Source: an uncultured Actinomycetes bacterium
GTDB taxonomy: Bacteria > Actinomycetota > UBA4738 > HRBIN12
Length of the DNA stretch: 64,000 nucleotides
Direction: 5' to 3'
Assembly (NCBI GenBank): GCA_963704725.1
Contig: OY969934.1
Span: forward strand, 1,536,001-1,600,000
Shown: positions 1 through 64,000 of the stretch, in pieces
Numbering within the stretch: position 1 is the stretch's first letter
Layout: each line of letters begins with the position of its first letter
Made by a program: the position numbers and the translations under genes
Notes under the pieces: generated by a model
Databases searched by the model: none
Told to the model about the DNA's origin: nothing
Seen by the model: only the letters and a program-made list of their open reading frames with translations

Positions 1-585
1 GGTCCGACCGTCGCGGCCCGCCTCCCGGATCAGGTCGTCCACGGCGTGGCGGGCCTCGGCGTCGAGCCCGGTGTAGGGCTCGTCGAGCAGGAGCAGCTCG
101 GGCCGGCGCAGGATCGTGCGGGCGACCGCGAGGCGCTGCCGCATCCCCTGCGAGAAGCCCCGGACGCGCTCGGCCGCGACCTCGAGGAGCCCGACCCGAT
201 CGAGCGCGGCGTCGATGCGGCCGTCCTCGAGCCCGAGGAGGCGGCACCAGAACCGGAGGTTCTCCGCCGCCGACAGGTCGTCGTACAGGCGGGTGCGGTG
301 CGACAGCAGCTCGGCCCGCCGCCGGATCTGCTCGCGGTCCCGGGCCAGGTCGAACCCGAGGACCGTGCCCCGGCCGTAGGTGGGGGAGAGCGCGGTCGCC
401 ACGATCCGCAGGAGAGTGGTCTTGCCCGCCCCGTTGGGGCCGCGCAGGACGACGACCTCGCCGCGCTCGATCCGCAGGTCGGTGCGGACCAGGGCGGGAA
501 CGACGCCGAACAGCCGCGTCACGCCGACGAGATCGACGGCGGAGGTGGCGGCACCGATCGACGTTCGGTCGGATGAGGCGCGCAT
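1..585 (-). CDS. ABC transporter ATP-binding protein, CcmA (heme exporter)-like; runs off the window edge
   Basis: Manual minus-strand translation from ATG at 585: Walker A GPNGAGKTT, signature FSQGMRQRLAVAR, Walker B LLLLDEPYTGLD. Not in the ORF track because its stop is outside the window. Confidence 0.85.
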   Translation of the reverse strand, partial: MRASSDRTSIGAATSAVDLVGVTRLFGVVPALVRTDLRIERGEVVVLRGPNGAGKTTLLRIVATALSPTYGRGTVLGFDLARDREQIRRRAELLSHRTRLYDDLSAAENLRFWCRLLGLEDGRIDAALDRVGLLEVAAERVRGFSQGMRQRLAVARTILRRPELLLLDEPYTGLDAEARHAVDDLIREAGRDGRT

Positions 586-657
586 CGGAGCCTCCGTACC
601 CTACCGCGAGTCCACGCCGGCTCGGCCGGCGAGGCGCCGGCCGTAGAATCGTCCTCG

Positions 658-732
658 CGGGATGTAGCGCAGCCTGGTTAGCGCGCGGCGTTTGGGACGC
701 CGAGGCCGCCGGTTCGAATCCGGCCATCCCGA
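658..732 (+). tRNA. tRNA-Pro(TGG)
   Basis: Acceptor CGGGATG/CATCCCG-A, D-arm TAGCGCAGCCTGGTTAGCGC, anticodon stem CGGCG/CGCCG with loop TT-TGG-GA, T-loop GGTTCGAATCC. TAGAAT -10 at 644-649. Confidence 0.95.
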
Positions 733-910
733 CCCCGGTTTGGGTCCATCCCCTTGACCGTGTGCGGCCGCAGGCCCGACACTCCCGCCGTGTCCGTGCC
801 GCTTCCCCGGCCCTGCTCCCGGGTCCGTACCCGGGCTCCCTTCGAGCGGGCCGTGCCGCCCGCCGATGGTGCGGCCGGTCCCGTCACCGGCCGGAGGTAG
901 CGTCGGCGCC

Positions 911-1417
911 ATGCGACTGCGCTCGACGTGTGAGGCACTCCCGGTCCCCACGGTCCGGCGCTTGCTGAGCGGCCTGCCGGAGGCCCGTGGGTTCGAGGTC
1001 GTCGTGAGGCCGCTCCGCTACCGCGAGAAGCCACATCTGGCAGCGCTCACGGACTTCGTGGACCGGACGATCACGCTCCAGGTTCCGGAGCCCTTCTATC
1101 CGTTCGGCGAGGTCGTCGCGTTCGGGGCCAAGCGCCGCCCCGGCCGCACCCTGCGCTTCATCTGGCTGACCGAGGGAGTCACGTTCCGAACGCCGCGGGA
1201 GGTGCTTCGCTTCCTGTACCTGCACGAGTGGATGCACTGGTATCTGAACCAGGAGAGCGGGCGGGGCACGTCCGCCGAGACCACCTGCGACAGGTTCGCG
1301 CTCGTCAACTACCGTCGCCGGAACGTCACGGCCGCCGACGCGGTCGCGTCGCTGCGCAGGACCGGGTCGGAGCCGCCCTCGGCCGCCGCCCGGATCGCCG
1401 CCCGCAAGCGGCTCTAA
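911..1417 (+). CDS. Hypothetical protein with HExxH zinc-metallopeptidase motif (ImmA/IrrE-like)
   Basis: LHEWMH followed by AETTCDRFAL. ATG 911 lies 7 nt after TAGCGT (-10-like). Confidence 0.6.
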   Translation: MRLRSTCEALPVPTVRRLLSGLPEARGFEVVVRPLRYREKPHLAALTDFVDRTITLQVPEPFYPFGEVVAFGAKRRPGRTLRFIWLTEGVTFRTPREVLRFLYLHEWMHWYLNQESGRGTSAETTCDRFALVNYRRRNVTAADAVASLRRTGSEPPSAAARIAARKRL

Positions 1418-1614
1418 CCGTCCGAACGGATCCTTCCGGCCCTCGCCCGGCCGATCAGGAAGCCGATCACCCCGACGACGAGCGCCGAGGCCAGCGCGCA
1501 CGCGAGCGCGCGACCCCGCATCATGGAGCAGGGCTCGCAGTCGTCCTCGGTGGGGAAGTCGCTCGAAGGTTCCGCGCCGGACCGGTGTTGGATCGAGACC
1601 GCCATGGATGCCAC
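1414..1614 (-). CDS. Small putative membrane protein with CxxC
   Basis: 66-aa ORF preceded by GGAGG; CEPC motif followed by one hydrophobic helix (ALACALASALVVGVIGFLIG). Confidence 0.4.
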   Translation of the reverse strand: MASMAVSIQHRSGAEPSSDFPTEDDCEPCSMMRGRALACALASALVVGVIGFLIGRARAGRIRSDG

Positions 1615-1746
1615 CTCCGTACCCCATGCAATCGCGCCGGGAGGGCGCCGACACGCACGAAGGGCCCTGGGCTCGAGGTCCGTTCGGCCTCAGGCGCCGA
1701 CGACGCGTCCCCGTGGCCTCACGGCTCGCCCCGCGTCGATCCGGCG

Positions 1747-2526
1747 TCAGCCGGGTGGGTCGCGCCGGCCGCTCTTCAGCCGGGCCAGGATCTCCTGATG
1801 CAGGACGCCGTTCGTGGTGAGCACGCTCCCGCCGTGCGCGAGCGGCGCCCCGTCGAATTGCGTCATCCGCCCGCCGGCCTCCTCAACCACGACCTCGATC
1901 GCCGCCCAGTCCCACGTCGCCAGCTCGGGCTCGAAGCACACGTCGGCCGAGCCCCGCGCGACGAGCATGTGCCCCCAGAAGTCCCCGAACGCCCGGTTGC
2001 GGCGGGCCTGCCGCATCAGGTCCAGCAGCGGGGGTCCGTGGTCGCTCTCGAGCCAGTCGGTGAGTCCCGCGTGCAGGATCGACGAGCGCCCGATCCGGTC
2101 CGCTCGGGAGACGGCGATCGCGTCGCCGTTCATCGTGGCGCCTCCGCCGCGCGCCGCCTCGTAGCGCTCGCCGAGCGCGGCCGCGTTCACGACGCCGAGC
2201 ACGGGCAGCTCGTCGACGGCGAGCGCGATCAGCGTGGCCCACACCTGGATCCCGTCCGCGAAGTTCCGCGTCCCGTCGATGGGATCGACGATCCACCTTC
2301 GCGAACCGCCGCCCTCCGAGCCGCCCTCCTCGCCGAGCACGCCGTCGGCCGGGTAGCGGGCATGGATGGCGTCGCGGATCATGGCCTCGATCGCCAGGTC
2401 GGCCTCGGTCACCGGGGTCCGGTCGACCTTCGTCCGCACATCGAACGAGCCGCGGAAGAACGAGAGCGCGATCCGGCCCGCCTCGTCGGCCAGCTCGCCG
2501 GCGAACGCGAGCTCCTCCTCGAACAT
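1747..2526 (-). CDS. hisN: Histidinol-phosphatase, inositol monophosphatase family
   Basis: KVDRTPVTEAD, LGEE, WIVDPIDGTRNF, GDFWGHMLVARG, WDWAA and EEAGG motifs. Confidence 0.8.
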   Translation of the reverse strand: MFEEELAFAGELADEAGRIALSFFRGSFDVRTKVDRTPVTEADLAIEAMIRDAIHARYPADGVLGEEGGSEGGGSRRWIVDPIDGTRNFADGIQVWATLIALAVDELPVLGVVNAAALGERYEAARGGGATMNGDAIAVSRADRIGRSSILHAGLTDWLESDHGPPLLDLMRQARRNRAFGDFWGHMLVARGSADVCFEPELATWDWAAIEVVVEEAGGRMTQFDGAPLAHGGSVLTTNGVLHQEILARLKSGRRDPPG

Positions 2527-2609
2527 CCGTGCCTCCGCGGTCGTCCCGGGCCCTCCTCCCGCGGAGCGTACCCGGCCCACCACGTCGTGCCTGCTAGATT
2601 CGGTGCTCC

Positions 2610-4037
2610 ATGCAGATCACCGTCGAGGAGACCGACCGGCACAAGGTCAAGCTGACGATCAACGTGCCGCCGGAGGAGTTCGGCAAGGACCTCGACCGGG
2701 CCTACCGCCGGATCGCCCAGCAGGTGCGGATCCCCGGATTCCGCAAGGGCAAGGTCCCCAAGCGCATCATCGACGCCCAGATCGGGCGCGAGGCAGTCCT
2801 CGGCGAGTTCCTCGAGGACTCGGTCCCCACGTACTACCGGGACGCGCTGCGGGAGAACGACCTCGCGCCGATCGCGGAGCCCGACATCGACGTCGAGCAG
2901 CTCGAGGACGGCAAGCCGCTGGTCTTCACGGCGACCGTCGAGGTGCGGCCCCGCCTGCGGCTCGAGCCGTCCGACTATCGCGGGATCGAGGTCGAGCGAC
3001 CCTCCGTCGAGGTCACCGACGAGGACGTCGACCGCCTGGTCGACTCGCTCCGGGAACGCTTCGCCGAGCTCGAGCCCGTCGGTCGCCCGGCTCGATCCGG
3101 CGACTACATGGTGATCGACCTGCGGGCGACCCTGCACGAGGAGGAGATCCCGGAGGCCACCCGCCCCGACTACCTCTACGAGGTCGGGTCCGGCGAGTTC
3201 GGTGACAAGCTCGACGCGGAGCTCGAGGGCAAGCGCTCGGGCGAGATCCTCAAGCACAACGACGTCCTTCCCGAGCGCCTCGGCGAGCACGGGGGCCAGG
3301 AGGTCTCGTTCTCGGTGCTGGTCAAGGAGGTCAAGGCCAAACGGCTCCCCGACGCCGACGACGAGTTCGCCACGACCGCGTCCGAGTTCGACACGCTCGA
3401 GGAGCTGAAGGCGAGCCTGCGCGAGCAGATCCGCAAGAACAAGGAGCGCAGCGGCGACGCGGCGGTCCGCGACCGCGTGCTGCAGGCTCTCGTCGACGGC
3501 ACCGAGGTCGATCTCCCCGAGACGCTCGTCGACGAAGAGACGGAGCATCGCATCACCCATGCCCGCGAGCGGGCCGAGCAGATCGGCATGACCCTCGACC
3601 AGCTCCTGGAGACCCAGGGGTTCGACGAGTTGCGCTTCCGCTCCGACGCGCGGCAGCACGCCGAGCGGGCCATCACGGCCGACCTCGTGCTGGAGTCGGT
3701 CGCTCGCTCGGAGAACCTCGAGGTCACGTCCGAGGAGCTCGGCGCCGAGATCGCAGAGCTCGCCGCTGCGCTCGGGCGCGACGCGAAGGACGTGGCGAAG
3801 AGCCTCGATCGCTCCGGTCAGGTCGTGGCACTGGCCAGTGATATCATCCGCTCGAAGGCGCTCGACGTGCTCGTCGAGCATGCGAACATCCGTCCGGAGT
3901 CGGGCTCGAGCAGGGAAGAAGAGACCGCGTCCAAGGAGGATCCCCCGTCCCTCGAACCGGACCGGGGCCCGTCCGAGGCGTCCGAGGAACCCTCCGAGCA
4001 GGAGTCGTCCGCCCAGGAGCAAGAGGAGACGTCATGA
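2610..4037 (+). CDS. tig: Trigger factor
   Basis: Ribosome-binding signature [10 protein letters not shown]; located upstream of clpP-clpX. Confidence 0.95.
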
Positions 4038-4663
4038 AGGACTATCTCGTCCCCGTCGTCGTCGAGCAGACCAGCCGCGGCGAGCGCTCGTTCGACATCT
4101 ACTCGCGCCTGCTGAAAGAGCGGATCGTGTTCCTCGGCACGCCGATCGACGACAACGTGGGCAACCTCATCATGGCCCAGCTCCTGCATCTCGAGTCCGA
4201 GGACCCCGACAAGGACATCAACCTGTACATCAACTCGCCGGGCGGGGACATCACCGCGCTGTTCGCGATCTACGACACGATGCAGTACGTGAAGTGCGAC
4301 GTGTCGACCACCGTGATGGGACAGGCGGCGTCGGCCGCCGCCGTGCTCGCGCTCGCGGGGACCAAGGGCAAGCGCTACGCGCTGCCGCACTCGCGGATCC
4401 TGCTGCACCAGCCGCACGGCGGAGCGCAGGGCCAGGCGGTCGACATCGAGATCCAGGCGCGCGAGATCATCCGGTACCGCCAGCTCCTGGACCAGCTCAT
4501 CTCCGAGCACACTGGGCAGCCGCTCGAGAAGGTGGGCAAGGACACGGATCGCGACTACATCCTCACCGCCACAGAGGCCGTCGAGTACGGCGTCGTGGAC
4601 GAGGTCATCACCACCCGCAAGATGAAGCCCGAACTCGCAGCGGCGGCCGCGGGCGGGTCGTAG
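4034..4663 (+). CDS. clpP: ATP-dependent Clp protease proteolytic subunit
   Basis: [27 protein letters not shown] (catalytic Ser), LLHQP, DTDRD. Confidence 0.97.
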
Positions 4664-4720
4664 GATTCCACGCACGAGGCCGCGCGCCGGGCGCGGCCGT
4701 TCGGCTCAGGGGACGGGGGC

Positions 4721-5982
<1,262 letters not shown>

Positions 5983-5986
<4 letters not shown>

Positions 5987-8900
5987 CCCAGAGCCTCCTC
6001 GAGCGCGTGCGCGCGCTCCCGCTCCCGTCTCGCACCCAGCCTCTCGAACACCTCTCCGGCGCTCCGCAACCGTGCGCGAGCCTCAGCCGCGCGTCCTGCG
6101 GGCGCGAGCGCCTCGGCGAGAAAGGTCTGGGTCCGGGCCTCCTCCCAGCGTGCGGACAGCGAGGCGAAGTCGTCGCTCGCCCGCTCGAGGAGGGCGACGG
6201 CGCGCCGGTGGTCGCCGGCGGCGAGGGCGCCCCGCCCCTCGAGGCGATCGACGTGGATGGGGAGGGCTCGGAGCCCGGCCTCGGCCGCGTACGCCCGCGC
6301 AGCCTCGGCGAACGCCGGCGCCCGGTCCCACCGCCCGGACTCCGCCACGTGCTCCGCCTGGACCTGCCGCAGCAGCGGCAGGTGGCCCGAGATGCGGCTC
6401 TCGTCGGCCGCGGCGAGCAGATCCCCGGCCTCGTCGAGCGCGCCGGTGCCCATGAGCGCCCACGCCAGCCACGTCCGGATGTTCCCGCGGCCGATCGTCG
6501 CGTCGACGGCGCCGAGCATCTCGCGCAGGATCCCGACGTGCCGGTCGGCGCGATCGTCGTCCTGGAGGGACTCGATCACGGCCAGCGCGCCGAACATGTT
6601 CGCCGCGAAGTACGGCGGATGCTCGGCACGTGCCGGCCCGAGCAGACGCTCGACCGTCGGGCCGAGCTCGTCGACCACCCGGTACCAGTTGCCGAGCTCG
6701 AGCTCGGCGATCGCGCACCAGCTCAGCCCGTGGGTCGCCAGCCCCTCGGCCCCGAGCTCGATGAGGTCGAACGCCCGGTTCCCGAAGGTCCGGGCGCGCT
6801 CGTAGTCGCCGATCATGACCGCGTTCCACGTGGCCATGTCGTTCACGTCCCCGACCTCCCATGGGTCGTCGAATCCCTCGGCGAGCTCGAGGCGTCGCTC
6901 GAGGATCGGAACCGCGCCGCCGTAGTTGCCGATCGCGATCAGCGAGGAGCCGGCGCCGTCCAGAGCCGCGGACGCGAGGTCGGGCCTGCCGATCGCGAGC
7001 GCGGCGTCCGCCGCCGCCAGACCGGCCCGGTGGCATGCGTCGACCTCCTCGGGCGTCGAGCCCCGGATCGGCGCGAACGCGAAGAGGGTGAACGCGGACG
7101 CGGTCACGAGCCGGATCCACTCGACCGAACCCTCTCGTGCCAGCGCCAGCCCCTGCTCGATGTACCGGCGGACGACCTCCTCGTCGGGGGTCGTCCTCAT
7201 CGACCCGGGCCAGCGCATCGGGTTCTCCACGGCCCGGGCGCAGACCCGCGCGATGGCCTCCCCGTCGTCGGCCACGTCGCGCAGCCGGATGTCCGCCGCC
7301 TCCCGCAGGGACGTCCACGAGAGGTCGCCCTGGTAGTTGGTGCGCGCGATCATGCCCCGCTGCTCGAGGCTCCGGGCCCGCTCCAGCGGCGTGCTGGCGA
7401 GCGCGAGGGCCTTCTCCACGAGCCGGAGGGCGCCGTCGGTGGCGAACCGCCGTCGGGTCGCCTCCGCCGCCTCGAGGAACGCCTCGAACGCCTGGAGGCG
7501 GAGGTGTTCGAGCCGGACGGGATCGTCCCCGCCGTCCAGCGCGCTTCGGTGGGCCTCGGCGTAGTGATGGGCCAGGAGCTCGGCGAACTCCGGACGGCGC
7601 TCGCCCGCCGTCGCCTCGATCCACTCGGCGACCGAGGCGTGTGCCGGACCGCGCTCGCGACGGGGGAGCGTCGCGTAGGCCACGTCCCGCGTGAGGATGT
7701 GCTTGAAGATGAACTCCGGCTCGCCCGCGATCGACGAGGTGAGCCGGCTCCGCACCAGCTCCCGCTCCACCAGCCGATCGAGGGTGTCACGGAGCCGGTC
7801 CCGGTCTCCGTTCAGCAATCTGCCCACCGGCCCCGGCCAGAACACCCGGCCCACCACCGCAGCCCGCTGCAACGCGCGCTTCTCGACCGCGTCGAGCAGG
7901 TCGATCCGGGCGGCGAGCACGCCCTGGACGGTGTCGGGGATCTCGACGTCGCCGATGTCGGGGGAGGCGCGCCACCGGTCTCCGTCGCGGACGATGCGCC
8001 GGTCGTCGATGAGGTGACGGACGATCTCCTCGAGGAAGAAGGGATTGCCCTCGGCTCGCGCGAGGATCTGGGACCGGATGCGATCGGGCAGGTCCTGCAC
8101 CGAGAGCAGCAGGTTGACCAGCCGGCCGGCGTGCTCGGCCGAGAGCGGCTCGATCGCGAGCGAGGAGACGTTGCGGTGACCGCCGCCCCAACCGGGACGG
8201 CGCTCCGTGAGCTCCGGCCGGGACGGACACAGGAACAGGACCGGACCGACGACGCGGTCGATCAGGTGCTCCAGGAGGTCGAGCAGCGCGGGATCGGCCC
8301 AGTGGATGTCCTCGATCACGACGACGAGCGCCGATCGCGCCGACAGCGAGGAGAAGAACACCCGCCAGGCGGCGCGCATCCGGTCCCGGACCTGGCGGGG
8401 CTCCAGCTCGCGCATCGACGCCGTCGGGAACTCCAGGCCGACGGTGTACGCGATCGCTCCGCACGCCGCTGCGGGGTCGATCGACGGGTCCGCGGCGAGC
8501 ACGTCGTCGCACGACGCCTCGATCTTGCCGAGCACGACCTCGGTAGCGTCGGAGTCCAGGACGCCCGCGTGCGACTTCAGGATCTCGGCGAGCGGCCAGT
8601 ACGTGACGCCCTCGCCGTACGGCAGGCAGCGCCCCAGGGCGATCGTGGGTGCGGGCTGCTGCGCCTCGGCCCAGCCGAGGAACTCGCGGGCGAGGCGGCT
8701 CTTGCCGACCCCGGGATCGCCGTAGATCGTGACGAGGTTCGGGCGTCCCTCCGTCACCACGCCCTCGAACACGGTCTGCAGGAACGCGAGCTCCCGGTCG
8801 CGCCCCACCATCGGAGCGTGGAGCCCCGGCACGCCGCGCTGAGGCCGGTCCGGCGCCTCCTCGACGAGCGTCACGGCCGGGACCGGATGCTCCTTGCCGC

Positions 8901-9582
8901 GGAGGTCCTGGGGCCCGAGCTCCGAGTAACGGAACCCCCGTGCGGCTCGGGCCGTGCGCTCGGCCACGACGATCTGGCCGGGCTCGGCGGCCTGCTCGAG
9001 GCGGGCGGCGACGTTCACGGCGTCCCCCGCGACCATCGCGTCGCCGGGGCTCGGGTGGATCGCCGCGAGGACCTCGCCGGTGTTCACCCCGGTGCGGACC
9101 TGCAGCACGACCCCGAACCGGGACTCGAGCGAGCGGTTCACGTCCTGCAGGCGCCGTCGCATCCGAAGGGCGGCGCGAAGCGCCCGGCTCGGATCGTCCT
9201 CGTGGGCCGTGGGGACCCCGAAGGCCGCCATGACGGCATCCCCGATGAACTTCTCGACGGTCCCCCCCTCCGCCTCGATCTCCTCCCGCATCGCGTGGAA
9301 GTAGGTGTCGAGCACCTCCTGGAGCCGCTCGGGGTCGAGGCGCTCGCCGAGCCCCGTGGACCCGACGAGATCGGCGAACAGGATCGTCACGATCCGTCGC
9401 TCCTGGCCCGCCGGCGGCGGCGCGGTCTCGACCAGGGCGGCGCCGCAGCCCGGGCAGAACCGCGCCCCGGCGGGGGGCTCGGTGCCGCAGACCGGGCAGG
9501 CCGGCACGAGCGACGCCCCGCACGACAGGCAGAAGCGCGCGCCCTCAGGGTTCTGCGTCCCGCAGCTCGAGCACCGGGTCAC
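5983..9582 (-). CDS. Double zinc-ribbon + class III adenylate/guanylate cyclase + P-loop NTPase (AAA_16/STAND-like) + helical TPR-like repeat protein
   Basis: Four CxxC pairs; [19 protein letters not shown] and [12 protein letters not shown] cyclase motifs; [35 protein letters not shown]; Ala-rich helical C-terminus. Confidence 0.9.
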
Positions 9583-9630
9583 GGTTCCCCGAGTCTAGGG
9601 GGACCCGAGCGCCCCGTTAAACTCGGCGCC

Positions 9631-12174
9631 ATGACTGTGCCGGAGAAGCCGAGCCTGGACGGGCTCGAGGCCAAGTGGGACGAGTGGTGGGAGGCGGCGG
9701 GCACGTACCGCTTCGACCGCTCGAAGACGCGCGACGAGATCTTCGCGATCGACACGCCGCCGCCCACGGCGAGCGGATCGCTCCACGTGGGTCACGTGTG
9801 CTCGTTCACGCACACCGATCTGGTCGCCCGGTTCCAGCGGATGCGGGGCAAGACCGTGTTCTACCCGATGGGCTGGGACGACAACGGCCTGCCCACCGAG
9901 CGGCGCGTCCAGAACTACTTCGGTGTCCGGTGCGACCCCTCCCTGCCTCACGATCCGCACTTCGACGTCGACGCGCTCGATCGGCCGGACGGCGAGATCG
10001 TCCCGGTCTCGCGGCCCAACTTCATCGAGCTCTGCGAGCGCCTGACCGCCGAGGACGAGAAGGGGTTCGAGGCGCTGTTTCGCCTCCTCGGGCTCTCGGT
10101 CGACTGGACGCAGACCTACACGACGATCGACGAACGCTCGCGCCGCGCCTCCCAGCGCGCGTTCCTGCGCCTGCTGGCTCGCGGTCTCGCGTATCGCGCC
10201 GAGGCCCCCACGATGTGGGACGTCGACTTCCAGACGGCCGTGGCGCAGGCCGAGATCGAGGACCGCCAGGTGGACGGGACCTACCACCGGGTCCGGTTCG
10301 ATCTGGCCGACGGCTCGGGGAGCGTCGAGATCGAGACCTCGCGGCCCGAGCTGGTCCCGGCGTGCGTGGCCCTCGTCGTCAACCCGTCGGACGAGCGGTT
10401 CCGGTCGCTGGTCGGACGCGCGGCGGTGACCCCGCTGTTCGGCGTGGAGGTTCCCATCGTCGCCCACGAGCTGGCCGAGCCGGACAAGGGCACGGGCATC
10501 GCGATGATCTGCACGTTCGGCGACATCACCGACGTGACCTGGTGGCGCGAGCTGCGCCTGCCCGCCCGGGTGATCGTGCTGCGCGACGGCACGATCGCCC
10601 CGCCCCGATGGGGGGAGCCGGGTTGGGAGTCACGCGACGTCGAGGCAGCCCGCCGGGCGCAGGGTGAGCTGACCGGGATGCCGTCGCGTGCGGCGCGCAA
10701 GCGGATCGCCACGCTGCTGGCGGACTCGGGGCACCTCGCCGGTGAACCGACGCCCGTTCGCCACGCCGTGAAGTTCTACGAGCGCGGCGAGCGTGCGCTC
10801 GAGGTGGTCTCGAGCCGCCAGTGGTTCGTGAAGACGATCGAGTTCCGCGACGAGCTCCTCGCGCGCGGTCGCCAGATCCGCTGGCATCCCGAGCATATGG
10901 GCTCGCGGTACGCCTCGTGGGTGGAGGGGCTGAACGGCGACTGGTGCGTCAGCCGCCAGCGCTTCTTCGGCGTCCCGTTCCCCGTCTGGTACCGCCTCGA
11001 CGAGGACGGCGAGCCCGACCACGACCATCCGCTCGTGCCGAGTGAGGACCGGCTCCCGGTCGACCCGTCGAGCGACACCCCAGAGGGCTACACGGAGGAC
11101 CAGCGCGGGAAGCCGAACGGGTTCGACGGCGACCCCGACATCATGGACACGTGGGCGACGTCCTCACTCACGCCGCAGATCGCGGGGGGATGGGAGGAGG
11201 ACGACGACCTGTTCCGGCGCGTCTTCCCCATGGACCTCCGGCCCCAGGCACACGAGATCATCCGCACCTGGCTGTTCTACACGGTGTTGAAGGCGCACCT
11301 GGAGCACGACTCGCTGCCGTTCACCAACGCGGCGATCAGCGGCTTCGTCCTCGACCCCGAGCGTAAGAAGATGTCGAAGTCCAAGGGCAACGTCGTGACG
11401 CCGACGGAGACGTTCGAGCGCCACAGCGCCGACGCGGTCCGCTACTGGGCGGGGAGCGCCCGGCTCGGGATCGACGCGACCTTCGACGAGCAGCAGATGC
11501 GCGTCGGGCGCAGGCTCGCGATCAAGATCCTGAACGCGTCGCGCTTCGTCCTGTCGCTCGAGGCGCCCGGGGGCCCGATCAACGACCCGCTCGACCGGTC
11601 GTTGCTGCTGGCCCTGTCGGGCGTCGTGTCCGACGCCACCGCCGCGCTCGAGGACTACGACCACGCGAAGGCGCTCGACCTGACCGAGCGGTTCTTCTGG
11701 GGCTTCACGGACGACTACCTCGAGCTCGTGAAGAGCCGGGCATACGGCTCCCACGGTCCGGAGGCGGCCGGCTCCGCGATCGCGTCGCTGCGGCTCGCCC
11801 TTTCCGTCCTGCTTCGGCTGTTCGCTCCGTTCCAGCCGTACGTGACCGAGGAGGTCTGGTCCTGGTGGCGGACGGGCTCGATCCACCGGGCCGACTGGCC
11901 CGAGCTCGGGGAGCTCGATCCGTTCCACGAGGGCGACGCTCGGATGTACGACCTGGCCGCGTGGGTGCTCGGCGAGGTCCGCAAGGCGAAGGCGCTGGCC
12001 AAGCGCTCCCTCCGAGTCGAGGTCGAGCGCGTCGTGGTCCACGACACCGAGGAGCGCCTCAAGGCCCTCCGCGGCGTGGAGCGGGACGTCCGCGAGGCCG
12101 GCAACGTCGCCGCGATCGAGTACGTCGAGGCCACAGAGCCCTCGGTCGAGGTCGTTCTGCCGCCTGCGGAGTAA
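9631..12174 (+). CDS. valS: Valine-tRNA ligase (archaeal-like type 2)
   Basis: DTPPPTASGSLHVGH, GWDDNGLPTER, WCVSRQRFFG, MDTWATSS, KMSKSKGN. Followed by folC-ndk. True start ATG 9631, not 5887. Confidence 0.95.
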   Translation: MTVPEKPSLDGLEAKWDEWWEAAGTYRFDRSKTRDEIFAIDTPPPTASGSLHVGHVCSFTHTDLVARFQRMRGKTVFYPMGWDDNGLPTERRVQNYFGVRCDPSLPHDPHFDVDALDRPDGEIVPVSRPNFIELCERLTAEDEKGFEALFRLLGLSVDWTQTYTTIDERSRRASQRAFLRLLARGLAYRAEAPTMWDVDFQTAVAQAEIEDRQVDGTYHRVRFDLADGSGSVEIETSRPELVPACVALVVNPSDERFRSLVGRAAVTPLFGVEVPIVAHELAEPDKGTGIAMICTFGDITDVTWWRELRLPARVIVLRDGTIAPPRWGEPGWESRDVEAARRAQGELTGMPSRAARKRIATLLADSGHLAGEPTPVRHAVKFYERGERALEVVSSRQWFVKTIEFRDELLARGRQIRWHPEHMGSRYASWVEGLNGDWCVSRQRFFGVPFPVWYRLDEDGEPDHDHPLVPSEDRLPVDPSSDTPEGYTEDQRGKPNGFDGDPDIMDTWATSSLTPQIAGGWEEDDDLFRRVFPMDLRPQAHEIIRTWLFYTVLKAHLEHDSLPFTNAAISGFVLDPERKKMSKSKGNVVTPTETFERHSADAVRYWAGSARLGIDATFDEQQMRVGRRLAIKILNASRFVLSLEAPGGPINDPLDRSLLLALSGVVSDATAALEDYDHAKALDLTERFFWGFTDDYLELVKSRAYGSHGPEAAGSAIASLRLALSVLLRLFAPFQPYVTEEVWSWWRTGSIHRADWPELGELDPFHEGDARMYDLAAWVLGEVRKAKALAKRSLRVEVERVVVHDTEERLKALRGVERDVREAGNVAAIEYVEATEPSVEVVLPPAE

Positions 12175-12176
12175 CC

Positions 12177-13469
12177 GTGCGCTACGCCGACGCGCTGGCC
12201 GACCTCGACGCGCGCCAGCCCGAGCACATGCCGAAGCCGGACCTGGAGCGGATCCGCGCGCTCGCCGAGCTGCTCGACTCGCCCCAGCTCACCTATCCGA
12301 CGATCCACGTGACCGGGACGAACGGGAAGACGACGATCGCGCGACTGGCGGCCCGGATCGCCTGCGCTCACGGACTGACCACGGGGCTGTTCACGTCGCC
12401 GCACCTGCGTTCGGTGACCGAGCGCTTCCAGCTCTGCGAGGAGCCGATCCGTGAGGGCGAGCTCGGGGCGGAGTACGAGCACCTCCTGCCCTACCTGCGA
12501 ACCGTGGACGAGCGCGTCGGTCGCGTGACGTACTTCGAGGCGCTGACCGCGCTCGCGTACCTGTGGTTCGCGGACAAGCCCGTGGGGCTCGGCGTGTTCG
12601 AGGTGGGCATGGGGGGCACGTGGGATGCGACGAACCTCGTGGCCGGCCAGGTGGCCGTCCTCGGCCCCGTGGGGCTCGACCACCCCGAGCTGGGTTCGAC
12701 CGTGGCCGAGGTAGCGGGGGAGAAGGCGGGGATCGTCAAGCCCGGCACCGTGGCCGTGGTCCGCGAGCAGGACCCGGACGCCCTCGCGGTGATCGAGGCC
12801 CGGTGCGCCGAGGCCGGCGCCCGGATGCTGCTCGAGGACCGTGATTGGGGGCTGGAGACGCGCACGGCGGCGCTCGGGGGCCAGGCCCTCACGATCCGCG
12901 GTCTGCACGGCACGTACGAGGACCTCGGGCTGTCCCTGTTCGGTGAGTTCGCCGCGCACAGCGCCGGCGCGGGGCTCGTCGCGGTGGAGGCGCTGCTGGA
13001 ACGCCCCCTCGAGGACGACGCGGTGCGGGAGGCGCTGCTCGGCGCGACGTCGCCCGGCCGGATGGAGGTCGCCGGCCGGCGTCCGCTCGTCGTGCTCGAC
13101 GGGGCGCACAACCCGGCGGCCGCCGCGGCGCTCGCCGAGGCGTTGACCGAGGCCTTCACCTGGGAGCGGCTCCATCTGGTGATGGCGGTGTTCTCCAACA
13201 AGGACCTCGACGGCGTCGCGGCGCTGCTGGCACCGATCGCGGACGCGGGGTACGCCGCGACGACCGACAGCGTCCGCGCCCGCTCGAGCGAGGAGGTCGA
13301 GGCGGCTCTGTCCACGTACGGTCTTGCCGCGCAGCGGTTCCCGAGCGTTGCCGAGGCGCTGGAGGCGGCACGGGCGGCGGCGTCGACCGCCGATCTCATC
13401 CTGGTGACGGGCTCTCTGTACACTGTCGCCGCCGCCCGCGAGGCGCTCCTGAAGGGACTCTCATCGTGA
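12177..13469 (+). CDS. folC: Folylpolyglutamate synthase/dihydrofolate synthase
   Basis: IHVTGTNGKT, FTSPHL, EVGMGGTWDATN, LDGAHNP, VTGSLY. GTG start at 12177. Confidence 0.93.
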   Translation: MRYADALADLDARQPEHMPKPDLERIRALAELLDSPQLTYPTIHVTGTNGKTTIARLAARIACAHGLTTGLFTSPHLRSVTERFQLCEEPIREGELGAEYEHLLPYLRTVDERVGRVTYFEALTALAYLWFADKPVGLGVFEVGMGGTWDATNLVAGQVAVLGPVGLDHPELGSTVAEVAGEKAGIVKPGTVAVVREQDPDALAVIEARCAEAGARMLLEDRDWGLETRTAALGGQALTIRGLHGTYEDLGLSLFGEFAAHSAGAGLVAVEALLERPLEDDAVREALLGATSPGRMEVAGRRPLVVLDGAHNPAAAAALAEALTEAFTWERLHLVMAVFSNKDLDGVAALLAPIADAGYAATTDSVRARSSEEVEAALSTYGLAAQRFPSVAEALEAARAAASTADLILVTGSLYTVAAAREALLKGLSS

Positions 13470-13870
13470 CCGTCGAATCGACACTGCTCATCGTCAAGCC
13501 TGACGGCGTTCGGCGAGGACTGGTCGGCGAGGTGCTCCGCCGGGCGGAGGCGAAGGGGCTGCACATCGCCGAGATGAGGATGCTGCAGATCGATCGGGCC
13601 CTCGCCGACGAGCACTACGGCGAGCACCGGGAGAGGGCGTTCTTCGACGAGCTCGTGAGCTTCATCACGTCGGGTCCGGTGGTCGTGGCCCGCCTGGAGG
13701 GCGAGGGCGCGATCGATGTCTGGCGCACGCTCATGGGACCGACCGATCCGGCGAAGGCGCCGCCCGGCACGATCCGGGGCGATCTGGGCCTCATCATCAC
13801 GGAGAACGTCGTGCACGGCAGCGACTCGCCCGAGTCCGCCGAGCGCGAGCTCAAGCTCTTCTTCGGCTGA
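13466..13870 (+). CDS. ndk: Nucleoside diphosphate kinase
   Basis: IVKPDGVRRGLVG, PGTIRGD, NVVHGSDS. Confidence 0.97.
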   Translation: MTVESTLLIVKPDGVRRGLVGEVLRRAEAKGLHIAEMRMLQIDRALADEHYGEHRERAFFDELVSFITSGPVVVARLEGEGAIDVWRTLMGPTDPAKAPPGTIRGDLGLIITENVVHGSDSPESAERELKLFFG

Positions 13871-13876
13871 CGCCGC

Positions 13877-15490
13877 GTGGACGCGTCGCGCTCGCTGGAG
13901 CGGATCCGGGAGTACGTCGAGGTCCACCGCTACGGGCTGGCCACGCCCGGGCTCTCGCTCGCCGTCACCGACCGGGAGCGCTTCCTGGGCGGCGTGGTGG
14001 ACGGGTTCGCCGACCTCGACGCTCGAGAGCCGGTCGCCGGGCATCACCGCTTCCAGATCGGCTCGATCTCGAAGGGGTTCACCGCGCTCGCGCTGTTGCG
14101 GCTCGTCGAGGAGGGTCGTCTCGACCTCGAGGCCCCGGTCACGACCTACCTCCCGTGGTTCGAGGTGCGCTCGGCGCACCCGCCCATCACGATCCACCAC
14201 CTCCTGTCGCACACGAGCGGCCTCGTGACCGGGACGGACTTCACCGGCGACGCCGCGTCGGAGGTGTGGTCGCTGCGCGAGACGCACACGGGCTTCCCGC
14301 CGGGCGAGCGGTTCCTCTACTCGAACGTGGGCTACAAGACCCTGGGCCTGGTCCTGGAGGCGATCACCGGCCGGCCGTGGTGGGAGTCGGTCCGCGACCG
14401 GGTGATGGCGCCCATCGGGATGCTCGACGCCGACGTCGTGATCACCGACCGGTCCCGAGGTGGTCTCGCCGTCGGCTACTCGTCGCCGTTCTCCGATCGG
14501 CCGTGGCTACCGCGGCACGGGTGGGCGGCGGCGCCGTGGTTCGAGAGCGGCACGGCCGACGGCACGATCTGCGCCACGGCCGAGGAGCTCACGGCGTACG
14601 CGCGACTGCTCCTGGCGGGAGGTCGAGGGGTGGTCTCGCCCGCTTCGTTCGAGCGCATGACGACCCCGTTCGTCCGGGACCCCGAGTCGCCGCAGGAGGG
14701 GTTCGGGTACGGCGTCAAATGGATCGAGGAGCCCGGCCGCGCGCGTCTGCTCGGGCACGCCGGCGGCATGGTCGGCTTCGCCGCGCTCGCGCTCGTGGAT
14801 CCGGAGGCGGGGGTGGGCGCGGTCGCGCTCATGAACTCGGCCTTCGGGAGCCGGGAGGAGCTCGTCCACTTCGCGCTCGACTGTCTCGCCGTCGAGGCGC
14901 GGGGCGCGCCCCTGCCCGAGATCCCGCCCCCCGCGGACCCGCTCCGCGTCGAGAACGCTCCGGCGTTCGAGGGTCGCTACGAAGACCCGGGCGGCGAGAT
15001 GGTCGTGTCGGCGGCGGGCTCCGGGCTCGCGCTCGAGACGGAGGGTCGCCGGGCGGCGCTCGTGCCGGCGGGGACCGACACGTTCGTCGTGGACGACCCC
15101 GAGCTCGAGCGGTTCCCAGTCCGGTTCGTCCGCGAGGGGGGCGCGATCGTCGGCGCGGCCTGGGGGCCGCGCTGGCTCACCGAGCCGTCCCGGCGGGCCA
15201 CGTTCGCCTACCCGGGGGAGTGGTCGAGCCATGCCGGCCGGTACGCCTCGTGGAACCCGTGGTCCCCGGGGTTCCGGGTCTTCCCTCGGGCCGGGTCCCT
15301 GTGGCTCGCGTTCGCCGGCGAGGCCACCGACGTCGGAGGGGAGCGGCGGCTCGACCCGCTGGAGGATGGGACGTTCCGCGTCGGCGAGCCGTGGTCCCCG
15401 GACCGCGTCGCCTTCGACACGGTGATCGACGGGAAGGCGCAGCGGGCCGTGTTCGACGCGGCGCCCTACTACCGGACGTTCGTCGAGTGA
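13877..15490 (+). CDS. Serine hydrolase, beta-lactamase/penicillin-binding family, with C-terminal extension
   Basis: FQIGSISK (SxxK), LLSHTSG, FLYSN, GHAG motifs; no signal peptide. Confidence 0.85.
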   Translation: MDASRSLERIREYVEVHRYGLATPGLSLAVTDRERFLGGVVDGFADLDAREPVAGHHRFQIGSISKGFTALALLRLVEEGRLDLEAPVTTYLPWFEVRSAHPPITIHHLLSHTSGLVTGTDFTGDAASEVWSLRETHTGFPPGERFLYSNVGYKTLGLVLEAITGRPWWESVRDRVMAPIGMLDADVVITDRSRGGLAVGYSSPFSDRPWLPRHGWAAAPWFESGTADGTICATAEELTAYARLLLAGGRGVVSPASFERMTTPFVRDPESPQEGFGYGVKWIEEPGRARLLGHAGGMVGFAALALVDPEAGVGAVALMNSAFGSREELVHFALDCLAVEARGAPLPEIPPPADPLRVENAPAFEGRYEDPGGEMVVSAAGSGLALETEGRRAALVPAGTDTFVVDDPELERFPVRFVREGGAIVGAAWGPRWLTEPSRRATFAYPGEWSSHAGRYASWNPWSPGFRVFPRAGSLWLAFAGEATDVGGERRLDPLEDGTFRVGEPWSPDRVAFDTVIDGKAQRAVFDAAPYYRTFVE

Positions 15491-15494
15491 GGCG

Positions 15495-16739
15495 TCAGTC
15501 GAGCCGGCGGAACGCCACGCACGCGTTGTGCCCGCCGAAGCCGAACGAGTTCGACATCGCCAGCCGGACGTCCAGGGGGCGGGCCTCGTTGGCGACGTAG
15601 TCCAGGTCGCAGTCCTCGTCGGGCGTCTCGTAGTGGACGGTCGGCGGCACGAGACCGCGCTCGATCGCCAGCGCGCACGCGGCGCCCTCCACGGCACCGG
15701 CGGCCCCGAGCATGTGCCCGGTCATCGACTTGGTGGAGGAGATCGGCACGCGGTGGGCGACCTCGTCGCCGAGCGCGGCCTTGATGGCGGCGGTCTCGGC
15801 GGCGTCGTTCAGCTGCGTCGAGGTGCCGTGCGCGTTCACGTAGGAGACCGCGGCGGGCTCCTCCTCTGCGTCGCGGAGCGCCCAGGCCATCGCGAGCGCG
15901 GCGCCCGAGCCCTTGGGGTCGGGAGCCGTGATGTGGAACGCGTCGTCCGAGGCGCCGTAGCCGGCGACCTCGCAGTAGATCCGCGCCCCCCGGGCAAGCG
16001 CGTGGCGCTCGGACTCCAGCACGAGGGAGCACGCGCCCTCGGAGAGCACGAACCCGTCGCGGGCCTTGTCGAACGGACGGGAGGCGGTCTCCGGGTCGGG
16101 GTTCTTGGTGAGCGCCGTCATCTGCGCGAACGCCGCGACCGTGAGGCGGAGGGTGGCGGCCTCGGAGCCGCCGGCGATGGCCAGATCCAGGTAACCGTCG
16201 CGGATGTAGCGGAGTGACTCGCCGATCGCGTGGTTCGACGACGAGCACGCAGAGACCGTGCACAGGTTGGGCCCGGTGAAGCCGTACCGCATGGCGATGT
16301 GCCCGCTCGCGGCGTTGGCCATGAGCGCCGGCACCATGAACGGCGACACGCGGCCCGGACCCTTCTCGAGCAGGACGCTGTGCTGGGTGAGGAGCGTCTG
16401 GATGCCGCCGATGCCGGTGGCGAAGACCACGCCCGCGCGTTCCGCGGGGGCCTCGGGCTTGCCGGCGTCCTCCCACGCGAGCGCGGCGGCCGCCAGGGCG
16501 TAGTGGACGAACCTATCGGTGCGGCGGATCTCCTTGCGGTCGAGCCACAGGCTCGGGTCGAACCCCGGCACCTCGCCCGCGACCTTCACCGGAAGGTCGG
16601 AGGTGTCGAACGCGGTGATGGCGCGGATCCCGTTGCGACCGGTGGTCAGCCCCGTCCAGAAGTCCTCGACCCCCACGCCGACGGGCGTGACGGGGCCGAT
16701 CCCGGTGACGACGACGCGATCGCGGTCGGGCCGAGCCAT
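15495..16739 (-). CDS. fabF: 3-oxoacyl-ACP synthase II
   Basis: RVVVTGIG, SACSSSNHAIG, VNAHGTST, STKSMTGHMLGAAG, SNSFGFGGHN. Start ATG 16739. Confidence 0.95.
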   Translation of the reverse strand: MARPDRDRVVVTGIGPVTPVGVGVEDFWTGLTTGRNGIRAITAFDTSDLPVKVAGEVPGFDPSLWLDRKEIRRTDRFVHYALAAAALAWEDAGKPEAPAERAGVVFATGIGGIQTLLTQHSVLLEKGPGRVSPFMVPALMANAASGHIAMRYGFTGPNLCTVSACSSSNHAIGESLRYIRDGYLDLAIAGGSEAATLRLTVAAFAQMTALTKNPDPETASRPFDKARDGFVLSEGACSLVLESERHALARGARIYCEVAGYGASDDAFHITAPDPKGSGAALAMAWALRDAEEEPAAVSYVNAHGTSTQLNDAAETAAIKAALGDEVAHRVPISSTKSMTGHMLGAAGAVEGAACALAIERGLVPPTVHYETPDEDCDLDYVANEARPLDVRLAMSNSFGFGGHNACVAFRRLD

Positions 16740-16744
16740 GGGCC

Positions 16745-16993
16745 CTAGGACATCCCCAGCTTCTGCTCGACGAGGGCCACGGCCTGTCCCACCGTCTTCA
16801 CGCCCTCCATCTCCTCCTCGGGGATCTCGATGTTCCACTCCTCCTCGAGCGCGAGGACCGCCTCCACCAGGTCCAGCGAGTCCGCGTTCAGGTCCTCCGC
16901 GAACCGCGCGTCCGGGATGACCTGGGCCTCGTCCACCGCGAGCTGCTCGGCGAGGACCTTGCGGACCCGCGTCTGGATCTCTTCCTTGTCCAT
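16745..16993 (-). CDS. acpP: Acyl carrier protein
   Basis: DLNADSLDLVE (phosphopantetheine Ser); AAGGAGG Shine-Dalgarno. Confidence 0.95.
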   Translation of the reverse strand: MDKEEIQTRVRKVLAEQLAVDEAQVIPDARFAEDLNADSLDLVEAVLALEEEWNIEIPEEEMEGVKTVGQAVALVEQKLGMS

Positions 16994-17053
16994 CGTGTTC
17001 CTCCTTGTTCCCCCCTGCGCCGGCCCATGCTATGGGCTCGGCGCGCACCGCGA

Positions 17054-17800
17054 CTAGGCCGTGAGACCGCCGTCGACCGGTAGGGCGACGCCGTTCACGT
17101 ACGAGGCCTCCTCCGACATGAGGAAGCGCACGACGCCCGCCACCTCGTCGAGCCGGCCGGTCCTGCCGAGCGGCGTCTGCTCGAGGTACACGGCGCGGGC
17201 CTCGTCCGTGAGGTGTGACGTCATGTCGGTGTCGAGCAGGCCCGGGCAGATCGCGTTCACCGTGATGCCCTTGACGCCGACCTCGCGGGCCAGGGACTTC
17301 GTCAGCCCGACGAGCGCCGACTTCGACGCCGCGTACGCGGTCTGGCCGGCGTTGCCTCGGATCGCCACGGCCGAGGACAGGTTGACGATCCGGCCCCACT
17401 TGGCCCGGAGCATCCCCCGCATCGCCGCCCGGCTGCACAGGAACGCTCCGCGGACGTTCGTGTCCATCGTGCGTGTGTACGCCTCGAGGTCGTACGTGAT
17501 CAGCAGGCCGTCCTTGGAGTACCCGGCGTTGTTCACGAGGCCCGTCACCGGGCCGAGCGTCAGCGCGACCTGCTTGAACGCCTCGGTCACCGAGTTCTCG
17601 TCGAGGGTGTCGAGATGGACGACCGAGCCCTCCCCGCCGTCGTCCGTGATGGCCTCGAGCGCCTCCTTGGCGTCGGTGTCGTTCGTCCGATAGCCGATCG
17701 CCACCGACCACCCGTCGGCCGCGAGCGCCTCGGCGCACGCCCGTCCGATGCCACGGGACGCGCCCGTGACGACGGCGACCCTGCGGGCCGGCGCGCTCAC
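17054..17800 (-). CDS. fabG: 3-oxoacyl-ACP reductase
   Basis: VTGASRGIG, LVNNAG, YAASK, VNAICPG, PVDGG. GTG start overlaps the fabH stop. Confidence 0.92.
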   Translation of the reverse strand: MSAPARRVAVVTGASRGIGRACAEALAADGWSVAIGYRTNDTDAKEALEAITDDGGEGSVVHLDTLDENSVTEAFKQVALTLGPVTGLVNNAGYSKDGLLITYDLEAYTRTMDTNVRGAFLCSRAAMRGMLRAKWGRIVNLSSAVAIRGNAGQTAYAASKSALVGLTKSLAREVGVKGITVNAICPGLLDTDMTSHLTDEARAVYLEQTPLGRTGRLDEVAGVVRFLMSEEASYVNGVALPVDGGLTA

Positions 17801-18801
17801 GAGGCCGGCGGCCCGGTCCAGCGGATCAGGTTGGCGCCCCAGGCGAGCCCGGCCCCGAAGGACGTCAGGAGCACGAGGTCGCCCTCGTGGATGCGGCCGG
17901 CCCGCCACGCCCGGTCGAGCGCGATGGGGACCGATGCGGCCGACGTGTTGCCCACCGTCTCGACGTCCACGATCGCGCGCTCGAGCGGGATGCCGAGGCG
18001 CTCGGCCACGGCGATCATGATCCGGGCGTTGGCCTGGTGGGGGATCAGCAGGTCGACGTCGTCGGGTCCGAAGCCGGACTTGTCCAGGAGCTGGCGGCAG
18101 GCGTTCGCCATCTCGACCACCGCGCGCTTGAAGACCTCGCGGCCGTTGGGCATGCGGATCGAATGGTCGCGGGCCTCGACGGTCTCGCGGGTGGGCGGCC
18201 GGGCGGAGCCGCCCGCGGGGATGTACAGGATCTCGGCGGCCCGGCCGTCGGCGCCGAGGACGGAGCCGAGGATCCCGCCGGCCTCGGAGGGGCGCAGGAC
18301 GACGGCCCCGGCGCCGTCGCCGAACAGCACGCACGTGGTCCGGTCCGAGAAGTCCATGAAGCGCGACAGGACCTCGGCGCCGATCACGAGGATCGTCTCG
18401 GCCTGGCCGGATTCGATGAAGGCCGAGCCGGCCGAGAGCCCGTACGCGAACCCGGCGCACGCGGCGTTGAGGTCGAACGCAGGGGCCGTCACGCCGAGCT
18501 TGCGCTGGACCCAGACGGACGCGGCGGGGATCGGCGTGTCCGGCGTGAGCGTCGCGCACATGATCAGGTCGAGCTGCTCCGGGGCCACCCCGGCGGTCTC
18601 GAGCGCGATCCGGGCGGCGCCGACCGCCAGATCCGAGGTGGCCTCGCCGTCGGCAGCGAAGTGCCGCTCGCCGATGCCCGTGCGGTCGCGGATCCACTCA
18701 TCGCTGGTGTCGACGAGCTTCTCGAACTCCTGGTTCGTCACGACCCGGTCCGGGAGCACCGAACCCACCCCGGCCACGGTCGCGCGGCGCTGCGTGCTCA
18801 T
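17797..18801 (-). CDS. fabH: 3-oxoacyl-ACP synthase III
   Basis: DTSDEWIRDRTGI, AACAGF, LFGDGAGA, PHQANARI, GNTSAASVP, FGAGLAWG. Confidence 0.95.
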   Translation of the reverse strand: MSTQRRATVAGVGSVLPDRVVTNQEFEKLVDTSDEWIRDRTGIGERHFAADGEATSDLAVGAARIALETAGVAPEQLDLIMCATLTPDTPIPAASVWVQRKLGVTAPAFDLNAACAGFAYGLSAGSAFIESGQAETILVIGAEVLSRFMDFSDRTTCVLFGDGAGAVVLRPSEAGGILGSVLGADGRAAEILYIPAGGSARPPTRETVEARDHSIRMPNGREVFKRAVVEMANACRQLLDKSGFGPDDVDLLIPHQANARIMIAVAERLGIPLERAIVDVETVGNTSAASVPIALDRAWRAGRIHEGDLVLLTSFGAGLAWGANLIRWTGPPAS

Positions 18802-18921
18802 GGACCCCCTCCCCGAGGCGGACCGTCGCCCGCCCTCGTAGGGGTCCGAGGATATCGTCCGGCGGCCCCAGACGCGGCCGTTCGGCTCCCGAAGCCCCCG
18901 AGGGCGTTCGGCGGCCGGTGC

Positions 18922-19839
18922 TCAGCCCAGCTCGGCGGCGAGGCGCCGGGCCTCCTCCGGCGAGCCCACGGCCACCGCCCGCGCGCCCGGGACGACGCGC
19001 TTGGCCAGCTTCGTCAGCACGTCGCCCGGGCCGGCCTCGACGAACACGTCGGCCCCACCGCCCCGGAGCGAGGCCGCGCACCGCTCCCACCGCACCGGCG
19101 AGACCACGTGTCGCTTCAGCAGGTCGCGGAGCTCCGACGGGTCGGTCACGAGCTCGCCGGTGACGTTGGCCGCGATCGGGAACCGGGGCGGCGAGAACGC
19201 GGCGGCGTCGATCGCGGAGGCGAGGGGAGCCACCGCGGGCTCCATGAGGGGCGAGTGGAACGCCCCGGCCACACTGAGGCGGACCGCCCGGATCCGCCGG
19301 GCAGACGCCAGCGCCTCCGCGCGCTCGACGGCCGGCACGCTGCCGCTGATCACCACCTGCTGCGGCGAGTTCTCGTTCGCGACGATCAGAACGTCCCCGT
19401 CGCGAACCTCGTCGCAGAGCTCGGCGGCTCGGCTCGCGTCCACGCCGAGCAGCGCCGTCATCGTCCCGGGTCGTTCCTGCCCGGCTCGCTGCATGGCGCC
19501 TCCCCGAACCACGACGATCCGCAGGGCCTCGGCGAGGTCGAGGACCCCGGCGGCCACCAGGGCCGAGAACTCGCCGAGGGAGTGGCCCGCGGCGCCCCCG
19601 AACGACGCCCCTTCGGCCTCCAGGACGCGGAACGCGGCGACCTCGAGGGCCAGCAGCGCCGGCTGGACGACGTCGGTCGTGGCCAGGGCGGCCTCGTCCC
19701 GGCAGGCGGTCACGACGTCCCGCCCCATCGCGGTCGAGGCCTCCTCGAGCGCGTCCTTGGATGCAGCGTGAGACATCCACGGGTCGGCCATCCCGGCGAA
19801 CTGTGAACCTTGACCTGGGAACACCACGGCGGCACTCAT
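18922..19839 (-). CDS. fabD: Malonyl-CoA:ACP transacylase
   Basis: VFPGQGSQ, GHSLGE, VAGAFHSPLM, EAGPG. Start ATG 19839. Confidence 0.93.
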   Translation of the reverse strand: MSAAVVFPGQGSQFAGMADPWMSHAASKDALEEASTAMGRDVVTACRDEAALATTDVVQPALLALEVAAFRVLEAEGASFGGAAGHSLGEFSALVAAGVLDLAEALRIVVVRGGAMQRAGQERPGTMTALLGVDASRAAELCDEVRDGDVLIVANENSPQQVVISGSVPAVERAEALASARRIRAVRLSVAGAFHSPLMEPAVAPLASAIDAAAFSPPRFPIAANVTGELVTDPSELRDLLKRHVVSPVRWERCAASLRGGGADVFVEAGPGDVLTKLAKRVVPGARAVAVGSPEEARRLAAELG

Positions 19840-19985
19840 GCTGAGCCTCGTCTCGAGCGACGGTCGACCATCGACGCCGAACCCTACTTCGCCGGTCGAG
19901 GAGAAGGGAAACCGCAGGTCAGGCCATACGTAAACCCTCACCTTGCCTCAACCGACCGTCGAGGGTTGCCACTACCTTGAGGGTC

Positions 19986-21095
19986 ATGTACAACACAGCC
20001 GAACCCATGGCCGACATGGTTCAACGCAAGCTTCCCGCATCCCCGGGTCGCCGAAGCACGGGCGGCGACGGGGTCCTCGGGTTCCTGGGGCAGGATATGG
20101 CCGTTGACCTGGGGACCGCGAACACGCTCGTCTACGTTCGGCGCAACGGGATCGTGCTGAACGAGCCCTCGGTGGTCGCGATCAACACCAACACCGGCGC
20201 GATCCTGGCCGTCGGCAACGAGGCCAAGCGGATGATCGGCCGCACCCCCTCACACATCCAGGCCGTGCGCCCGCTGAAGGACGGCGTCATCGCCGACTTC
20301 GACGTCACCGAGAAGATGCTCCGGTACTTCATCCAGCGCGTGCACAAGCGCCGCCTGCTGGCCAAGCCGCGCGTCGTCGTCTGCGTGCCGAGCGGCATCA
20401 CGGGTGTCGAGCAGCGCGCGGTCGAGGAGGCCACGATCGCCGCCGGCGCCCGGCGCGCCTACATCATCGAGGAGCCCATGGCGGCGGCGATCGGAGCCGG
20501 ACTCCCGATCCACGAGCCGACGGGCAACATGATCGTGGACATCGGTGGTGGGACGACCGAGGTCGCCGTCATCTCGCTCGGCGGCATCGTCACGTCGTCG
20601 TCGCTGCGGATCGGCGGCGACGAGCTGGACGAGGCGATCATCGCGCACGTGAAGAAGGAGTACTCGCTCCTGCTCGGCGAGCGGACCTCGGAGGCCATCA
20701 AGCTCGCGATCGCGTCCGTCTACCCGATGCAGGAGGAGCTGATCGCGGAGATCCCCGGACGGGACCTCGTCTCCGGCCTGCCGAAGACGATCCAGATCAC
20801 CGACGGCGAGATCCGCACGGCGATCGAGGAGCCGGTCACGGCGATCATCGACTCGATCAAGGCGACGCTCGACCGCACCCCACCGGAGCTCGCCGGCGAC
20901 ATCATGCACAAGGGCATCGTCCTCACGGGAGGCGGCGCGCTGCTGCGGGGCCTCGACAAGCGCCTGCGGCACGAGACGGGCATGCCGATCCACATCGCGG
21001 AGAGCCCGCTCTCCTCGGTGGCGATCGGGTCCGGCAAGTGCCTGGAGGAGTTCGAGGTGCTGCAGCGGGTCCTGGTGAGCCCGTCGCGGAGGTGA
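19986..21095 (+). CDS. mreB: Rod shape-determining protein MreB
   Basis: AVDLGTANT, RPLKDGVIADF, IEEPMAAAIG, DIGGGTTE, LTGGGALL. Start uncertain (19986 follows TACCTT by 7 nt). Confidence 0.95.
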   Translation: MYNTAEPMADMVQRKLPASPGRRSTGGDGVLGFLGQDMAVDLGTANTLVYVRRNGIVLNEPSVVAINTNTGAILAVGNEAKRMIGRTPSHIQAVRPLKDGVIADFDVTEKMLRYFIQRVHKRRLLAKPRVVVCVPSGITGVEQRAVEEATIAAGARRAYIIEEPMAAAIGAGLPIHEPTGNMIVDIGGGTTEVAVISLGGIVTSSSLRIGGDELDEAIIAHVKKEYSLLLGERTSEAIKLAIASVYPMQEELIAEIPGRDLVSGLPKTIQITDGEIRTAIEEPVTAIIDSIKATLDRTPPELAGDIMHKGIVLTGGGALLRGLDKRLRHETGMPIHIAESPLSSVAIGSGKCLEEFEVLQRVLVSPSRR

Positions 21096-21102
21096 CGCGG
21101 CG

Positions 21103-21960
21103 GTGGCGCTGCGGAACCGCGCACGGAGCACCCGGCTCCTGGTCGTGACCCTGGTCTCGGCCTCCCTCATCACCATCACCGTCGACTACCGCGAGGGCGA
21201 CTCGGGACCGCTCGCGGCGGCGGGCGACGCCGCGCTCGCCATCGTCAGTCCCCTGCAGGAGGCCGTCTCCCGGGTCACGGACCCCATCGGCAACTTCTTC
21301 TCCACGCTCGTCCACCTTCCCTCGATCCGCCGCGAGAACGAGGAGCTGAAGCGACGGGTCGCCGAGTTCGAGGAGCGCGCCGCGACCCAGAGCGCGGACG
21401 CGGCTGCCCTGCAGGACGCCCAGGCGCTCCTCGGCCTGCAGGAGAACCTCGGTCCCCGGGTCGACACCCAAGCCGCTCAGGTGATCGCGAACGGGATCTC
21501 GAACTTCGAGTGGACGATCGAGATCGACAAGGGCTCCTCGGACGGCATCGGCGTCGACATGCCCGTCATCGCCGCCGCCGGGCTGGTCGGCCACGTCATC
21601 CGGGTCTCCGCAGGCACGTCCGTCGTCCAGCTCCTGATCGACCCGGACTCGCACGTCGCGGGGCGGCTGGTCACGGCGGACGAGTCCGGGCTGCTCGACG
21701 GCCGGGGCGAGGGCGACCTGACGATGTCCCTCGTCAGCCCGGAGGCCGTCGTCGAGCCCGACGACACGGTCGTGACGGCCGGGTACCGCCTCAACGACGG
21801 CAGCCTGCAGAGCCTGTACCCGCCGAACGTCCTCATCGGCACCGTCTCGCACGTGCTGTCCGAGGACAACGCGCTCGAGAAGGCCATCTCGGTGCGCCCC
21901 GCGGTCGACTTCTCCACCCTGGACCTCGTCCTGGTGGTGGTGTCGAGTGGGTCGGGCTAG
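21103..21960 (+). CDS. mreC: Rod shape-determining protein MreC
   Basis: N-terminal TM, coiled coil (RENEELK), IDKGSSDGI, GLVG, YPPNVLIG; operon position. Confidence 0.9.
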   Translation: MALRNRARSTRLLVVTLVSASLITITVDYREGDSGPLAAAGDAALAIVSPLQEAVSRVTDPIGNFFSTLVHLPSIRRENEELKRRVAEFEERAATQSADAAALQDAQALLGLQENLGPRVDTQAAQVIANGISNFEWTIEIDKGSSDGIGVDMPVIAAAGLVGHVIRVSAGTSVVQLLIDPDSHVAGRLVTADESGLLDGRGEGDLTMSLVSPEAVVEPDDTVVTAGYRLNDGSLQSLYPPNVLIGTVSHVLSEDNALEKAISVRPAVDFSTLDLVLVVVSSGSG

Positions 21961-21971
21961 CCTGAGCCGGC

Positions 21972-22478
21972 GTGCGCCGAACGATCCTGCTCATCGTCGT
22001 CGTGCTCACGGCCCTGCTCCTGCAGACGACCGTGTTCGCCGACGTCCGCCTGTGGGGCGCGAAGCCCGAGCTGATGTATCTGCTCACGATCGTGTTCGGG
22101 CTGCTGGAGGGCCCGGCCTCCGGCGCGGCGACGGGGTTCGCCGGCGGCATGGCGCAGGACTTCCTGCTGAACACGCCGAAGGGCATCACGGCGCTCACGC
22201 TGACCCTCCTCGGCTACGCGATCGGAACGGCCCGCCAGTACATCGTGAGCCCGTCGCCCGTGCTGCCGGTGGTGCTGGTGGCGACGGGGACGTTCGGCGG
22301 CGTCGTGTTCTACGGCGTCGTGTCCTTCCTGCTCGGGCAGCTCGACACGACGTGGGCGTACCTGATCCGCGTCGCGGCGCTCTCGGCCGCGTACAACGCG
22401 ATCCTCACGCCGCTCGTGTATCCCATCCTGCGACGGGCCGCCGAGGGCTCTCGCTCGCACCGGGTGTTCCGATGGTGA
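21972..22478 (+). CDS. mreD: Rod shape-determining protein MreD
   Basis: Multi-TM protein with KPEL and GFAGGMAQD; lies between mreC and mrdA. Confidence 0.88.
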   Translation: MRRTILLIVVVLTALLLQTTVFADVRLWGAKPELMYLLTIVFGLLEGPASGAATGFAGGMAQDFLLNTPKGITALTLTLLGYAIGTARQYIVSPSPVLPVVLVATGTFGGVVFYGVVSFLLGQLDTTWAYLIRVAALSAAYNAILTPLVYPILRRAAEGSRSHRVFRW

Positions 22479-22485
22479 GGCGGCG

Positions 22486-24483
22486 GTGACGGAGGGAAGA
22501 ACCGGCCTTCGGCTGAAGGTGCTCGCGAGCCTCGTCGTGGCGATGTTCCTCGCGCTGTCCACGCGGCTGTGGTTCCTCCAAGTCCTCGCGGCGGAGCAGA
22601 ACCTGCGGGAGGTGAACAACCAGGCGGTCCGGCTGGTCGACACGCCGGCCCTCCGCGGGCGCATCCTGGACGCGTCGGGGACGCCGCTCGTGACCAGCCG
22701 GCTGAGCCTCGTGCTCACGATCAACCGGGACGCCGTCGGGGACCGGGAGGAGGACGTCCTGTATCGGCTGTCCCAGCTCCTCGACGTCTCTGCCTCCGAG
22801 CTCGGTGCGAGGCTCGACCGGGGGAGCACGCTGTACTACTCCTTCTCTCCCATCCCCGTGGCCATCGACGTGCCGGAGAAGGTCGTCGACTACGTCGCCG
22901 AGCACTCGAGCGAGTTCCCCGGCGTCGAGGTGCAGGAGCTCCCCGTTCGGGACTACCCGCTGGGCAATGCCGCGGCCCACGTGCTCGGTTACCTCGGGCA
23001 GATCTCCCCGGAAAAGCTCGCGTCCCCCGCCTTCGCCGGCTACTCGGCGGGGGACCTCGTCGGCGTCTCGGGCGTGGAGTCGGTCTATGAGCACGACCTG
23101 GCCGGAACGCCCGGACTCGTCAAGTACCAGGTCAACGCGACGGGGGACACGCTGCAGACACTCGGGACGCAGCCGTCGATCCCGGGGAACGACGTGTTCT
23201 TGACGCTGGACGCCGACACGCAGGTGCTCGCGGAGGAGAGTCTGCGGATCGGGATGCAGCACGCGAGGACGATCCTCGACGACTCGTCCGGGTCGCTGCG
23301 GTACCTCGCCGCCAACGCGGGCGCCGTCGTCGTCATGAACCCGGAGGACGGCGCGATCGAGGCGATGGCCTCGTCGCCGACGTTCCAGCCCTCGCTGTTC
23401 ACTCGCAGCATGTCGACCGAGGAGTACGAGCGACGCTTCGGGCCGCACAGCGGGTCCCCGCTGCTGAACCGTGCCATCACCGGCCAGTACCCGCCGGGGT
23501 CGACCTACAAGCCGTGGATCGCGCTCTCCGCCCTGCAGCGGGGCCGGGCCACCACGGACCAGTCGTTCGGCTGCCCGAGCACGTGGATCGCGCCGTTCAA
23601 CGAGGACGACCCGAACGCCCAGCAGTTCTCGTTCCACAACTGGACCACCGCGAACCTCGGCTTCATGAACCTGGCGCGGGCGCTGGCCGTCTCGTGCGAC
23701 ACGATCTTCTATCCCCTCGGCTACTCGTACTGGGACGACTACTTCGTGAACGCCGACGAGCAGGCCCACGGCGTCGTGACCAGAGAGCCGCTGCAGCGCG
23801 ACCTCGGCGCGCTCGGGTTCGGACGCCTGAGCCACGTCGACCTCCCCGGCGAAGCCACGGGGCGGGTGCCGACCGCGGAGTGGAAGGACGAGTTCCACCG
23901 CAACAACCCGCGGGCCTTCCCCGAGGGCGAGTGGTTCCCGGGCGATCTGATCAACATGTCGATCGGGCAGGGGGACACGCTCGTGACCCCGCTGCAGCTC
24001 GCGACCGCGTACTCGGGCCTCATGGAGGACGGGCGCGAGTGCACGCCGCACGTCCTCGATCACGTCGCGGAGAGGGACACGGAGGCAACCATCCGGTCCT
24101 ACCGGTCGCGTTGCCATCAGGTGGGCGCGATCGATCCCTCGTACTTCACGTACGTGAAGGACGCGCTCACCGGGACCATTCGGAACGCGGGCGGGACCGC
24201 GACGAGCGCCTTCAGCGGCTTCCCCTTCTCGCAGGTCTGGGTGGCGGGCAAGACGGGAACCGCCCAGGTCCTGGGGACCCCGCCCAAGCAGGACTACTCG
24301 TGGTTCGCCGCCATGACCGAGGCGGGGGGAGAGCAGCACGTCATCGTGGTGCTCGTCGAGCAGGGGGGCCACGGGTCGACGACGGCGGCGCCGATCGCTC
24401 GCCGCATCATCGAGGGTCTGTACGGGATCGACTTCTCCGGGGTCGGTTTGGGCGGCGCGACCAGCCTGGAGGGCACGGACTAA
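22486..24483 (+). CDS. mrdA: Penicillin-binding protein 2
   Basis: RLWFLQV, RGRILD, YPPGSTYK (SxxK), SCD, SIGQGD, KTGTAQ. Confidence 0.93.
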   Translation: MTEGRTGLRLKVLASLVVAMFLALSTRLWFLQVLAAEQNLREVNNQAVRLVDTPALRGRILDASGTPLVTSRLSLVLTINRDAVGDREEDVLYRLSQLLDVSASELGARLDRGSTLYYSFSPIPVAIDVPEKVVDYVAEHSSEFPGVEVQELPVRDYPLGNAAAHVLGYLGQISPEKLASPAFAGYSAGDLVGVSGVESVYEHDLAGTPGLVKYQVNATGDTLQTLGTQPSIPGNDVFLTLDADTQVLAEESLRIGMQHARTILDDSSGSLRYLAANAGAVVVMNPEDGAIEAMASSPTFQPSLFTRSMSTEEYERRFGPHSGSPLLNRAITGQYPPGSTYKPWIALSALQRGRATTDQSFGCPSTWIAPFNEDDPNAQQFSFHNWTTANLGFMNLARALAVSCDTIFYPLGYSYWDDYFVNADEQAHGVVTREPLQRDLGALGFGRLSHVDLPGEATGRVPTAEWKDEFHRNNPRAFPEGEWFPGDLINMSIGQGDTLVTPLQLATAYSGLMEDGRECTPHVLDHVAERDTEATIRSYRSRCHQVGAIDPSYFTYVKDALTGTIRNAGGTATSAFSGFPFSQVWVAGKTGTAQVLGTPPKQDYSWFAAMTEAGGEQHVIVVLVEQGGHGSTTAAPIARRIIEGLYGIDFSGVGLGGATSLEGTD

Positions 24484-25619
24484 TGGACCTCGTCGCCGGC
24501 AAGGCCTATCCGCTCGAGCGCCGTCCGAGCCGCCACGTCGACCCCGTCCTGATCCTGGCCGTGCTGGCGCTCGCGATCATCGGCCTGTTCGCGATCTACT
24601 CGTCGACCCACGTGTCGCTCGAGGCCGTCCGGCTGGACCCCGGGCGGTTCGTCAAGCGGCAGGTGACGTTCCTCGCCCTCGGCGCCGTGGTCGTCATGGC
24701 GGCGGCGAGCTTCGACTACCGGTTCCTGAAGGTGTACGCCGGCCTGATCTACGCGTCGTCGATCCTCCTGTTGCTGCTCGTCCGCACGCCGCTCGGCACG
24801 ACGGTGAAGGGATCGCAGCGGTGGTTCGAGCTCTTCGGGTTCCAGCTCGCGCCGTCCGAGATCGCCAAGCTCGCGCTGATCGGCATGCTGGCCGCGCTGC
24901 TGTCGGAGATCCGGGGCGACCTGACCCTGCAGGACGTGTTCCGGGCGACGTGGCTCGCGGCGTTGCCGGCGGTGCTCGTGTTCTTGCAGCCGGACCTCGG
25001 CACGTCGATCGTGTTCGCGGCGATCCTGGTGGGGATCCTCGTGGTGGCCGGCGCGCGGCCCCGGCACCTCGCGGTGCTCGGCATCACGGCCGCCGTGCTG
25101 ATCTTCGCCGGGTTCCAGGTGGGGCTGGTGAAGGAGTACCAGCTCGAGCGGATCCGGGCGTTCCTCGACCCGGCCACCGTGAGCCCCGACGTCCGGCACA
25201 ACCGCGACCAGGCCGAGATGGCCATCGGGTCGGGCGGTCTCCTCGGCCGGGGGTACCTGAACGGCACGCAGACGAACCTCGACTTCGTCCCCGAGCAGCA
25301 CACGGACTTCATCTTCACGGTCGTCGGCGAGGAGTTCGGCTTCGTCGGCGCGATGACGCTGCTCGGCCTGTACGCGATCGTGGTGTGGCGGGCCTTCCGC
25401 ATCGCCACGATCGCCAAGGACGCGTTCGGCACGTACCTGGCGGCGGGGATCGCGTCGATGCTCGCGCTGCAGATGTTCGTGAACGTGGGGATGACGATCG
25501 GCATCATGCCGATCACCGGGATCCCCTTACCGTTCGTCTCCTACGGCGGCAGCTCGCTGCTGATCAGCTGTGCCGCGATCGGGATCCTGCTCAACGTGCA
25601 CATGCGCCGCCTGACCTGA
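24483..25619 (+). CDS. rodA: SEDS glycosyltransferase RodA
   Basis: GSQRW, PSEIAK, LQPDLGT, AIGSGG, PEQHTDFIF, GEEFG, PITGIPLPFVSYGGSS. Confidence 0.93.
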   Translation: MDLVAGKAYPLERRPSRHVDPVLILAVLALAIIGLFAIYSSTHVSLEAVRLDPGRFVKRQVTFLALGAVVVMAAASFDYRFLKVYAGLIYASSILLLLLVRTPLGTTVKGSQRWFELFGFQLAPSEIAKLALIGMLAALLSEIRGDLTLQDVFRATWLAALPAVLVFLQPDLGTSIVFAAILVGILVVAGARPRHLAVLGITAAVLIFAGFQVGLVKEYQLERIRAFLDPATVSPDVRHNRDQAEMAIGSGGLLGRGYLNGTQTNLDFVPEQHTDFIFTVVGEEFGFVGAMTLLGLYAIVVWRAFRIATIAKDAFGTYLAAGIASMLALQMFVNVGMTIGIMPITGIPLPFVSYGGSSLLISCAAIGILLNVHMRRLT

Positions 25620-25633
25620 GCGGCGGCGGACGC

Positions 25634-26803
25634 TCAGTCGGTCTCGAGCGCGATCGTCCACAGGAACGTCGAGCCCTCGGGCCCCGAGGTCTCGATGACG
25701 ACGTCCCCGTCCATGGCGCGCGCCGCGGTTCGGGCCAGCGCCAGCCCCATCCCGGTTCCCTGGTGGACCCGGACGTTGAGATCCTCGAGCTGCTCGAACA
25801 GGCCGAAGATCCGCTCGCGCTCGTGGTCCGAGATCCCGCCGCCCCGGTCGCTCACGCGCACCTCGATCCGGCCGAGGCCGAGCGTGACCTCGACCTCGAC
25901 CGGCGTGCCGTCGCCGGAGAAGCGCAGCGCGTTGTCCACGAGCTCCTCGAGCACGCGGCGGGCGACGGCGCGGTTGAGGTGCGCGGGGGGGAGCGGCTCG
26001 TTCGAAACGATGTTCACGCGAGCGTTGGCGTCGGCGACCTCGATCGCGACCTCGGCGACGTCCACCTGCTCGGTGAGCCCGGCGTCCGCGGTGAGCTCGA
26101 ACCGCTCGACCAGCCGGGCCATGTCCTTGGCCCGTGCCACCAGCCGCTCCAGGAGCTCGGCCTCCTGGTCGGGGGTGACCCGTCCCTTGGCCAGGGTCTG
26201 CGCGACGCCCAGGATCACCGTCACCGGTGTGCGCAGCTCGTGCGAGAGCCGCGCCACGAGGTCGTGCCGGCGGGCGGCTCTTTCGACGAGCGCCTCCTGC
26301 GCCGCCTCGAGCTCGCGCGTGCGGCGCCGCTCGCGCTCGAGGGCCTCGGTGAGGTCCTCGATCACCCGGGGGGTCACCGCCGGCGAGAGCACGGCGCCGC
26401 CCTCCGCCGCCTTCACCACCGCGTTCAAGATGTCGTCGCCGTCGGAGTCCTTGAGCACGTAGCCCGAGGCGCCGGCGACCAGCATCTCGCGCACGATGTC
26501 CTGATCCTCGTGACCCGAGAGCGCCACGACCCCGATCTCCGGGAAGCGCTCCTTCAGCATGCGGGTCGCCTCGATCCCGTCCATGACGGGCATGCGCACG
26601 TCCATCAGCACGACGTCCGGCTGGAGCGTGGGGACGAGGTCGAGGGCCTCCACGCCGGAGCACGCCTCGCCGATCACGACCAGGTCGGCCACGTCCAGGA
26701 GCGACAGGAGCGACTCGCGGAACCCCGCGTTGTCGTCGACGACCAGGACTCGGATCTGCCGCGTGCGTGCGGCATGGGAAAGGACGGCCCGGTCCATGGC
26801 CAT
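25634..26803 (-). CDS. Hybrid receiver-histidine kinase (NarL-type REC + HisKA + HATPase)
   Basis: VLVVDD, VLMDVRMP, GASGYVLKD; SHELRTP; LVDNALRF, DRGGGI, GTGMGL. Confidence 0.9.
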   Translation of the reverse strand: MAMDRAVLSHAARTRQIRVLVVDDNAGFRESLLSLLDVADLVVIGEACSGVEALDLVPTLQPDVVLMDVRMPVMDGIEATRMLKERFPEIGVVALSGHEDQDIVREMLVAGASGYVLKDSDGDDILNAVVKAAEGGAVLSPAVTPRVIEDLTEALERERRRTRELEAAQEALVERAARRHDLVARLSHELRTPVTVILGVAQTLAKGRVTPDQEAELLERLVARAKDMARLVERFELTADAGLTEQVDVAEVAIEVADANARVNIVSNEPLPPAHLNRAVARRVLEELVDNALRFSGDGTPVEVEVTLGLGRIEVRVSDRGGGISDHERERIFGLFEQLEDLNVRVHQGTGMGLALARTAARAMDGDVVIETSGPEGSTFLWTIALETD

Positions 26804-27313
26804 CCGAGTCTGGCGCGGCACCCCGCCGGCGGGAATCGGGCGGCCGCCCGTTTCTCCCGGTGCGCGAGCCGACAACCCTCTAGCCGGAACGGACTAGTGC
26901 AAAGTGCTCCCCCGCTCAGTCCTCGGACCGAGGCGGACGAAAAGTCGACCGCGGTGGGTGAATCCGGGCTGCCGGGCTGCCGAATCGCTTATCCTGAAGA
27001 CAAGCTTTCCTGCCGGCGCGCGGCCAATGGGGCCGCGAGAACGCGCGGCGAGGCATGAGAGGCGAGGCCACGGCCCCGCGCCCCCGGTCAGAGGTCCGGG
27101 TGGACGCAGGCGGCCGGCCCGCCGGGGACAGGGTTTCCGCGTGCGCGATGGAGCGCCGCAGGGGCCCGGCGAACCAACGGTCGCCGCGCCCGTGCGCATC
27201 GAGGATCACACCGGCGATGCCGCCGCGTGTGCCATCGCACGCCGATCGGCCGCCGCACGCGAGGCCACTCCCCGGCTCCGGCGATCGTCTCCCGGAGTTC
27301 GAAGGGAGCATCC

Positions 27314-29371
<2,058 letters not shown>

Positions 29372-29403
29372 GGCCCCTCGGGGCCGCGAACGAGGAGGAA
29401 ACG

Positions 29404-29802
29404 ATGTACGCGGTGATCCGGACGGGCGGCAAGCAGCTGAAGGTGAAGCCCGGCGACGTCGTCGAGGTCGAGTACCTCCACCCCGGCGGCGACACGGTGA
29501 CGCTGCAGCCCCTGCTGGTCGTCGACGACGACGGCAAGACCCACGTCGGCAAGGAGATCGAGCGGGCGGTGGTCACGGCCAAGCTGCTCGGCGAGCAGAA
29601 GGGCGAGAAGGTCAACGTCTTCAAGTACAAGAACAAGACGGGGTACGCCCGCAAGCAGGGCCACCGGCAGCTCCAGACCCTGATCGAGATCGCCGAGATC
29701 AAGCTCCCGGCCAGGCGAGCCGCCGCGAAGAAGGACGCCGCGGAGGCGGCGGCGCCGGCCGAGACCGCGGAGCCCGAGGCGGCGGAGCCCGAGGCCGGCT
29801 GA
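29404..29802 (+). CDS. rplU: 50S ribosomal protein L21 with Ala/Glu-rich tail
   Basis: [31 protein letters not shown]. Confidence 0.95.
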
Positions 29803-29831
29803 CCGGTCCCGTCTGCTACCCTCGACGGGTC

Positions 29832-30086
29832 ATGGCGCACAAGAAGGGCGGCGGCTCCTCACGCAACGGCCGGGACTCCGAGTCCAAGCGGCTCGGGGTG
29901 AAGGCGTTCGGCGGTCAGGAGCTGAGCGCGGGCTCGATCATCATCCGGCAGCGGGGGACGAAGATCCATCCCGGTCGGGGGGTCGGCAAGGGCGGGGACG
30001 ACACACTGTTCGCCACCGTCAGCGGGACCCTGCGGTTCCACGAGTCCCGCGGCCGGCGGTTCGCTTCGGTCGACGCCCCGGAGTAG
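29832..30086 (+). CDS. rpmA: 50S ribosomal protein L27
   Basis: [36 protein letters not shown]. Confidence 0.97.
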
Positions 30087-30518
30087 TCAGGCCCGGGTCG
30101 CCGCGACGGCGGTCTTCACCTGTCGCTCCCACTCACGCAGGAGGGCCTTCTTCTCGCGGTTCCACGTCCCCAGGTAGCTCACGTTCTCGCGCCGGATCTT
30201 CCGCTTGGCGTTGCGGACGAACGGACCGAACGTCGGCCGGGGCGGGGCCTCGGGTCGCGTCAGGGCCGGCGGCTGCACGAAGTAGAAGGCCGTCTTCCTG
30301 GGGCCCTCGGGCGTCTCCCGGACGATCATCAGCACCGGCGACCCGCGGAGCCGCCGGATCCGGGTCACCTCGCGCAGCGGGTAGCGGCGCTCGGGGAGCT
30401 GGTCGTCGCGCGGCGTGAACACGAGCGCCTCGCTCGCGAGCGCAAGCGAGCCGCGGATCTCCTGGAGCGAGGAGTGGTTCCCGAGCTCCACGGTCCACAC
30501 GCTGATGGGGGCGGGCAC
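30087..30518 (-). CDS. Hypothetical protein, possibly PH-like fold
   Basis: Fills the rpmA-obgE gap; beta-rich pattern (GSLAL...LVFTP...YPLREV) ending in a WERQVK helix. Confidence 0.55.
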   Translation of the reverse strand: MPAPISVWTVELGNHSSLQEIRGSLALASEALVFTPRDDQLPERRYPLREVTRIRRLRGSPVLMIVRETPEGPRKTAFYFVQPPALTRPEAPPRPTFGPFVRNAKRKIRRENVSYLGTWNREKKALLREWERQVKTAVAATRA

Positions 30519-30559
30519 GGCCCCATGATGCCCCGAGGCTCCGGTTTTTCGCCACAATC

Positions 30560-31822
30560 ATGACCATGGCCTTCGTCGACGAGGTGACGGTGATCGCGCG
30601 GGGCGGCCGTGGAGGGGACGGCTCGTCCGCGCTCCTGCGCGAGCCCTTCAAGCCGCGGGGTGGACCGGACGGCGGGGACGGTGGCCGAGGAGGGAACGTG
30701 GTGTTCGAGGTCTCCTCGGGCGTGCGCGACCTCTCGTGGCTGGCCGACCATCCCCACCAGCGGGCGGGCCCGGGAGCCGCAGGCGGCAAGAGCAAGCGCA
30801 CGGGCGCCGAGGGGGAGGACCTGGTCATCCGGGTCCCGGACGGCACGCGCGTCGAGGACGAGGAGGGGCTGCTCGCCGATCTCGTCGGCGAGGGCTCCCG
30901 GGCCGTCGTGGCGCGCGGCGGCCGGGGGGGCCGCGGGAACGCCTCGATCTCCACCGCGCGCAACCGCGCTCCCCGGGCCGCGGAGGCCGGGGAGCCCGGC
31001 GAGGAGCTCCGGCTGGCCGTGGAGCTCCGCATCGTCGCCGATCTCGGCCTGGTCGGCCTGCCGAACGCCGGCAAGTCCACGCTCCTGGCGGCGCTCACGG
31101 CCGCCCGGCCGAAGATCGCCGACTACCCCTTCACCACGCTCACGCCGAACCTCGGCGTCGCCGAGGACGAGGGCCGGCGCCTCGTCGTGGCCGACATCCC
31201 CGGGCTGATCGGCGGCGCGAGCGAGGGGCGGGGCCTGGGTCACCGGTTCCTGCGGCACGTGACGCGGTGTCGGGCACTCGTGCTCGTCGTCGACCTGGCC
31301 GCCGAGGATCCCTCTCGCGACCTCGGGATCCTCAGAGACGAGCTCGGCGCGTACGACTCGGCGCTGCTGGCGCGGCCCTCGATCGTCGTGGCCACCAAGG
31401 TCGATCTCGTGCCGGACGCGGACGCGCAGTCGACGCTCGGAGCCGGCGCGCTCCGGGTCTCGGCCATGAGCGGTGAGGGTCTCGACGGGCTCCGGCGAGC
31501 CCTGACCGAGCTGTCCGCGCGCGCCGTGGCGGCGGCGGAGGAGCGACGTCCGTACGTCGTGCTGCGGCCGGCCCGCCCGCGATTCACGGTGACGCGCGAG
31601 GGTGATCGCTTCCGGGTCGTCGGCCGCGGCGTGGAGCGCTTGGTCGCCGAGAGCGACCTCGACGATCCCCGGACCCTGGCCCGCCTGCAGCGGCGGCTGG
31701 TGAAGGAGGGGGTCGAGCGCCAGCTCACCGCCGCCGGCGCCCGCCGCGGCGACGAGGTCGTGATCGGCGCGGTCGCCTTCGAGTTCCTGCCGGGGGAGGA
31801 GATCGGCGACGGGACGGCGTGA
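30560..31822 (+). CDS. obgE: GTPase ObgE/CgtA
   Basis: FVDEV, GGPDGGDGGRGG, GLPNAGKST, ADYPFTTL, DIPG, TKVD; C-terminal DUF1967-like region. Confidence 0.95.
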   Translation: MTMAFVDEVTVIARGGRGGDGSSALLREPFKPRGGPDGGDGGRGGNVVFEVSSGVRDLSWLADHPHQRAGPGAAGGKSKRTGAEGEDLVIRVPDGTRVEDEEGLLADLVGEGSRAVVARGGRGGRGNASISTARNRAPRAAEAGEPGEELRLAVELRIVADLGLVGLPNAGKSTLLAALTAARPKIADYPFTTLTPNLGVAEDEGRRLVVADIPGLIGGASEGRGLGHRFLRHVTRCRALVLVVDLAAEDPSRDLGILRDELGAYDSALLARPSIVVATKVDLVPDADAQSTLGAGALRVSAMSGEGLDGLRRALTELSARAVAAAEERRPYVVLRPARPRFTVTREGDRFRVVGRGVERLVAESDLDDPRTLARLQRRLVKEGVERQLTAAGARRGDEVVIGAVAFEFLPGEEIGDGTA

Positions 31823-32291
31823 GGGGCTCCTGCGCCGCGAGTCCGAGGGGTGGCGGGCGCTCGAGCGGCGACTCGAGGGCCTGACGCCGGAGCAGCTCGA
31901 GCGAGCCGGCCTGACCCCGGACGGCTGGTCGATCGCGGGTCTGCTGTGGCACCTGGCCGTCTGGTGCGATGAGGCCGCCCGGGTGCTCGGCGAGATCCGG
32001 GCGGGTGTGTGGGACGGTCGGTCACTCGAGACCGGCAAGGTCGACCGGATGAACCGGGTGGCGCTCGAGCGCTCTCGGGGGACCGACCCGGAGCGCGCCC
32101 TGGCCGCCTGGCGCGACGCCAGGACCAGGATGCTGGAGGCGTTCGGGTCCCTGCCGGAGGTCTCGCCGGAGACGGGCGAGTGGTTCGACGAGTCGGGTCC
32201 GGCGCACTACGCCGAGCACCGGACGGCGCTCGCGGAGTGGGCGACGCGGGTGCGCGCCGAAATCCCCGGCCCCGGCGGGGGCCGGCCGTAG
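31809..32291 (+). CDS. DinB/maleylpyruvate-isomerase N-terminal-like four-helix bundle protein; probable non-canonical ACG start
   Basis: Frame open from 31764. [28 protein letters not shown]...MN...HYAEH are DinB-superfamily hallmarks. GGAGGAG lies 7 nt before ACG 31809. Confidence 0.7.
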
Positions 32292-32301
32292 GATTCGTCC
32301 C

Positions 32302-32895
32302 GTGGGACGACGTCTCGGCGTGATGGGCGGCACCTTCGACCCGATCCACTACGGCCACCTCGTGACCGCGGAGGAGGCCCTGGTCCAGTTCTCCCTGGAC
32401 GAGGTGGTCTTCGTCCCCACCGGGCAGCCCTGGATGAAGGAGGGGCGGGAGGTCTCGCCGGCTGAGGATCGATACCTCATGACCGTGATCGCGACCGCGA
32501 GCAACCCGAGGTTCCGCGTCTCGCGGGTCGAGATCGACCGCGAGGGGCCCACGTACACGGTCGACACGCTGCGCATGCTCGGCGCCGAGAACCCCGACGC
32601 CGAGCTCTACTTCATCACCGGCGCGGACGCCATGTTCGAGATCTTCGACTGGAAGGATCCGGACGAGGTGCTGATGCTCGCCCACTTCATCGCCGCGACC
32701 CGGCCCGGGTACGACATCCGGCGGTTCGAGACCCGCGCCGCGGCTCGACAGCCCGACGTGAGCGCGATGAACATCCCCGCGCTCGCGATCAGCTCGACCG
32801 ACGTCCGGGCGCGCGTCCGGGAGGGGCGGCCGATCCGGTACCTGCTCCCGGAGGGCGTGAAGAGCTACGTGGAGAAGGCGGGCCTGTACCGATGA
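32302..32895 (+). CDS. nadD: Nicotinate-nucleotide adenylyltransferase
   Basis: [31 protein letters not shown]. Confidence 0.95.
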
Positions 32896-33866
32896 CGCGA
32901 CGACCCGCGCTCGTGCTCGCGGTGGTGGTCCTGCTCGGCGCGGCGTCGGCCGGGGCGATCGTGCTCACCCGCGACCGGGGCGGGGCGGCCACCGTCCCGC
33001 CCACCGAGGGCCACGCCGAGGGCCTGACGCTCCTCGTGGCGCGAACGCCCGGCGGTCCGTTCGGCGTCGTGATCGGCTCGACCGGCGCCGAGGACGGGGC
33101 CCTCGTGATCCCATCGCAGGCCCGGGTGACGATCCCGGGGCAGGGCGACGGCACGGTCGAGGACGCATTCGACCTCCCGCCCGAGCAAGCCGCGATCACG
33201 GTGGCCAATCTGCTCGGCGTGGGGATCGACCACCAGGCGGTGCTGACCCGCGATCGCCTCGTCGCCGTCGTGGATCGCGCCGGCGGCATCGTCGTGGGGA
33301 GCGACCGGCTGAGCGGGGAGCAGGCGGCGGGGATGCTCGCCGACGCCGGCGACGGCGGCACGACCGCGTTCCAGCTCGTCGTGACCGGGCTGCTGCAGTC
33401 CACGGTGGTCTGGCAACCGGATGACTTCGCGAAGTCCGATTCCGCGGAGGACGTCCGCCGGGCTCTCACGGCCGCCGGCGGCGCGCAGGTCGCCTCGCTG
33501 CCGGTGACCGAGGCCGCCACGAACGTGTTCCAGGCCGACCCGGAGACCGTGCGGCGGGCCCTGGTCGACGTGTTCGGCGGGCCGGACCGGGTGGTCGTCG
33601 ACGTCATCGTGCTGAACGGCAGCGGCGTCCCCGGGATCGGCGAGCTCGTCGCGGACCGGATCGTGCCCGGGGGCTTCCGCATCGTCGTCTCGCAGAACGC
33701 CGCCAACTTCAACCACGACGAGACGCTCGTCGTGGTGGGATCGGCCGACGACGTCGCTCTGGGCGAGCGTGTGCGAGACTTGTTGGGAACGGGAAGCGTG
33801 AACGTGTCCGTCGCGTCGGGGATCGCTCCCGTGACGATCGTGGTGGGGAAGGACTTCGCAGGTTGA
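32892..33866 (+). CDS. LytR/CpsA/Psr-like envelope protein with LytR_C domain (degenerate LCP domain)
   Basis: N-terminal TM; C-terminal [13 protein letters not shown]...NA...TIVVGKDF. Confidence 0.7.
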
Positions 33867-33884
33867 TCGAAACCGAAGGACGGC

Positions 33885-34283
33885 GTGCCGGGTAGGGCCG
33901 AGGGCTCACAGGAGAGCCAGGAGGTCGCGCTCGCGGCGGCTCGAGCCGCCGCCGCCAAGCAGGCCGAGGACATCGCGATCCTCGACGTGCATGGCCTGAT
34001 CGTCATCACCGACTACTTCGTGATCTGCTCGGGCGGCACCGAGCGGCAGGTCAAGACGATCGTCGAAGAGGTCGAGCGGGCGCTACGGGACCTCGATCGC
34101 AAACCGCTGCGCCGCGAGGGCGAGACCGAGGCCCGCTGGGTGCTGCTCGACTACGTCGACGTCGTCGTGCACGTCTTCGCGGAAGAGGAACGCGACTACT
34201 ACGACCTCGAACGCCTGTGGCGCGACGCCCCGCGCGTCGAGCTCGACGAGCGCGGGCAGGCCGCGGCCGGTTCGCTAGACTGA
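33885..34283 (+). CDS. rsfS: Ribosome silencing factor
   Basis: KQAEDIAILDV, TDYFVICSG, WVLLDYVDVVVHVF, YDLERLW. Confidence 0.95.
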   Translation: MPGRAEGSQESQEVALAAARAAAAKQAEDIAILDVHGLIVITDYFVICSGGTERQVKTIVEEVERALRDLDRKPLRREGETEARWVLLDYVDVVVHVFAEEERDYYDLERLWRDAPRVELDERGQAAAGSLD

Positions 34284-34292
34284 GGCTCCCGC

Positions 34293-34365
34293 GGGCCCAT
34301 AGCTCAGTTGGTAGAGCACATGGCTGGCAGCCATGAGGTCGGGGGTTCGAGTCCCCCTGGGTCCA
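34293..34365 (+). tRNA. tRNA-Ala(GGC); integration target
   Basis: GGGCCCA/TGGGTCC-A acceptor with G3:U70, anticodon stem CATGG/CCATG with loop CT-GGC-AG, T-arm GGGGG-TTCGAGT-CCCCC. Confidence 0.96.
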
Positions 34366-35123
34366 CTTTCAATGCCTTATTCGAACTCGGGCGAGAGAAG
34401 AGAGGCGCGAAGACCTCAGAGAACTCGGCCCGGCCGATCGTGCGATCCTTGATGTAGACGGCCTCGAGCACGGCGTCGTTGAAGCGTCGTCGTACCGACG
34501 GTCGCGCCTTCAGATACGCGGCGTGACAGTTCCCCGCGAGCCGGATGGCCGTTCGAAGCACGTCCTGCCAGCCCTCGAGGTCGCCCTCCGTCGCCTGGAG
34601 CTCGGCCTTGGCCGCATGCTCGGCGAAGCCGATGCGGTCCTGCTCCGTCTTCAGGAGATCGAGCGGGATCGCGTTCGCGTAGAAGGCCTGAAGGAGCTTG
34701 CCGCGCTCGTCGGCCGCCTTGGCGAGCGTCTTCGTGAGCACCACCCGTCGCTGCGAGGCCTCGGCCTGCCGATCGACGATCTCGGCCTCCAGCTCCTCGG
34801 TGAGCCGGCGTACCCATGAGGGTGGCAGCTGGATCCTCCCGTACAGGTCCTCGACGAGCGCCTCGGCGTCGCCGGCCAGGATGTAGGGCTGGCGGCAACC
34901 GGTGCGCGCGGTCCCTCGCTGGCCGAGGCAGTAGAAGTACAGGTACTTGCCCTTGGCGAGCGTGAGCGACAGGCGCCTTCCGCACTCCCCGCAGTGCAGC
35001 AGGCCCTTCAGGTAGTGCTCGTGGCGACGCTGGCGAACCCCGGCGACGTCGCGGGCCTGGAGCGTCTCTTGGACCCGGTCGAACAGGCTCTGGGGGATGA
35101 GCGCCTTGTGCTGGCCCGGATAC
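34304..35123 (-). pseudogene. Large serine recombinase (integrase), C-terminal part only; 5' end lost at the IS256 junction; reads antisense into tRNA-Ala
   Basis: YPGQHKALIPQSLFDRVQ (end of recombinase domain), YLKGLLHCGECG...YFYC...C zinc ribbon, coiled coil. Stop at 34304-34306 lies inside the tRNA D-arm. Confidence 0.88.
34345..34388 (+). other. attL: tRNA T-loop GTTCGA, core GGTCCAC (34360-34366), element arm TATTCGAACTC (34378-34388)
   Basis: Core repeated at 38529-38535; arm is the exact inverse of GAGTTCGAATA at 38507-38517. Confidence 0.75.
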
Positions 35124-36524
35124 GGGTCTGTCCGATTCTTCGTGTAAGTGCGCGGCCGCTGATCATCGGTAGAGAGCGATCCGGTCTCCGTAGTGGAGCA
35201 CCAACGCATTGAGCACCTGCTTCCAGCCGGACACGATCCCCGTCGGGTTCGGGCGATTCTTCTCCCGCTCCAAGACCGCAAGATAGAGCACTTTGAGGGC
35301 GGCCTGCTCGTTGGGGAAGTGCCCTCGTCGGCGGGTGGCGTGGCGAAAGCGCGCGTTCAGGCTCTCGATCGAGTTCGTCGTGTAGATCACCCGGCGGATC
35401 TCCTGCGGGAAGGCAAGGAACGGGATGAACTGCTCCCAGGCCTGGCGCCACAGCTTGATGATCGCCGGATACTTCGGCTCCCACCGATCGGCGAACTCCT
35501 CGAACCGCGCTGCCGCTTGATCCACCGTCGCCGCCGTGTAGATCGGCCTCAGCTCGGTCGTGACCTTCTGCCAGTCGGCCCGCGAGGCGTAACGAAGCGA
35601 CTGGCGGACCAGGTGCACGACGCAGGTCTGCACGGTTGCTGCTGGCCAGGTGGCCTCGATCGCCTCGTCCAGGCCCTTCAGCCCGTCACACGCCACGATC
35701 AGCACGTCCTCGATGCCTCGGTTGCGAAGCTCGGTGAGCACATTGCCCCAGTGCTTGGCGCCCTCGCCCCCGGCACCGATCCAAAGGCCCAGGACGTCTC
35801 GCTCCCCCTCCAGGTTGATGCCACAGGCCACGTAGACGGGGCGATTGGCCACGGCGCCATCTCGGATCTTGACCATGATCGCGTCGATGAACACCACGGC
35901 CCACAGCGCATCGAGCGGGCGGTTCTGCCATTCCACCAGCTCGCCGGCGACCGCGTCGGTGACCTTGGAGATGGTCTCGCGAGAGATCTCGGCTCCGTAG
36001 ATCTCTCGCAGGTGCGCCTGGATCTCCCCGGTCGTCAGCCCCTTGGCGTACAGGGAGATGATCGCCTCGTCGAAGCCGTCCAGGCGCCGGGCGTGCTTGG
36101 GGACGATCTTCGGCTCGAACGTGCCGGCGCGATCGCGAGGAACGTCGATCGGGACCGGACCGACGTCGGTCTGAAGCGTCTTGGGGCTCTTGCCGTTGCG
36201 TGCGTTGGGCGAGTCATTGCGCTCGTAGGGCTCATACCCAAGGTGCTCCGTCAACTCCGCCTCGAGGGCCGATTCCACGACTCGCTTGGTCACCCCCGCC
36301 AGGAGCCCCTCGGGGCCCACGAGGTCGAGGCCCTCCGCTCGTGCCCGCTCCACGAGTTGCTCGGCGAAGCTCGCCAGCTCATCGCGGGAGGGCTGGCGGA
36401 GGCCTCCGGGCATCGACGACCCTGCTCCGTTCTTCGAAGTGTCCATGCGCCATCCTTCCCGGCCCCGACGGCAAGGTCGAGGACCCTCAAGACAGCGCAC
36501 TTACACAGAATTCCTGACAGACCC
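35124..36524 (-). mobile_element. IS256-family insertion sequence (1401 bp)
   Basis: Imperfect 30-bp terminal inverted repeats GGGTCTGTCCGATTCTTCGTGTAAGTGCGC (35124-35153) and GGGTCTGTCAGGAATTCTGTGTAAGTGCGC (revcomp of 36495-36524), 23/30 identical. No target duplication. Confidence 0.92.
35163..36446 (-). CDS. IS256-family (Mutator) DDE transposase
   Basis: AELTEHLGY, RNG, VPRDRAGTFEP, VFIDA, ACDGLKG, QTCVVH, IYTTNSIESLN. Confidence 0.95.
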   Translation of the reverse strand: MDTSKNGAGSSMPGGLRQPSRDELASFAEQLVERARAEGLDLVGPEGLLAGVTKRVVESALEAELTEHLGYEPYERNDSPNARNGKSPKTLQTDVGPVPIDVPRDRAGTFEPKIVPKHARRLDGFDEAIISLYAKGLTTGEIQAHLREIYGAEISRETISKVTDAVAGELVEWQNRPLDALWAVVFIDAIMVKIRDGAVANRPVYVACGINLEGERDVLGLWIGAGGEGAKHWGNVLTELRNRGIEDVLIVACDGLKGLDEAIEATWPAATVQTCVVHLVRQSLRYASRADWQKVTTELRPIYTAATVDQAAARFEEFADRWEPKYPAIIKLWRQAWEQFIPFLAFPQEIRRVIYTTNSIESLNARFRHATRRRGHFPNEQAALKVLYLAVLEREKNRPNPTGIVSGWKQVLNALVLHYGDRIALYR

Positions 36525-37160
36525 GAGGTGCCGAACCCCTCCCCACCACTGTCGCTGTCGCTAAGCGGATTCCAGAGATTGACTGAGACGCAACGAATCG
36601 AATGGCTTGACTCGTTCACTGACTACTGGGGTCTAGGAGGGTGGTTCGAGGCCATCCGGGGCGTGTTGATGGCTGGAAGAGCGACTTCCTTCATGGACAG
36701 AGGGACCTGGTCATCATGGGTTGACGCGAGCATTCTTCATGCAATCTCTGAGGGGATGATGATCCAGAGCGGTGTCATCCAGCACAGTAGGAACCCAGGT
36801 GCTCAGGAATGGGCCGCGTTCTTCGAGGCCCGTCAGACAACCAGCAGACAGACATCCGCAGACACTGGTCTATTTGGCCTGTGGGCCAACGCCGAGTCGG
36901 CCGCCACCCAATTTGGCCGGTACACGGCTGCAAACCATGGGGCCGTTCCGACAGAAGATGAAACAAACGTCGACATGTGGGCGACCGGTTGGCGTGCCGG
37001 AGTCCGGTGGAGGAGTGCCGAGCCAACGCCGGCAGACTACCTGACACCGGAGGGCTTCATCGGGCAAATCGGGCAAGTCTGGGGCGGAGCTCTCTATGAT
37101 CCGACGCTTCCAGCACCCGTCGTTATGCAGCTCACGATGTATGTCTATCTTGGCTTCTAG
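36525..37160 (+). pseudogene. 5'-truncated orphan ORF (211 aa remain), Trp-rich; possible C-terminal toxin-like domain of a larger protein
   Basis: Frame is open from the IS boundary to TAG 37160 with no convincing start or RBS. Atypical codon usage; next gene begins 13 nt downstream. Confidence 0.55.
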
Positions 37161-37173
37161 CGAAAGGGGGCGG

Positions 37174-38244
37174 ATGATGCGCGAAGTTGCCGCCTTGATA
37201 TCGGTCGGCTTGCTTGCTGCCGCATGCTCGAGTTCCCCAGGACAAGTAGCGCCTTCCTTCGTTCAAGGCTCAGTCGTGGATACGCAGCCCGGCAGGATCG
37301 CTGGGCTTGCATGGCCGTCCGCGGAGACCCTGGTCTTCGAGATAGACGACGAACCCGCCGATGTCTCGAACGCAGCCGAAATCTGGCGTGTTCAACTCGA
37401 TGGAACCTCCCGTAGCCAAGTCTTGCTTCCGCAGCTGACGGATTGCAGGCGGACCCGTTATCACAACCCAATTGCCCTTGGGGGCGGCTCGGTAGGTATT
37501 GTACAGGCTTGCGACCTTCAATCGCCCGGTCGGGAGCCAACCTCCTACGCGCTTCTGGCTCTGGACCCGGACCTTGGAGACACGAAACCGCTTGTCAGTA
37601 GTGACCCTTTGGGGTTCCTTGACTCGTTCGCGGCTCCAGTAGCGGCGCCCAATGCGGAACGCGATGCTGCGTTGCTAGCAGTTGGAGATCAGGTGTGTAG
37701 CACGATTGCGTTCGTCGACAAGGACGGCGCGCACCCATTGGACCTATCAATCGGACACGGAACCGAGAGTTGGAATCTGAGTCAGTTCTTCGTCGATGAT
37801 TCCAGAACCTGCGTTGAGCAGGGGCGAGCCGCATGGCCGACATGGTCGAGAAGCAATGGTCTGATTGCCTTCCTCGCCTCGCCCCAGTCCCTGGGGGTGG
37901 GCGGGCTCGCGCGCATGGAACTCCCGTGGAACATCTATCGCTGGTCACTCACTCAAGATCGTGCTCAGACCCTTCTTGAGAACGTCCGCTTCCCGAGGGA
38001 TCTGACATGGTCGCCCGATGGCGAGTGGCTGGCATTCGGAGGTGAGATCGGCGGCCGAGATGGACTATGGTTGCTGAATCCTGCAACGTCGGCCGTTGTT
38101 GAGGTGACTGATGATGCCGTGCTCGCGCTTGCCTGGTCGCCGGATGGTCAGTCAATTGCCGCCTCGGTTGCTACGACGTCGGATGAAGTGACCGGTCCAA
38201 GGGAGCTCGTGACTTATAGCGTCGCTTCTCTTCTCGAGGGCTGA
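37174..38244 (+). CDS. Lipoprotein with TolB/WD40-like beta-propeller repeats
   Basis: Signal peptide with lipobox LLAAA-C; repeats LAWPS, PTWSRS, LTWSPDG, LAWSPDG; AAGGGGG RBS. Confidence 0.8.
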   Translation: MMREVAALISVGLLAAACSSSPGQVAPSFVQGSVVDTQPGRIAGLAWPSAETLVFEIDDEPADVSNAAEIWRVQLDGTSRSQVLLPQLTDCRRTRYHNPIALGGGSVGIVQACDLQSPGREPTSYALLALDPDLGDTKPLVSSDPLGFLDSFAAPVAAPNAERDAALLAVGDQVCSTIAFVDKDGAHPLDLSIGHGTESWNLSQFFVDDSRTCVEQGRAAWPTWSRSNGLIAFLASPQSLGVGGLARMELPWNIYRWSLTQDRAQTLLENVRFPRDLTWSPDGEWLAFGGEIGGRDGLWLLNPATSAVVEVTDDAVLALAWSPDGQSIAASVATTSDEVTGPRELVTYSVASLLEG

Positions 38245-38506
38245 TGAGGGTGGGCGCGGATCTGCCCGCTTCGACTGGGAACTCATGGAAGGTCGTATTC
38301 CCCCGGCGGTTCATAGGTGACAAGTCGCGAGATCGGCGGCCAGTGTCGATCCCAATCATTGGCCTGCTTGTTACGGGCCCTGGATGGAACCCCGGTCAGG
38401 GGCGTGGCTCCTTAGGCCGACGGTCTCGTCTAGGGGAAACGCCGGCCGAGTCTCGAGACCTACATCGCTCACCAGGCCGTGGAACTGAGCAGCCAGACTC
38501 CGCCAG

Positions 38507-38537
38507 GAGTTCGAATAGCATCCCCTCAGGTCCACCA
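38507..38537 (+). other. attR: arm GAGTTCGAATA, core GGTCCAC, displaced tRNA end (CCA)
   Basis: TCCCCTCAGGTCCAC matches the tRNA end TCCCCCTGGGTCCAC at 12/15; rejoining at the core gives ...GGGTCCACCA. Confidence 0.75.
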
Positions 38538-38645
38538 AAGTTCGTGCGTGGCGTGACCAGCAGTTCGCTTGGTCAGTGCTGACGGGATTCGAACTGCGCT
38601 TTCCGCTTGCATGTTGCCGGGTCGGTCCCTATCGGCTGAAGCGGC

Positions 38646-39092
38646 TCAGGCACCCTTGCGGATGTCGGATGCTCGGATGCCTTCGGCCCTCGCTACGGCG
38701 AGCTGGCGTTCGTCGCCCGAGACCAGCTCGGTGCAGCCCAGTTCGATCAGTGCGGCGATGTGCAGGATGTCAAGCGTTCGAGCAAGCGTGGTCGATGCGT
38801 GCGTCTCCGACAGGTGTCCAGCTCGGCGAAACATCGGCTCCAGGTCGATGGTCGGTCGTTCGAGGCGGCCCTCGTCCAGGTCGTCATCCACATGCCCGAG
38901 GAGAGTCCGGAGCTCTCCCGCATCGATCTGGGATCTTCCGTGCAGGAGACGAAGGGCGTTTCTCACCTCTAGGTCGTGAAGCGGCGTCCACGGCACCGAG
39001 ACGTGCTTCCGCAGTTCGGCACGCGCACGGGCCGAGTGCACCTCGTTGACGTAGACCGCGATCAGGGCGCTCGAGTCGAAGTAGACCTTCAC
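38646..39092 (-). CDS. vapC: VapC-type PIN-domain toxin
   Basis: VYFDSSALIAVYVNE, LEVRNAL, RTLDILHIA, VSGDERQ. GTG start overlaps the antitoxin stop (GTGA). Confidence 0.9.
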   Translation of the reverse strand: MKVYFDSSALIAVYVNEVHSARARAELRKHVSVPWTPLHDLEVRNALRLLHGRSQIDAGELRTLLGHVDDDLDEGRLERPTIDLEPMFRRAGHLSETHASTTLARTLDILHIAALIELGCTELVSGDERQLAVARAEGIRASDIRKGA

Positions 39093-39331
39093 CGGTCCCC
39101 ACGGTCTTCGGAGACCTGCCGACTTGGGGGAGGTGTGATGCGTCTTCGTCCCATCGCGCCTCGCGCTCGCGCCGCCAGATCGGGCCACGGCTGCGTCGGT
39201 GTCGGCCTCGCCGGCACGAGTCGGGCTATCGGGCGCCCGCGGCGGGTGATCTGGACGGACTCTCCGCTCTCCACACGATCCAGAATGGTCCGAATCTCCC
39301 GCTGCAACTCCCGCACCGCCACGTTCTTCAT
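39089..39331 (-). CDS. Phd/YefM-family antitoxin
   Basis: MKNVAVRELQ...LDRVESGESVQITRRGRPIARLVP. Confidence 0.9.
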   Translation of the reverse strand: MKNVAVRELQREIRTILDRVESGESVQITRRGRPIARLVPARPTPTQPWPDLAARARGAMGRRRITPPPSRQVSEDRGDR

Positions 39332-39368
39332 GTCATGCATCTTGCATGACATCTGGCCTTCTCGTCAA
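39330..39368 (-). promoter_or_regulatory. TA promoter (TTGACG-N18-CAAGAT) overlapped by palindromic operator ATGTCATGCA-N3-TGCATGACAT
   Basis: Perfect 10-bp inverted arms at 39330-39352 cover the -10 and the start codon. Confidence 0.75.
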
Positions 39369-39378
39369 GGCTTGGGAC

Positions 39379-39536
39379 TCACGAGGCGAGGCGATCGAGT
39401 CTCACCTCGGCGCCGGTCACCGGCGGTTGATGGCTGCCAAGGCCGGTCGGAGCGGCCGGAAGGACACCGCCCGGCGGATCGAGGAGATCCTGCGCCGGGA
39501 GGCCCCCCGATCGCGCTGATCGTCGATGCCGGGCCT
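39379..39536 (+). pseudogene. Decayed CopG/RHH-type antitoxin C-terminal half plus first codons of a PIN toxin
   Basis: Frame reads EAIESHLGAGHRRLMAAKAGRSGRKDTARRIEEILRRE-APRSR* (stop 39519). An overlapping frame reads LIVDAGP, a typical PIN N-terminus. Confidence 0.55.
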
Positions 39537-39569
39537 TCGGTGGTTGTGAGATGGGACCCTCGGGAGCCG

Positions 39570-39896
39570 CTACGCGCCCGGCCCTCGGTACTGGACTTGC
39601 TCGGCCTTGCGCAGGGCGTCCATCGTTTCCTCGATGGTCAGGAGGACCGTCGTTTCGAACGAGCTGAGGGCGCCGCCACCGCAAATCGCAAGCGCCACCG
39701 CGGCCATGGACACGTTGTCCGGGGCCTCCCACAGGTTGTAGCCGTCGTGAGTCCCGAACGCGTACCAGAACCCGTGAAGCTTTCCCCCGACCGACTCGAT
39801 GTATGACTGAGCGGCCTTCTGGCGATCTTCCGGATTGCCTATCAACTTTGCCCAGGTCGCCGGTGTGTAGCTGAACCTCGACAGATAGAGCGGCAT
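39570..39896 (-). CDS. GYD-domain protein
   Basis: MPLYLSRFSYT...EDR...ESVGGKLHGFWYAFGTHD...ETTVLLT; GGAGGGAGGAG RBS. Confidence 0.8.
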   Translation of the reverse strand: MPLYLSRFSYTPATWAKLIGNPEDRQKAAQSYIESVGGKLHGFWYAFGTHDGYNLWEAPDNVSMAAVALAICGGGALSSFETTVLLTIEETMDALRKAEQVQYRGPGA

Positions 39897-40138
39897 TGCT
39901 CCTCCCTCCGATCCCCAAGAGTCGATCCCCAAGAACCCGGGGGATGAGGATACAGGTCACTTCCCGACGTTTCCTTCCACGAGGGACTGCAGCAGATCCG
40001 GCGCTCCGGAGGAGTTCGGATCCCGTCCGCTCACCTCCACCATCGAGCTCGGTCTACCAGGCGACTGGTCGCTTCCCGACGCCGTCGTGGGAGTCGCGAG
40101 AGAGCGGAACTCGAGCGGGTTCGAGCTAGGCTCGGCCT

Positions 40139-41293
40139 GTGCAAACGTACGACATCGGCATCGTCGGGGCGGGGGTCCACGGTGCGGCGACGGCGTTCCA
40201 CCTGGCGGCGCGCGGCGTGCGCGTCGTGATCGTCGAACGCGACCGGCCCGCCGCCGGGCCCACCGGCCGGTCCAGCGCGATATGTCGCGCCTACTACACG
40301 AACGCGTTCCTCGCCTCGGTGGCGCGCGACAGCATCGCGATGATGTCCACGTTCGAGGAGCACACCGGCCGCTCGGCCGAGTTCCGGCGGACGGGCATGC
40401 TGTTCCTACACCCGCCGGAGGACGTCGACGGGGTCCGCGTCGCCGTCGAGCGGCTGAATCGCCTCGGGATCGTGACCGAGCTGCTCGAACCCGCGACCCT
40501 CGTCGAGCGCTTCCCCGCGATCGACCCGGACGGGATCGGGATCGCCGCGTGGGAGCGCGACGCCGGCCACGCCGATCCGCACGCCGTCACGCTCGGCCTG
40601 TTCGAGCGGGCGCTCGCGTCCGGAGCCGAGGCACGGCTCGGGTCTGCGGTGACCGGCATCCAGGCCGATCCACGGGGCGGCGGAACGCTCGTCACGGGGG
40701 GCGGCGAACGGCTCTCGTGCGGGCGCATCCTGCTCGCCGCCGGGCCGTGGACGGCGCCGCTTGCCCGGCTGGTCGGGATCGAGCTGCCGCTGCACGTCGA
40801 GCGGCACGTCGTCGCGACGTTCCGGTGGGGCGGCGCAGATGCGTGCCCGCCCCACGGCGACGTCGCCGGCGGCTACTACCTCCGACCGGAGGGATCCGAC
40901 CAGTTCCTCGTCGGACCGCTGCACGAGGAGCCGCCGGTCGACCCCGATCGCTTCGACGACGCGATCCGCCCCGTCGAGATCGAACGGCTGGCCGAGCGGG
41001 TCGTGCGTCGCTTCCCCGGCCTGCACGCCGCTCTTGCGAGCGGCGGGTGGGCGAGCCTGTACGACGTGAGCCCGGATTGGCAGCCCGTGATCGGCGAGAT
41101 CGCCCCGGGCATCTTCGTCGACGCCGGGACGAGCGGTCACGGGTTCAAGGTGGCGCCGATGCTCGGACGACACGTCGCCGACCTGATCCAAGGGGGAGAC
41201 GTCGCCGAGTCGCTCGCGGACTTCGATCCGTTCCGATTCGAGCGGGGGCGTCCGCTCGCGGCCGGGTACCGCGAGAACCGCATCCTCGGGTAG
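40139..41293 (+). CDS. FAD-dependent oxidoreductase, D-amino acid oxidase/sarcosine oxidase beta family
   Basis: IVGAGVHG, TGRSSA, LAAGPW, YDVSPDWQPVIG, GTSGHGFKVAP. Confidence 0.88.
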   Translation: MQTYDIGIVGAGVHGAATAFHLAARGVRVVIVERDRPAAGPTGRSSAICRAYYTNAFLASVARDSIAMMSTFEEHTGRSAEFRRTGMLFLHPPEDVDGVRVAVERLNRLGIVTELLEPATLVERFPAIDPDGIGIAAWERDAGHADPHAVTLGLFERALASGAEARLGSAVTGIQADPRGGGTLVTGGGERLSCGRILLAAGPWTAPLARLVGIELPLHVERHVVATFRWGGADACPPHGDVAGGYYLRPEGSDQFLVGPLHEEPPVDPDRFDDAIRPVEIERLAERVVRRFPGLHAALASGGWASLYDVSPDWQPVIGEIAPGIFVDAGTSGHGFKVAPMLGRHVADLIQGGDVAESLADFDPFRFERGRPLAAGYRENRILG

Positions 41294-41349
41294 TGAATCC
41301 GTCGGCCGAGATGGTCGTGCCCCGGCCCAGCCATGCGCAGAGGTTGCCT

Positions 41350-41377
41350 TCAAGCACGACCCCGTCGGCGCCGATGA
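41350..41377 (+). promoter_or_regulatory. Putative sigma28/WhiG-type promoter TCAA-N16-GCCGATGA
   Basis: Near match to the FliA/WhiG consensus TAAA-N15-GCCGATAA; ends 7 nt before the DGC ATG. Confidence 0.55.
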
Positions 41378-41384
41378 GACGAGG

Positions 41385-42332
41385 ATGGACGAGACGGCGG
41401 ATCCGGGGTTCTACCGGGGGCTGCTGGAGGATCTCCACGACGGCGTCTACTTCGTCGATCGCGACCGGCGGATCACCTTCTGGAACCGAGGCGCCGAGCG
41501 CATCTCCGGATTCCCCGCCGCCGAGGCTCTCGGCCGGCGGTGCCAGGAGAACCTCCTGGTGCATACGGACGAGCTCGGTGCCAATCTGTGCGAGGAGGGC
41601 TGCCCGCTGCTCGCCACCATGGCGGACGGCATGCCGCGCGAAGCGGAGGTCTTCCTGAGGCATCGGAACGGGCATCGGGTGCCGATCCTGGTCAAGGCCA
41701 CGCCCATCCGCCGCGACGGGACCATCGTCGGAGCGGTCGAGACCTTCGACGACAACTCGGAGCGGATGGCCGCGCTGGATCAGATCCGGAGCCTCGAGCG
41801 ACTCGCGTTCGTCGACCCGCTCACCGAGATCCCGAACCGCCGCCTCACCGAGGCGACGCTCCGCAGGCGGTTCGACGAGCTCGAGCGGTACGCGTGGCCG
41901 TTCGGCGTCGTGATGCTGGACATCGACCGCTTCAAGCAGGTCAACGACGACCTCGGCCACGATGCGGGCGACGCGGTCCTGCGCATGGTCGCGCGTACGC
42001 TCGCCGCCGCCTCCCGATCCTTCGATCTCGTCGGGCGGTGGGGAGGTGACGAGTTCCTGGCCCTGGCGACCAACGTCGACGCCGACGGCCTGCGACGGAT
42101 CGCCGAGCGATACCACATCCTCGTTGCCCGTTCCGAGCTCTTGCTCGAGGACCGGCCGGTGCGGGTGACCGTCACGTCCGGCGCCACGGTCGCCAGGACC
42201 GACGACACGCTCGAATCGCTGCTCCGGCGGGCCGACGAGCTCATGTACCTCGGCAAGGCGCAGGGACGCGATCGGGTCGTCGACGATCGCGCGACCCCGA
42301 GCGCCCTCGCGCGTAGAGAGGGGTCTTCCTAG
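41385..42332 (+). CDS. PAS-GGDEF diguanylate cyclase
   Basis: PAS (WNRGAERISG), DPLT..PNRR, LDIDRFKQVNDDLGH, RSFD I-site, GRWGGDEF. Confidence 0.93.
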   Translation: MDETADPGFYRGLLEDLHDGVYFVDRDRRITFWNRGAERISGFPAAEALGRRCQENLLVHTDELGANLCEEGCPLLATMADGMPREAEVFLRHRNGHRVPILVKATPIRRDGTIVGAVETFDDNSERMAALDQIRSLERLAFVDPLTEIPNRRLTEATLRRRFDELERYAWPFGVVMLDIDRFKQVNDDLGHDAGDAVLRMVARTLAAASRSFDLVGRWGGDEFLALATNVDADGLRRIAERYHILVARSELLLEDRPVRVTVTSGATVARTDDTLESLLRRADELMYLGKAQGRDRVVDDRATPSALARREGSS

Positions 42333-42405
42333 ACCCCGTGCGTGGTCCGGCCCGGTCGCCGGACGCGAGAGTGAGCTCGATCGGGAGTGGTGCCGGGTCT
42401 TCACC

Positions 42406-42432
42406 GTGACCAGATCCCGTCGGTGAGCGTCT
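42406..42432 (+). promoter_or_regulatory. Putative ECF promoter GTGACC-N16-CGTCT upstream of an ECF sigma gene
   Basis: AAC/ACC...CGTC spacing typical of ECF promoters. Confidence 0.45.
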
Positions 42433-42449
42433 CTATCTGTGGTGAGATC

Positions 42450-42965
42450 GTGACCATCTCCGAATCCGCGTTCGACGACCGAACGGCCGGCCGGTCGTTC
42501 GGCGCGCTCTACGAGCGCCATGCCGAAGACGCCGTGGGCCTGGCGTATCTGCTCACCGGGGACCGCGCGGTGGCCGAGGACCTGATGCAGGACGCGTTCG
42601 TCCGGGTGGCCCGGCGATTCGTGCATCTGCGCGATCCGGACGCGTTCTGGAGCTACCTGCGCCGGTCCGTCGTCAACCTGGCGAACTCGTACTTCCGGCG
42701 CCGCGCCGTGGAGCGGCGGCATCTGGCCGGTCAGGTCCGGCCGGAGGCCGAAGGCCCGCCCGACCCGGGCGATCGCGTGGCCATCCGAACGGCGATCCTC
42801 CGGCTCCCCATGCGCCAGCGCACCGCCCTGGTGCTCCGGTACTACGAGGACCTTCCGGAGCGGGAGATCGCCGCGCTCATGGGCTGCCGGATCGGCGCCG
42901 TCAAGCAGTTGGTGTACCGGGCGATGGAGACGCTCCGGGGTGAGCTGAGAGAGGAGGAGCCGTGA
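42450..42965 (+). CDS. ECF RNA polymerase sigma factor (SigE-like)
   Basis: AYLLTGDRAVAEDLMQDAF, YLRRSVVN, LPMRQRTALVLRYYEDL..REIA..MG...GAVK. Confidence 0.9.
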   Translation: MTISESAFDDRTAGRSFGALYERHAEDAVGLAYLLTGDRAVAEDLMQDAFVRVARRFVHLRDPDAFWSYLRRSVVNLANSYFRRRAVERRHLAGQVRPEAEGPPDPGDRVAIRTAILRLPMRQRTALVLRYYEDLPEREIAALMGCRIGAVKQLVYRAMETLRGELREEEP

Positions 42966-43732
42966 CGGGAACCACGTCGTTCGATGAACGGATCCGGGCG
43001 GAGCTCGACCGCATGCGGACCGAGGTTCGGGCCGAGCGCCCCGCCCCGGCCGCCCTGCTCGCACGGGCTCGGCGGGCGATGGCCGTCACCCTCGCGAGCG
43101 CGGTGCTCGTCACGTCGGCCGTCGTCGGCGGATCGATCGTCGCCTGGCGCTCGCTCACCCCGGGGGGCTCAGAACGAGTCGGCATCCCGGCGGACGAAGG
43201 ACCGGCCACCCCTTCGCCATCGATCCCTTCGGGATCGGCTGAGGAGCTCCGCGCGCGGCCTCTGGCGCTCCCGGTCGTCCCCGCGGGCGCCGCCTGTCCC
43301 ACGACCCCGACCGTGCGGATCGAACCGGGGCCGCGGACGGGCTTCACCGGCCCCGCCTCGGTGCAGCAGGCCGGCGACGTCTACCTCGCGATGAGCGGCC
43401 ACACCGTGGCGCTCAGGACGCAGGACCTGACTCCGGACGGGTGGTACTCGGTCAAGGACGTCTGGGTCGTGGCGGGTTCGTACTCCGGTCCGGTCCTCGT
43501 CCGCGGCGGTCGGATCGACGCCGAGGGCCCGCTGCAGCTCGCCTGGAACCCGACGACGGAGCAGGTGAGGTCTCTGGTGATCGACGAGGCGTCGCCGTCG
43601 CTGCAGCGGGACTTCGAGACCGGCTGGCGATCGGTTCCGATGGAGGCCTTCGTCCGCACCCCGGGCTGCTACGCGTACCAGGTCGACGGGGTGGGTTTCA
43701 CCGCGTTCATCGTGTTCGAGGCCTCCGTCTGA
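42962..43732 (+). CDS. Putative membrane-anchored anti-sigma factor
   Basis: GTGA overlap with the sigma gene; short helical N-terminus, RARR, one TM helix, extracytoplasmic domain with CPTT...PGCYAYQVDG. Confidence 0.65.
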   Translation: MTGTTSFDERIRAELDRMRTEVRAERPAPAALLARARRAMAVTLASAVLVTSAVVGGSIVAWRSLTPGGSERVGIPADEGPATPSPSIPSGSAEELRARPLALPVVPAGAACPTTPTVRIEPGPRTGFTGPASVQQAGDVYLAMSGHTVALRTQDLTPDGWYSVKDVWVVAGSYSGPVLVRGGRIDAEGPLQLAWNPTTEQVRSLVIDEASPSLQRDFETGWRSVPMEAFVRTPGCYAYQVDGVGFTAFIVFEASV

Positions 43733-43864
43733 GGAACCGCGGCGACGCGCTCGCATCGTGGGCGTCCGATCGGCCGCAACGACCACACCGGACGACGACC
43801 GGCCGTGGTCGCTTCGACGAGAGCCCGGATCGCGCTCACGGGCGCGCTCGGGGGAACCCGTGCC

Positions 43865-44068
43865 TCAGTGCAGTCCCACCAGGGCTCCGAAGACCCCGGC
43901 GCCTCCCCACACGGACAGGATCGCGATGACGGCGAACGCCAGGCGAGGGAACCACCTCACGCGTTCCACTGAGCGAGCCGTGATGCCGTACTCGTACGCC
44001 TGGGCCCATCCCATCGTGGTCGCGGTCCGCTCGAGGGCTTCGGGGGAGAGCGTCGTCGTGGCGTCCAT
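43865..44068 (-). CDS. Small hypothetical membrane protein
   Basis: GAGGAG RBS; 67 aa with a C-terminal hydrophobic helix. Confidence 0.5.
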   Translation of the reverse strand: MDATTTLSPEALERTATTMGWAQAYEYGITARSVERVRWFPRLAFAVIAILSVWGGAGVFGALVGLH

Positions 44069-44395
44069 GGTCTCGCTCCTCGTTCGTCGTCGTATGTGCC
44101 CTGTCGACGGGGTTCGGGCGGACCGAAGCCATCCCCACCGCGGAGGGGAGGAACCCGAAGGGAGTCTGCGGTCCGCTCGTGGTCGGCGTTGCGGGATCCT
44201 ACGTAGTGCTCGGCAGACCCCGTAATCAGGATCCGGTACGGCCTCCCCGGGATCCGGTATCTCGCGCTACCGGGTTCCTGCAGGTCGGCAAGGGTGCCGA
44301 CCGATGGTGGGATCTGGGCGGGACCACGCGGTGCGAGCCGGAGGACCTAGTGGGTTCCCCCCTGGGCGGCGGCTCGATGTCGGTAGGGTTCGCCC

Positions 44396-44878
44396 GTGGA
44401 TCGCGCGTCCCTCGAGGCCGTCGTGCTGTACCTCGACGGTGAGGGGATCCGGCACGTCTCCCCCCACGGGCGGCAGACCGTCCGTGCCGAGTGGGATCCG
44501 GACCTCGACCCGCACGAGGTCATCGTCGATGCCGTGGCGGAGCTCGGCCTGGCCCCGATCATGGTGCACTCCACCTCCTGGAGGGTGGCCCGGCAGCTGA
44601 TCCTGCTCACGTTCCTCGTGGTGGTCGAGCCGCCGTCGGACGCACCGGACTCCTACGAGGTGCGGCTCGTCACCCGCGCCGACCTGGCGCGCGGCCGGGC
44701 CACCGGCCCACCGCCCGAGGTCCACCTGTCCCAGGTCGTCGAGCATGGCCTTCGGCACCTGGCCTGGCTCGTGCGCGGGGACGAGGCGATCCACGACGCC
44801 CTCGCCGGCTGGTCTCGCGTCCTCGGCGAGTACGAGCCCGAGCCCTTCCGGGCGTTCGGTCGCGAGCCCGGGGCCTAG
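44396..44878 (+). CDS. Hypothetical protein
   Basis: GC3-rich 160-aa ORF (VHSTSWR, EHGLRHLAWL); TAGGGT 6 nt upstream. Confidence 0.65.
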   Translation: MDRASLEAVVLYLDGEGIRHVSPHGRQTVRAEWDPDLDPHEVIVDAVAELGLAPIMVHSTSWRVARQLILLTFLVVVEPPSDAPDSYEVRLVTRADLARGRATGPPPEVHLSQVVEHGLRHLAWLVRGDEAIHDALAGWSRVLGEYEPEPFRAFGREPGA

Positions 44879-45051
44879 ATGCTGGGCTGTCGGACACCGT
44901 CCGGGGGTCAGGGCTGGACCGGCCGAGGGCTCTCGCCTCCGGGTTCGCGTACGATCCCGCTTCCGTCGCCGCGCGGACCAGGCGGGGTGCGGCTCGGCCC
45001 GACATGCCGTCGGTGGCCGGCGGGTGGCATGGGAGATCGGGGGAGGCGCAG

Positions 45052-45852
45052 GTGCCGGAGGATCTCGAGCGGCGGATCGACGATCTCTACGAATCGACGC
45101 CGGACCGGTTCACGAAGGAGCGGGACGACCTCGCCAAGCGCCTTCGGGCGGACGGGGATCGGGAGGGCGCGGATCGGGTCAAGGGGCTTCGAAAGCCGCT
45201 CGTCTCGGCGTGGGCCCTCAACGTCCTCGCCCGGGAGGAGCCGAAGACGATCGCCGAGCTCGAGGCGCTCGGGGTACGGCTCCGCGACGCCCAGCGGCGA
45301 GCGCTCTCCGGCGACGACGCCGGGGCGCTCCGGGACGCGCTCGACGAGCGGCGGGTGCTCGTGTCCCGGCTGTCGGCCCGGACCCGCGAGATCCTCGAGC
45401 GCCACGGCGTCGGCGGGCCGTCGCAGGACGAGGACGTGACGTCGACGCTCGAGGCCGCCGCGGTCGACGAAGCTGCCGCCGCGGCGCTGCTCGCGGGCCG
45501 GCTCACCCGACCGATGCGCCCGCCGGCCGCCTTCGGCGACGCCCCCGCCCTGACGGTCCTGCCGGGCGGGCGGCGCGGGGGGTCCTCGTCCCCCGGGGCC
45601 GAGGCCCCGCCCGACGACGGCGAGCGGGCCCGGCGGATCCGTGATCTCCGCCGCGAGCTCGGGGCCGCCGAGGCCCGGCAGCGCAGGACGACCGAGGCGG
45701 TGGCACGGGCCCGCGCTCGCCTGGAGGAGGCGGATCGACGGCGGGCCGACGCGAAGGAGCGTCTGCGCGAGGCCGAGGCCGAGCAGCGAGGCGCCGTCCT
45801 GGAGGCCAAGCGCCTGGGTGTCGCGTTGTCCAAGCTCGAGCCGAGGACCTGA
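45052..45852 (+). CDS. Hypothetical helical/coiled-coil protein
   Basis: GGAGG RBS, GTG 45052; DDLY...F...RDDLAKRL...LRKP...AWALN; C-terminal coiled coil. Confidence 0.7.
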   Translation: MPEDLERRIDDLYESTPDRFTKERDDLAKRLRADGDREGADRVKGLRKPLVSAWALNVLAREEPKTIAELEALGVRLRDAQRRALSGDDAGALRDALDERRVLVSRLSARTREILERHGVGGPSQDEDVTSTLEAAAVDEAAAAALLAGRLTRPMRPPAAFGDAPALTVLPGGRRGGSSSPGAEAPPDDGERARRIRDLRRELGAAEARQRRTTEAVARARARLEEADRRRADAKERLREAEAEQRGAVLEAKRLGVALSKLEPRT

Positions 45853-45916
45853 GGTCCGTCGCGGGGTATCCGGAGGTCACCGGCCCGCCGGTCGACGTTC
45901 GCTACCATGGCCGCCG

Positions 45917-48364
45917 ATGCGCAGGTACGAGCCGAACGAGTTCGAGCCGAGGTGGGTCGATCGCTGGGAGCGCGAGGGCCTGTACCGGGCCTCCGACGAC
46001 CCGGCGGATGATCGCCCCCGCTTCTACGCGCTCGACATGTTCCCGTACCCCTCGGGGGACCTGCACATGGGGCACGCCGAGGCCTTCAGCGGCGGCGACA
46101 CCATCGCCCGGTTCAAGTCGATGCGGGGCTTCAACGTGCTGCACCCGATCGGCTGGGACGCGTTCGGCCTGAACGCCGAGAACGCCGCGATCAAGCGCGG
46201 AACGCCGCCCTCGGAGTGGACCTACGCCAACATCGAGCAGCAGGCGGCGAGCTTCAAACGGTTCGGGATGTCGTTCGACTGGACCCGCCGCCTCCAGACG
46301 TGCGATCCCGAGTACTACCGCTGGACCCAGTGGCTGTTCCTGCGGCTGTTCGAGCGCGGGCTGGCCCACCGGAAGCAGGCACCGGTCAACTGGTGCCCCA
46401 AGGACGCCACGGTCCTGGCGAACGAGCAGGTGATCGCCGGTGCGTGCGAACGCTGCGGGACGCCGGTGGAGCGCCGCGACCTGACGCAGTGGTTCCTCAA
46501 GATCACCGACTACGCGCAGCGGCTGCTGGACGACGTCGACCTGCTGACCGACTGGCCGGACCGGGTCATCACGATGCAGCGGAACTGGATCGGGCGTTCC
46601 GAGGGCGCCCAGGTCACGTTCGCGATCGAGGAGACCGGCGACGAGGTCGAGATCTTCACGACCCGCCCTGACACGCTATGGGGCGTGACGTTCTTCGTGT
46701 TCGCCGTCGAGCACCCCCTGGTGGCCAAGCTGGCCGAGGTCGGCGGGACGCAGGACGCGGTTCGCCCGTTGCTGGACAAGGTCCGGGGCACCGCGCTCAC
46801 GGTCCGGGACGAGGCGGACACGACCGAGGGCGTCGCCCTCGGCGTGCACGCCGTCAACCCGGTGAACGGCGAGCGCGTGCCGTGCTTCGTCGCGCCGTAC
46901 GTCCTGATGGAGTACGGGACCGGCGCCATCATGGCCGTGCCCGCCCACGACGAGCGCGACTTCGCGTTCGCGCGGGCCCACGACCTGCCGGTCCGCGTGG
47001 TGATCGAGCCCGAGGGCGAGACGCGCGACGCCGAGACCATGACCGAGGCGTACGGCCACGACGGCGTCATGGTGCGCTCGGGGCCGTTCGACGGCGAGCG
47101 CTCGCCGGAGTCGATCGCCAAGGTCGCCGCGTGGCTCGAGGCCGAGGGCCGTGGGCGCGCGGCCGTCACGTTCCGGCTGCGCGACTGGCTGATCTCGCGG
47201 CAGCGGTACTGGGGCGCTCCGATCCCGATCGTGCACTGCGAGACGTGCGGCGAGGTGGCCGTGCCCGACGACCAGCTCCCGGTCCTGCTCCCCGAGGACG
47301 TGGACTTCCAGCCGGGGGGCGAGTCCCCGCTGGCCCGGCACCCGTCGTGGTCCAAGACGGTCTGCCCGCGCTGCGGCGGCGACGCCCGCCGCGACACGGA
47401 CACCATGGACACGTTCGTCGACTCGAGCTGGTACTTCTACCGGTACTGCTCGCCCGGGTACGAGAACGGTCCCTTCCGGACCGAGGACGTCGAGCGATGG
47501 ATGCCCGTCGGCCAGTACACGGGCGGGGTCGAGCACGCCATCCTGCATCTGCTGTACTCGCGGTTCCTGTGCAAGGTCCTGTTCGACCTCGAGATGGTCT
47601 CGTTCGTCGAGCCGTTCCCGAAGCTGATGAACCAGGGGCAGGTGATCTTCGGCGGCGCCTCGATGTCCAAGACCAAGGGCAACATCGTGGAGCCGATGCC
47701 GATCGTGCAGCGATGGGGCGCCGACACCATGCGCCTGATGATGCTGTTCGCGGGCCCGTTCGAGGACGACATCGACTGGAAGCTGATCGCGCCGGACCCG
47801 AACAAGCGTCCCGGCGTCACGTCCTGGCTGGGCCGGGTGTTCGCCGCCGTCGACGACGCCGCCGTCACCGACGCCGCCGAGCCCGAGTCGCTGGTCCGGG
47901 CGACCCACCGGACGATCAGGGGCGTCACCGACGACCTGGAGCGGTTCCGATTCAACACGGCGATCTCCAAGCTGATGGTGCTGACCAACGACATGCGGGC
48001 GGCGCTGGACGCGGGAGGCGGCGCCCGCGCCGCCGCCGAGGCGCTCGTGCCGATGCTGGCCCCGTTCGCGCCGTTCGCCGCCGAAGAGCTGTGGCGGGAG
48101 GTGCTTCGGCGGGGTTCGTCGGTCCACGTCGCGCCGTGGCCCGCCTACGACCCGGCCCTGGCCGCCGAGGACACCGTCACGCTGGTCGCCCAGGTGGACG
48201 GCAAGGTCCGCGACCGGATCGAGGTGGCCGCCGGCGCCTCCGAGGAGGTGTGCCGAGAGCTGGCCATGGCCTCGGAGCGGGTGCTGCGGGCGATCGACGG
48301 GCGGGAGGTCCGCCGGGTGATCGTCCGGGCTCCGCGCCTGGTGAACGTCGTCACGGCCGGCTGA
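45917..48364 (+). CDS. leuS: Leucine-tRNA ligase
   Basis: MFPYPSGDLHMGH, GWDAFG, MQRNWIG, FTTRPDT, GTGAIMAVPAHD, SRQRYWG, GGVEHAILHLLYSRF, MSKTKGN. Confidence 0.96.
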   Translation: MRRYEPNEFEPRWVDRWEREGLYRASDDPADDRPRFYALDMFPYPSGDLHMGHAEAFSGGDTIARFKSMRGFNVLHPIGWDAFGLNAENAAIKRGTPPSEWTYANIEQQAASFKRFGMSFDWTRRLQTCDPEYYRWTQWLFLRLFERGLAHRKQAPVNWCPKDATVLANEQVIAGACERCGTPVERRDLTQWFLKITDYAQRLLDDVDLLTDWPDRVITMQRNWIGRSEGAQVTFAIEETGDEVEIFTTRPDTLWGVTFFVFAVEHPLVAKLAEVGGTQDAVRPLLDKVRGTALTVRDEADTTEGVALGVHAVNPVNGERVPCFVAPYVLMEYGTGAIMAVPAHDERDFAFARAHDLPVRVVIEPEGETRDAETMTEAYGHDGVMVRSGPFDGERSPESIAKVAAWLEAEGRGRAAVTFRLRDWLISRQRYWGAPIPIVHCETCGEVAVPDDQLPVLLPEDVDFQPGGESPLARHPSWSKTVCPRCGGDARRDTDTMDTFVDSSWYFYRYCSPGYENGPFRTEDVERWMPVGQYTGGVEHAILHLLYSRFLCKVLFDLEMVSFVEPFPKLMNQGQVIFGGASMSKTKGNIVEPMPIVQRWGADTMRLMMLFAGPFEDDIDWKLIAPDPNKRPGVTSWLGRVFAAVDDAAVTDAAEPESLVRATHRTIRGVTDDLERFRFNTAISKLMVLTNDMRAALDAGGGARAAAEALVPMLAPFAPFAAEELWREVLRRGSSVHVAPWPAYDPALAAEDTVTLVAQVDGKVRDRIEVAAGASEEVCRELAMASERVLRAIDGREVRRVIVRAPRLVNVVTAG

Positions 48365-48460
48365 CTGCTCGACCCTGCCCGGGCGGGTCGTTCGACTCCG
48401 GCCGCCGCCTCGGCTCCGATCCACGCTGGCGTGAGCAGGTCAGGGCAGGAGGAGCGGGCG

Positions 48461-49831
48461 ATGGAGGACTGGTTCGAGCCGTACAAGATCAAGGCCGTCG
48501 AGGCCATCCCGATCACGACTCGGGAGCAGCGGCTCGCGGCGCTCGACGAGGCCGGCTGGAATACGTTCCTGCTGCGTTCGGACCAGGTCACGATCGATCT
48601 GCTGACGGACTCGGGGACCAACGCCATGAGCGATCGGCAGTGGGCGGCGCTCATGCTCGGGGACGAGGCCTACGCGGGGAGCCGGAGCTTCTACCGATTC
48701 GAGGAGGCCGTGCGCCGGGTCTACGGCTACGAGCACGTGATCCCCACCCACCAGGGGCGGGGCGCCGAGCACATCGTCTCGGAGATGCTGATCCGCGAGG
48801 GCGACGAGGTGCCCGGCAACATGTACTTCACGACGACACGCCTGCACCAGGAGCTCGCCGGCGGACAGTTCGTCGACGTCGTGACCGAGCAGGCCCACGA
48901 TCCCGAGAGCCACCACCCGTTCAAGGGCGACGTCGACCTGGGCAAGCTCGAGAAGGTCATCGAGCGCGCGGAGAACGTCCCCTACCTGTCGATCGCCGGG
49001 ACCGTGAACATGGCCGGGGGCCAGCCGATCTCGCTGGCCAACCTGCGCCGGGTGCGGGAGATCGCGGACGAGCACGGCATCCCGGTCATCCTCGACGCCA
49101 CCAGGGCGGTGGAGAACGCCTGGTTCATCAAGGAGCGCGAGCCCGGCTTCGCCGATCGCACGGTCGCCGAGATCCTGCGTGAGATGTGCGACCTGACCGA
49201 CGGCTGCACGATGTCGGCGAAGAAGGACTCGCTCGTGAACATCGGCGGCTGGATCGGCCTTCGCGACCCGGAGCTGGCCGCCCAGGCCCGGAACCTGTGC
49301 GTCGTGTACGAGGGGCTCCACACGTACGGGGGCCTCGCGGGACGGGACCTCGAGGCGATCGCCGTCGGGATCGAGGAGTCGATCGACGAGCATCACGTCC
49401 GCGCCCGGATCCTCCAGGTTCGCGAGCTGGGGGAGGAGATCCGGGCCGCCGGCGTGCCCATCGTCGAGCCGATCGGCGGCCACGCCGTCTTCCTGGACGC
49501 CCGGCGCATCTACGACCACCTTCCGCAGGAGTCGTTCCCCGCCCAGCGACTCGCCGCCGAGATCTACCTGGACTCCGGCACCAGGACGATGGAGCGCGGG
49601 ATCGTCTCGGCCGGACGCGACCCCGAGACCGGCCAGCACCGGCACCCCGCGCTGGAGCTCGTCCGCATCACGATCCCCCGGCGGGTGTACACGACGAAGC
49701 ACCTGTCCGCCGTGGCCCGGTCCGTGGCCGCCGTCTACCTCCGGCGCCACCAGACGCCCGGGTTGGAGATGGTCTTCGAGCCGCGGTACCTGCGCTTCTT
49801 CCAGGCGCGCTTCCGTCCCCTGGACGGGTGA
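48461..49831 (+). CDS. tpl: Tyrosine phenol-lyase (beta-eliminating lyase family)
   Basis: DLLTDSGT, GDEAYAG, HQGRGAE, MSAKKD (PLP Lys). NMYFTTTR, MERG and LRFF match TPL rather than tryptophanase. Confidence 0.85.
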   Translation: MEDWFEPYKIKAVEAIPITTREQRLAALDEAGWNTFLLRSDQVTIDLLTDSGTNAMSDRQWAALMLGDEAYAGSRSFYRFEEAVRRVYGYEHVIPTHQGRGAEHIVSEMLIREGDEVPGNMYFTTTRLHQELAGGQFVDVVTEQAHDPESHHPFKGDVDLGKLEKVIERAENVPYLSIAGTVNMAGGQPISLANLRRVREIADEHGIPVILDATRAVENAWFIKEREPGFADRTVAEILREMCDLTDGCTMSAKKDSLVNIGGWIGLRDPELAAQARNLCVVYEGLHTYGGLAGRDLEAIAVGIEESIDEHHVRARILQVRELGEEIRAAGVPIVEPIGGHAVFLDARRIYDHLPQESFPAQRLAAEIYLDSGTRTMERGIVSAGRDPETGQHRHPALELVRITIPRRVYTTKHLSAVARSVAAVYLRRHQTPGLEMVFEPRYLRFFQARFRPLDG

Positions 49832-49885
49832 GGTTCCACTTCGGAGCATCGCCTCGCCCTCCGCGATCCCCCGATCGGCCGCCGC

Positions 49886-49912
49886 TCAACCCAGGAGGCC
49901 GAGCGCCGATAA
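49886..49912 (+). promoter_or_regulatory. sigma28/WhiG-type promoter TCAA-N15-GCCGATAA
   Basis: Perfect 8-bp -10 element and canonical 15-nt spacer upstream of an orphan histidine kinase. Confidence 0.7.
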
Positions 49913-49963
49913 CTAGGCGGGACCATCGGGGTATGGCCCGCTTTCCGTTGGGCGGGAGGGAAC

Positions 49964-51337
49964 GTGACGGCGATGGCACAAGCGGCGCTGCCGAAGGCGG
50001 CCGCGCTCGACGGTGGGCCGGGCAGCTCCGCGCTCCGCAGCGAGCGATCGATCGCCATCATCCGGATCGCCATCGTCGGCGTCGTGATGTGGATCTACTT
50101 CAGCTCCCTCGGCATCCGCCGCCCGCTCGGTCCCGAGGCGATCGTGATCCTCGGGCTGGCCGGGCTGTACGGGGTGGTCACGCTCCTGGCGCTCATCGGC
50201 GACCAGCTGCCGTCGATCCGGGCGCGGCTCGTCACCCTGGTCGTCGACATCCTCCTGATCACGATCTGGGTCCAATCGACGGGCGGCCCTCGGAGCGAGT
50301 TCTGGACGCTGTATCTGATCGTGGTCGTCTCGGCCGCCCTCCGGTTCCGATTGATCGAGACGCTCGCCGTGGCGCTCGGCGTCACCGTGCTGCACCTGTC
50401 GGTCACGTTCGCCCAGGACGGCGGGCTCTCGAGCGCCCAGCTCATCTACCGGCCGGCGCTGATGATCGCGACCGGGTTCGCGGTGGGGGTCCTCGCCTAC
50501 CAGCGCGCCGTCCATCGGCGTGAGCGGAACGTGCTCGAGGCCTTGGCCCAGAGCCGGGGGCAGGAGCTCGGGCAGGAGCGCGCGGAGGTCGAGCGCCTTC
50601 GCCGGGTGGACCTCAAGCGCTCCGAGTTCGTGGCGGTTGCGGCGCACGAGTTCCGAACGCCGCTCGCGGCGGTGATCGGCGTCCTCAGCACGCTGAAGAC
50701 GCACGCGAACGCCCTCGAGGAGGACGTGAGGAACGAGCTGATCGAGGGGGCGCAGGCCCAGGCCGAGCGGCTGGCCCGCCTCGTCGACGACCTCCTCACC
50801 GCGTCGCGGATCGAGGACGGCGTCCTCCGGCTCCACCCGGAGCGGGTGAAGCCCCGGGTGCTGCTCGCGGACGCCGAGCGGGCCTCCGGCACCATGGACC
50901 GGGTCCAGGTGGAGCTGCACCGTGTGGATCCCGTCGTGTGCGACGCGGACGCCATCGTCCGCGTGCTGACGAACCTGCTGGACAACGCGAAGAAGTACTC
51001 GCCCGAGGACGCCCCGATCGTCATCTCGGTCTCGCAGGATGCCGACGCGGTGCGCTTCGCCGTCCGCGACGCGGGTCCCGGCGTGAGCGAGGAGGATCGG
51101 GAGACCGTCTTCGAGCGGTTCCGGCGCCTCGGCGGGAACGGGAAGCCGGGAGCCGGGCTCGGCCTGTACATCACCCGCGGGCTCGTCGAGGCGCACGGCG
51201 GCGTGGTCACGGTGGGCGATGCCCCCGAGGGCGGCGCCGAGTTCGCCTTCACGCTGCCCAGGTGGGTCGACTCGAGCGCCTCCGTCCCGCGACAGGGTGT
51301 GACCGCGATCACGGCGGCCGCCTCCCGGGGTCTGTAG
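49964..51337 (+). CDS. Membrane sensor histidine kinase (orphan)
   Basis: Five to six TM helices; AHEFRTP, NLLDNAKKYS, DAGPGV, GAGLGL. Confidence 0.9.
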   Translation: MTAMAQAALPKAAALDGGPGSSALRSERSIAIIRIAIVGVVMWIYFSSLGIRRPLGPEAIVILGLAGLYGVVTLLALIGDQLPSIRARLVTLVVDILLITIWVQSTGGPRSEFWTLYLIVVVSAALRFRLIETLAVALGVTVLHLSVTFAQDGGLSSAQLIYRPALMIATGFAVGVLAYQRAVHRRERNVLEALAQSRGQELGQERAEVERLRRVDLKRSEFVAVAAHEFRTPLAAVIGVLSTLKTHANALEEDVRNELIEGAQAQAERLARLVDDLLTASRIEDGVLRLHPERVKPRVLLADAERASGTMDRVQVELHRVDPVVCDADAIVRVLTNLLDNAKKYSPEDAPIVISVSQDADAVRFAVRDAGPGVSEEDRETVFERFRRLGGNGKPGAGLGLYITRGLVEAHGGVVTVGDAPEGGAEFAFTLPRWVDSSASVPRQGVTAITAAASRGL

Positions 51338-51382
51338 CCTCCGACCCCGGTCCGCTCGTCCCCCCTCGCATCGGAGGCGCGT

Positions 51383-52000
51383 GTGTCGGGGGAGCCCATC
51401 CGCGAACGTCTGTCGTCGCTCTCGCGCGGTGAGCTGATCGGGATCGTCGTGGTCGCGGCGGTCACCGTGCTGGGCGCGGGGCTGTGGTACGTGCGCTCGC
51501 TCCCCAGGCCCGTGGCGGTTCGCGCGGACGGCGGCGCCCCGGCTGCGGCCGTGGCCTCGTCGTCGACCTCGCCCGCCCCCGCCCCGATCCTCGTCGACGT
51601 GGCCGGGTGGGTCCGCAGGCCCGGCGTGTACGAGTTCTCGACCGGCGACCGCGTGATCGACGCGCTCGAGGCGGCCGGCGGCGCCCGGCCGGGCGCCGAG
51701 CTCGATGCCCTGAACCTCGCGGCCCCCCTCGCCGACGGTACGCAGATCCTCGTCCCGAAGGAGGGGGCCGCGCCGCCGGCCGCATCGGCGCCGGGCTCGA
51801 CATCCGCCGGCCTCATCAACGTGAACAGCGCGACGGCCACGGAGCTCGAGGCGCTCCCCGGCGTCGGCGAGGTCATCGCCCAGGCCATCGTGGACTACCG
51901 CACGGAGAACGGCCCCTTCGCGTCCGTCGACGAGCTCCTCGACGTGAGCGGCATCGGCGACGCCACGCTCGAGAACATCCGGGACCTGGTGACGGTCTGA
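51383..52000 (+). CDS. comEA: Competence DNA-binding protein ComEA
   Basis: TM; SLBB (VDVAGWVRRPGVY...RVIDALEAAGG...NLA...DG); HhH (ININSAT-like, LPGVG, GPF, VSGIG). Confidence 0.9.
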   Translation: MSGEPIRERLSSLSRGELIGIVVVAAVTVLGAGLWYVRSLPRPVAVRADGGAPAAAVASSSTSPAPAPILVDVAGWVRRPGVYEFSTGDRVIDALEAAGGARPGAELDALNLAAPLADGTQILVPKEGAAPPAASAPGSTSAGLINVNSATATELEALPGVGEVIAQAIVDYRTENGPFASVDELLDVSGIGDATLENIRDLVTV

Positions 52001-54381
52001 GCGGCTGGCTGCTGCCGGGTCTGGCGAGCGGGATGTGGCTCGGGTTGCTCGCCCGGCCCATCGCCGGGGAGTGGCTCCCGGTCCCGATGTGGCTCGCGCT
52101 CTCGCTCGCCGCGTTCGTCGCCGCGGCGGCGCTCGCGCCCGGGCGATCCCCGGACGGGGACCCGCTCGAGCCGCTCGAGCGGGCGCCGGGCGACCCGAGG
52201 ATCGGCGCGGTGGCGCCCCCGCCGCTCGCCTCGCGCCGAGCCCCGCCGGCCGTCGCGGCGTGCCTCGCGCTGGCGGGGGCGCTCCTGCTCGGCGTGGGCT
52301 GGGGCGGCGCGCATGCGCACCGGATCCAGGGCGCCTACCTCGCGCGGATCGCGCCGGCCAGGGTCGAGATCGACGGGGTGCTGCGGACGGATCCGTCGGT
52401 CGACGCCCACGGGTGGTCGGCGCAGCTCGATGCCCGCGTGGTGCGCGACGGCACCGGCGTCGCCGCCGTTCGCGAGTCCGTGTGGGTGAGCGGCGAGGAC
52501 GCCGCTCCCCCCGCCGTTCGGGGCGACCGCGTGCGGGTCTCGGGACGCCTCCTCGTCCCCGACGACCCGGGCTTCGGCACGTTCCTGCTCCAGCACGGGC
52601 TCGTCGCCGAGCTCGAGGCCGACGAGGCGGTGCGACTCGGGCCGTCGGACTTCGCGCCGGTGCGGTGGGCGCAGTCGTTCCGACGGCTGGTGGGATCCTC
52701 GATCGGGTCGCTGTTCCCGCCGCGCGAGGCCGGCCTGCTGATGGGGCTGGCCCTCGGGGACGACTCGCGGCTGGACCCCGCCGTCGAGCGCGACTTCCGG
52801 GCGAGCGGGCTCTCGCACATGCTCGTGGTCTCCGGAGAGAACGTCGCCATGGTCCTGGCGCCGATGCTGGCGCTCGGCTCGCTGCTCCGCCTGTCCCGGT
52901 GGCCGAGGTTCGCGCTGGGGCTGGGCACGGTCGTGTTCTTCGTGGTGCTCACCGGGGCGGAGCCGTCGGTCCTTCGAGCCGGCGTGATGGCCGGCCTCAC
53001 GCTGCTGGGCGTCTTCCTCGGCCGCCCCCGGAGCACGGCCACCGTGCTGTCGGCGGCCGTGTTCGGGCTCCTCGTCATCGATCCGGCGCTCGTGTGGTCG
53101 GTGGGGTTCCAGCTCTCGGTCGGCGCCACCGCCTCGATGCTCGCGCTGGCCACGCCCTTCGCCGAGCGCCTCCCGTTCCTGCCGAAGGCCCTCGCGCTCG
53201 CCACCGGGGCCACGCTCGCCGCCCAGATCGGCGTCACCCCCATCCTGCTGTACCACTTTCACGAGGTCCCGCTGTCGACGGTCGTGGCCAACGTCCTCGC
53301 GTTCCCCGCCGTGTCGCCGGCGCTGCTCGTCGGGCTCGCCGCCGCGGCGACCGGCCTGGCCTGGGAGCCCCTGGGTCGGCTCCTCGCCGGCGTGGCCCAG
53401 GTGCCGATGCGCTACCTCGAACTGCTCGCCGACCGGGCGGCCCGGTCGCCGATCCCGTGGATCACGGGAGGCGGGGTGCCGAGCCTGCTCCTGGGGCTGT
53501 CCGCCGCGGCCGGTCTGGCCTGGTGGATCCGCTCGGGACGGCGCCCGCCCCGCGCGGCGATCGTCGCCGGGGTCGCGCTCGTGCCCCTCGTCGTGTGGAC
53601 GAGCGCGCTGTCGGCCGGCCCTCCCCGGGGGCTGTCCGTCCGGTTCTTCGACGTGGGGCAGGGGGACTCGGCGCTGCTCACCTCGCCGGGCGGGGTGGCG
53701 ATCCTCGTCGACGGCGGTCCCGATCCCGCCCAGATGGCGACGGAGCTCGCCGCCGTGGGGGTCCGTCGGCTCGACGTCGTCGTCGCGAGCCATCCGCACG
53801 CCGACCACATCGTCGGGCTCCCCGAGGTGCTCGCGCGGTTCCCGGTGGCGCTCCTGCTCGAGCCGGGGTGCGCCGAGGACTCGCCGGACGCCGCGGCGCT
53901 GGCGGAGGCGGTCCAGTCGGAGCACGTACCGGTACGCCACCCGCGAGCGGGGGACGTCCTGGTGGTAGGGGACGTCCGCCTGGACGTCCTATCGCCCGAC
54001 CGGTGCTGGCACGACACGGAGTCGGACACGAACAACGACGCCATCGTGCTCCGCGCCAGCCTGGGCGAGGACACGGTGCTGTTCGCCACCGAGCCGGAGG
54101 AGCCGGCGCAGCAGGTGCTCCTGGACGACGGGGTCGATCTCACGGCCGACGTGCTGAAGGTCCCGCATCACGGCGCGGCGACGTCCCTCGAGCCCTTCTT
54201 CCAGGCCGTGCACGCCGCCGTCGCCGTCGTCAGCGTCGGCCCCAACACCTACGGCCACCCCGTTCCCGAGGTGCTCGACGAGATCCGGGCGACGGGGGCC
54301 GAGGTGGTACGGACCGATCGCGGGGGCGACGTGATCCTGACGTTCTCGGACGACGGGCTCGTGATCGACCGCGGGGGGTGA
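51997..54381 (+). CDS. comEC: Competence protein ComEC/Rec2 with metallo-beta-lactamase domain; start uncertain (CTG 51997 or ATG 52033)
   Basis: FRASGLSHMLVVSGEN, PSVLRAGVM, GFQLS, DVGQGD, SHPHADH, KVPHHG, NTYGHP, RTD. Confidence 0.9.
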   Translation: MSGWLLPGLASGMWLGLLARPIAGEWLPVPMWLALSLAAFVAAAALAPGRSPDGDPLEPLERAPGDPRIGAVAPPPLASRRAPPAVAACLALAGALLLGVGWGGAHAHRIQGAYLARIAPARVEIDGVLRTDPSVDAHGWSAQLDARVVRDGTGVAAVRESVWVSGEDAAPPAVRGDRVRVSGRLLVPDDPGFGTFLLQHGLVAELEADEAVRLGPSDFAPVRWAQSFRRLVGSSIGSLFPPREAGLLMGLALGDDSRLDPAVERDFRASGLSHMLVVSGENVAMVLAPMLALGSLLRLSRWPRFALGLGTVVFFVVLTGAEPSVLRAGVMAGLTLLGVFLGRPRSTATVLSAAVFGLLVIDPALVWSVGFQLSVGATASMLALATPFAERLPFLPKALALATGATLAAQIGVTPILLYHFHEVPLSTVVANVLAFPAVSPALLVGLAAAATGLAWEPLGRLLAGVAQVPMRYLELLADRAARSPIPWITGGGVPSLLLGLSAAAGLAWWIRSGRRPPRAAIVAGVALVPLVVWTSALSAGPPRGLSVRFFDVGQGDSALLTSPGGVAILVDGGPDPAQMATELAAVGVRRLDVVVASHPHADHIVGLPEVLARFPVALLLEPGCAEDSPDAAALAEAVQSEHVPVRHPRAGDVLVVGDVRLDVLSPDRCWHDTESDTNNDAIVLRASLGEDTVLFATEPEEPAQQVLLDDGVDLTADVLKVPHHGAATSLEPFFQAVHAAVAVVSVGPNTYGHPVPEVLDEIRATGAEVVRTDRGGDVILTFSDDGLVIDRGG

Positions 54382-54423
54382 CGGAGGCCTCCCGGGTCGG
54401 CGCCGGCCCGTAGACTCCGCCTC

Positions 54424-55389
54424 GTGACGCCGACGAAGGCCGCGAAGTCGAGCGTGCACCTCCTGTGGGGCGAGGACCCGTTCCTGCTCCGCGAGGCGGC
54501 CCTCGGCCTCCTCGGGGAGGTCCGGGCCCGGGAGGTCGACGGGGCCGAGTGGCAGGGCGGCGAGACGGCCGACCTGGCCACCCCCTCGCTGTTCGGGGAG
54601 GCGCGGGCCCTCCTGGTCTCCAACGCCAAGGCCCTTCCCGACGAGGGCATTCGAGAGCTCCGCGGCTATCTCGGCTCGCCGGATCCCGACGCGATGCTCG
54701 TGATCACCGCGGTCGTGGGGGAGCGGGCCAAGGCGCCGGCCGCGCTCGTCAAGCTCGTCCAGGGCGCCGGCCACGTCACCGAGGTCAAGGTGACGCGCAA
54801 GGACCTCCCCGGCTGGGTGATGCAGCGGGCCAAGGCCAAGGACCGGAACCTGGCACCGGAGGGTGCGGCCGCCCTCGTGGAGACACTGGGTGAGGATCCC
54901 GCGGCCATCGACCAGGCTCTCGACCAGCTCGGCTCGGCGTTCCCCGCCGAGCGGATCACGGCGGAGCTCGTGGCCCGTCAGTTCCGCGGGCTCGGCGAGC
55001 AGCACATCTGGGATCTGTGCGACCGGGCGTTCGGCCGCGACCTCCCCGGCGCGATGCGCTCACTGCGGACCCTGCTCGAGGCCCGTGGCGGGGAGGGCCT
55101 GATGATCCTCGGGGGGATCGCGTCGCGGCTGCGCGACCTGATGCGCGTGCGCTCGCTGCCGGAGCGTGCCCCCGCCGCCGAGGTGGCAAGGATGGCCGGC
55201 CTCAGGTTCGAGTGGCAGGGGCGTCGGTACCGGGAGCAGGCCGCGCGCTTCACGCTCGAGGAGCTCGCGGGGATCCACGACCAGGTGGTGTGGGCCGACC
55301 GCGCCCTGAAGTCGGGGGCCACGGAGGACGTGGTGCTCCCGATGGTGATCGCCGCGATCGCCGGCGGCGTGCCGGCGGGGGTGCGGTAG
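54424..55389 (+). CDS. holA: DNA polymerase III delta subunit
   Basis: LLWGEDPFL, TPSLFG, ADRALKSG; conserved comEC-holA-rpsT order. Confidence 0.85.
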   Translation: MTPTKAAKSSVHLLWGEDPFLLREAALGLLGEVRAREVDGAEWQGGETADLATPSLFGEARALLVSNAKALPDEGIRELRGYLGSPDPDAMLVITAVVGERAKAPAALVKLVQGAGHVTEVKVTRKDLPGWVMQRAKAKDRNLAPEGAAALVETLGEDPAAIDQALDQLGSAFPAERITAELVARQFRGLGEQHIWDLCDRAFGRDLPGAMRSLRTLLEARGGEGLMILGGIASRLRDLMRVRSLPERAPAAEVARMAGLRFEWQGRRYREQAARFTLEELAGIHDQVVWADRALKSGATEDVVLPMVIAAIAGGVPAGVR

Positions 55390-55665
55390 CTACTCGGCCG
55401 GGGCGGCCGCGCGGTTCGCGGCCCTGGCCAGCCGGGACTTGTGCCGGGCGGCGGTGCGCTTGTGGACGACGCCCTTGGACGCGGCCCGGTCGAACGCGCG
55501 TCCCGCCTCGCGGGCCCGGGCCTGCGCCGCCTCGGCGTCGCCCTCGGCCACCGCGACGGCGACCTTCTTCGACGCCGTCTTCAGCGAGGTCCGTGCGGCC
55601 TTGTTGCGCTGGTGGGCCTTCTCGTTCTGTTTGTTCCGCTTGATCTGGGACTTGATGTTCGCCAT
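55390..55665 (-). CDS. rpsT: 30S ribosomal protein S20
   Basis: [16 protein letters not shown]...[21 protein letters not shown]. Confidence 0.96.
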
Positions 55666-55746
55666 GAGCGACCGAGTCTACCAGCGCGCTTGCCGCGGCC
55701 CGGCCGCCGAGGTACCCGCGCGGGCGGCCCGTACGATAGGCGGGCC

Positions 55747-57570
55747 GTGACCGATCTCGACCGCATCCGGAACTTCTGCATCATCGCCCACATCGACCAC
55801 GGGAAGTCCACCCTGGCCGATCGGCTGCTCGAGCTCACGCACGCCGTCGCCGACCGCGACATGCGCGAGCAGTACCTGGACAAGATGGACCTGGAGCGCG
55901 AGCGAGGGATCACGATCAAGGCCCAGGCCGTCCGGCTCACCTACCGGGTCGGGGGCGTCGATTTCGAGCTGAACCTGATCGACACCCCCGGGCACGTCGA
56001 CTTCACCTACGAGGTCTCGCGCTCGCTCGCGGCGTGCGAGGGGGCGGTGCTCCTGGTGGACGCGGCGCAGGGGATCGAGGCCCAGACCCTCGCCAACTTC
56101 CACCTGGCTCGCGACGCCGGGCTCGAGATCGTGCCCGCGCTGAACAAGATCGACCTCCCCCAGGCCGACGTGGCCGAGACCGGGCGCGAGCTGGCCGAGC
56201 TCGTGGGCTGCCCGCCGGAGGACGTGCTCGCGGTCTCGGGCAAGACCGGCGCCGGCGTGACCGAGCTGCTCGAGCGGGTGATCGAGCGCGTCCCGGCCCC
56301 CTCGGGAGGGCGGGACAAGCCGCTGCGGGCGCTGATCTTCGACTCGAGCTTCGACGCGTACCGAGGGGTCGTGGCGTACCTCCGCGTGGCCGACGGGACG
56401 CTGCGCTCGCGGGCGGAGCTCAAGTCGTTGGCGACGGGCCGGGTGTGGGAGGCCGAGGAGGCCGGGATCTTCGCGCCCGAGGCCATCCCCGTCCCCAAGC
56501 TCGAGGCGGGCGAAGTGGGGTACCTCATCACCGGGCTCAAGAACGTCCACCAGGTGAAGGTGGGCGACACGATCACGACCGCCGGCAAGCACGGCGCGAA
56601 GGAGCTGCTGCCCGGGTACCGCGAGCCGCTCCCCATGGTGTGGAGCGGCCTGTTCCCGGCGGAGGGAGGGGACTACTCGGAGCTCCGGGACGCGCTCGAC
56701 AAGCTGAAGCTGAACGACGCCGCGCTCGCGTACGAGCCCGAGACCTCGCAGGCGCTCGGGTTCGGCTTCCGGTGCGGGTTCCTCGGACTGCTGCACATGG
56801 ACATCGTGAAGGAGCGGCTGGAGCGCGAGTTCGGCCTCGAGCTCATCGCCACGGCGCCGAACGTCGAGTTCCACGTGGTCCGCGGCGACGAGACGATCGT
56901 CGTGCACAACCCCAGCGAGATGCCGCAGCCGGGCACGTACGACCACGTCGAGGAGCCGGTCGTGCTCGCCACGATCATCACGCCGAGCGACTACCTCGGT
57001 CCCGTGCTCGAGCTCTGCCAGGCCCGGCGCGGGGAGCTCGTCGATATGAGCTACCTCTCGCCCGAGCGCGCCGAGGTCCACTACAAGCTGCCGCTGGCCG
57101 AGATCATCTTCGACTTCTTCGACCAGCTGAAGTCGCGGACCCGCGGCTACGCGTCGCTCGACTACGAGCCGATGGGGTACGAGGAGAGCCAGCTCGTCCG
57201 GGTCGACGTCCTGTTGCACGGCGAGGCGGTCGACGCGTTCTCGAGCGTCGTCCATCGGGAGAAGGCGGCGCAGTACGGCCGCCAGATGGTCGAGCGCCTG
57301 CGCGAGCTCATCCCGCGCCAGCTCTTCGACGTGGCGATCCAGGCCTCGATCGGCTCGCGCATCGTGGCGCGGGAGACCGTGAAGGCCAAGCGCAAGGACG
57401 TGCTGGCCAAGTGCTACGGCGGCGACATCACGCGCAAGCGCAAGCTCCTCGAGCAGCAGAAGAAGGGCAAGGCGCGTCTGCGCCGCGTCGGCCGGGTCGA
57501 CGTGCCGCAGGAGGCGTTCATCGCCGCGCTCCGCGTCGACCAACGGGCCCAGGCGGAGGGCAAGCGGTGA
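55747..57570 (+). CDS. lepA: Elongation factor 4
   Basis: [66 protein letters not shown] start 55747. Confidence 0.97.
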
Positions 57571-58667
57571 CCACCGGGATCTACGTCCACGTGCCGTTCT
57601 GTCTCACGCGATGCGGCTACTGCGACTTCAACGCGTACGCGGGTCTCGATCACCTCGCCGGCAGGTACGTCTCGGCGCTGCTCCGCGAGGCCGAGCTCGC
57701 CGCACCGGCGTGGGCGGCCGACGAGTTCGTGAGCGTCTTCCTCGGCGGGGGAACGCCGACCACACTCGACGTTGCCGACCTCAAGGCGCTCCTCGCGCAT
57801 CTGCGGGGTCGCTTCGCGCTGGCCCCGGACGCCGAGGTCACGATCGAGGCGAACCCCGACACGGTCGACGTCGCCAAGCTCTCCGGCCTGCTGGAGGCGG
57901 GTTACGCCCGGCTCTCGATGGGGGCCCAGTCGTTCGACCGGTCGGTGCTCGCGGCGCTGGAGCGGATCCACGACCCGGACTCGGTCCGCCGGGCGATGCG
58001 GGACGCGCGGGCCGCCGGGTTCGCGAACGTGAACCTGGACCTGATCTACGGCGCGGACGGGGAGGCGCTCGATTCCTGGGAGCGATCGCTCGCCGAGGCG
58101 ATCGACCTCGAGCCCGAGCACGTCAGCGCGTACGCCCTCACGATCGAGCCGTCGACGCCGCTCGGCCGCAAGGTGGAGCGCGGCGTGGTGCCGGCGCCGG
58201 ATCCCGACCTGCAGGCGGACATGTTCGAGCTCGCTTGCGTTTCCCTTGCGGACGCCGGCTACCACCACTACGAGGTCTCGAACTGGGCCAAGCCGGGCTT
58301 CGAATGCGTCCACAACCTCGGCTACTGGGAGCGGCGGCCGTACGTCGGGCTCGGCGCCGGCGCGCACTCGTACCGCGATGATCGCCGATGGTGGAACGTC
58401 CGGCCGCCCGAGGAGTACCTGTTGCTGGTCGAGCGGGGGACGCTCCCCGTCGGCGGCGAGGAACGGCTCGAGCCGAGCGACGCCTACCTCGAGGAGGTGT
58501 TCCTTCGCCTGCGGATCCTCGAGGGCGTGCCGACGAGCTGGATCGAGCCCGCCAAGGCGGCTCCGTTCCTCGAATCCGGCCTCCTCCGAGACGACGCCGG
58601 CGCGCTCGTGCCGACCGAGCGCGGCATGCTCTTGCTCAACGAGCTCGTCCTCGGCCTCGCGAGCTGA
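57567..58667 (+). CDS. hemW: Radical SAM heme chaperone HemW
   Basis: [38 protein letters not shown]. Confidence 0.9.
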
Positions 58668-58676
58668 GCTCCGCGC

Positions 58677-60455
58677 TCACGGTCCGAGGTTCGATCCGCA
58701 CAGATCCTCGCCGGATCCGAACGTGGGTGTTCCGTCGATGGGCTCGACGAAGTCCGACACCTCGACGACCTGAACCGAACCGTCGCGGAGCGCCAGCGTG
58801 ACGGCGTGCGCGTGCCATTCGCCGTCGGGCGAGTCGTGAGGCCGAGCCTCCGCGGCGGTGGCGACGAGCCCCGGCCCCTCGGGCGCGGGGAGGTCGCCGC
58901 ACGTCAGCGTGTAGAGCTCGAACTCGTCGCCGCCGAGCCACAGGAGAGCCTGCGTCCCGGCCTCGAACCCGCCGGCGGGATCGCCCGGCGGCGCGATCGT
59001 CACCGGTTCGATCGTGACATCGGATCCCCTCGCGACGACGTCGTAGAGGTCCAGGCCGACGACCGCCCCGCCCTGCTGCAACACCAGAAGCTCGGCCGTC
59101 CCGTCGCCGTCGAGGTCCGGTGCCGAGAAGGGCCGGCACTCGAACATGCACGCGATGGGCCCGTACGCGGTCTCGACCCGCCCGTCGCCGTCGAGGTCGA
59201 TCGCGACCACGTTGTCGGCGTTCTCGGGAGCAGGACATCCTCCGACGTCCCCCTTCTTCGTCGCGACGTAGACGGTCGCGTTCGCGTCCGGGGAGACGAA
59301 GGGCGCCTCGATCGTCGAGACGTTGCACACCGGGAACCCGAGCCCGACGTCCCGACCACCTCCGACGGACGGCGTCTCCACCGGCGACGGCTCAGGCGTG
59401 GGCGATCGATCGATCGGCACGACGCTCGGAGCGGATCCCCCGAGCGGATACCAGTCCGGTGAAGGCCCGCTCTCAGAGCCCTCGTCCGTGGCGAGGGCGG
59501 TAAGCCGGCGAGCTCCCGAGCCGTCGGCGTTCATCACCCAGACTCCGTAACGTGAGCATCGGTCGGTCGGGCAGTCCTCGATCGGCGCTCGGTAGGCGAA
59601 CGCGATCGTCGAGCCGTCGGGCGACCAGATCGGATCGAGGTAGGAGCCGGGCTCGGAGCGAACGTGTGTGACTCCGGAACCGTCCGCCGAAGCCACGATC
59701 AGCCCGGCGTCCGCAACGAACACGATCTTCGATCCGTCGGGTGACCAATCCGGCCGCGATCCCATCCCCACCCCGAGGGGCCGGGGATCGGCGTCTGGGT
59801 CCGCCCCCTGAACCATCAAGACTCCCCGGTCGGTGTAGACGAGCTCCGACCCGTCGGGGGACCATGACGGCCAACCGCCTCGAGCGATCCACGTGGTCGT
59901 GACACCATCGGCGTCGACGATGTAGATGGCGTCGTCGGTGTCTCCCTTCGCCGTGAACGCGATGCGCGACCCATCCGGCGACCAGACGGGATCCGTTGCT
60001 CGCAGGTCGCTGAGCAGGCGGAGCCCCGAGCCGTCGGCGTTCATGACGAACAGGCCTCGCTCGCCCTTGCGAGCGAACGCGATCTTGGCCCCATCGGGGG
60101 ACCATGCGGCGGTCTCCGGCTGCCCCACATCGGAGCCGGGGATCCCGCCCAACTCCCCCGTTGCCACGTCGATCGTCAGGAGGCCGAACGGGGAGCCGGG
60201 AGCACGACCCGAGAACATGATCACGCCCTCCGCACCGGCGGCCGGACCCGCCCGGCCCTGCACGAACACGCGGCTCAACGCGTAGACGCCGCCCGCCGTC
60301 GCGATCACGACGAAGACGGCCAATGCCCCCTGTTCGATCCGCAGTCGGAGCCGCCGGCGCTCGCGACGGCGGATCAGGTGCTCGTAGACGCCGCTCGGGT
60401 CGGCGGGGCGGGCGGCGTGCTCCATCTCGCGGTGGAGGCGTTCATCCAGTGCCAC
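58677..60455 (-). CDS. Putative anti-sigma factor: TM anchor + TolB/PD40 beta-propeller + FG-GAP-like calcium-binding C-terminal domain
   Basis: Overlaps the sigma gene; RRRERRR then TM; multiple WSPDG repeats; DLDGDG twice; several Cys. Confidence 0.75.
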   Translation of the reverse strand: MALDERLHREMEHAARPADPSGVYEHLIRRRERRRLRLRIEQGALAVFVVIATAGGVYALSRVFVQGRAGPAAGAEGVIMFSGRAPGSPFGLLTIDVATGELGGIPGSDVGQPETAAWSPDGAKIAFARKGERGLFVMNADGSGLRLLSDLRATDPVWSPDGSRIAFTAKGDTDDAIYIVDADGVTTTWIARGGWPSWSPDGSELVYTDRGVLMVQGADPDADPRPLGVGMGSRPDWSPDGSKIVFVADAGLIVASADGSGVTHVRSEPGSYLDPIWSPDGSTIAFAYRAPIEDCPTDRCSRYGVWVMNADGSGARRLTALATDEGSESGPSPDWYPLGGSAPSVVPIDRSPTPEPSPVETPSVGGGRDVGLGFPVCNVSTIEAPFVSPDANATVYVATKKGDVGGCPAPENADNVVAIDLDGDGRVETAYGPIACMFECRPFSAPDLDGDGTAELLVLQQGGAVVGLDLYDVVARGSDVTIEPVTIAPPGDPAGGFEAGTQALLWLGGDEFELYTLTCGDLPAPEGPGLVATAAEARPHDSPDGEWHAHAVTLALRDGSVQVVEVSDFVEPIDGTPTFGSGEDLCGSNLGP

Positions 60456-60963
60456 GGTCGTTCGCCTCCTCGGTCTCGTGGATGCCGAGCGCGTCGGCCA
60501 GGGTGGTCCGCGCTCGGTGCAGGGTGCTCTTCACGGTCCCCTCGTTGATCCGCAGCGCCGCCGCGACCTCGCGCGTGTCGAGCTGCAGGTAGTAGCGGAG
60601 GACGACGGCTTCTCGCTGGCGGCGGGGGAGCGTCGAGAGCGCCCGGTTCACGTCGATGGCCCGCCCCGCGGCGGCCGCTGGGTCCTCCGTCCAGCCGCGG
60701 GCCCGGAGCCGGGCCTTGGCCCTGCGCTCCGAGCGGAGTCGCCGGAGCCCGCTCCGGGAGAGGTTCATCGCGACCGTCGTCACCCACGCGTTCAGCGACT
60801 CGATCTCCTCGCCCCTCTCGGAACGCTCCCACGCGCGGAGCATGGCCTCCTGCACGGCATCCTCGGCGGCCGCCCGGCTCCCGCTCGCGAGAGCGACGGC
60901 CGCGACCAGGCGTGGATAGCGCGTGTGCAGGAACTCCTGGAGCGCGATCTCGTCGACCCGCAT
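60442..60963 (-). CDS. ECF RNA polymerase sigma factor
   Basis: AAEDAVQEA, AWVTTVAMN, LPRRQREAVVLRYY...EVA...GTVKSTLHRAR; GAGGAGGG RBS. Confidence 0.9.
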   Translation of the reverse strand: MRVDEIALQEFLHTRYPRLVAAVALASGSRAAAEDAVQEAMLRAWERSERGEEIESLNAWVTTVAMNLSRSGLRRLRSERRAKARLRARGWTEDPAAAAGRAIDVNRALSTLPRRQREAVVLRYYLQLDTREVAAALRINEGTVKSTLHRARTTLADALGIHETEEANDRGTG

Positions 60964-60981
60964 GTCCCTCCTCGACGATAG

Positions 60982-61007
60982 GACGCCCGAACGGGCTCGG
61001 GGGTTGT
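60982..61007 (-). promoter_or_regulatory. Putative ECF promoter ACAACC-N16-CGTC
   Basis: AAC...CGTC motif directly upstream of the ECF sigma gene. Confidence 0.5.
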
Positions 61008-61024
61008 CGTGCGGGCCGAGGTCG

Positions 61025-61051
61025 CTAGCACTCTCGGGGGTAGACTGCCAA
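61025..61051 (+). promoter_or_regulatory. CIRCE operator (HrcA binding site)
   Basis: CTAGCACTC-N9-GACTGCCAA versus consensus TTAGCACTC-N9-GAGTGCTAA; overlaps the TAGACT -10 upstream of hrcA. Confidence 0.88.
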
Positions 61052-61057
61052 ACGGCC

Positions 61058-62098
61058 ATGGCGGAACGAGATCTCGGACAGCGCAAGGTCGCCGTCCTGC
61101 GCGCCGTCGTCGAGGAGTACGTCCGCAGCGGCGAGCCCGTGGGGAGCGAGACGATCGCGGAGCGGTCGGGCCTCGGCGTGTCCGCGGCCACGATCCGCAA
61201 CGAGCTCGCCGCGCTCGAGGAGCTCGGCTACCTCATGCACCCGCACACCTCGGCCGGCCGCATCCCGACCGACGCCGGCTACCGCAAGTACGTCGACACC
61301 CTGCCTCCCGGGGGCCGCCTGCGCGACGCGCAGCGCCGGGCCATCGCCGGGTTCTTCGCCGAGACGATGATCGACCTCGAGGAGGTCCTCAAGGGAACGA
61401 CCCAGCTCCTGTCGCGCGTGACCCAGTACGCCGGTCTCGCGGTGCCGCCGTCGGGCTCGGACGAGCTGATCCTGCGGACCGAGATCCTCGAGGTGGGGTC
61501 GGGGCTGATGATCTTGGTCATCGGGCAGCAGGGCCGGGTGGACAAGGCGATGATCGACCGCCCCGAGGACCTCGACGGCGACGTCCTGACGGGTCTGGAT
61601 CGCAAGCTGCGCGCGATGTTCCGCGGCAAGAGCGTGGCGGGCGCGCGTGCCGAGGCGCTCAAGGCCGCCCCGACCGCCGCGGGGACCGAGCGCGCCCTCC
61701 TCGTCGCGGCGGCCGACGCGTTCGGCCTCCTGCAACAGGGGGGAGGCGCCCACCACGTCCTGATCGGCGGCGTGGCGAACCTGGCGGACGAGGCGGCTCA
61801 CTGGCGCCGGGAGACGGTGCGCCGGCTCTTCGAGGCGCTCGAGCACGAGTCGGGGATGCTGGAGCTGTTGCAGGACGTGACGATCGATGAGGACGTGAAC
61901 GTGACGATCGGCGCCGAGCACCCGCAGACCGGGGATTGGGACGCCTCGATCGTGTCCGCCCCGTTCCGCGCCGGCGTGACCGCGCTCGGCACGGTGGGCG
62001 TCGTGGGGCCGACGGCGATGGACTACGTCTCGGTGATGGCCTCCGTCCGGGCCGTCGCCCGCCGCCTGTCGGAGCTCGCCACGGAGCTCGGCGCGTAG
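61058..62098 (+). CDS. hrcA: Heat-inducible transcription repressor HrcA
   Basis: EPVGS, SAATIRNE, PHTSAGRIPTDAGYR, GVVGPT.MDY. Confidence 0.95.
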   Translation: MAERDLGQRKVAVLRAVVEEYVRSGEPVGSETIAERSGLGVSAATIRNELAALEELGYLMHPHTSAGRIPTDAGYRKYVDTLPPGGRLRDAQRRAIAGFFAETMIDLEEVLKGTTQLLSRVTQYAGLAVPPSGSDELILRTEILEVGSGLMILVIGQQGRVDKAMIDRPEDLDGDVLTGLDRKLRAMFRGKSVAGARAEALKAAPTAAGTERALLVAAADAFGLLQQGGGAHHVLIGGVANLADEAAHWRRETVRRLFEALEHESGMLELLQDVTIDEDVNVTIGAEHPQTGDWDASIVSAPFRAGVTALGTVGVVGPTAMDYVSVMASVRAVARRLSELATELGA

Positions 62099-62104
62099 CG
62101 CTTC

Positions 62105-63208
62105 ATGGCCGGGATCCGCGACCTGTACGAGATCCTCGGCGTCGCCCACGACGCCTCGGAGGAGGACATCAAGAAGGCGTACCGGCGGCTGGCGCGCGAG
62201 CATCACCCCGACGTGAATCCGGATCCCGCAGCCGAGGAGCGCTTCAAGGAGGTCGTGGCCGCCTACGAGATCCTGTCCGATCCGCAGAAGCGCCAGCAGT
62301 ACGACGTCTACGGTCAGGGGCGAGGCCAGATGGACTTCCCCTTCGGCGACGTGGCCGACCTGTTCGAGACGTTCTTCGGCCAGGGGACGTTCGGCCGGGG
62401 GACGCGGACGAGGCGCGGGCGGACCGAGCACGGCGAGGATCTGTTCGCCGAGGTCCGCCTGTCGTTCCGGGAGGCGGTGTTCGGCGTTCGGCGCGACGTC
62501 CCCGTGGCTCGGATGGAACCGTGCGACCGATGCTCGGGAACGGGCGCCGAGCCCGGGACCGCGCCGCAGCGCTGCCGGACCTGCGGAGGGACGGGGCAGG
62601 TGCAGGACGTCCGCCGGAGCATCTTCGGCACGGTCATGACGGCGCACGCGTGCTCGGCCTGCCGGGGAACCGGAGAGGAGATCCTGACGCCGTGCGAGCG
62701 GTGCGCCGGGCGCGGGCGCGTGGCCTCCCAGACTACGGTGGCCGTCGACGTGCCCGCCGGGGTGTCGGACGGGCTCGATCTCCGCATCGCCGGCGCCGGC
62801 CACTCGGGCCGCGCGGGCGGCAGCCGCGGTGACCTGTACCTCTCGATCGCGGTCGAGGAGGACCCCGTCTTCGAGCGGCGCGGCACGGACCTGTTCGCGG
62901 TCCTCGAGGTTCCGATGACCCAGGCCGCCCTCGGAGCGGAGGTCGAGTTCGAGACGCTCGACGGCCAGGAGCGGGTCGAGGTCGAGCCGGGCACCCCGTC
63001 CGGCACGACCCACCGGCTCCGGGGCCAGGGCGTGCCCAACATCGGGCGGCGGGGGCGGGGCGACCTGTTCCTCACGATCCAGGTCGTCACGCCGACGCCG
63101 GGCTCGAAGGAGGAACGCCGCCTCCTCGAGCAGCTCGCGGGGCTGCGGGGCGAGCCGGCCGGCAAGCGAGCCACGGCGAAGGCGGAGCTCCGGAGGCGGC
63201 GCGGATGA
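62105..63208 (+). CDS. dnaJ: Chaperone DnaJ
   Basis: J-domain with HPD; four CxxCxGxG repeats. Confidence 0.95.
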
Positions 63209-63552
63209 GCAGCAGCTGCCTGTTCTGCCGGATCGTCGCCGGTGAGGAGCCCGCGGACGTCCTTTACGAGACCGAGACCGTGCTGGCCTTCCGCGACATC
63301 CGGCCGCAGGCGCCGGTGCACGTTCTGCTGATCCCCAAGGAGCACGTCGTCTCGGCGGCGGACGTGCAGGAGCGGCACGGCGCCGTCCTCGCCGACCTCC
63401 TCCAGGCGGCGCAGCAGGTCGCGCGGGCGGAGCGGGTCGCCGAGCGGGGTTGGCGCCTGGTCACCAACATCGGCCGCGAGGGCGGGCAGCACGTGTTCCA
63501 CCTGCATCTCCACCTGCTCGGCGGACGCGCGATGGGGTGGCCTCCCGGTTGA
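63205..63552 (+). CDS. HIT family (histidine triad nucleotide-binding) protein
   Basis: [28 protein letters not shown]. Confidence 0.93.
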
Positions 63553-63686
63553 GCGGGCGGCGATCGAAGGGGAACGCTGGGAGCGGCCTCCCGGCCCGGG
63601 GTAGAATCCAGGATCGGGTTGGGAACGTCGGTCGACGTCCCGATCACCAACGAGGAGGAGCGGGGGGACCACCCCAAGACCAACGT

Positions 63687-64000
63687 TTGGCGAGAGCCAC
63701 CACGCACGTCAAGATCTTGGTCCCGGGAGACCAGAGCATGGTCGCCCTCCTCGGACAGCGCGACGAGCTGCTCAAGCTCGTCGAGGCCGCCTTCGATTCC
63801 GAGATCATCGTCCGGGGCAACGAGATCACGATCACCGGCCCCGAACGCGAGAGCGAGCGCGTCGGTCTGCTGTTCGAGGAGCTGATCGGGCTGCTCGAGA
63901 AGGGACACGAGCTCAACGCGTCCTCCGTCGGCCGCTCGATCGAGCTGATCAAGGGCGAGGAGGCCCGGCCCACCGAGGTGCTCGGCGACCTGCTCCTCAC
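63687..64000 (+). CDS. phoH: PhoH-family protein, N-terminal part; runs off the window edge
   Basis: Manual translation from TTG 63687: MVALLGQRDELLKLVE...IIVRGNEITITG (KH-like N-terminus); usual position after dnaJ/HIT. Confidence 0.75.
   Translation, partial: MARATTHVKILVPGDQSMVALLGQRDELLKLVEAAFDSEIIVRGNEITITGPERESERVGLLFEELIGLLEKGHELNASSVGRSIELIKGEEARPTEVLGDLLL

What the first reader, a model, noticed from the sequence alone, without database searches (positions are those of the whole stretch)
34304..38535. Serine integrase whose att site lies inside its own gene: recombination swaps its C-terminus, and the integrated form ends in antisense tRNA
Seen: the minus-strand integrase frame has no stop before the core GGTCCAC (34360-34366). 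It continues through the tRNA-Ala antisense strand as ...SSNKALKVD-PGGLEPPTSWLPAMCSTN* (stop 34304). Joining the element ends at the core (38529-38535) keeps the frame open and gives ...SSNKALKVD-LRGCYSNSWRSLAAQFHGLVSDVGLETRPAFPLDETVGLRSHAPDRGSIQGP* (stop 38371-38373). The att arms are therefore protein-coding (SSN, YSN, and LEP from the T-loop). Established: some mycobacteriophages carry attP inside the repressor gene and use integration to change its C-terminus. Inference: here the recombinase rewrites itself, giving state-specific isoforms that could differ in stability or directionality, possibly without a separate directionality factor, and its mRNA is antisense to the tRNA. This copy lacks the catalytic N-terminus, so intact homologues are needed for tests.
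Basis: partly seen in the sequence, partly recalled or inferred. Interest (0 to 1): 0.85.

Follow-up and report, generated by a model that had tools for sequence, protein, structure and literature searches.

The report
Serine integrase gene spanning its attachment site
This is the broken remnant of a small mobile island whose serine integrase gene runs across its own attachment site into a tRNA gene, a real, family-wide arrangement already noted once before in Dehalococcoides.

Summary
The minus-strand integrase frame (34304-35122) has no stop before the tRNA-Ala(GGC) 3' end and reads antisense through the tRNA. The far end at 38529-38535 is a genuine attR.

The 7-bp repeat alone is at chance level. 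Three things validate the site:
- Two intact paralogous islands in the same genome, at tRNA-Ala(CGC) and tmRNA, have the same P arm ending exactly at this core.
- An unoccupied orthologous site exists in a relative.
- The half-site geometry matches large serine recombinases: a TTCGA motif lies 5 bp further out in attP than in the tRNA T-loop.

The window copy is dead. An IS256-family element replaced its catalytic N-terminus.

The arrangement holds across an actinobacterial clade. In every assessable homologue the gene runs past the core, into tRNA/tmRNA genes or fragments, or into another P arm. The free-form tail is kept open (0 of 18 with stops, against 5-8 of 18 in other frames) and carries conserved leucines with synonymous variation.

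Whether the tail swap changes activity, stability or directionality is untested. Dehalococcoides DsiB (2011) and tyrosine integrases of Mx8 and SSV are direct precedents, so this is a new variant of a known kind.

The parts
34293..34366 (+). tRNA-Ala(GGC). Its T-arm and acceptor 3' strand form the B arm of attL. The last base, C34366, is followed by TTT instead of the CA that would complete CCA.
   Evidence: ARAGORN; Rfam tRNA 72 bits. Orthologues in relatives end in CCA or C.
34362..34365 (.). Core TCCA (tRNA positions 70-73) shared by attL and attR of all three window-type islands. The inferred 2-bp crossover is at 34363-34364, give or take 1 base.
   Evidence: Comparison of attL and attR. 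The centre of symmetry between the two TTCGAA motifs falls on C71. The type-4 island shares only CTA. The crossover is inferred, not measured.
34365..34392 (.). P' arm of attL. It contains CTTATTCGAAC (34376-34386), which on the minus strand encodes the SSNK of the integrase.
   Evidence: The same motif sits at the same distance from the discriminator base in 8 of the 10 relatives printed. Window-type copies are near-identical.
34304..35122 (-). Integrase remnant, the C-terminal 272 codons plus stop: end of the recombinase domain, zinc ribbon, coiled coil, and a tail read antisense through the tRNA. The stop at 34304-34306 lies inside the tRNA gene.
   Evidence: It is 91-93% identical to two full-length paralogues.
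35123..36525 (-). IS256-family insertion sequence (transposase 35163-36500). It truncates the integrase. It is a single copy in the genome and has no target-site duplication.
   Evidence: Inverted repeats; Transposase_mut E=1e-126; single megablast hit and flanks.
36526..38502 (+). Remaining island interior: an ORF of unknown family ending at 37160, and a 382-aa ORF (37096-38244) with weak PD40/WD40 beta-propeller hits. Composition looks atypical (impression from reading the sequence, not computed).
   Evidence: No Replic_Relax gene is left in this island, unlike islands 2 and 3.
38503..38535 (.). attR. The P arm carries GTTCGAAT (38509-38516), placed 5 bp further from the core than the T-loop copy in the tRNA. 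The core GGTCCAC is at 38529-38535.
   Evidence: Conserved P arms at the other islands end here. There are 19 further P arms in 18 of 107 loci, all in integrase orientation and none on the other strand.
38371..38533 (-). Coding sequence of the free-form (attP-state) integrase tail: 53 codons here, against 20-35 codons in most relatives with a complete tail.
38536..38690 (.). Host flank (B' side). It is homologous to the sequence directly downstream of tRNA-Ala(GGC) in relative G401.
   Evidence: Global alignment against 300 shuffles.

Best explanation
Window 34365-38533 is the decayed remnant of a roughly 4.2-kb integrative island. Its relatives carry a replication-relaxation (Replic_Relax) gene beside the integrase.

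**How the family works**
- The integrase is a large serine recombinase that targets the extreme 3' end of tRNA and tmRNA genes.
- I infer that its zinc-ribbon domain reads the T-loop GGTTCGA as the attB motif, and reads a copy of that motif placed 5 bp further out in both arms of attP.
- Strand exchange most likely occurs at tRNA positions 71-72.
- attP lies wholly inside the last ~45 codons of the integrase gene, in a disordered C-terminal extension after the folded domains.

**Consequence for the gene**
- The free (circular) element encodes an integrase with a tail mostly 20-35 residues long, containing a short leucine-rich helix.
- Integration cuts the gene at the core. The integrated copy ends instead in whatever the antisense strand of the tRNA encodes.

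**This copy.** An IS256-family element with an adjacent deletion removed the N-terminal ~230 codons, so it is inactive. Its att sites look intact and could in principle be used in trans by the two 91-93% identical integrases elsewhere in the genome.

**Shown:** anatomy, boundaries, family-wide conservation, an open and partly conserved tail.
**Inferred:** crossover position, domain-to-motif assignment, any effect of the tail swap.

My best guess, at about one in three, is that the free-form helix tunes integrase activity or level, so the integrated isoform behaves differently, as was proposed for DsiB.
For: **Paralogues in the same genome**
- All four integrase paralogues end antisense in a tRNA-like gene: Ala-GGC, Ala-CGC, tmRNA and Glu-CTC.
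- P arms are conserved and end at the core in three islands.
- A fourth island's P arm was found 9.3 kb from tRNA-Glu.

**Site geometry**
- The rebuilt attP is an inverted repeat of GAGTTCGAATA / TATTCGAACTC centred on the core.
- With the crossover at positions 70-72, the motif occupies about positions 16-24 in attP and 11-19 in attB.
- This is the 5-bp shift described for the LI integrase (PMC3783163, passages read).

**Protein**
- The island 2 integrase has Resolvase + Recombinase + Zn_ribbon_recom domains.
- The fold model's best matches are LSR-DNA complexes: 4KIS, SPbeta, Bxb1, phiC31.

**Spread across genomes**
- Phylum sample: 39 of 401 genomes have a homologue.
- Of the 30 loci fetched, 20 have a convergent tRNA/tmRNA. 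In 16 of the 16 with an unbroken frame, the first stop lies inside or beyond that gene.
- Species genomes: 18 of 24 loci have a convergent tRNA/tmRNA.
- Metagenomes: 46 of 80 loci are assessable, and in all 46 the frame runs at least 17 codons past the core.
- Of the best 120 database homologues, 90 end in the antisense T-loop peptide and 10 in a P-arm peptide.

**Free-form tail (18 distinct P arms)**
- 0 of 18 have a stop in codons 9-19, against 5-8 of 18 in each of the five other frames.
- Leu at codon 12 in 16 of 18, using four different codons.
- Ala at codon 14 in 10 of 18, Leu at 16 in 12 of 18, Leu at 19 in 9 of 18.

**Boundary.** Empty-site homology with G401.
Against: - No excision or circle junction was observed. 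No sequencing run could be listed, so the element's current mobility is unshown.
- pN/pS of tail codons 9-19 is 0.93 in the integrase frame, no better than two of the antisense frames. Beyond a few hydrophobic positions the tail is free to vary.
- AlphaFold2 gives the att-encoded stretch pLDDT below 50 and the terminal helix only 52-58, with no confident docking.
- In DNA this G+C-rich, open frames of 20-50 codons are common by chance (my own estimate from base composition, not computed in a call). Tail length alone therefore means little.
- The B' arms show no clear shifted motif.
- The crossover assignment assumes that two subfamilies cut in the same register.
- 10 of 30 loci, 6 of 24 and 34 of 80 could not be assessed, because of contig ends, broken genes or diverged motifs.
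- The sequences are related, so the counts overstate independence.
Confidence: 0.8

Rival explanations
1. Neutral overlap. The anatomy is as described, but the tails have no function. The attachment site simply sits in a dispensable, disordered C-terminal extension of a compact element, and both isoforms behave alike.
For: - pN/pS is about 0.93 in the tail.
- The linker is disordered and the terminal helix has low confidence.
- The tail is very variable in sequence, 19 to more than 45 residues long.
- Integrated-state tails are dictated entirely by tRNA sequence.
- McMurdie et al. also thought a functional antisense-ssrA-encoded segment unlikely.
Against: - The integrase frame is open in 18 of 18 P arms over codons 9-19, while every other frame has stops in 5-8 of 18.
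- Leu12 is kept in 16 of 18 with four synonymous codons, and there is a heptad-like pattern of Leu at 12, 16 and 19.
- The type-4 subfamily's tail ends in a conserved ...RLPLL...QAAG in several distinct database proteins.
Confidence: 0.45
2. Self-rewriting directionality switch. The free-form tail makes the enzyme integration-proficient. Losing it on integration makes the enzyme excision-competent or silent, so no separate directionality factor is needed.
For: - A conserved free-form-only helix directly follows the coiled-coil / zinc-ribbon region that governs directionality in this enzyme class (PMC3783163).
- Islands 2 and 3 share only the integrase, a Replic_Relax gene and about 130 bp, with no obvious small excisionase gene.
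Against: - There is no functional data.
- The Replic_Relax protein or a host factor could be the directionality factor.
- The helix is predicted with low confidence and is not docked.
- Directionality factors are too diverse to exclude by looking at ORFs.
Confidence: 0.12
3. Chance and artefact. The 7-bp repeat and the long open frames are products of G+C-rich DNA, and 38529-38535 is not an attachment site.
For: - GGTCCAC occurs at chance frequency: 15 observed, 14.2 expected.
- G+C-rich DNA has long spurious ORFs.
Against: - P arms are conserved and end exactly at the core in three islands.
- 19 further P arms lie only on the integrase strand.
- Empty-site homology.
- The same layout occurs in relatives whose printed flanks look A+T-rich, G135 and L077.
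Confidence: 0.02

Closest known systems
DsiB, the ssrA-specific serine integrase of Dehalococcoides genomic islands (McMurdie et al. 2011, PMC3146451; passages read)
   Same: - A ~540-aa large serine recombinase at the island edge next to attL.
- The target is the 3' end of the tmRNA gene.
- The gene 'always overlaps attL at its 3' end', with the stop codon only beyond the island, inside ssrA or the neighbouring island.
- Tandem islands occur.
- The authors raised the idea that the gene is complete only on the circular element.
   Different: - DsiB islands make a 20-bp direct repeat with insertion in the T-loop. Here the shared core is 4-7 bp at positions 70-74.
- DsiB comes with a second small serine recombinase (DsiA), ParB and Mom genes. 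Here the partner is a Replic_Relax gene.
- This clade uses many tRNAs (Ala, Glu, Met, Val, Ile, Leu, Pro, Arg, Gln) as well as tmRNA.
- DsiB tails were reported as divergent. Here the free-form tail shows conserved leucines.
Integrases of Mx8 and SSV that extend across attP (stated in the Islander paper, PMC4383910, passage read; details of Mx8 IntP/IntX recalled, not read)
   Same: The attachment site lies inside the integrase gene, so integration alters or splits the gene. From recall, Mx8 also targets a tRNA gene.
   Different: These are tyrosine recombinases, with a different chemistry and longer identical cores. SSV integration splits the gene in two rather than swapping a short tail.
Serine recombinases known to use tRNA genes: Mycobacterium AICEs in tRNA-Leu, phage phiRSM1 in tRNA-Ser (Ghinet et al. 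2011, PMC3218068, passages read), and the minority of Prochlorococcus tycheposons that carry a large serine recombinase (bioRxiv 10.1101/2020.12.28.424599, passages)
   Same: A serine recombinase integrating at a tRNA gene. The AICEs are in the same phylum and are small actinobacterial integrative elements.
   Different: The passages read mention no overlap of the gene with the att site. Relatedness was not tested. Ghinet's Table S1 and figures were not visible to me.
Listeria (LI/A118) integrase model of att recognition (Rutherford et al. 2013, PMC3783163, passages read)
   Same: The zinc-ribbon motif sits at half-site positions 16-24 in attP and is shifted 5 bp inward in attB. The folds match: 4KIS is the top Foldseek hit.
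   Different: Only about 15-17% sequence identity in the fold alignment. The LI attB is in a protein gene, and the LI gene does not span attP.
Integration-dependent immunity of mycobacteriophages, with attP inside the repressor gene
   Same: Integration changes the C-terminus of a protein because attP lies inside its gene.
   Different: There the affected gene is the repressor and the integrase is a tyrosine recombinase. Here the recombinase gene itself is rewritten.

Membership tests
Large serine recombinase (serine integrase) | N-terminal resolvase catalytic domain with the nucleophilic serine | tested here: not met
   The window copy lacks it, because the fragment starts at the IS boundary. 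The intact paralogue of island 2 has Resolvase at E=1.4e-35, with RVST near its start. The family assignment therefore holds for the element, but this copy is a pseudogene.
Large serine recombinase (serine integrase) | Recombinase domain, zinc-ribbon domain and an inserted coiled coil | tested here: met
   Zn_ribbon_recom matches in the window copy at E=1e-9. Recombinase PF07508 is found in the paralogue. The model of homologue P0091 has two long helices at 200-304. Its best Foldseek matches are 4KIS, SPbeta, Bxb1 and phiC31 integrase complexes, E 2.5e-11 to 1e-4.
Large serine recombinase (serine integrase) | attP is an imperfect inverted repeat around a short crossover, and attB shares little beyond the core, with the outer motif 5 bp closer to the centre | tested here: met
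   Arms rebuilt. TTCGA lies 20 bases from the discriminator in the P arm and 15 in the tRNA. This was compared with PMC3783163. It is clear for the B/P arms but not for B'.
Large serine recombinase (serine integrase) | 2-bp staggered crossover, recombination activity and unidirectionality | not testable with these tools
   Only inferred from the shared core: TCCA in three islands and CTA in the fourth.
DsiB-type arrangement (serine integrase gene overlapping attL of a tRNA-like gene) | No stop codon inside the island; the frame ends in the target RNA gene or the next island | tested here: met
   Window copy; 16 of 16; 46 of 46.
DsiB-type arrangement (serine integrase gene overlapping attL of a tRNA-like gene) | Sequence homology to DsiB/CcrB and the accompanying DsiA-RecF-ParB-Mom module | not tested
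   No DsiB sequence was obtainable. The neighbouring gene here is Replic_Relax PF13814, not the Dehalococcoides module described.
Mx8/SSV-type integrase spanning attP | Tyrosine recombinase catalytic domain | tested here: not met
   Pfam finds only serine-recombinase domains. This is an analogy of layout only.
IS256 family (for the inserted element) | Mutator-type DDE transposase between terminal inverted repeats | tested here: met
   PF00872 E=1.2e-126. The inverted repeats are 31 nt and 77% complementary.
IS256 family (for the inserted element) | 8-9 bp target-site duplication (feature recalled) | tested here: not met
   The flanks differ. This is consistent with an adjacent deletion that removed the integrase 5' part and whatever lay upstream of it.

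The most novel reading that the evidence does not exclude
The tail swap is a built-in state sensor. The leucine-rich C-terminal helix exists only when attP is intact. It modulates the coiled-coil/zinc-ribbon directionality apparatus or protein stability. The free element would then make an integration-proficient enzyme, and the integrated element a differently behaving one. That would give directionality control without, or in addition to, a separate directionality factor. The family's use of the near-universal T-loop as its attB motif would also explain how it hops among many tRNA and tmRNA targets by changing only the bases next to the crossover.
Probability: 0.15. Interest if true: 0.8.

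Novelty: new variant of a known kind. Interest (0 to 1): 0.55.

Why it matters
**Target choice**
- Serine integrases are the main tools for inserting large DNA, and they are usually described as avoiding tRNA genes. [quoted passage not shown]
- Here a large, mostly uncultured actinobacterial clade does exactly that. 4471 database proteins reach E<=1e-30 among the 8000 scored.
- I infer it reads the T-loop as its attB motif and switches among at least nine tRNA specificities plus tmRNA.
- That gives a natural series for studying how these enzymes retarget.

**Gene layout**
- It also supplies many independent examples of a recombinase gene that is rewritten by its own reaction.
- The hypothesis raised for DsiB in 2011 therefore becomes testable with defined isoforms.

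**Annotation.** These genes have no stop codon of their own in the integrated state, and their ends should not be trusted.

**The window copy itself** is an ordinary dead remnant.

Tried and rejected
- **7-mer as evidence.** The 7-bp core is at chance frequency. The repeat finder did not report it.
- **RNA families.** An Rfam scan of 33800-39400 at E<=1 found only the tRNA and one sub-threshold hit on its antisense strand.
- **Synteny.** blastn of the window against 10 relatives found no similarity downstream of the tRNA beyond the att region. Only a global alignment with shuffles showed the G401 empty-site homology.
- **Finding attR with blastn-short** using the tRNA end or the reversed P' arm gave only noise. 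A motif-plus-core pattern worked for some loci and found nothing or doubtful hits for others, such as G019, G044, G119, G070, G084, G188, L078 and L080. The G173 hit is doubtful and was not used.
- **pN/pS of the tail** is saturated and uninformative.
- **Free replicons.** There are no close relatives in the plasmid collection (best 30-32% identity), the phage collection (best 24-29% among the 15 listed; all 690 below 60%) or IMG/VR. No free replicon with an intact attP was therefore seen. The contiguous attP-like junctions (L074, L166, L167, ten database proteins) may be tandem islands rather than free forms.
- **PDB sequence search** matched only the catalytic domain.
- **Sequencing runs.** None was listed for window 33900-38900 and no RNA holder was listed.
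- **Literature.** 'Mx8'+'intX' gave 0 papers, so Mx8 details are recalled. Searches found no description of this actinobacterial clade or of a conserved free-form tail. These searches cover only the held library.
- **Supplements** were closed. McMurdie Additional files, Ghinet Table S1 and Rutherford Fig. S6B could bear on the overlap and on the motifs.
- **Not attempted.** The second structure job and complex prediction were not used. No directionality-factor candidate was identified.

Full report
**What is in the window**

- ARAGORN and Rfam place tRNA-Ala(GGC) at 34293-34366 on the plus strand, downstream of an rsfS gene.
- On the minus strand an open frame runs from 35281 to a stop at 34304-34306, through 63 of the tRNA's 74 bases.
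- Only its last 272 codons (34307-35122) belong to an integrase.
  - They match the recombinase zinc-ribbon family at E=1e-9.
  - They are 91-93% identical to two full-length proteins elsewhere in the genome.
- Upstream of 35122 lies an insertion sequence.
  - It has 31-nt imperfect inverted repeats at 35123-35153 and 36495-36525.
  - It encodes a Mutator/IS256-type transposase at E=1.2e-126.
  - It is single-copy in the genome and has no target duplication.
- No N-terminal integrase fragment exists anywhere in the genome for this copy. The catalytic part was therefore lost with the insertion.

**Is 38529-38535 really the other end?**

The heptamer GGTCCAC alone proves nothing: 15 copies in the window, 14.2 expected. 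The genome itself gives the control (window = G000:C1:1536001-1600000, one 3.45-Mb contig).

- All four integrase paralogues end antisense in a tRNA-like gene:
  - this one in tRNA-Ala(GGC);
  - an intact 559-codon gene in tRNA-Ala(CGC);
  - an intact gene in the tmRNA gene;
  - a 39%-identical one in tRNA-Glu(CTC).
- The 55 bases left of 38535 recur at 84% identity 12.1 kb from tRNA-Ala(CGC). A 28-base stretch (38507-38534) recurs at 89% identity 9.8 kb from the tmRNA gene.
- In both cases the match is on the far side of the integrase, and the similarity ends at the core.
- Across the three islands, the bases shared between the tRNA end and the far end shrink to TCCA. These are tRNA positions 70-73, which include the G3:U70 wobble partner typical of alanine acceptors (that identity rule is recalled).
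- This explains why two tRNA-Ala genes and tmRNA are all targets. The third, tRNA-Ala(TGC), has the same end and is unoccupied.
- The sequence right of 38535 aligns with what directly follows tRNA-Ala(GGC) in relative G401: score 19 against -13 +/- 4.9 for 300 shuffles, maximum 1. G401 shows no similarity to the island interior.
- In other relatives the same tRNA is occupied by the same type of element (G398) or by the Glu-type paralogue's subfamily (G408, G248).

**Anatomy of the sites**

- Joining the ends in a script gives an attP in which GAGTTCGAATA and TATTCGAACTC form an inverted repeat around the core.
- The gap between the two TTCGAA motifs is 35 bases, centred on C71.
- The fourth island's P arm shares only CTA with tRNA-Glu.
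- If both subfamilies cut in the same register, the 2-bp crossover is at positions 71-72. This is inference.
- In the tRNA the T-loop TTCGA lies 15 bases from the discriminator; in the P arm it lies 20.
- Counted from the crossover, the motif falls at about 11-19 in attB and 16-24 in attP.
- This is the arrangement Rutherford et al. found for the zinc-ribbon motif of the Listeria integrase (PMC3783163, passages read).
- The B' sides show no clear motif.

**Generality**

- *Phylum sample.* In an even sample of 401 genomes of the phylum, 39 have a homologue at E<=1e-40. Of the 30 loci fetched:
  - 20 have a convergent tRNA or tmRNA at the integrase 3' end: Ala, Arg, Glu, Val, Met, Pro, Ile, Leu, tmRNA;
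  - in the 16 whose frame is unbroken, the first stop lies inside or beyond the RNA gene, never before it;
  - four are broken genes;
  - ten had no tRNA called, three of them at contig ends;
  - one of the 16 (L007) comes from an unpublished genome, G226.
- *Species genomes.* 18 of 24 loci have the convergent RNA gene. Record titles name Actinomycetota, Acidimicrobiales-type MAGs, Acidothermus and Frankia.
- *Metagenome contigs.* Of 80 loci, 33 lacked a recognisable P'/core and one ended at the contig end. In all 46 others the frame continues at least 17 codons past the core:
  - 28 run into an ARAGORN-called tRNA-Ala or tmRNA;
  - 2 run into a window-type P arm;
  - 16 run into sequences that, by my reading of the printout, are antisense T-arms of fragments (12) or other P-arm types (4).
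- *Protein database.* Of the best 120 homologues, 90 end in the antisense T-loop peptide, 10 in a P-arm peptide, and 20 are partial or frameshifted.
- *Companion gene.* A Replic_Relax gene sits beside the integrase (directly upstream of it in islands 2 and 3) and gave tblastn hits in 18 of the fetched loci; by my count these represent about a dozen further islands.
- Cargo differs between islands.

**Is the alternative tail more than chance?**

- A pattern that specifies only the half-site found 19 P arms in 18 of 107 loci. All were in integrase orientation, most upstream of the integrase and two contiguous with its 3' end. None was on the other strand.
- With the three islands of this genome, that gives 18 distinct sequences.
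- Beyond the half-site (codons 9-19 after the core):
  - the integrase frame has no stop in 18 of 18, while each of the other five frames has stops in 5-8 of 18;
  - Leu at codon 12 is kept in 16 of 18 with four different codons;
  - Ala at 14 in 10 of 18, Leu at 16 in 12 of 18, Leu at 19 in 9 of 18;
  - most tails end 20-35 codons after the core.
- Against this:
  - overall pN/pS is 0.93 and no better than two antisense frames;
  - the sequences are related;
  - G+C-rich DNA has long open frames anyway.
- An AlphaFold2 model of homologue P0091, which carries a contiguous P-arm tail (53-sequence alignment, mean pLDDT 87.7), is confident up to about residue 345.
  - It gives pLDDT below 50 to the att-encoded residues 347-361.
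  - It predicts a terminal helix at 362-374 with pLDDT of only 52-58.
- The attachment site therefore occupies a disordered linker after the folded enzyme. This explains how DNA and protein constraints can coexist.
- The free form adds a short helix of uncertain role.

**Comparison with what is known**

- The closest case is DsiB of the Dehalococcoides ssrA islands (PMC3146451).
  - It is a serine integrase that always overlaps attL, with its stop only beyond the island.
  - The authors suggested it may be fully functional only on the circle.
- The Islander paper notes that Mx8 and SSV integrases extend across attP. It also says serine recombinases were not known to target tRNA genes (PMC4383910).
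- Ghinet et al. call such targeting rare and list Mycobacterium AICEs and phiRSM1 (PMC3218068). A minority of tycheposons carry a large serine recombinase.
- New here:
  - the breadth of the clade and of its tRNA targets;
  - the T-loop/5-bp-shift reading of its sites;
  - the partly conserved free-form tail.
- None of my searches found these described, within the held library.

**Verdict**

- The functional inference is open. I put it at roughly one in three for some effect, and about 0.12-0.15 for a true directionality switch.
- The window copy is a dead remnant.
- This is a new variant of a known kind. Interest 0.55.

Noticed in passing
window 35123-36525: An IS256-family insertion sequence, single copy in the 3.45-Mb genome, without a target-site duplication. 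It probably arrived with, or caused, a deletion of the integrase 5' part and the gene upstream of it.
   Followed up: partly
window 38576-38660 (minus strand): A tRNA-like remnant just beyond attR. An antisense T-arm-like GGGATTCGAAC reads TGFEL on the plus strand. ARAGORN and Rfam do not call it. Relative G401 has a similar GGGACTCGAAC at the same distance from its tRNA-Ala(GGC).
   Followed up: partly
G000:C1:2379270-2388566 (L049): A fourth island of about 9.3 kb at tRNA-Glu(CTC). Its Replic_Relax gene is 91% identical to that of island 2, but its integrase is only 39% identical. Its P arm is identical, except near the core, to one used at tRNA-Ala(GGC) in genome G248. This points to module exchange and retargeting by a change at the core.
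   Followed up: partly
database proteins P0006, P0023, P0024, P0046, P0095; locus L117: Integrases of the window type that end in the P-arm peptide of the other (Glu/Ala type-4) subfamily. P0006 alone stands for 71 member sequences. The likely cause is tandem islands of two subfamilies at one tRNA-Ala(GGC), which create hybrid junctions.
   Followed up: no
L113 and L131 (metagenome contigs): The integrase tail runs into only a fragment of the tmRNA or tRNA-Ala gene. The complete gene lies 0.6-2.3 kb further on, as if another element had later inserted within the T-loop or anticodon region.
   Followed up: no
G000:C1:995800-1008400 (L047 3805-11132): The cargo of island 2 includes a 1901-aa RHS-repeat/PA14 protein and a CBM96-domain protein. 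Island 3 carries an FtsX-like permease and a MauE/DoxX protein.
   Followed up: no
window 38646-39352 (minus strand): A PIN-domain (VapC-like) ORF with a small overlapping upstream ORF, probably a toxin-antitoxin pair, on the host side of attR.
   Followed up: no
G000 tRNA set: At most 10 of the 54 tRNA genes end in an encoded CCA. The CCA-to-CTT change made by this island type at tRNA-Ala(GGC) should therefore be harmless.
   Followed up: partly

Follow-up and report, generated by a model that had tools for sequence, protein, structure and literature searches.

A family of large serine integrases found at tRNA and tmRNA 3′ ends, with a probable T-loop half-site in attB

A mobile element behind tRNA-Ala(GGC)

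The window, that is, the whole 64-kb stretch of DNA analyzed here, carries a 4.2-kb mobile element at the 3′ end of a tRNA-Ala(GGC) gene. The features of the element and of its surroundings are as follows.

34293..34366, + strand: tRNA-Ala(GGC), the target gene (ARAGORN), which provides the B half of attL with its 3′ arm
34345..34353, + strand: T-loop box at tRNA nt 53-61, where the zinc ribbon is predicted to bind attB (−19..−11; geometry from PMC3783163)
34363..34364, + strand: putative crossover dinucleotide CC at attL (tRNA nt 71-72), placed by the run nt 71-73 shared in 22 pairs and by inner symmetry
34378..34388, − strand: P′ arm, box at +15..+23, within the integrase coding sequence
34304..35122, − strand: what is left of a large serine integrase, its C-terminal part with zinc ribbon and coiled coil; two intact paralogues are 94-95% identical
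35124..36524, − strand: IS256-type (Mutator family) insertion sequence (PF00872, E 1e-126)
36525..38244, + strand: cargo, two ORFs
38507..38517, + strand: P arm of attR, box at −24..−16
38532..38533, + strand: putative crossover dinucleotide CC at attR
38534..40038, no strand assigned: probable older integrase-less cassette, with a second P-type arm at its end
40012..40022, + strand: second P-type arm, with the same spacing to its CC core (40037-40038) as the first

The integrase gene is truncated at the IS256-type insertion, with the catalytic domain and most of the recombinase domain gone, and the remnant ORF runs through attL into antisense tRNA, so that the integrase 3′ end overlaps attL. 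The insertion sequence is present as a single copy in the genome and has 30-bp imperfect terminal inverted repeats; since a target duplication is absent, a deletion beside the insertion is probable. The first cargo ORF (ending at 37160) has no Pfam match and the second only weak WD40/PD40 matches, and the G+C content of the cargo is 60% versus 71% for the genome. The element is likely a dead copy, placed at the tRNA-Ala(GGC) 3′ end by a large serine integrase. Both intact paralogues of the remnant are encoded in the same genome, at tRNA-Ala(CGC) and tmRNA, with genes at genome coordinates 995996-997540 and 2596570-2598111, and three further elements there repeat the att layout of the window. 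The sequence after 38535 is probably the start of the older cassette, which encodes a PIN/Phd toxin-antitoxin pair and a GYD protein at 65% G+C; the same layout follows tRNA-Ala(GGC) in a relative (G015).

The integrase belongs to the large serine integrases of the LI, Bxb1, and phiC31 type. An intact homologue (P0010) contains hits to the Pfam domains PF00239 (Resolvase), PF07508 (Recombinase), and PF13408 (zinc ribbon), with no match to DUF4368, and the catalytic-domain residue S10 is invariant across 47 homologues. The predicted structure contains long helices at residues 351-398 and 404-455, read as a coiled coil, and its top fold matches are Bxb1, SPbeta, and phiC31. Sequence searches uncovered a distant match to an A118-type chain (E 2e-11); among named phages and plasmids nothing closely related appeared, the best matches listed being 24-36% identical.

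Targets and att-site geometry across the family

Integration at tRNA ends is routine in this large, little-studied family, against the view of tRNA genes as tyrosine-integrase territory: in protein-driven searches, 103 of 121 distinct integrase C-termini run into the T-arm of a tRNA or tmRNA gene, and the P′ box lies at a fixed offset in 101 of these 103. The loci are related and their counts are not independent, and the family tree is a quick version. Targets span 13 amino-acid classes plus tmRNA, in keeping with the broad tRNA targeting through the T-loop that the original prediction proposed, although single lineages are narrower than it implied. In the clade closest to the window integrase, all 18 targets are alanine-type and end in T-CC-A, and three of the four T-CC-A genes in the source genome are occupied, versus one clear case among the other 44. 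Near-identical enzymes occur at different targets, with pairs at Ala(CGC)/tmRNA (94.6% identity), Val/Lys (95.0%), and Ser(GGA)/Ser(TGA) (93.9%). In a viral collection, 3 of 49 loci are family members; the other 46, distant serine recombinase loci, have a tRNA in none, a weak control given that these are viral fragments. Neither a family integrase nor a tRNA lies within 3 kb of eight attP-like pattern matches from the same collection, which were set aside. A class-level genome search gained nothing beyond the order.

Rechecking upheld the coordinates and sequences of the original prediction, including the distance of GTTCGA from the core, 14 nt in attP and 9 nt in attB. In the rebuilt attP a gap of 29 nt separates the two arms (38507-38517 and 34378-34388), which form a perfect 11-bp inverted repeat, as predicted. 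Across the 3.45-Mb genome there are 9 perfect 11-bp inverted pairs at a gap of 29 and 38 at gaps of 27-31, which puts the chance of such a pair at one given junction at about 1e-5.

The proposed 5-bp offset between attP and attB, in the manner of a zinc ribbon, recurs across the family. With spacing left free, a T-loop-like box lies exactly 5 bp further out than in the tRNA at 23 of 28 far ends, and at 19 of 21 candidates under a stricter score, with 1 and 0 matches in twice as much reversed or complemented DNA; the query was the P′ arm, so that arm likeness, though not spacing, is partly circular. The far end was out of reach for 81 of 109 left ends, and among 21 more distant loci the expected spacing occurs in one of five above-threshold candidates. 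When the P-arm pattern was searched with a free core, 36 of its 48 matches, by a count made by eye, were followed by CCA at nt 71-73, and the reversed pattern gave 4 matches.

The position of the crossover was approached by comparing both ends of the elements. The only run common to all 22 end pairs is nt 71-73; the shared run is 4-10 nt in 21 pairs (mostly 4-9 nt) and 15 nt in one, and a displaced tRNA 3′ fragment is absent from the far ends of those 21. Inner symmetry is 41/66 about nt 71-72, versus 0-22 for other centers. In the window the two ends share a 7-bp core (34360-34366 and 38529-38535), but the crossover is likely the dinucleotide at nt 71-72 rather than this core. A cut there would place the boxes at −24..−16 in attP and −19..−11 in attB, the published zinc-ribbon positions (PMC3783163). 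The encoded CCA end predicted for the rebuilt attB is present in the sequence but incidental, as nt 75 is shared between ends in only 6 of 22 pairs. Arm symmetry in the 28-nt class points to a center at nt 70-71, but the ends differ at nt 70 in two of the 22 pairs and in two further arrays, and this center was rejected.

The same family could also read the T-loop and cut at nt 72-73, making the site more lopsided. Three arms mismatch their own array's tRNA at nt 71 or 72, which could reflect later mutation or a 72-73 core; two arms have T at nt 71 where the array tRNA has C, the smallest shared run is nt 71-73, and no pair has ends that differ at nt 73. However, inner symmetry about nt 72-73 is 0/66, and only a cut at 71-72 places the boxes at 16-24 and 11-19, and we judge a 72-73 crossover unlikely. 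If the serine recombinase were a passenger and the junctions came from a tyrosine integrase working in trans with a 7-bp overlap, this would accord with the 7-bp core of the window and with the usual role of tyrosine integrases as tRNA-targeting enzymes (PMC4383910). Against this, other pairs share as little as 4 nt, and nt 71-73 alone are universal; the arms lie 11 nt from the core, and in 103 of 121 cases the serine integrase gene contains the site. The scanned ORFs of the element and the second cassette have no Pfam match to a tyrosine recombinase, and we give this explanation almost no weight.

Candidate zinc-ribbon boxes and the right half of attB

The P and P′ arms co-vary by clade, along with residues of the zinc-ribbon hairpin, over only 2-3 independent changes. 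The P′ box is 1 bp closer than its symmetric position in 90 of 105 clear cases and 2 bp closer in 15, and LI-type symmetric boxes in both halves of attP and attB are absent from the family. The P′ arm doubles as integrase coding sequence.

This overlap bears on a different explanation, in which a tRNA 3′ fragment was duplicated and once gained a 5-nt insertion, leaving the far-end box as its relic, the near-end box is kept for coding, and neither binds protein. Some P arms do resemble a tRNA end with five extra bases, one sharing 13 nt with its tRNA (L186), and the P′ arm lies within the reading frame. However, both arms change together between clades, and the offset is exactly 5 throughout proteins that are ~40-95% identical. 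The residues at and after the P′ arm (495-522) are modeled at low confidence (pLDDT <50) and differ between clades, which also argues against retention for coding, and this explanation appears quite improbable.

Alternatively, DNA shape or the acceptor-stem bases next to the cut (nt 63-74) may be the main cue to tRNA ends, with the T-loop match contributing little to specificity and only fixing the attB-type geometry. The confinement of the closest clade to T-CC-A ends and the occupancy of these genes in the source genome are consistent with this, as is the inner 9 nt of the P arm, which is nearer to its cognate tRNA than in permuted pairs (5.3 vs 4.4 of 9; 2/2000, with kin not independent). 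In two clades the arms deviate from the T-loop at 3-4 of 9 positions, yet their targets have ordinary T-loops, so that only the (G)TTC part is common. On the other hand, the 13 target classes have hardly any acceptor-stem sequence in common, whereas their T-loop box does not vary, and the box is present in both attP arms at fixed spacing; recognition mainly through the stem is therefore considered unlikely, if somewhat less so than a relic origin of the boxes.

The right half of attB contains no box at any offset, with 2.2 of 9 matches at the canonical place, and its best window is no better than shuffles (653/1000). Both caveats attached to the original prediction, the odd arm spacing and the motif-less right half, are traits of the family. 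Hybrid P × P′ junctions were recovered as 10 family-type matches in 294 genomes, several of them stacked behind a tRNA, and as four more at integrase ends; in four database proteins, the P′ arm of one clade reads into the P arm of another. These stacked hybrid junctions suggest that the right attB half is barely read. A native B′ preference could be hidden, since older cassettes or drifted DNA probably make up many of the rebuilt right halves.

At the window itself, the rebuilt right half is probably the start of the older cassette, which would account for the failure to find an empty site: the predicted sequence is absent from 25 readable tRNA-Ala(GGC) trailers (29 loci in relatives). The nearest trailer, in G015, is identical at 25 of 40 positions and itself opens a cassette of 0.9 kb that ends in a family arm. 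In two relatives, ~250-270 kb separate tRNA-Ala(GGC) from the gene right of 40040, and the DNA right of two other elements has no useful match in 13 congeners.

Together these observations point to an integrase that probably reads the T-loop through its zinc ribbon and cuts at nt 71-72, with a partner half that is little read, an asymmetric attP, and arrays that stack; binding of the T-loop by the protein is what we infer from the sequences. One subunit would bind the tRNA half, through the T-loop at −19..−11 and the acceptor-stem bases beside the cut, and its partner would contact the DNA downstream, reading little sequence past nt 73-74. The attP boxes at −24..−16 and at +15..+23 or +14..+22 would be the arrangement needed for attP × attB synapsis. 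Because the element supplies nt 73-74, the tRNA would be rebuilt, and because the right half would be barely read, an occupied site would stay a target and elements would stack behind the tRNA. The central dinucleotide, where a match would be required, and the bases next to it may decide which tRNA is used; in the window lineage this would be T-CC-A, alanine-type. With attP inside the integrase gene, recombination would swap the C-terminal tail, which is predicted to be disordered.

A broader reading, to which we give somewhat less than an even chance, is that the family reads only half of its host site (the T-loop and 3′ acceptor bases), and that a change of central dinucleotide redirects it from one tRNA class to another. 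A single small enzyme, given a matching attP, could then add cargo behind tRNA-Ala or tmRNA in nearly all bacteria, repeatedly and without disruption, in integron-like arrays. Serine integrases do not need host factors, and short sites suffice for them. An enzyme aimed at conserved tRNA-Ala and tmRNA ends could for this reason serve as a landing-pad-free tool in non-model bacteria, and the two intact paralogues in the source genome, with both ends readable, are directly assayable.

Comparison with known systems

Islands of tyrosine integrases resemble the family in using tRNA and tmRNA 3′ targets, rebuilding the gene, and forming tandem arrays, but they involve another enzyme class and leave a displaced tRNA fragment (PMC4383910). 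The family leaves none, so that island finders based on tRNA fragments miss it, and the Islander description (2015) records serine integrases as not known at tRNA genes (PMC4383910). A T-loop att geometry for a tRNA-targeting serine integrase was not found in the literature searched. The supplement of PMC12884075 has no match to tRNA-Ala or tmRNA; other supplements and the TIGER database may list such islands.

Serine recombinases at tRNA or tmRNA genes have been described. DsiB of the Dehalococcoides ssrA islands (McMurdie et al. 2011; PMC3146451) is a ~540-aa serine recombinase whose reverse-strand gene, as in our family, overlaps attL without a stop codon of its own, with tandem islands behind the tmRNA. 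DsiB, described as part of a six-gene module with DsiA, is set apart by being ssrA-only, with a 20-bp direct repeat, mid-T-loop insertion, and DsiA as a small partner, whereas the family uses many tRNAs and its shared run, at nt 71-73, is mostly 4-9 nt long. Serine recombinases of Mycobacterium AICEs at tRNA-Leu (8 AICE enzymes), as well as phiRSM1, were reported by Ghinet et al. 2011 (PMC3218068), who called such integration rare. These are likewise serine recombinases at tRNA genes in Actinobacteria, but as described each uses one tRNA, phiRSM1 is resolvase-like, and the account of them includes neither att geometry nor T-loop reading.

The multi-targeting LSR clade of Durrant et al. 2023 (PMC10083194) also comprises closely related enzymes with several distinct targets. 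It was defined on protein-gene targets, mostly with DUF4368, and its 90%-identity clusters count such targets, whereas enzymes of the present family that are 93-95% identical occur at different RNA genes; the word "tRNA" is absent from the main text of that paper.

Two known large serine integrases bear on the geometry. For SprA of SPbeta, the attP/attB shift is structurally confirmed and can be 4 bp (PMC11722253), a precedent for the closer P′ box of the family; unlike the family, SprA has one protein-gene target, spsM (PMC5499854), and no link to tRNA. The LI integrase (Listeria innocua/A118) model of Rutherford et al. 2013 puts the zinc ribbon on positions 16-24 of attP and 11-19 of attB, and LI has the same domain order and box positions as the family (PMC3783163). 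Of the LI attB positions T19, T18, T17, C16, G15, T12, and C11, the T-loop agrees at six of seven. LI has boxes in both attB halves, whereas the family has one in the tRNA half only, with the right attP box 1-2 bp closer; and unlike LI, the family targets a set of tRNA and tmRNA ends and carries attP inside the integrase gene (PMC3783163). With its lopsided site, blank in one half, the family is a natural test case for the attP/attB zinc-ribbon model.

Features of a decayed element and its relatives

Behind tRNA-Ala(GGC) lie the remains of an element of a family of large serine integrases that insert at tRNA and tmRNA 3′ ends.

Features of the window element, an adjoining cassette and other elements of the genome
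34293-34366, tRNA-Ala(GGC), target gene of the element
34360-34366 and 38529-38535, 7-bp core
Directly after tRNA-Ala(GGC), strand opposite the tRNA, recombinase remnant (C-terminal 272 residues with zinc-ribbon domain)
35124-36524, Mutator-family (IS256-type) element, no target duplication
After the IS256-type element, two cargo ORFs, 60% G+C
38534-40038, PIN/Phd pair and GYD gene, 65% G+C
G000:C1 (contig of the window's own genome) 995960-1008135, 2588255-2598426 and 2379270-2388571, three further family elements, both ends readable, full-length integrase frames

The core, arms and rebuilt attP were rechecked, and all sequences reported in the original prediction are correct. The rebuilt attP has perfect 11-bp inverted arms (P and P′) spaced 29 nt apart, and only nine perfect 11-bp inverted pairs with this gap occur in the whole 3.45-Mb genome. 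The att pair is real and non-random, left by a dead element. The recombinase lacks its N-terminal half, no pieces of which were found nearby. Its reading frame crosses the junction to a stop codon within the antisense tRNA (34304-34366); with no stop of its own, a layout shared with DsiB, the integrase ends in antisense tRNA when integrated. In the attP form, the frame would run on through the P arm.

The three further elements occupy tRNA-Ala(CGC), tmRNA, and tRNA-Glu(CTC). The integrases of the Ala(CGC) and tmRNA elements are intact and share 94-95% identity with the remnant, and the Glu element encodes an enzyme 47% identical; spacing is equal in all four elements of the genome, and the arm sequence of the Glu element differs. 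An intact homologue contains Resolvase, Recombinase, and zinc-ribbon domains, and the catalytic serine is invariant in homologues. Its structure model, from which only the fold class was taken given a low pTM (0.39), contains a long coiled coil, and the top fold matches are the Bxb1, SPbeta, and phiC31 integrases. No close relative was found among named phage or plasmid proteins; the C-terminal 179 residues match 527 clusters (50% identity; E up to 1e-10), many of them fragments.

T-loop offset and crossover position

The original prediction held that the T-loop serves as the integrase binding motif and sits 5 bp closer to the crossover in attB than in attP. Far ends were sought downstream of each left junction as an inverted P′ arm plus the shared core at any spacing of 10-25, a search in which arm likeness is partly built in and spacing is not. 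Candidates above threshold were recovered for 28 of 109 left junctions (L005, mis-anchored, and L024, doubtful, were dropped beforehand), and the predicted offset is exact in 23 of them, with five scattered; a stricter score placed 19 of 21 at this spacing. Reversed and complemented controls gave one and zero matches. The first 88 loci contributed 22/23 at the expected spacing and the 21 more distant loci 1/5, the true far end of the latter probably often being out of reach. Independently, of 48 matches to a P-arm pattern with free core, 36 had CCA next to them at nt 71-73 (counted by eye), while the reversed pattern had four matches. The arm of a second clade was followed by C71 in 29/31 and C74 in 30/31 matches, with nt 75 onward scattered. 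We consider it likely that the T-loop is read by a serine integrase.

Two sets of arm-like sequences stand apart. At G000:C1 1930786, a clade-2 P arm lies 10.9 kb past tRNA-Leu(GAG), which is adjoined by a distant serine recombinase; the arm core (CC) mismatches nt 71-72 of this tRNA (AC). Eight viral contigs (L275-L282) contain inverted T-loop-like boxes 27-30 nt apart; neither a family integrase nor a tRNA lies within 3 kb of them, and they may be operators or else attP sites that belong to other enzymes.

Only nt 71-73 are common to all 22 att pairs, nt 70 differing in two and nt 74 in one. A crossover at nt 72-73 rather than 71-72 is kept conceivable by three arms in arrays whose tRNA has CC, two of them with TC and the third with CG. 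Palindromy of the bases beside the centre is nevertheless 0 about nt 72-73 vs. 41/66 about nt 71-72 (17 about nt 70-71). Centring on nt 71-72 places the P box at −24 to −16 and the T-loop at −19 to −11.

Site asymmetry and target range

Two caveats of the original prediction, the odd arm spacing and the missing motif in the right half of attB, proved to be family traits. Of 105 clear cases, the P′ box is nearer the centre than the P box by 1 bp in 90 and by 2 bp in 15, the latter mostly from one clade; a 4-bp shift described for SPbeta integrase (PMC11722253) indicates that some play in box spacing is known. No box was found in the right attB half, which has 2.2/9 matches at the canonical place and a best window no better than shuffles (653/1000). 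Only A73 and C74 are retained in this half, and 47/48 genes of this genome encode C74.

Loci were gathered by protein searches alone, yielding 121 distinct integrase C-termini with a readable junction; none of the conclusions depends on genomes flagged unpublished. Of these C-termini, 103 run into a T-arm, 101 of them with the P′ box at a constant offset; among the remaining 18, four are attP-type junctions, about seven look by eye like tRNA ends that are damaged or unusual, and the others fit neither group. ARAGORN named targets for 85/109 left junctions, one without an amino acid: Ala, Met, Val, Ile, Pro, Glu, Ser, Gln, Tyr, Leu, Gly, Lys, Arg, and tmRNA. The predicted broad targeting of tRNA 3′ ends holds for the family, which spans 13 amino acids plus tmRNA, but single lineages are narrower. 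Junctions of integrases with 84% or higher identity to the reference terminate in T70-C71-C72-A73 in 18/18 cases, the alanine-type end common to tRNA-Ala and tmRNA, and the sister group uses Glu (quick tree). Enzymes 94-95% identical occupy different genes (Ala(CGC)/tmRNA, Val/Lys, and two Ser genes). In this genome, 3/4 T-CC-A genes are occupied vs. 1/44 other genes clearly so. One family element (L178) apparently lies at a selenocysteine-type tRNA end.

Arm type tracks the tree, and zinc-ribbon hairpin residues differ between clades with different arms; with only 2-3 independent changes, a link between the two is suggestive at best. Since the arms of two clades depart from the T-loop at 3-4/9 positions, the strictly read part may be only (G)TTC. 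Residues 495-522, encoded by the P′ arm and swapped tail, are modelled with low confidence, which favours a DNA-level reason for P′ arm conservation. The inner part of P is closer to the cognate tRNA than in permuted pairs, a pattern compatible with co-adaptation, with gene conversion, or with origin as a relic.

Stacked insertions and relation to known integrases

A second P-type arm at 40012-40022, with spacing identical to the first, probably closes a second, integrase-less cassette (38534-40038). In the relative G015, a sequence 25/40 identical directly follows tRNA-Ala(GGC) and is closed 0.9 kb on by a family arm. Given this layout and the second arm, an older cassette probably begins at what was taken for the right half of attB, and the CCA end that the reconstruction restored is incidental. 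Neither 25 readable tRNA-Ala(GGC) trailers in relatives nor flanks of other elements in congeners revealed an empty site. The 8 nt that follow the core of the second cassette match the beginning of the P′ end of another clade, a hint of a third, decayed insertion. A piece like an inverted tRNA 3′ end (38575-38600), just past a short hairpin, has no counterpart elsewhere in the genome or in the loci.

Among 294 genomes, ten family-type matches to chromosomal P × P′ junctions were identified, five joining arms of different types, and several stand in stacks behind tRNA-Ala, with cassettes of 0.7-5 kb. At L354-L355, tRNA-Ala(CGC) is followed by three P arms inside 1.7 kb, an arrangement resembling a cassette stack. 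In four database proteins of the window's clade, the frame continues into the P arm of another clade. The simplest reading of these sequences is that occupied sites can receive a new element, the right half of such a site being the end of another element. Eleven other attP-pattern matches (L313, L315-L323, L326) were rejected as an unrelated repeat; present in 10 genomes of the same family, it is a conserved 46-nt sequence bounded by inverted ends.

The literature searched, which included few subscription journals and whose supplements may list such islands, yielded no account of the T-loop as a serine-integrase motif and none of a comparable multi-tRNA family. Nothing bearing on geometry appears in PMC12424338 or in the accessible parts of PMC12884075, PMC13626063, PMC11476347, and 10.1101/402107. 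For the Listeria innocua (A118) integrase, PMC3783163 (Rutherford et al. 2013) gives positions 16-24 and 11-19, equal to the box positions of family sites centred on nt 71-72, and of the attB bases that this paper names, 6/7 agree with the T-loop (tRNA nt 53-61) in the same register. On this match, the integrase fold may have been pre-suited to a T-loop target. The window integrase shares its class with this enzyme by domains and left-half site geometry; the window family differs from it in that the right attB half is blank, the right attP box lies closer in, and the targets are tRNA or tmRNA genes. Judged by its sequence, the window att pair works like a site of this Listeria-type serine integrase.
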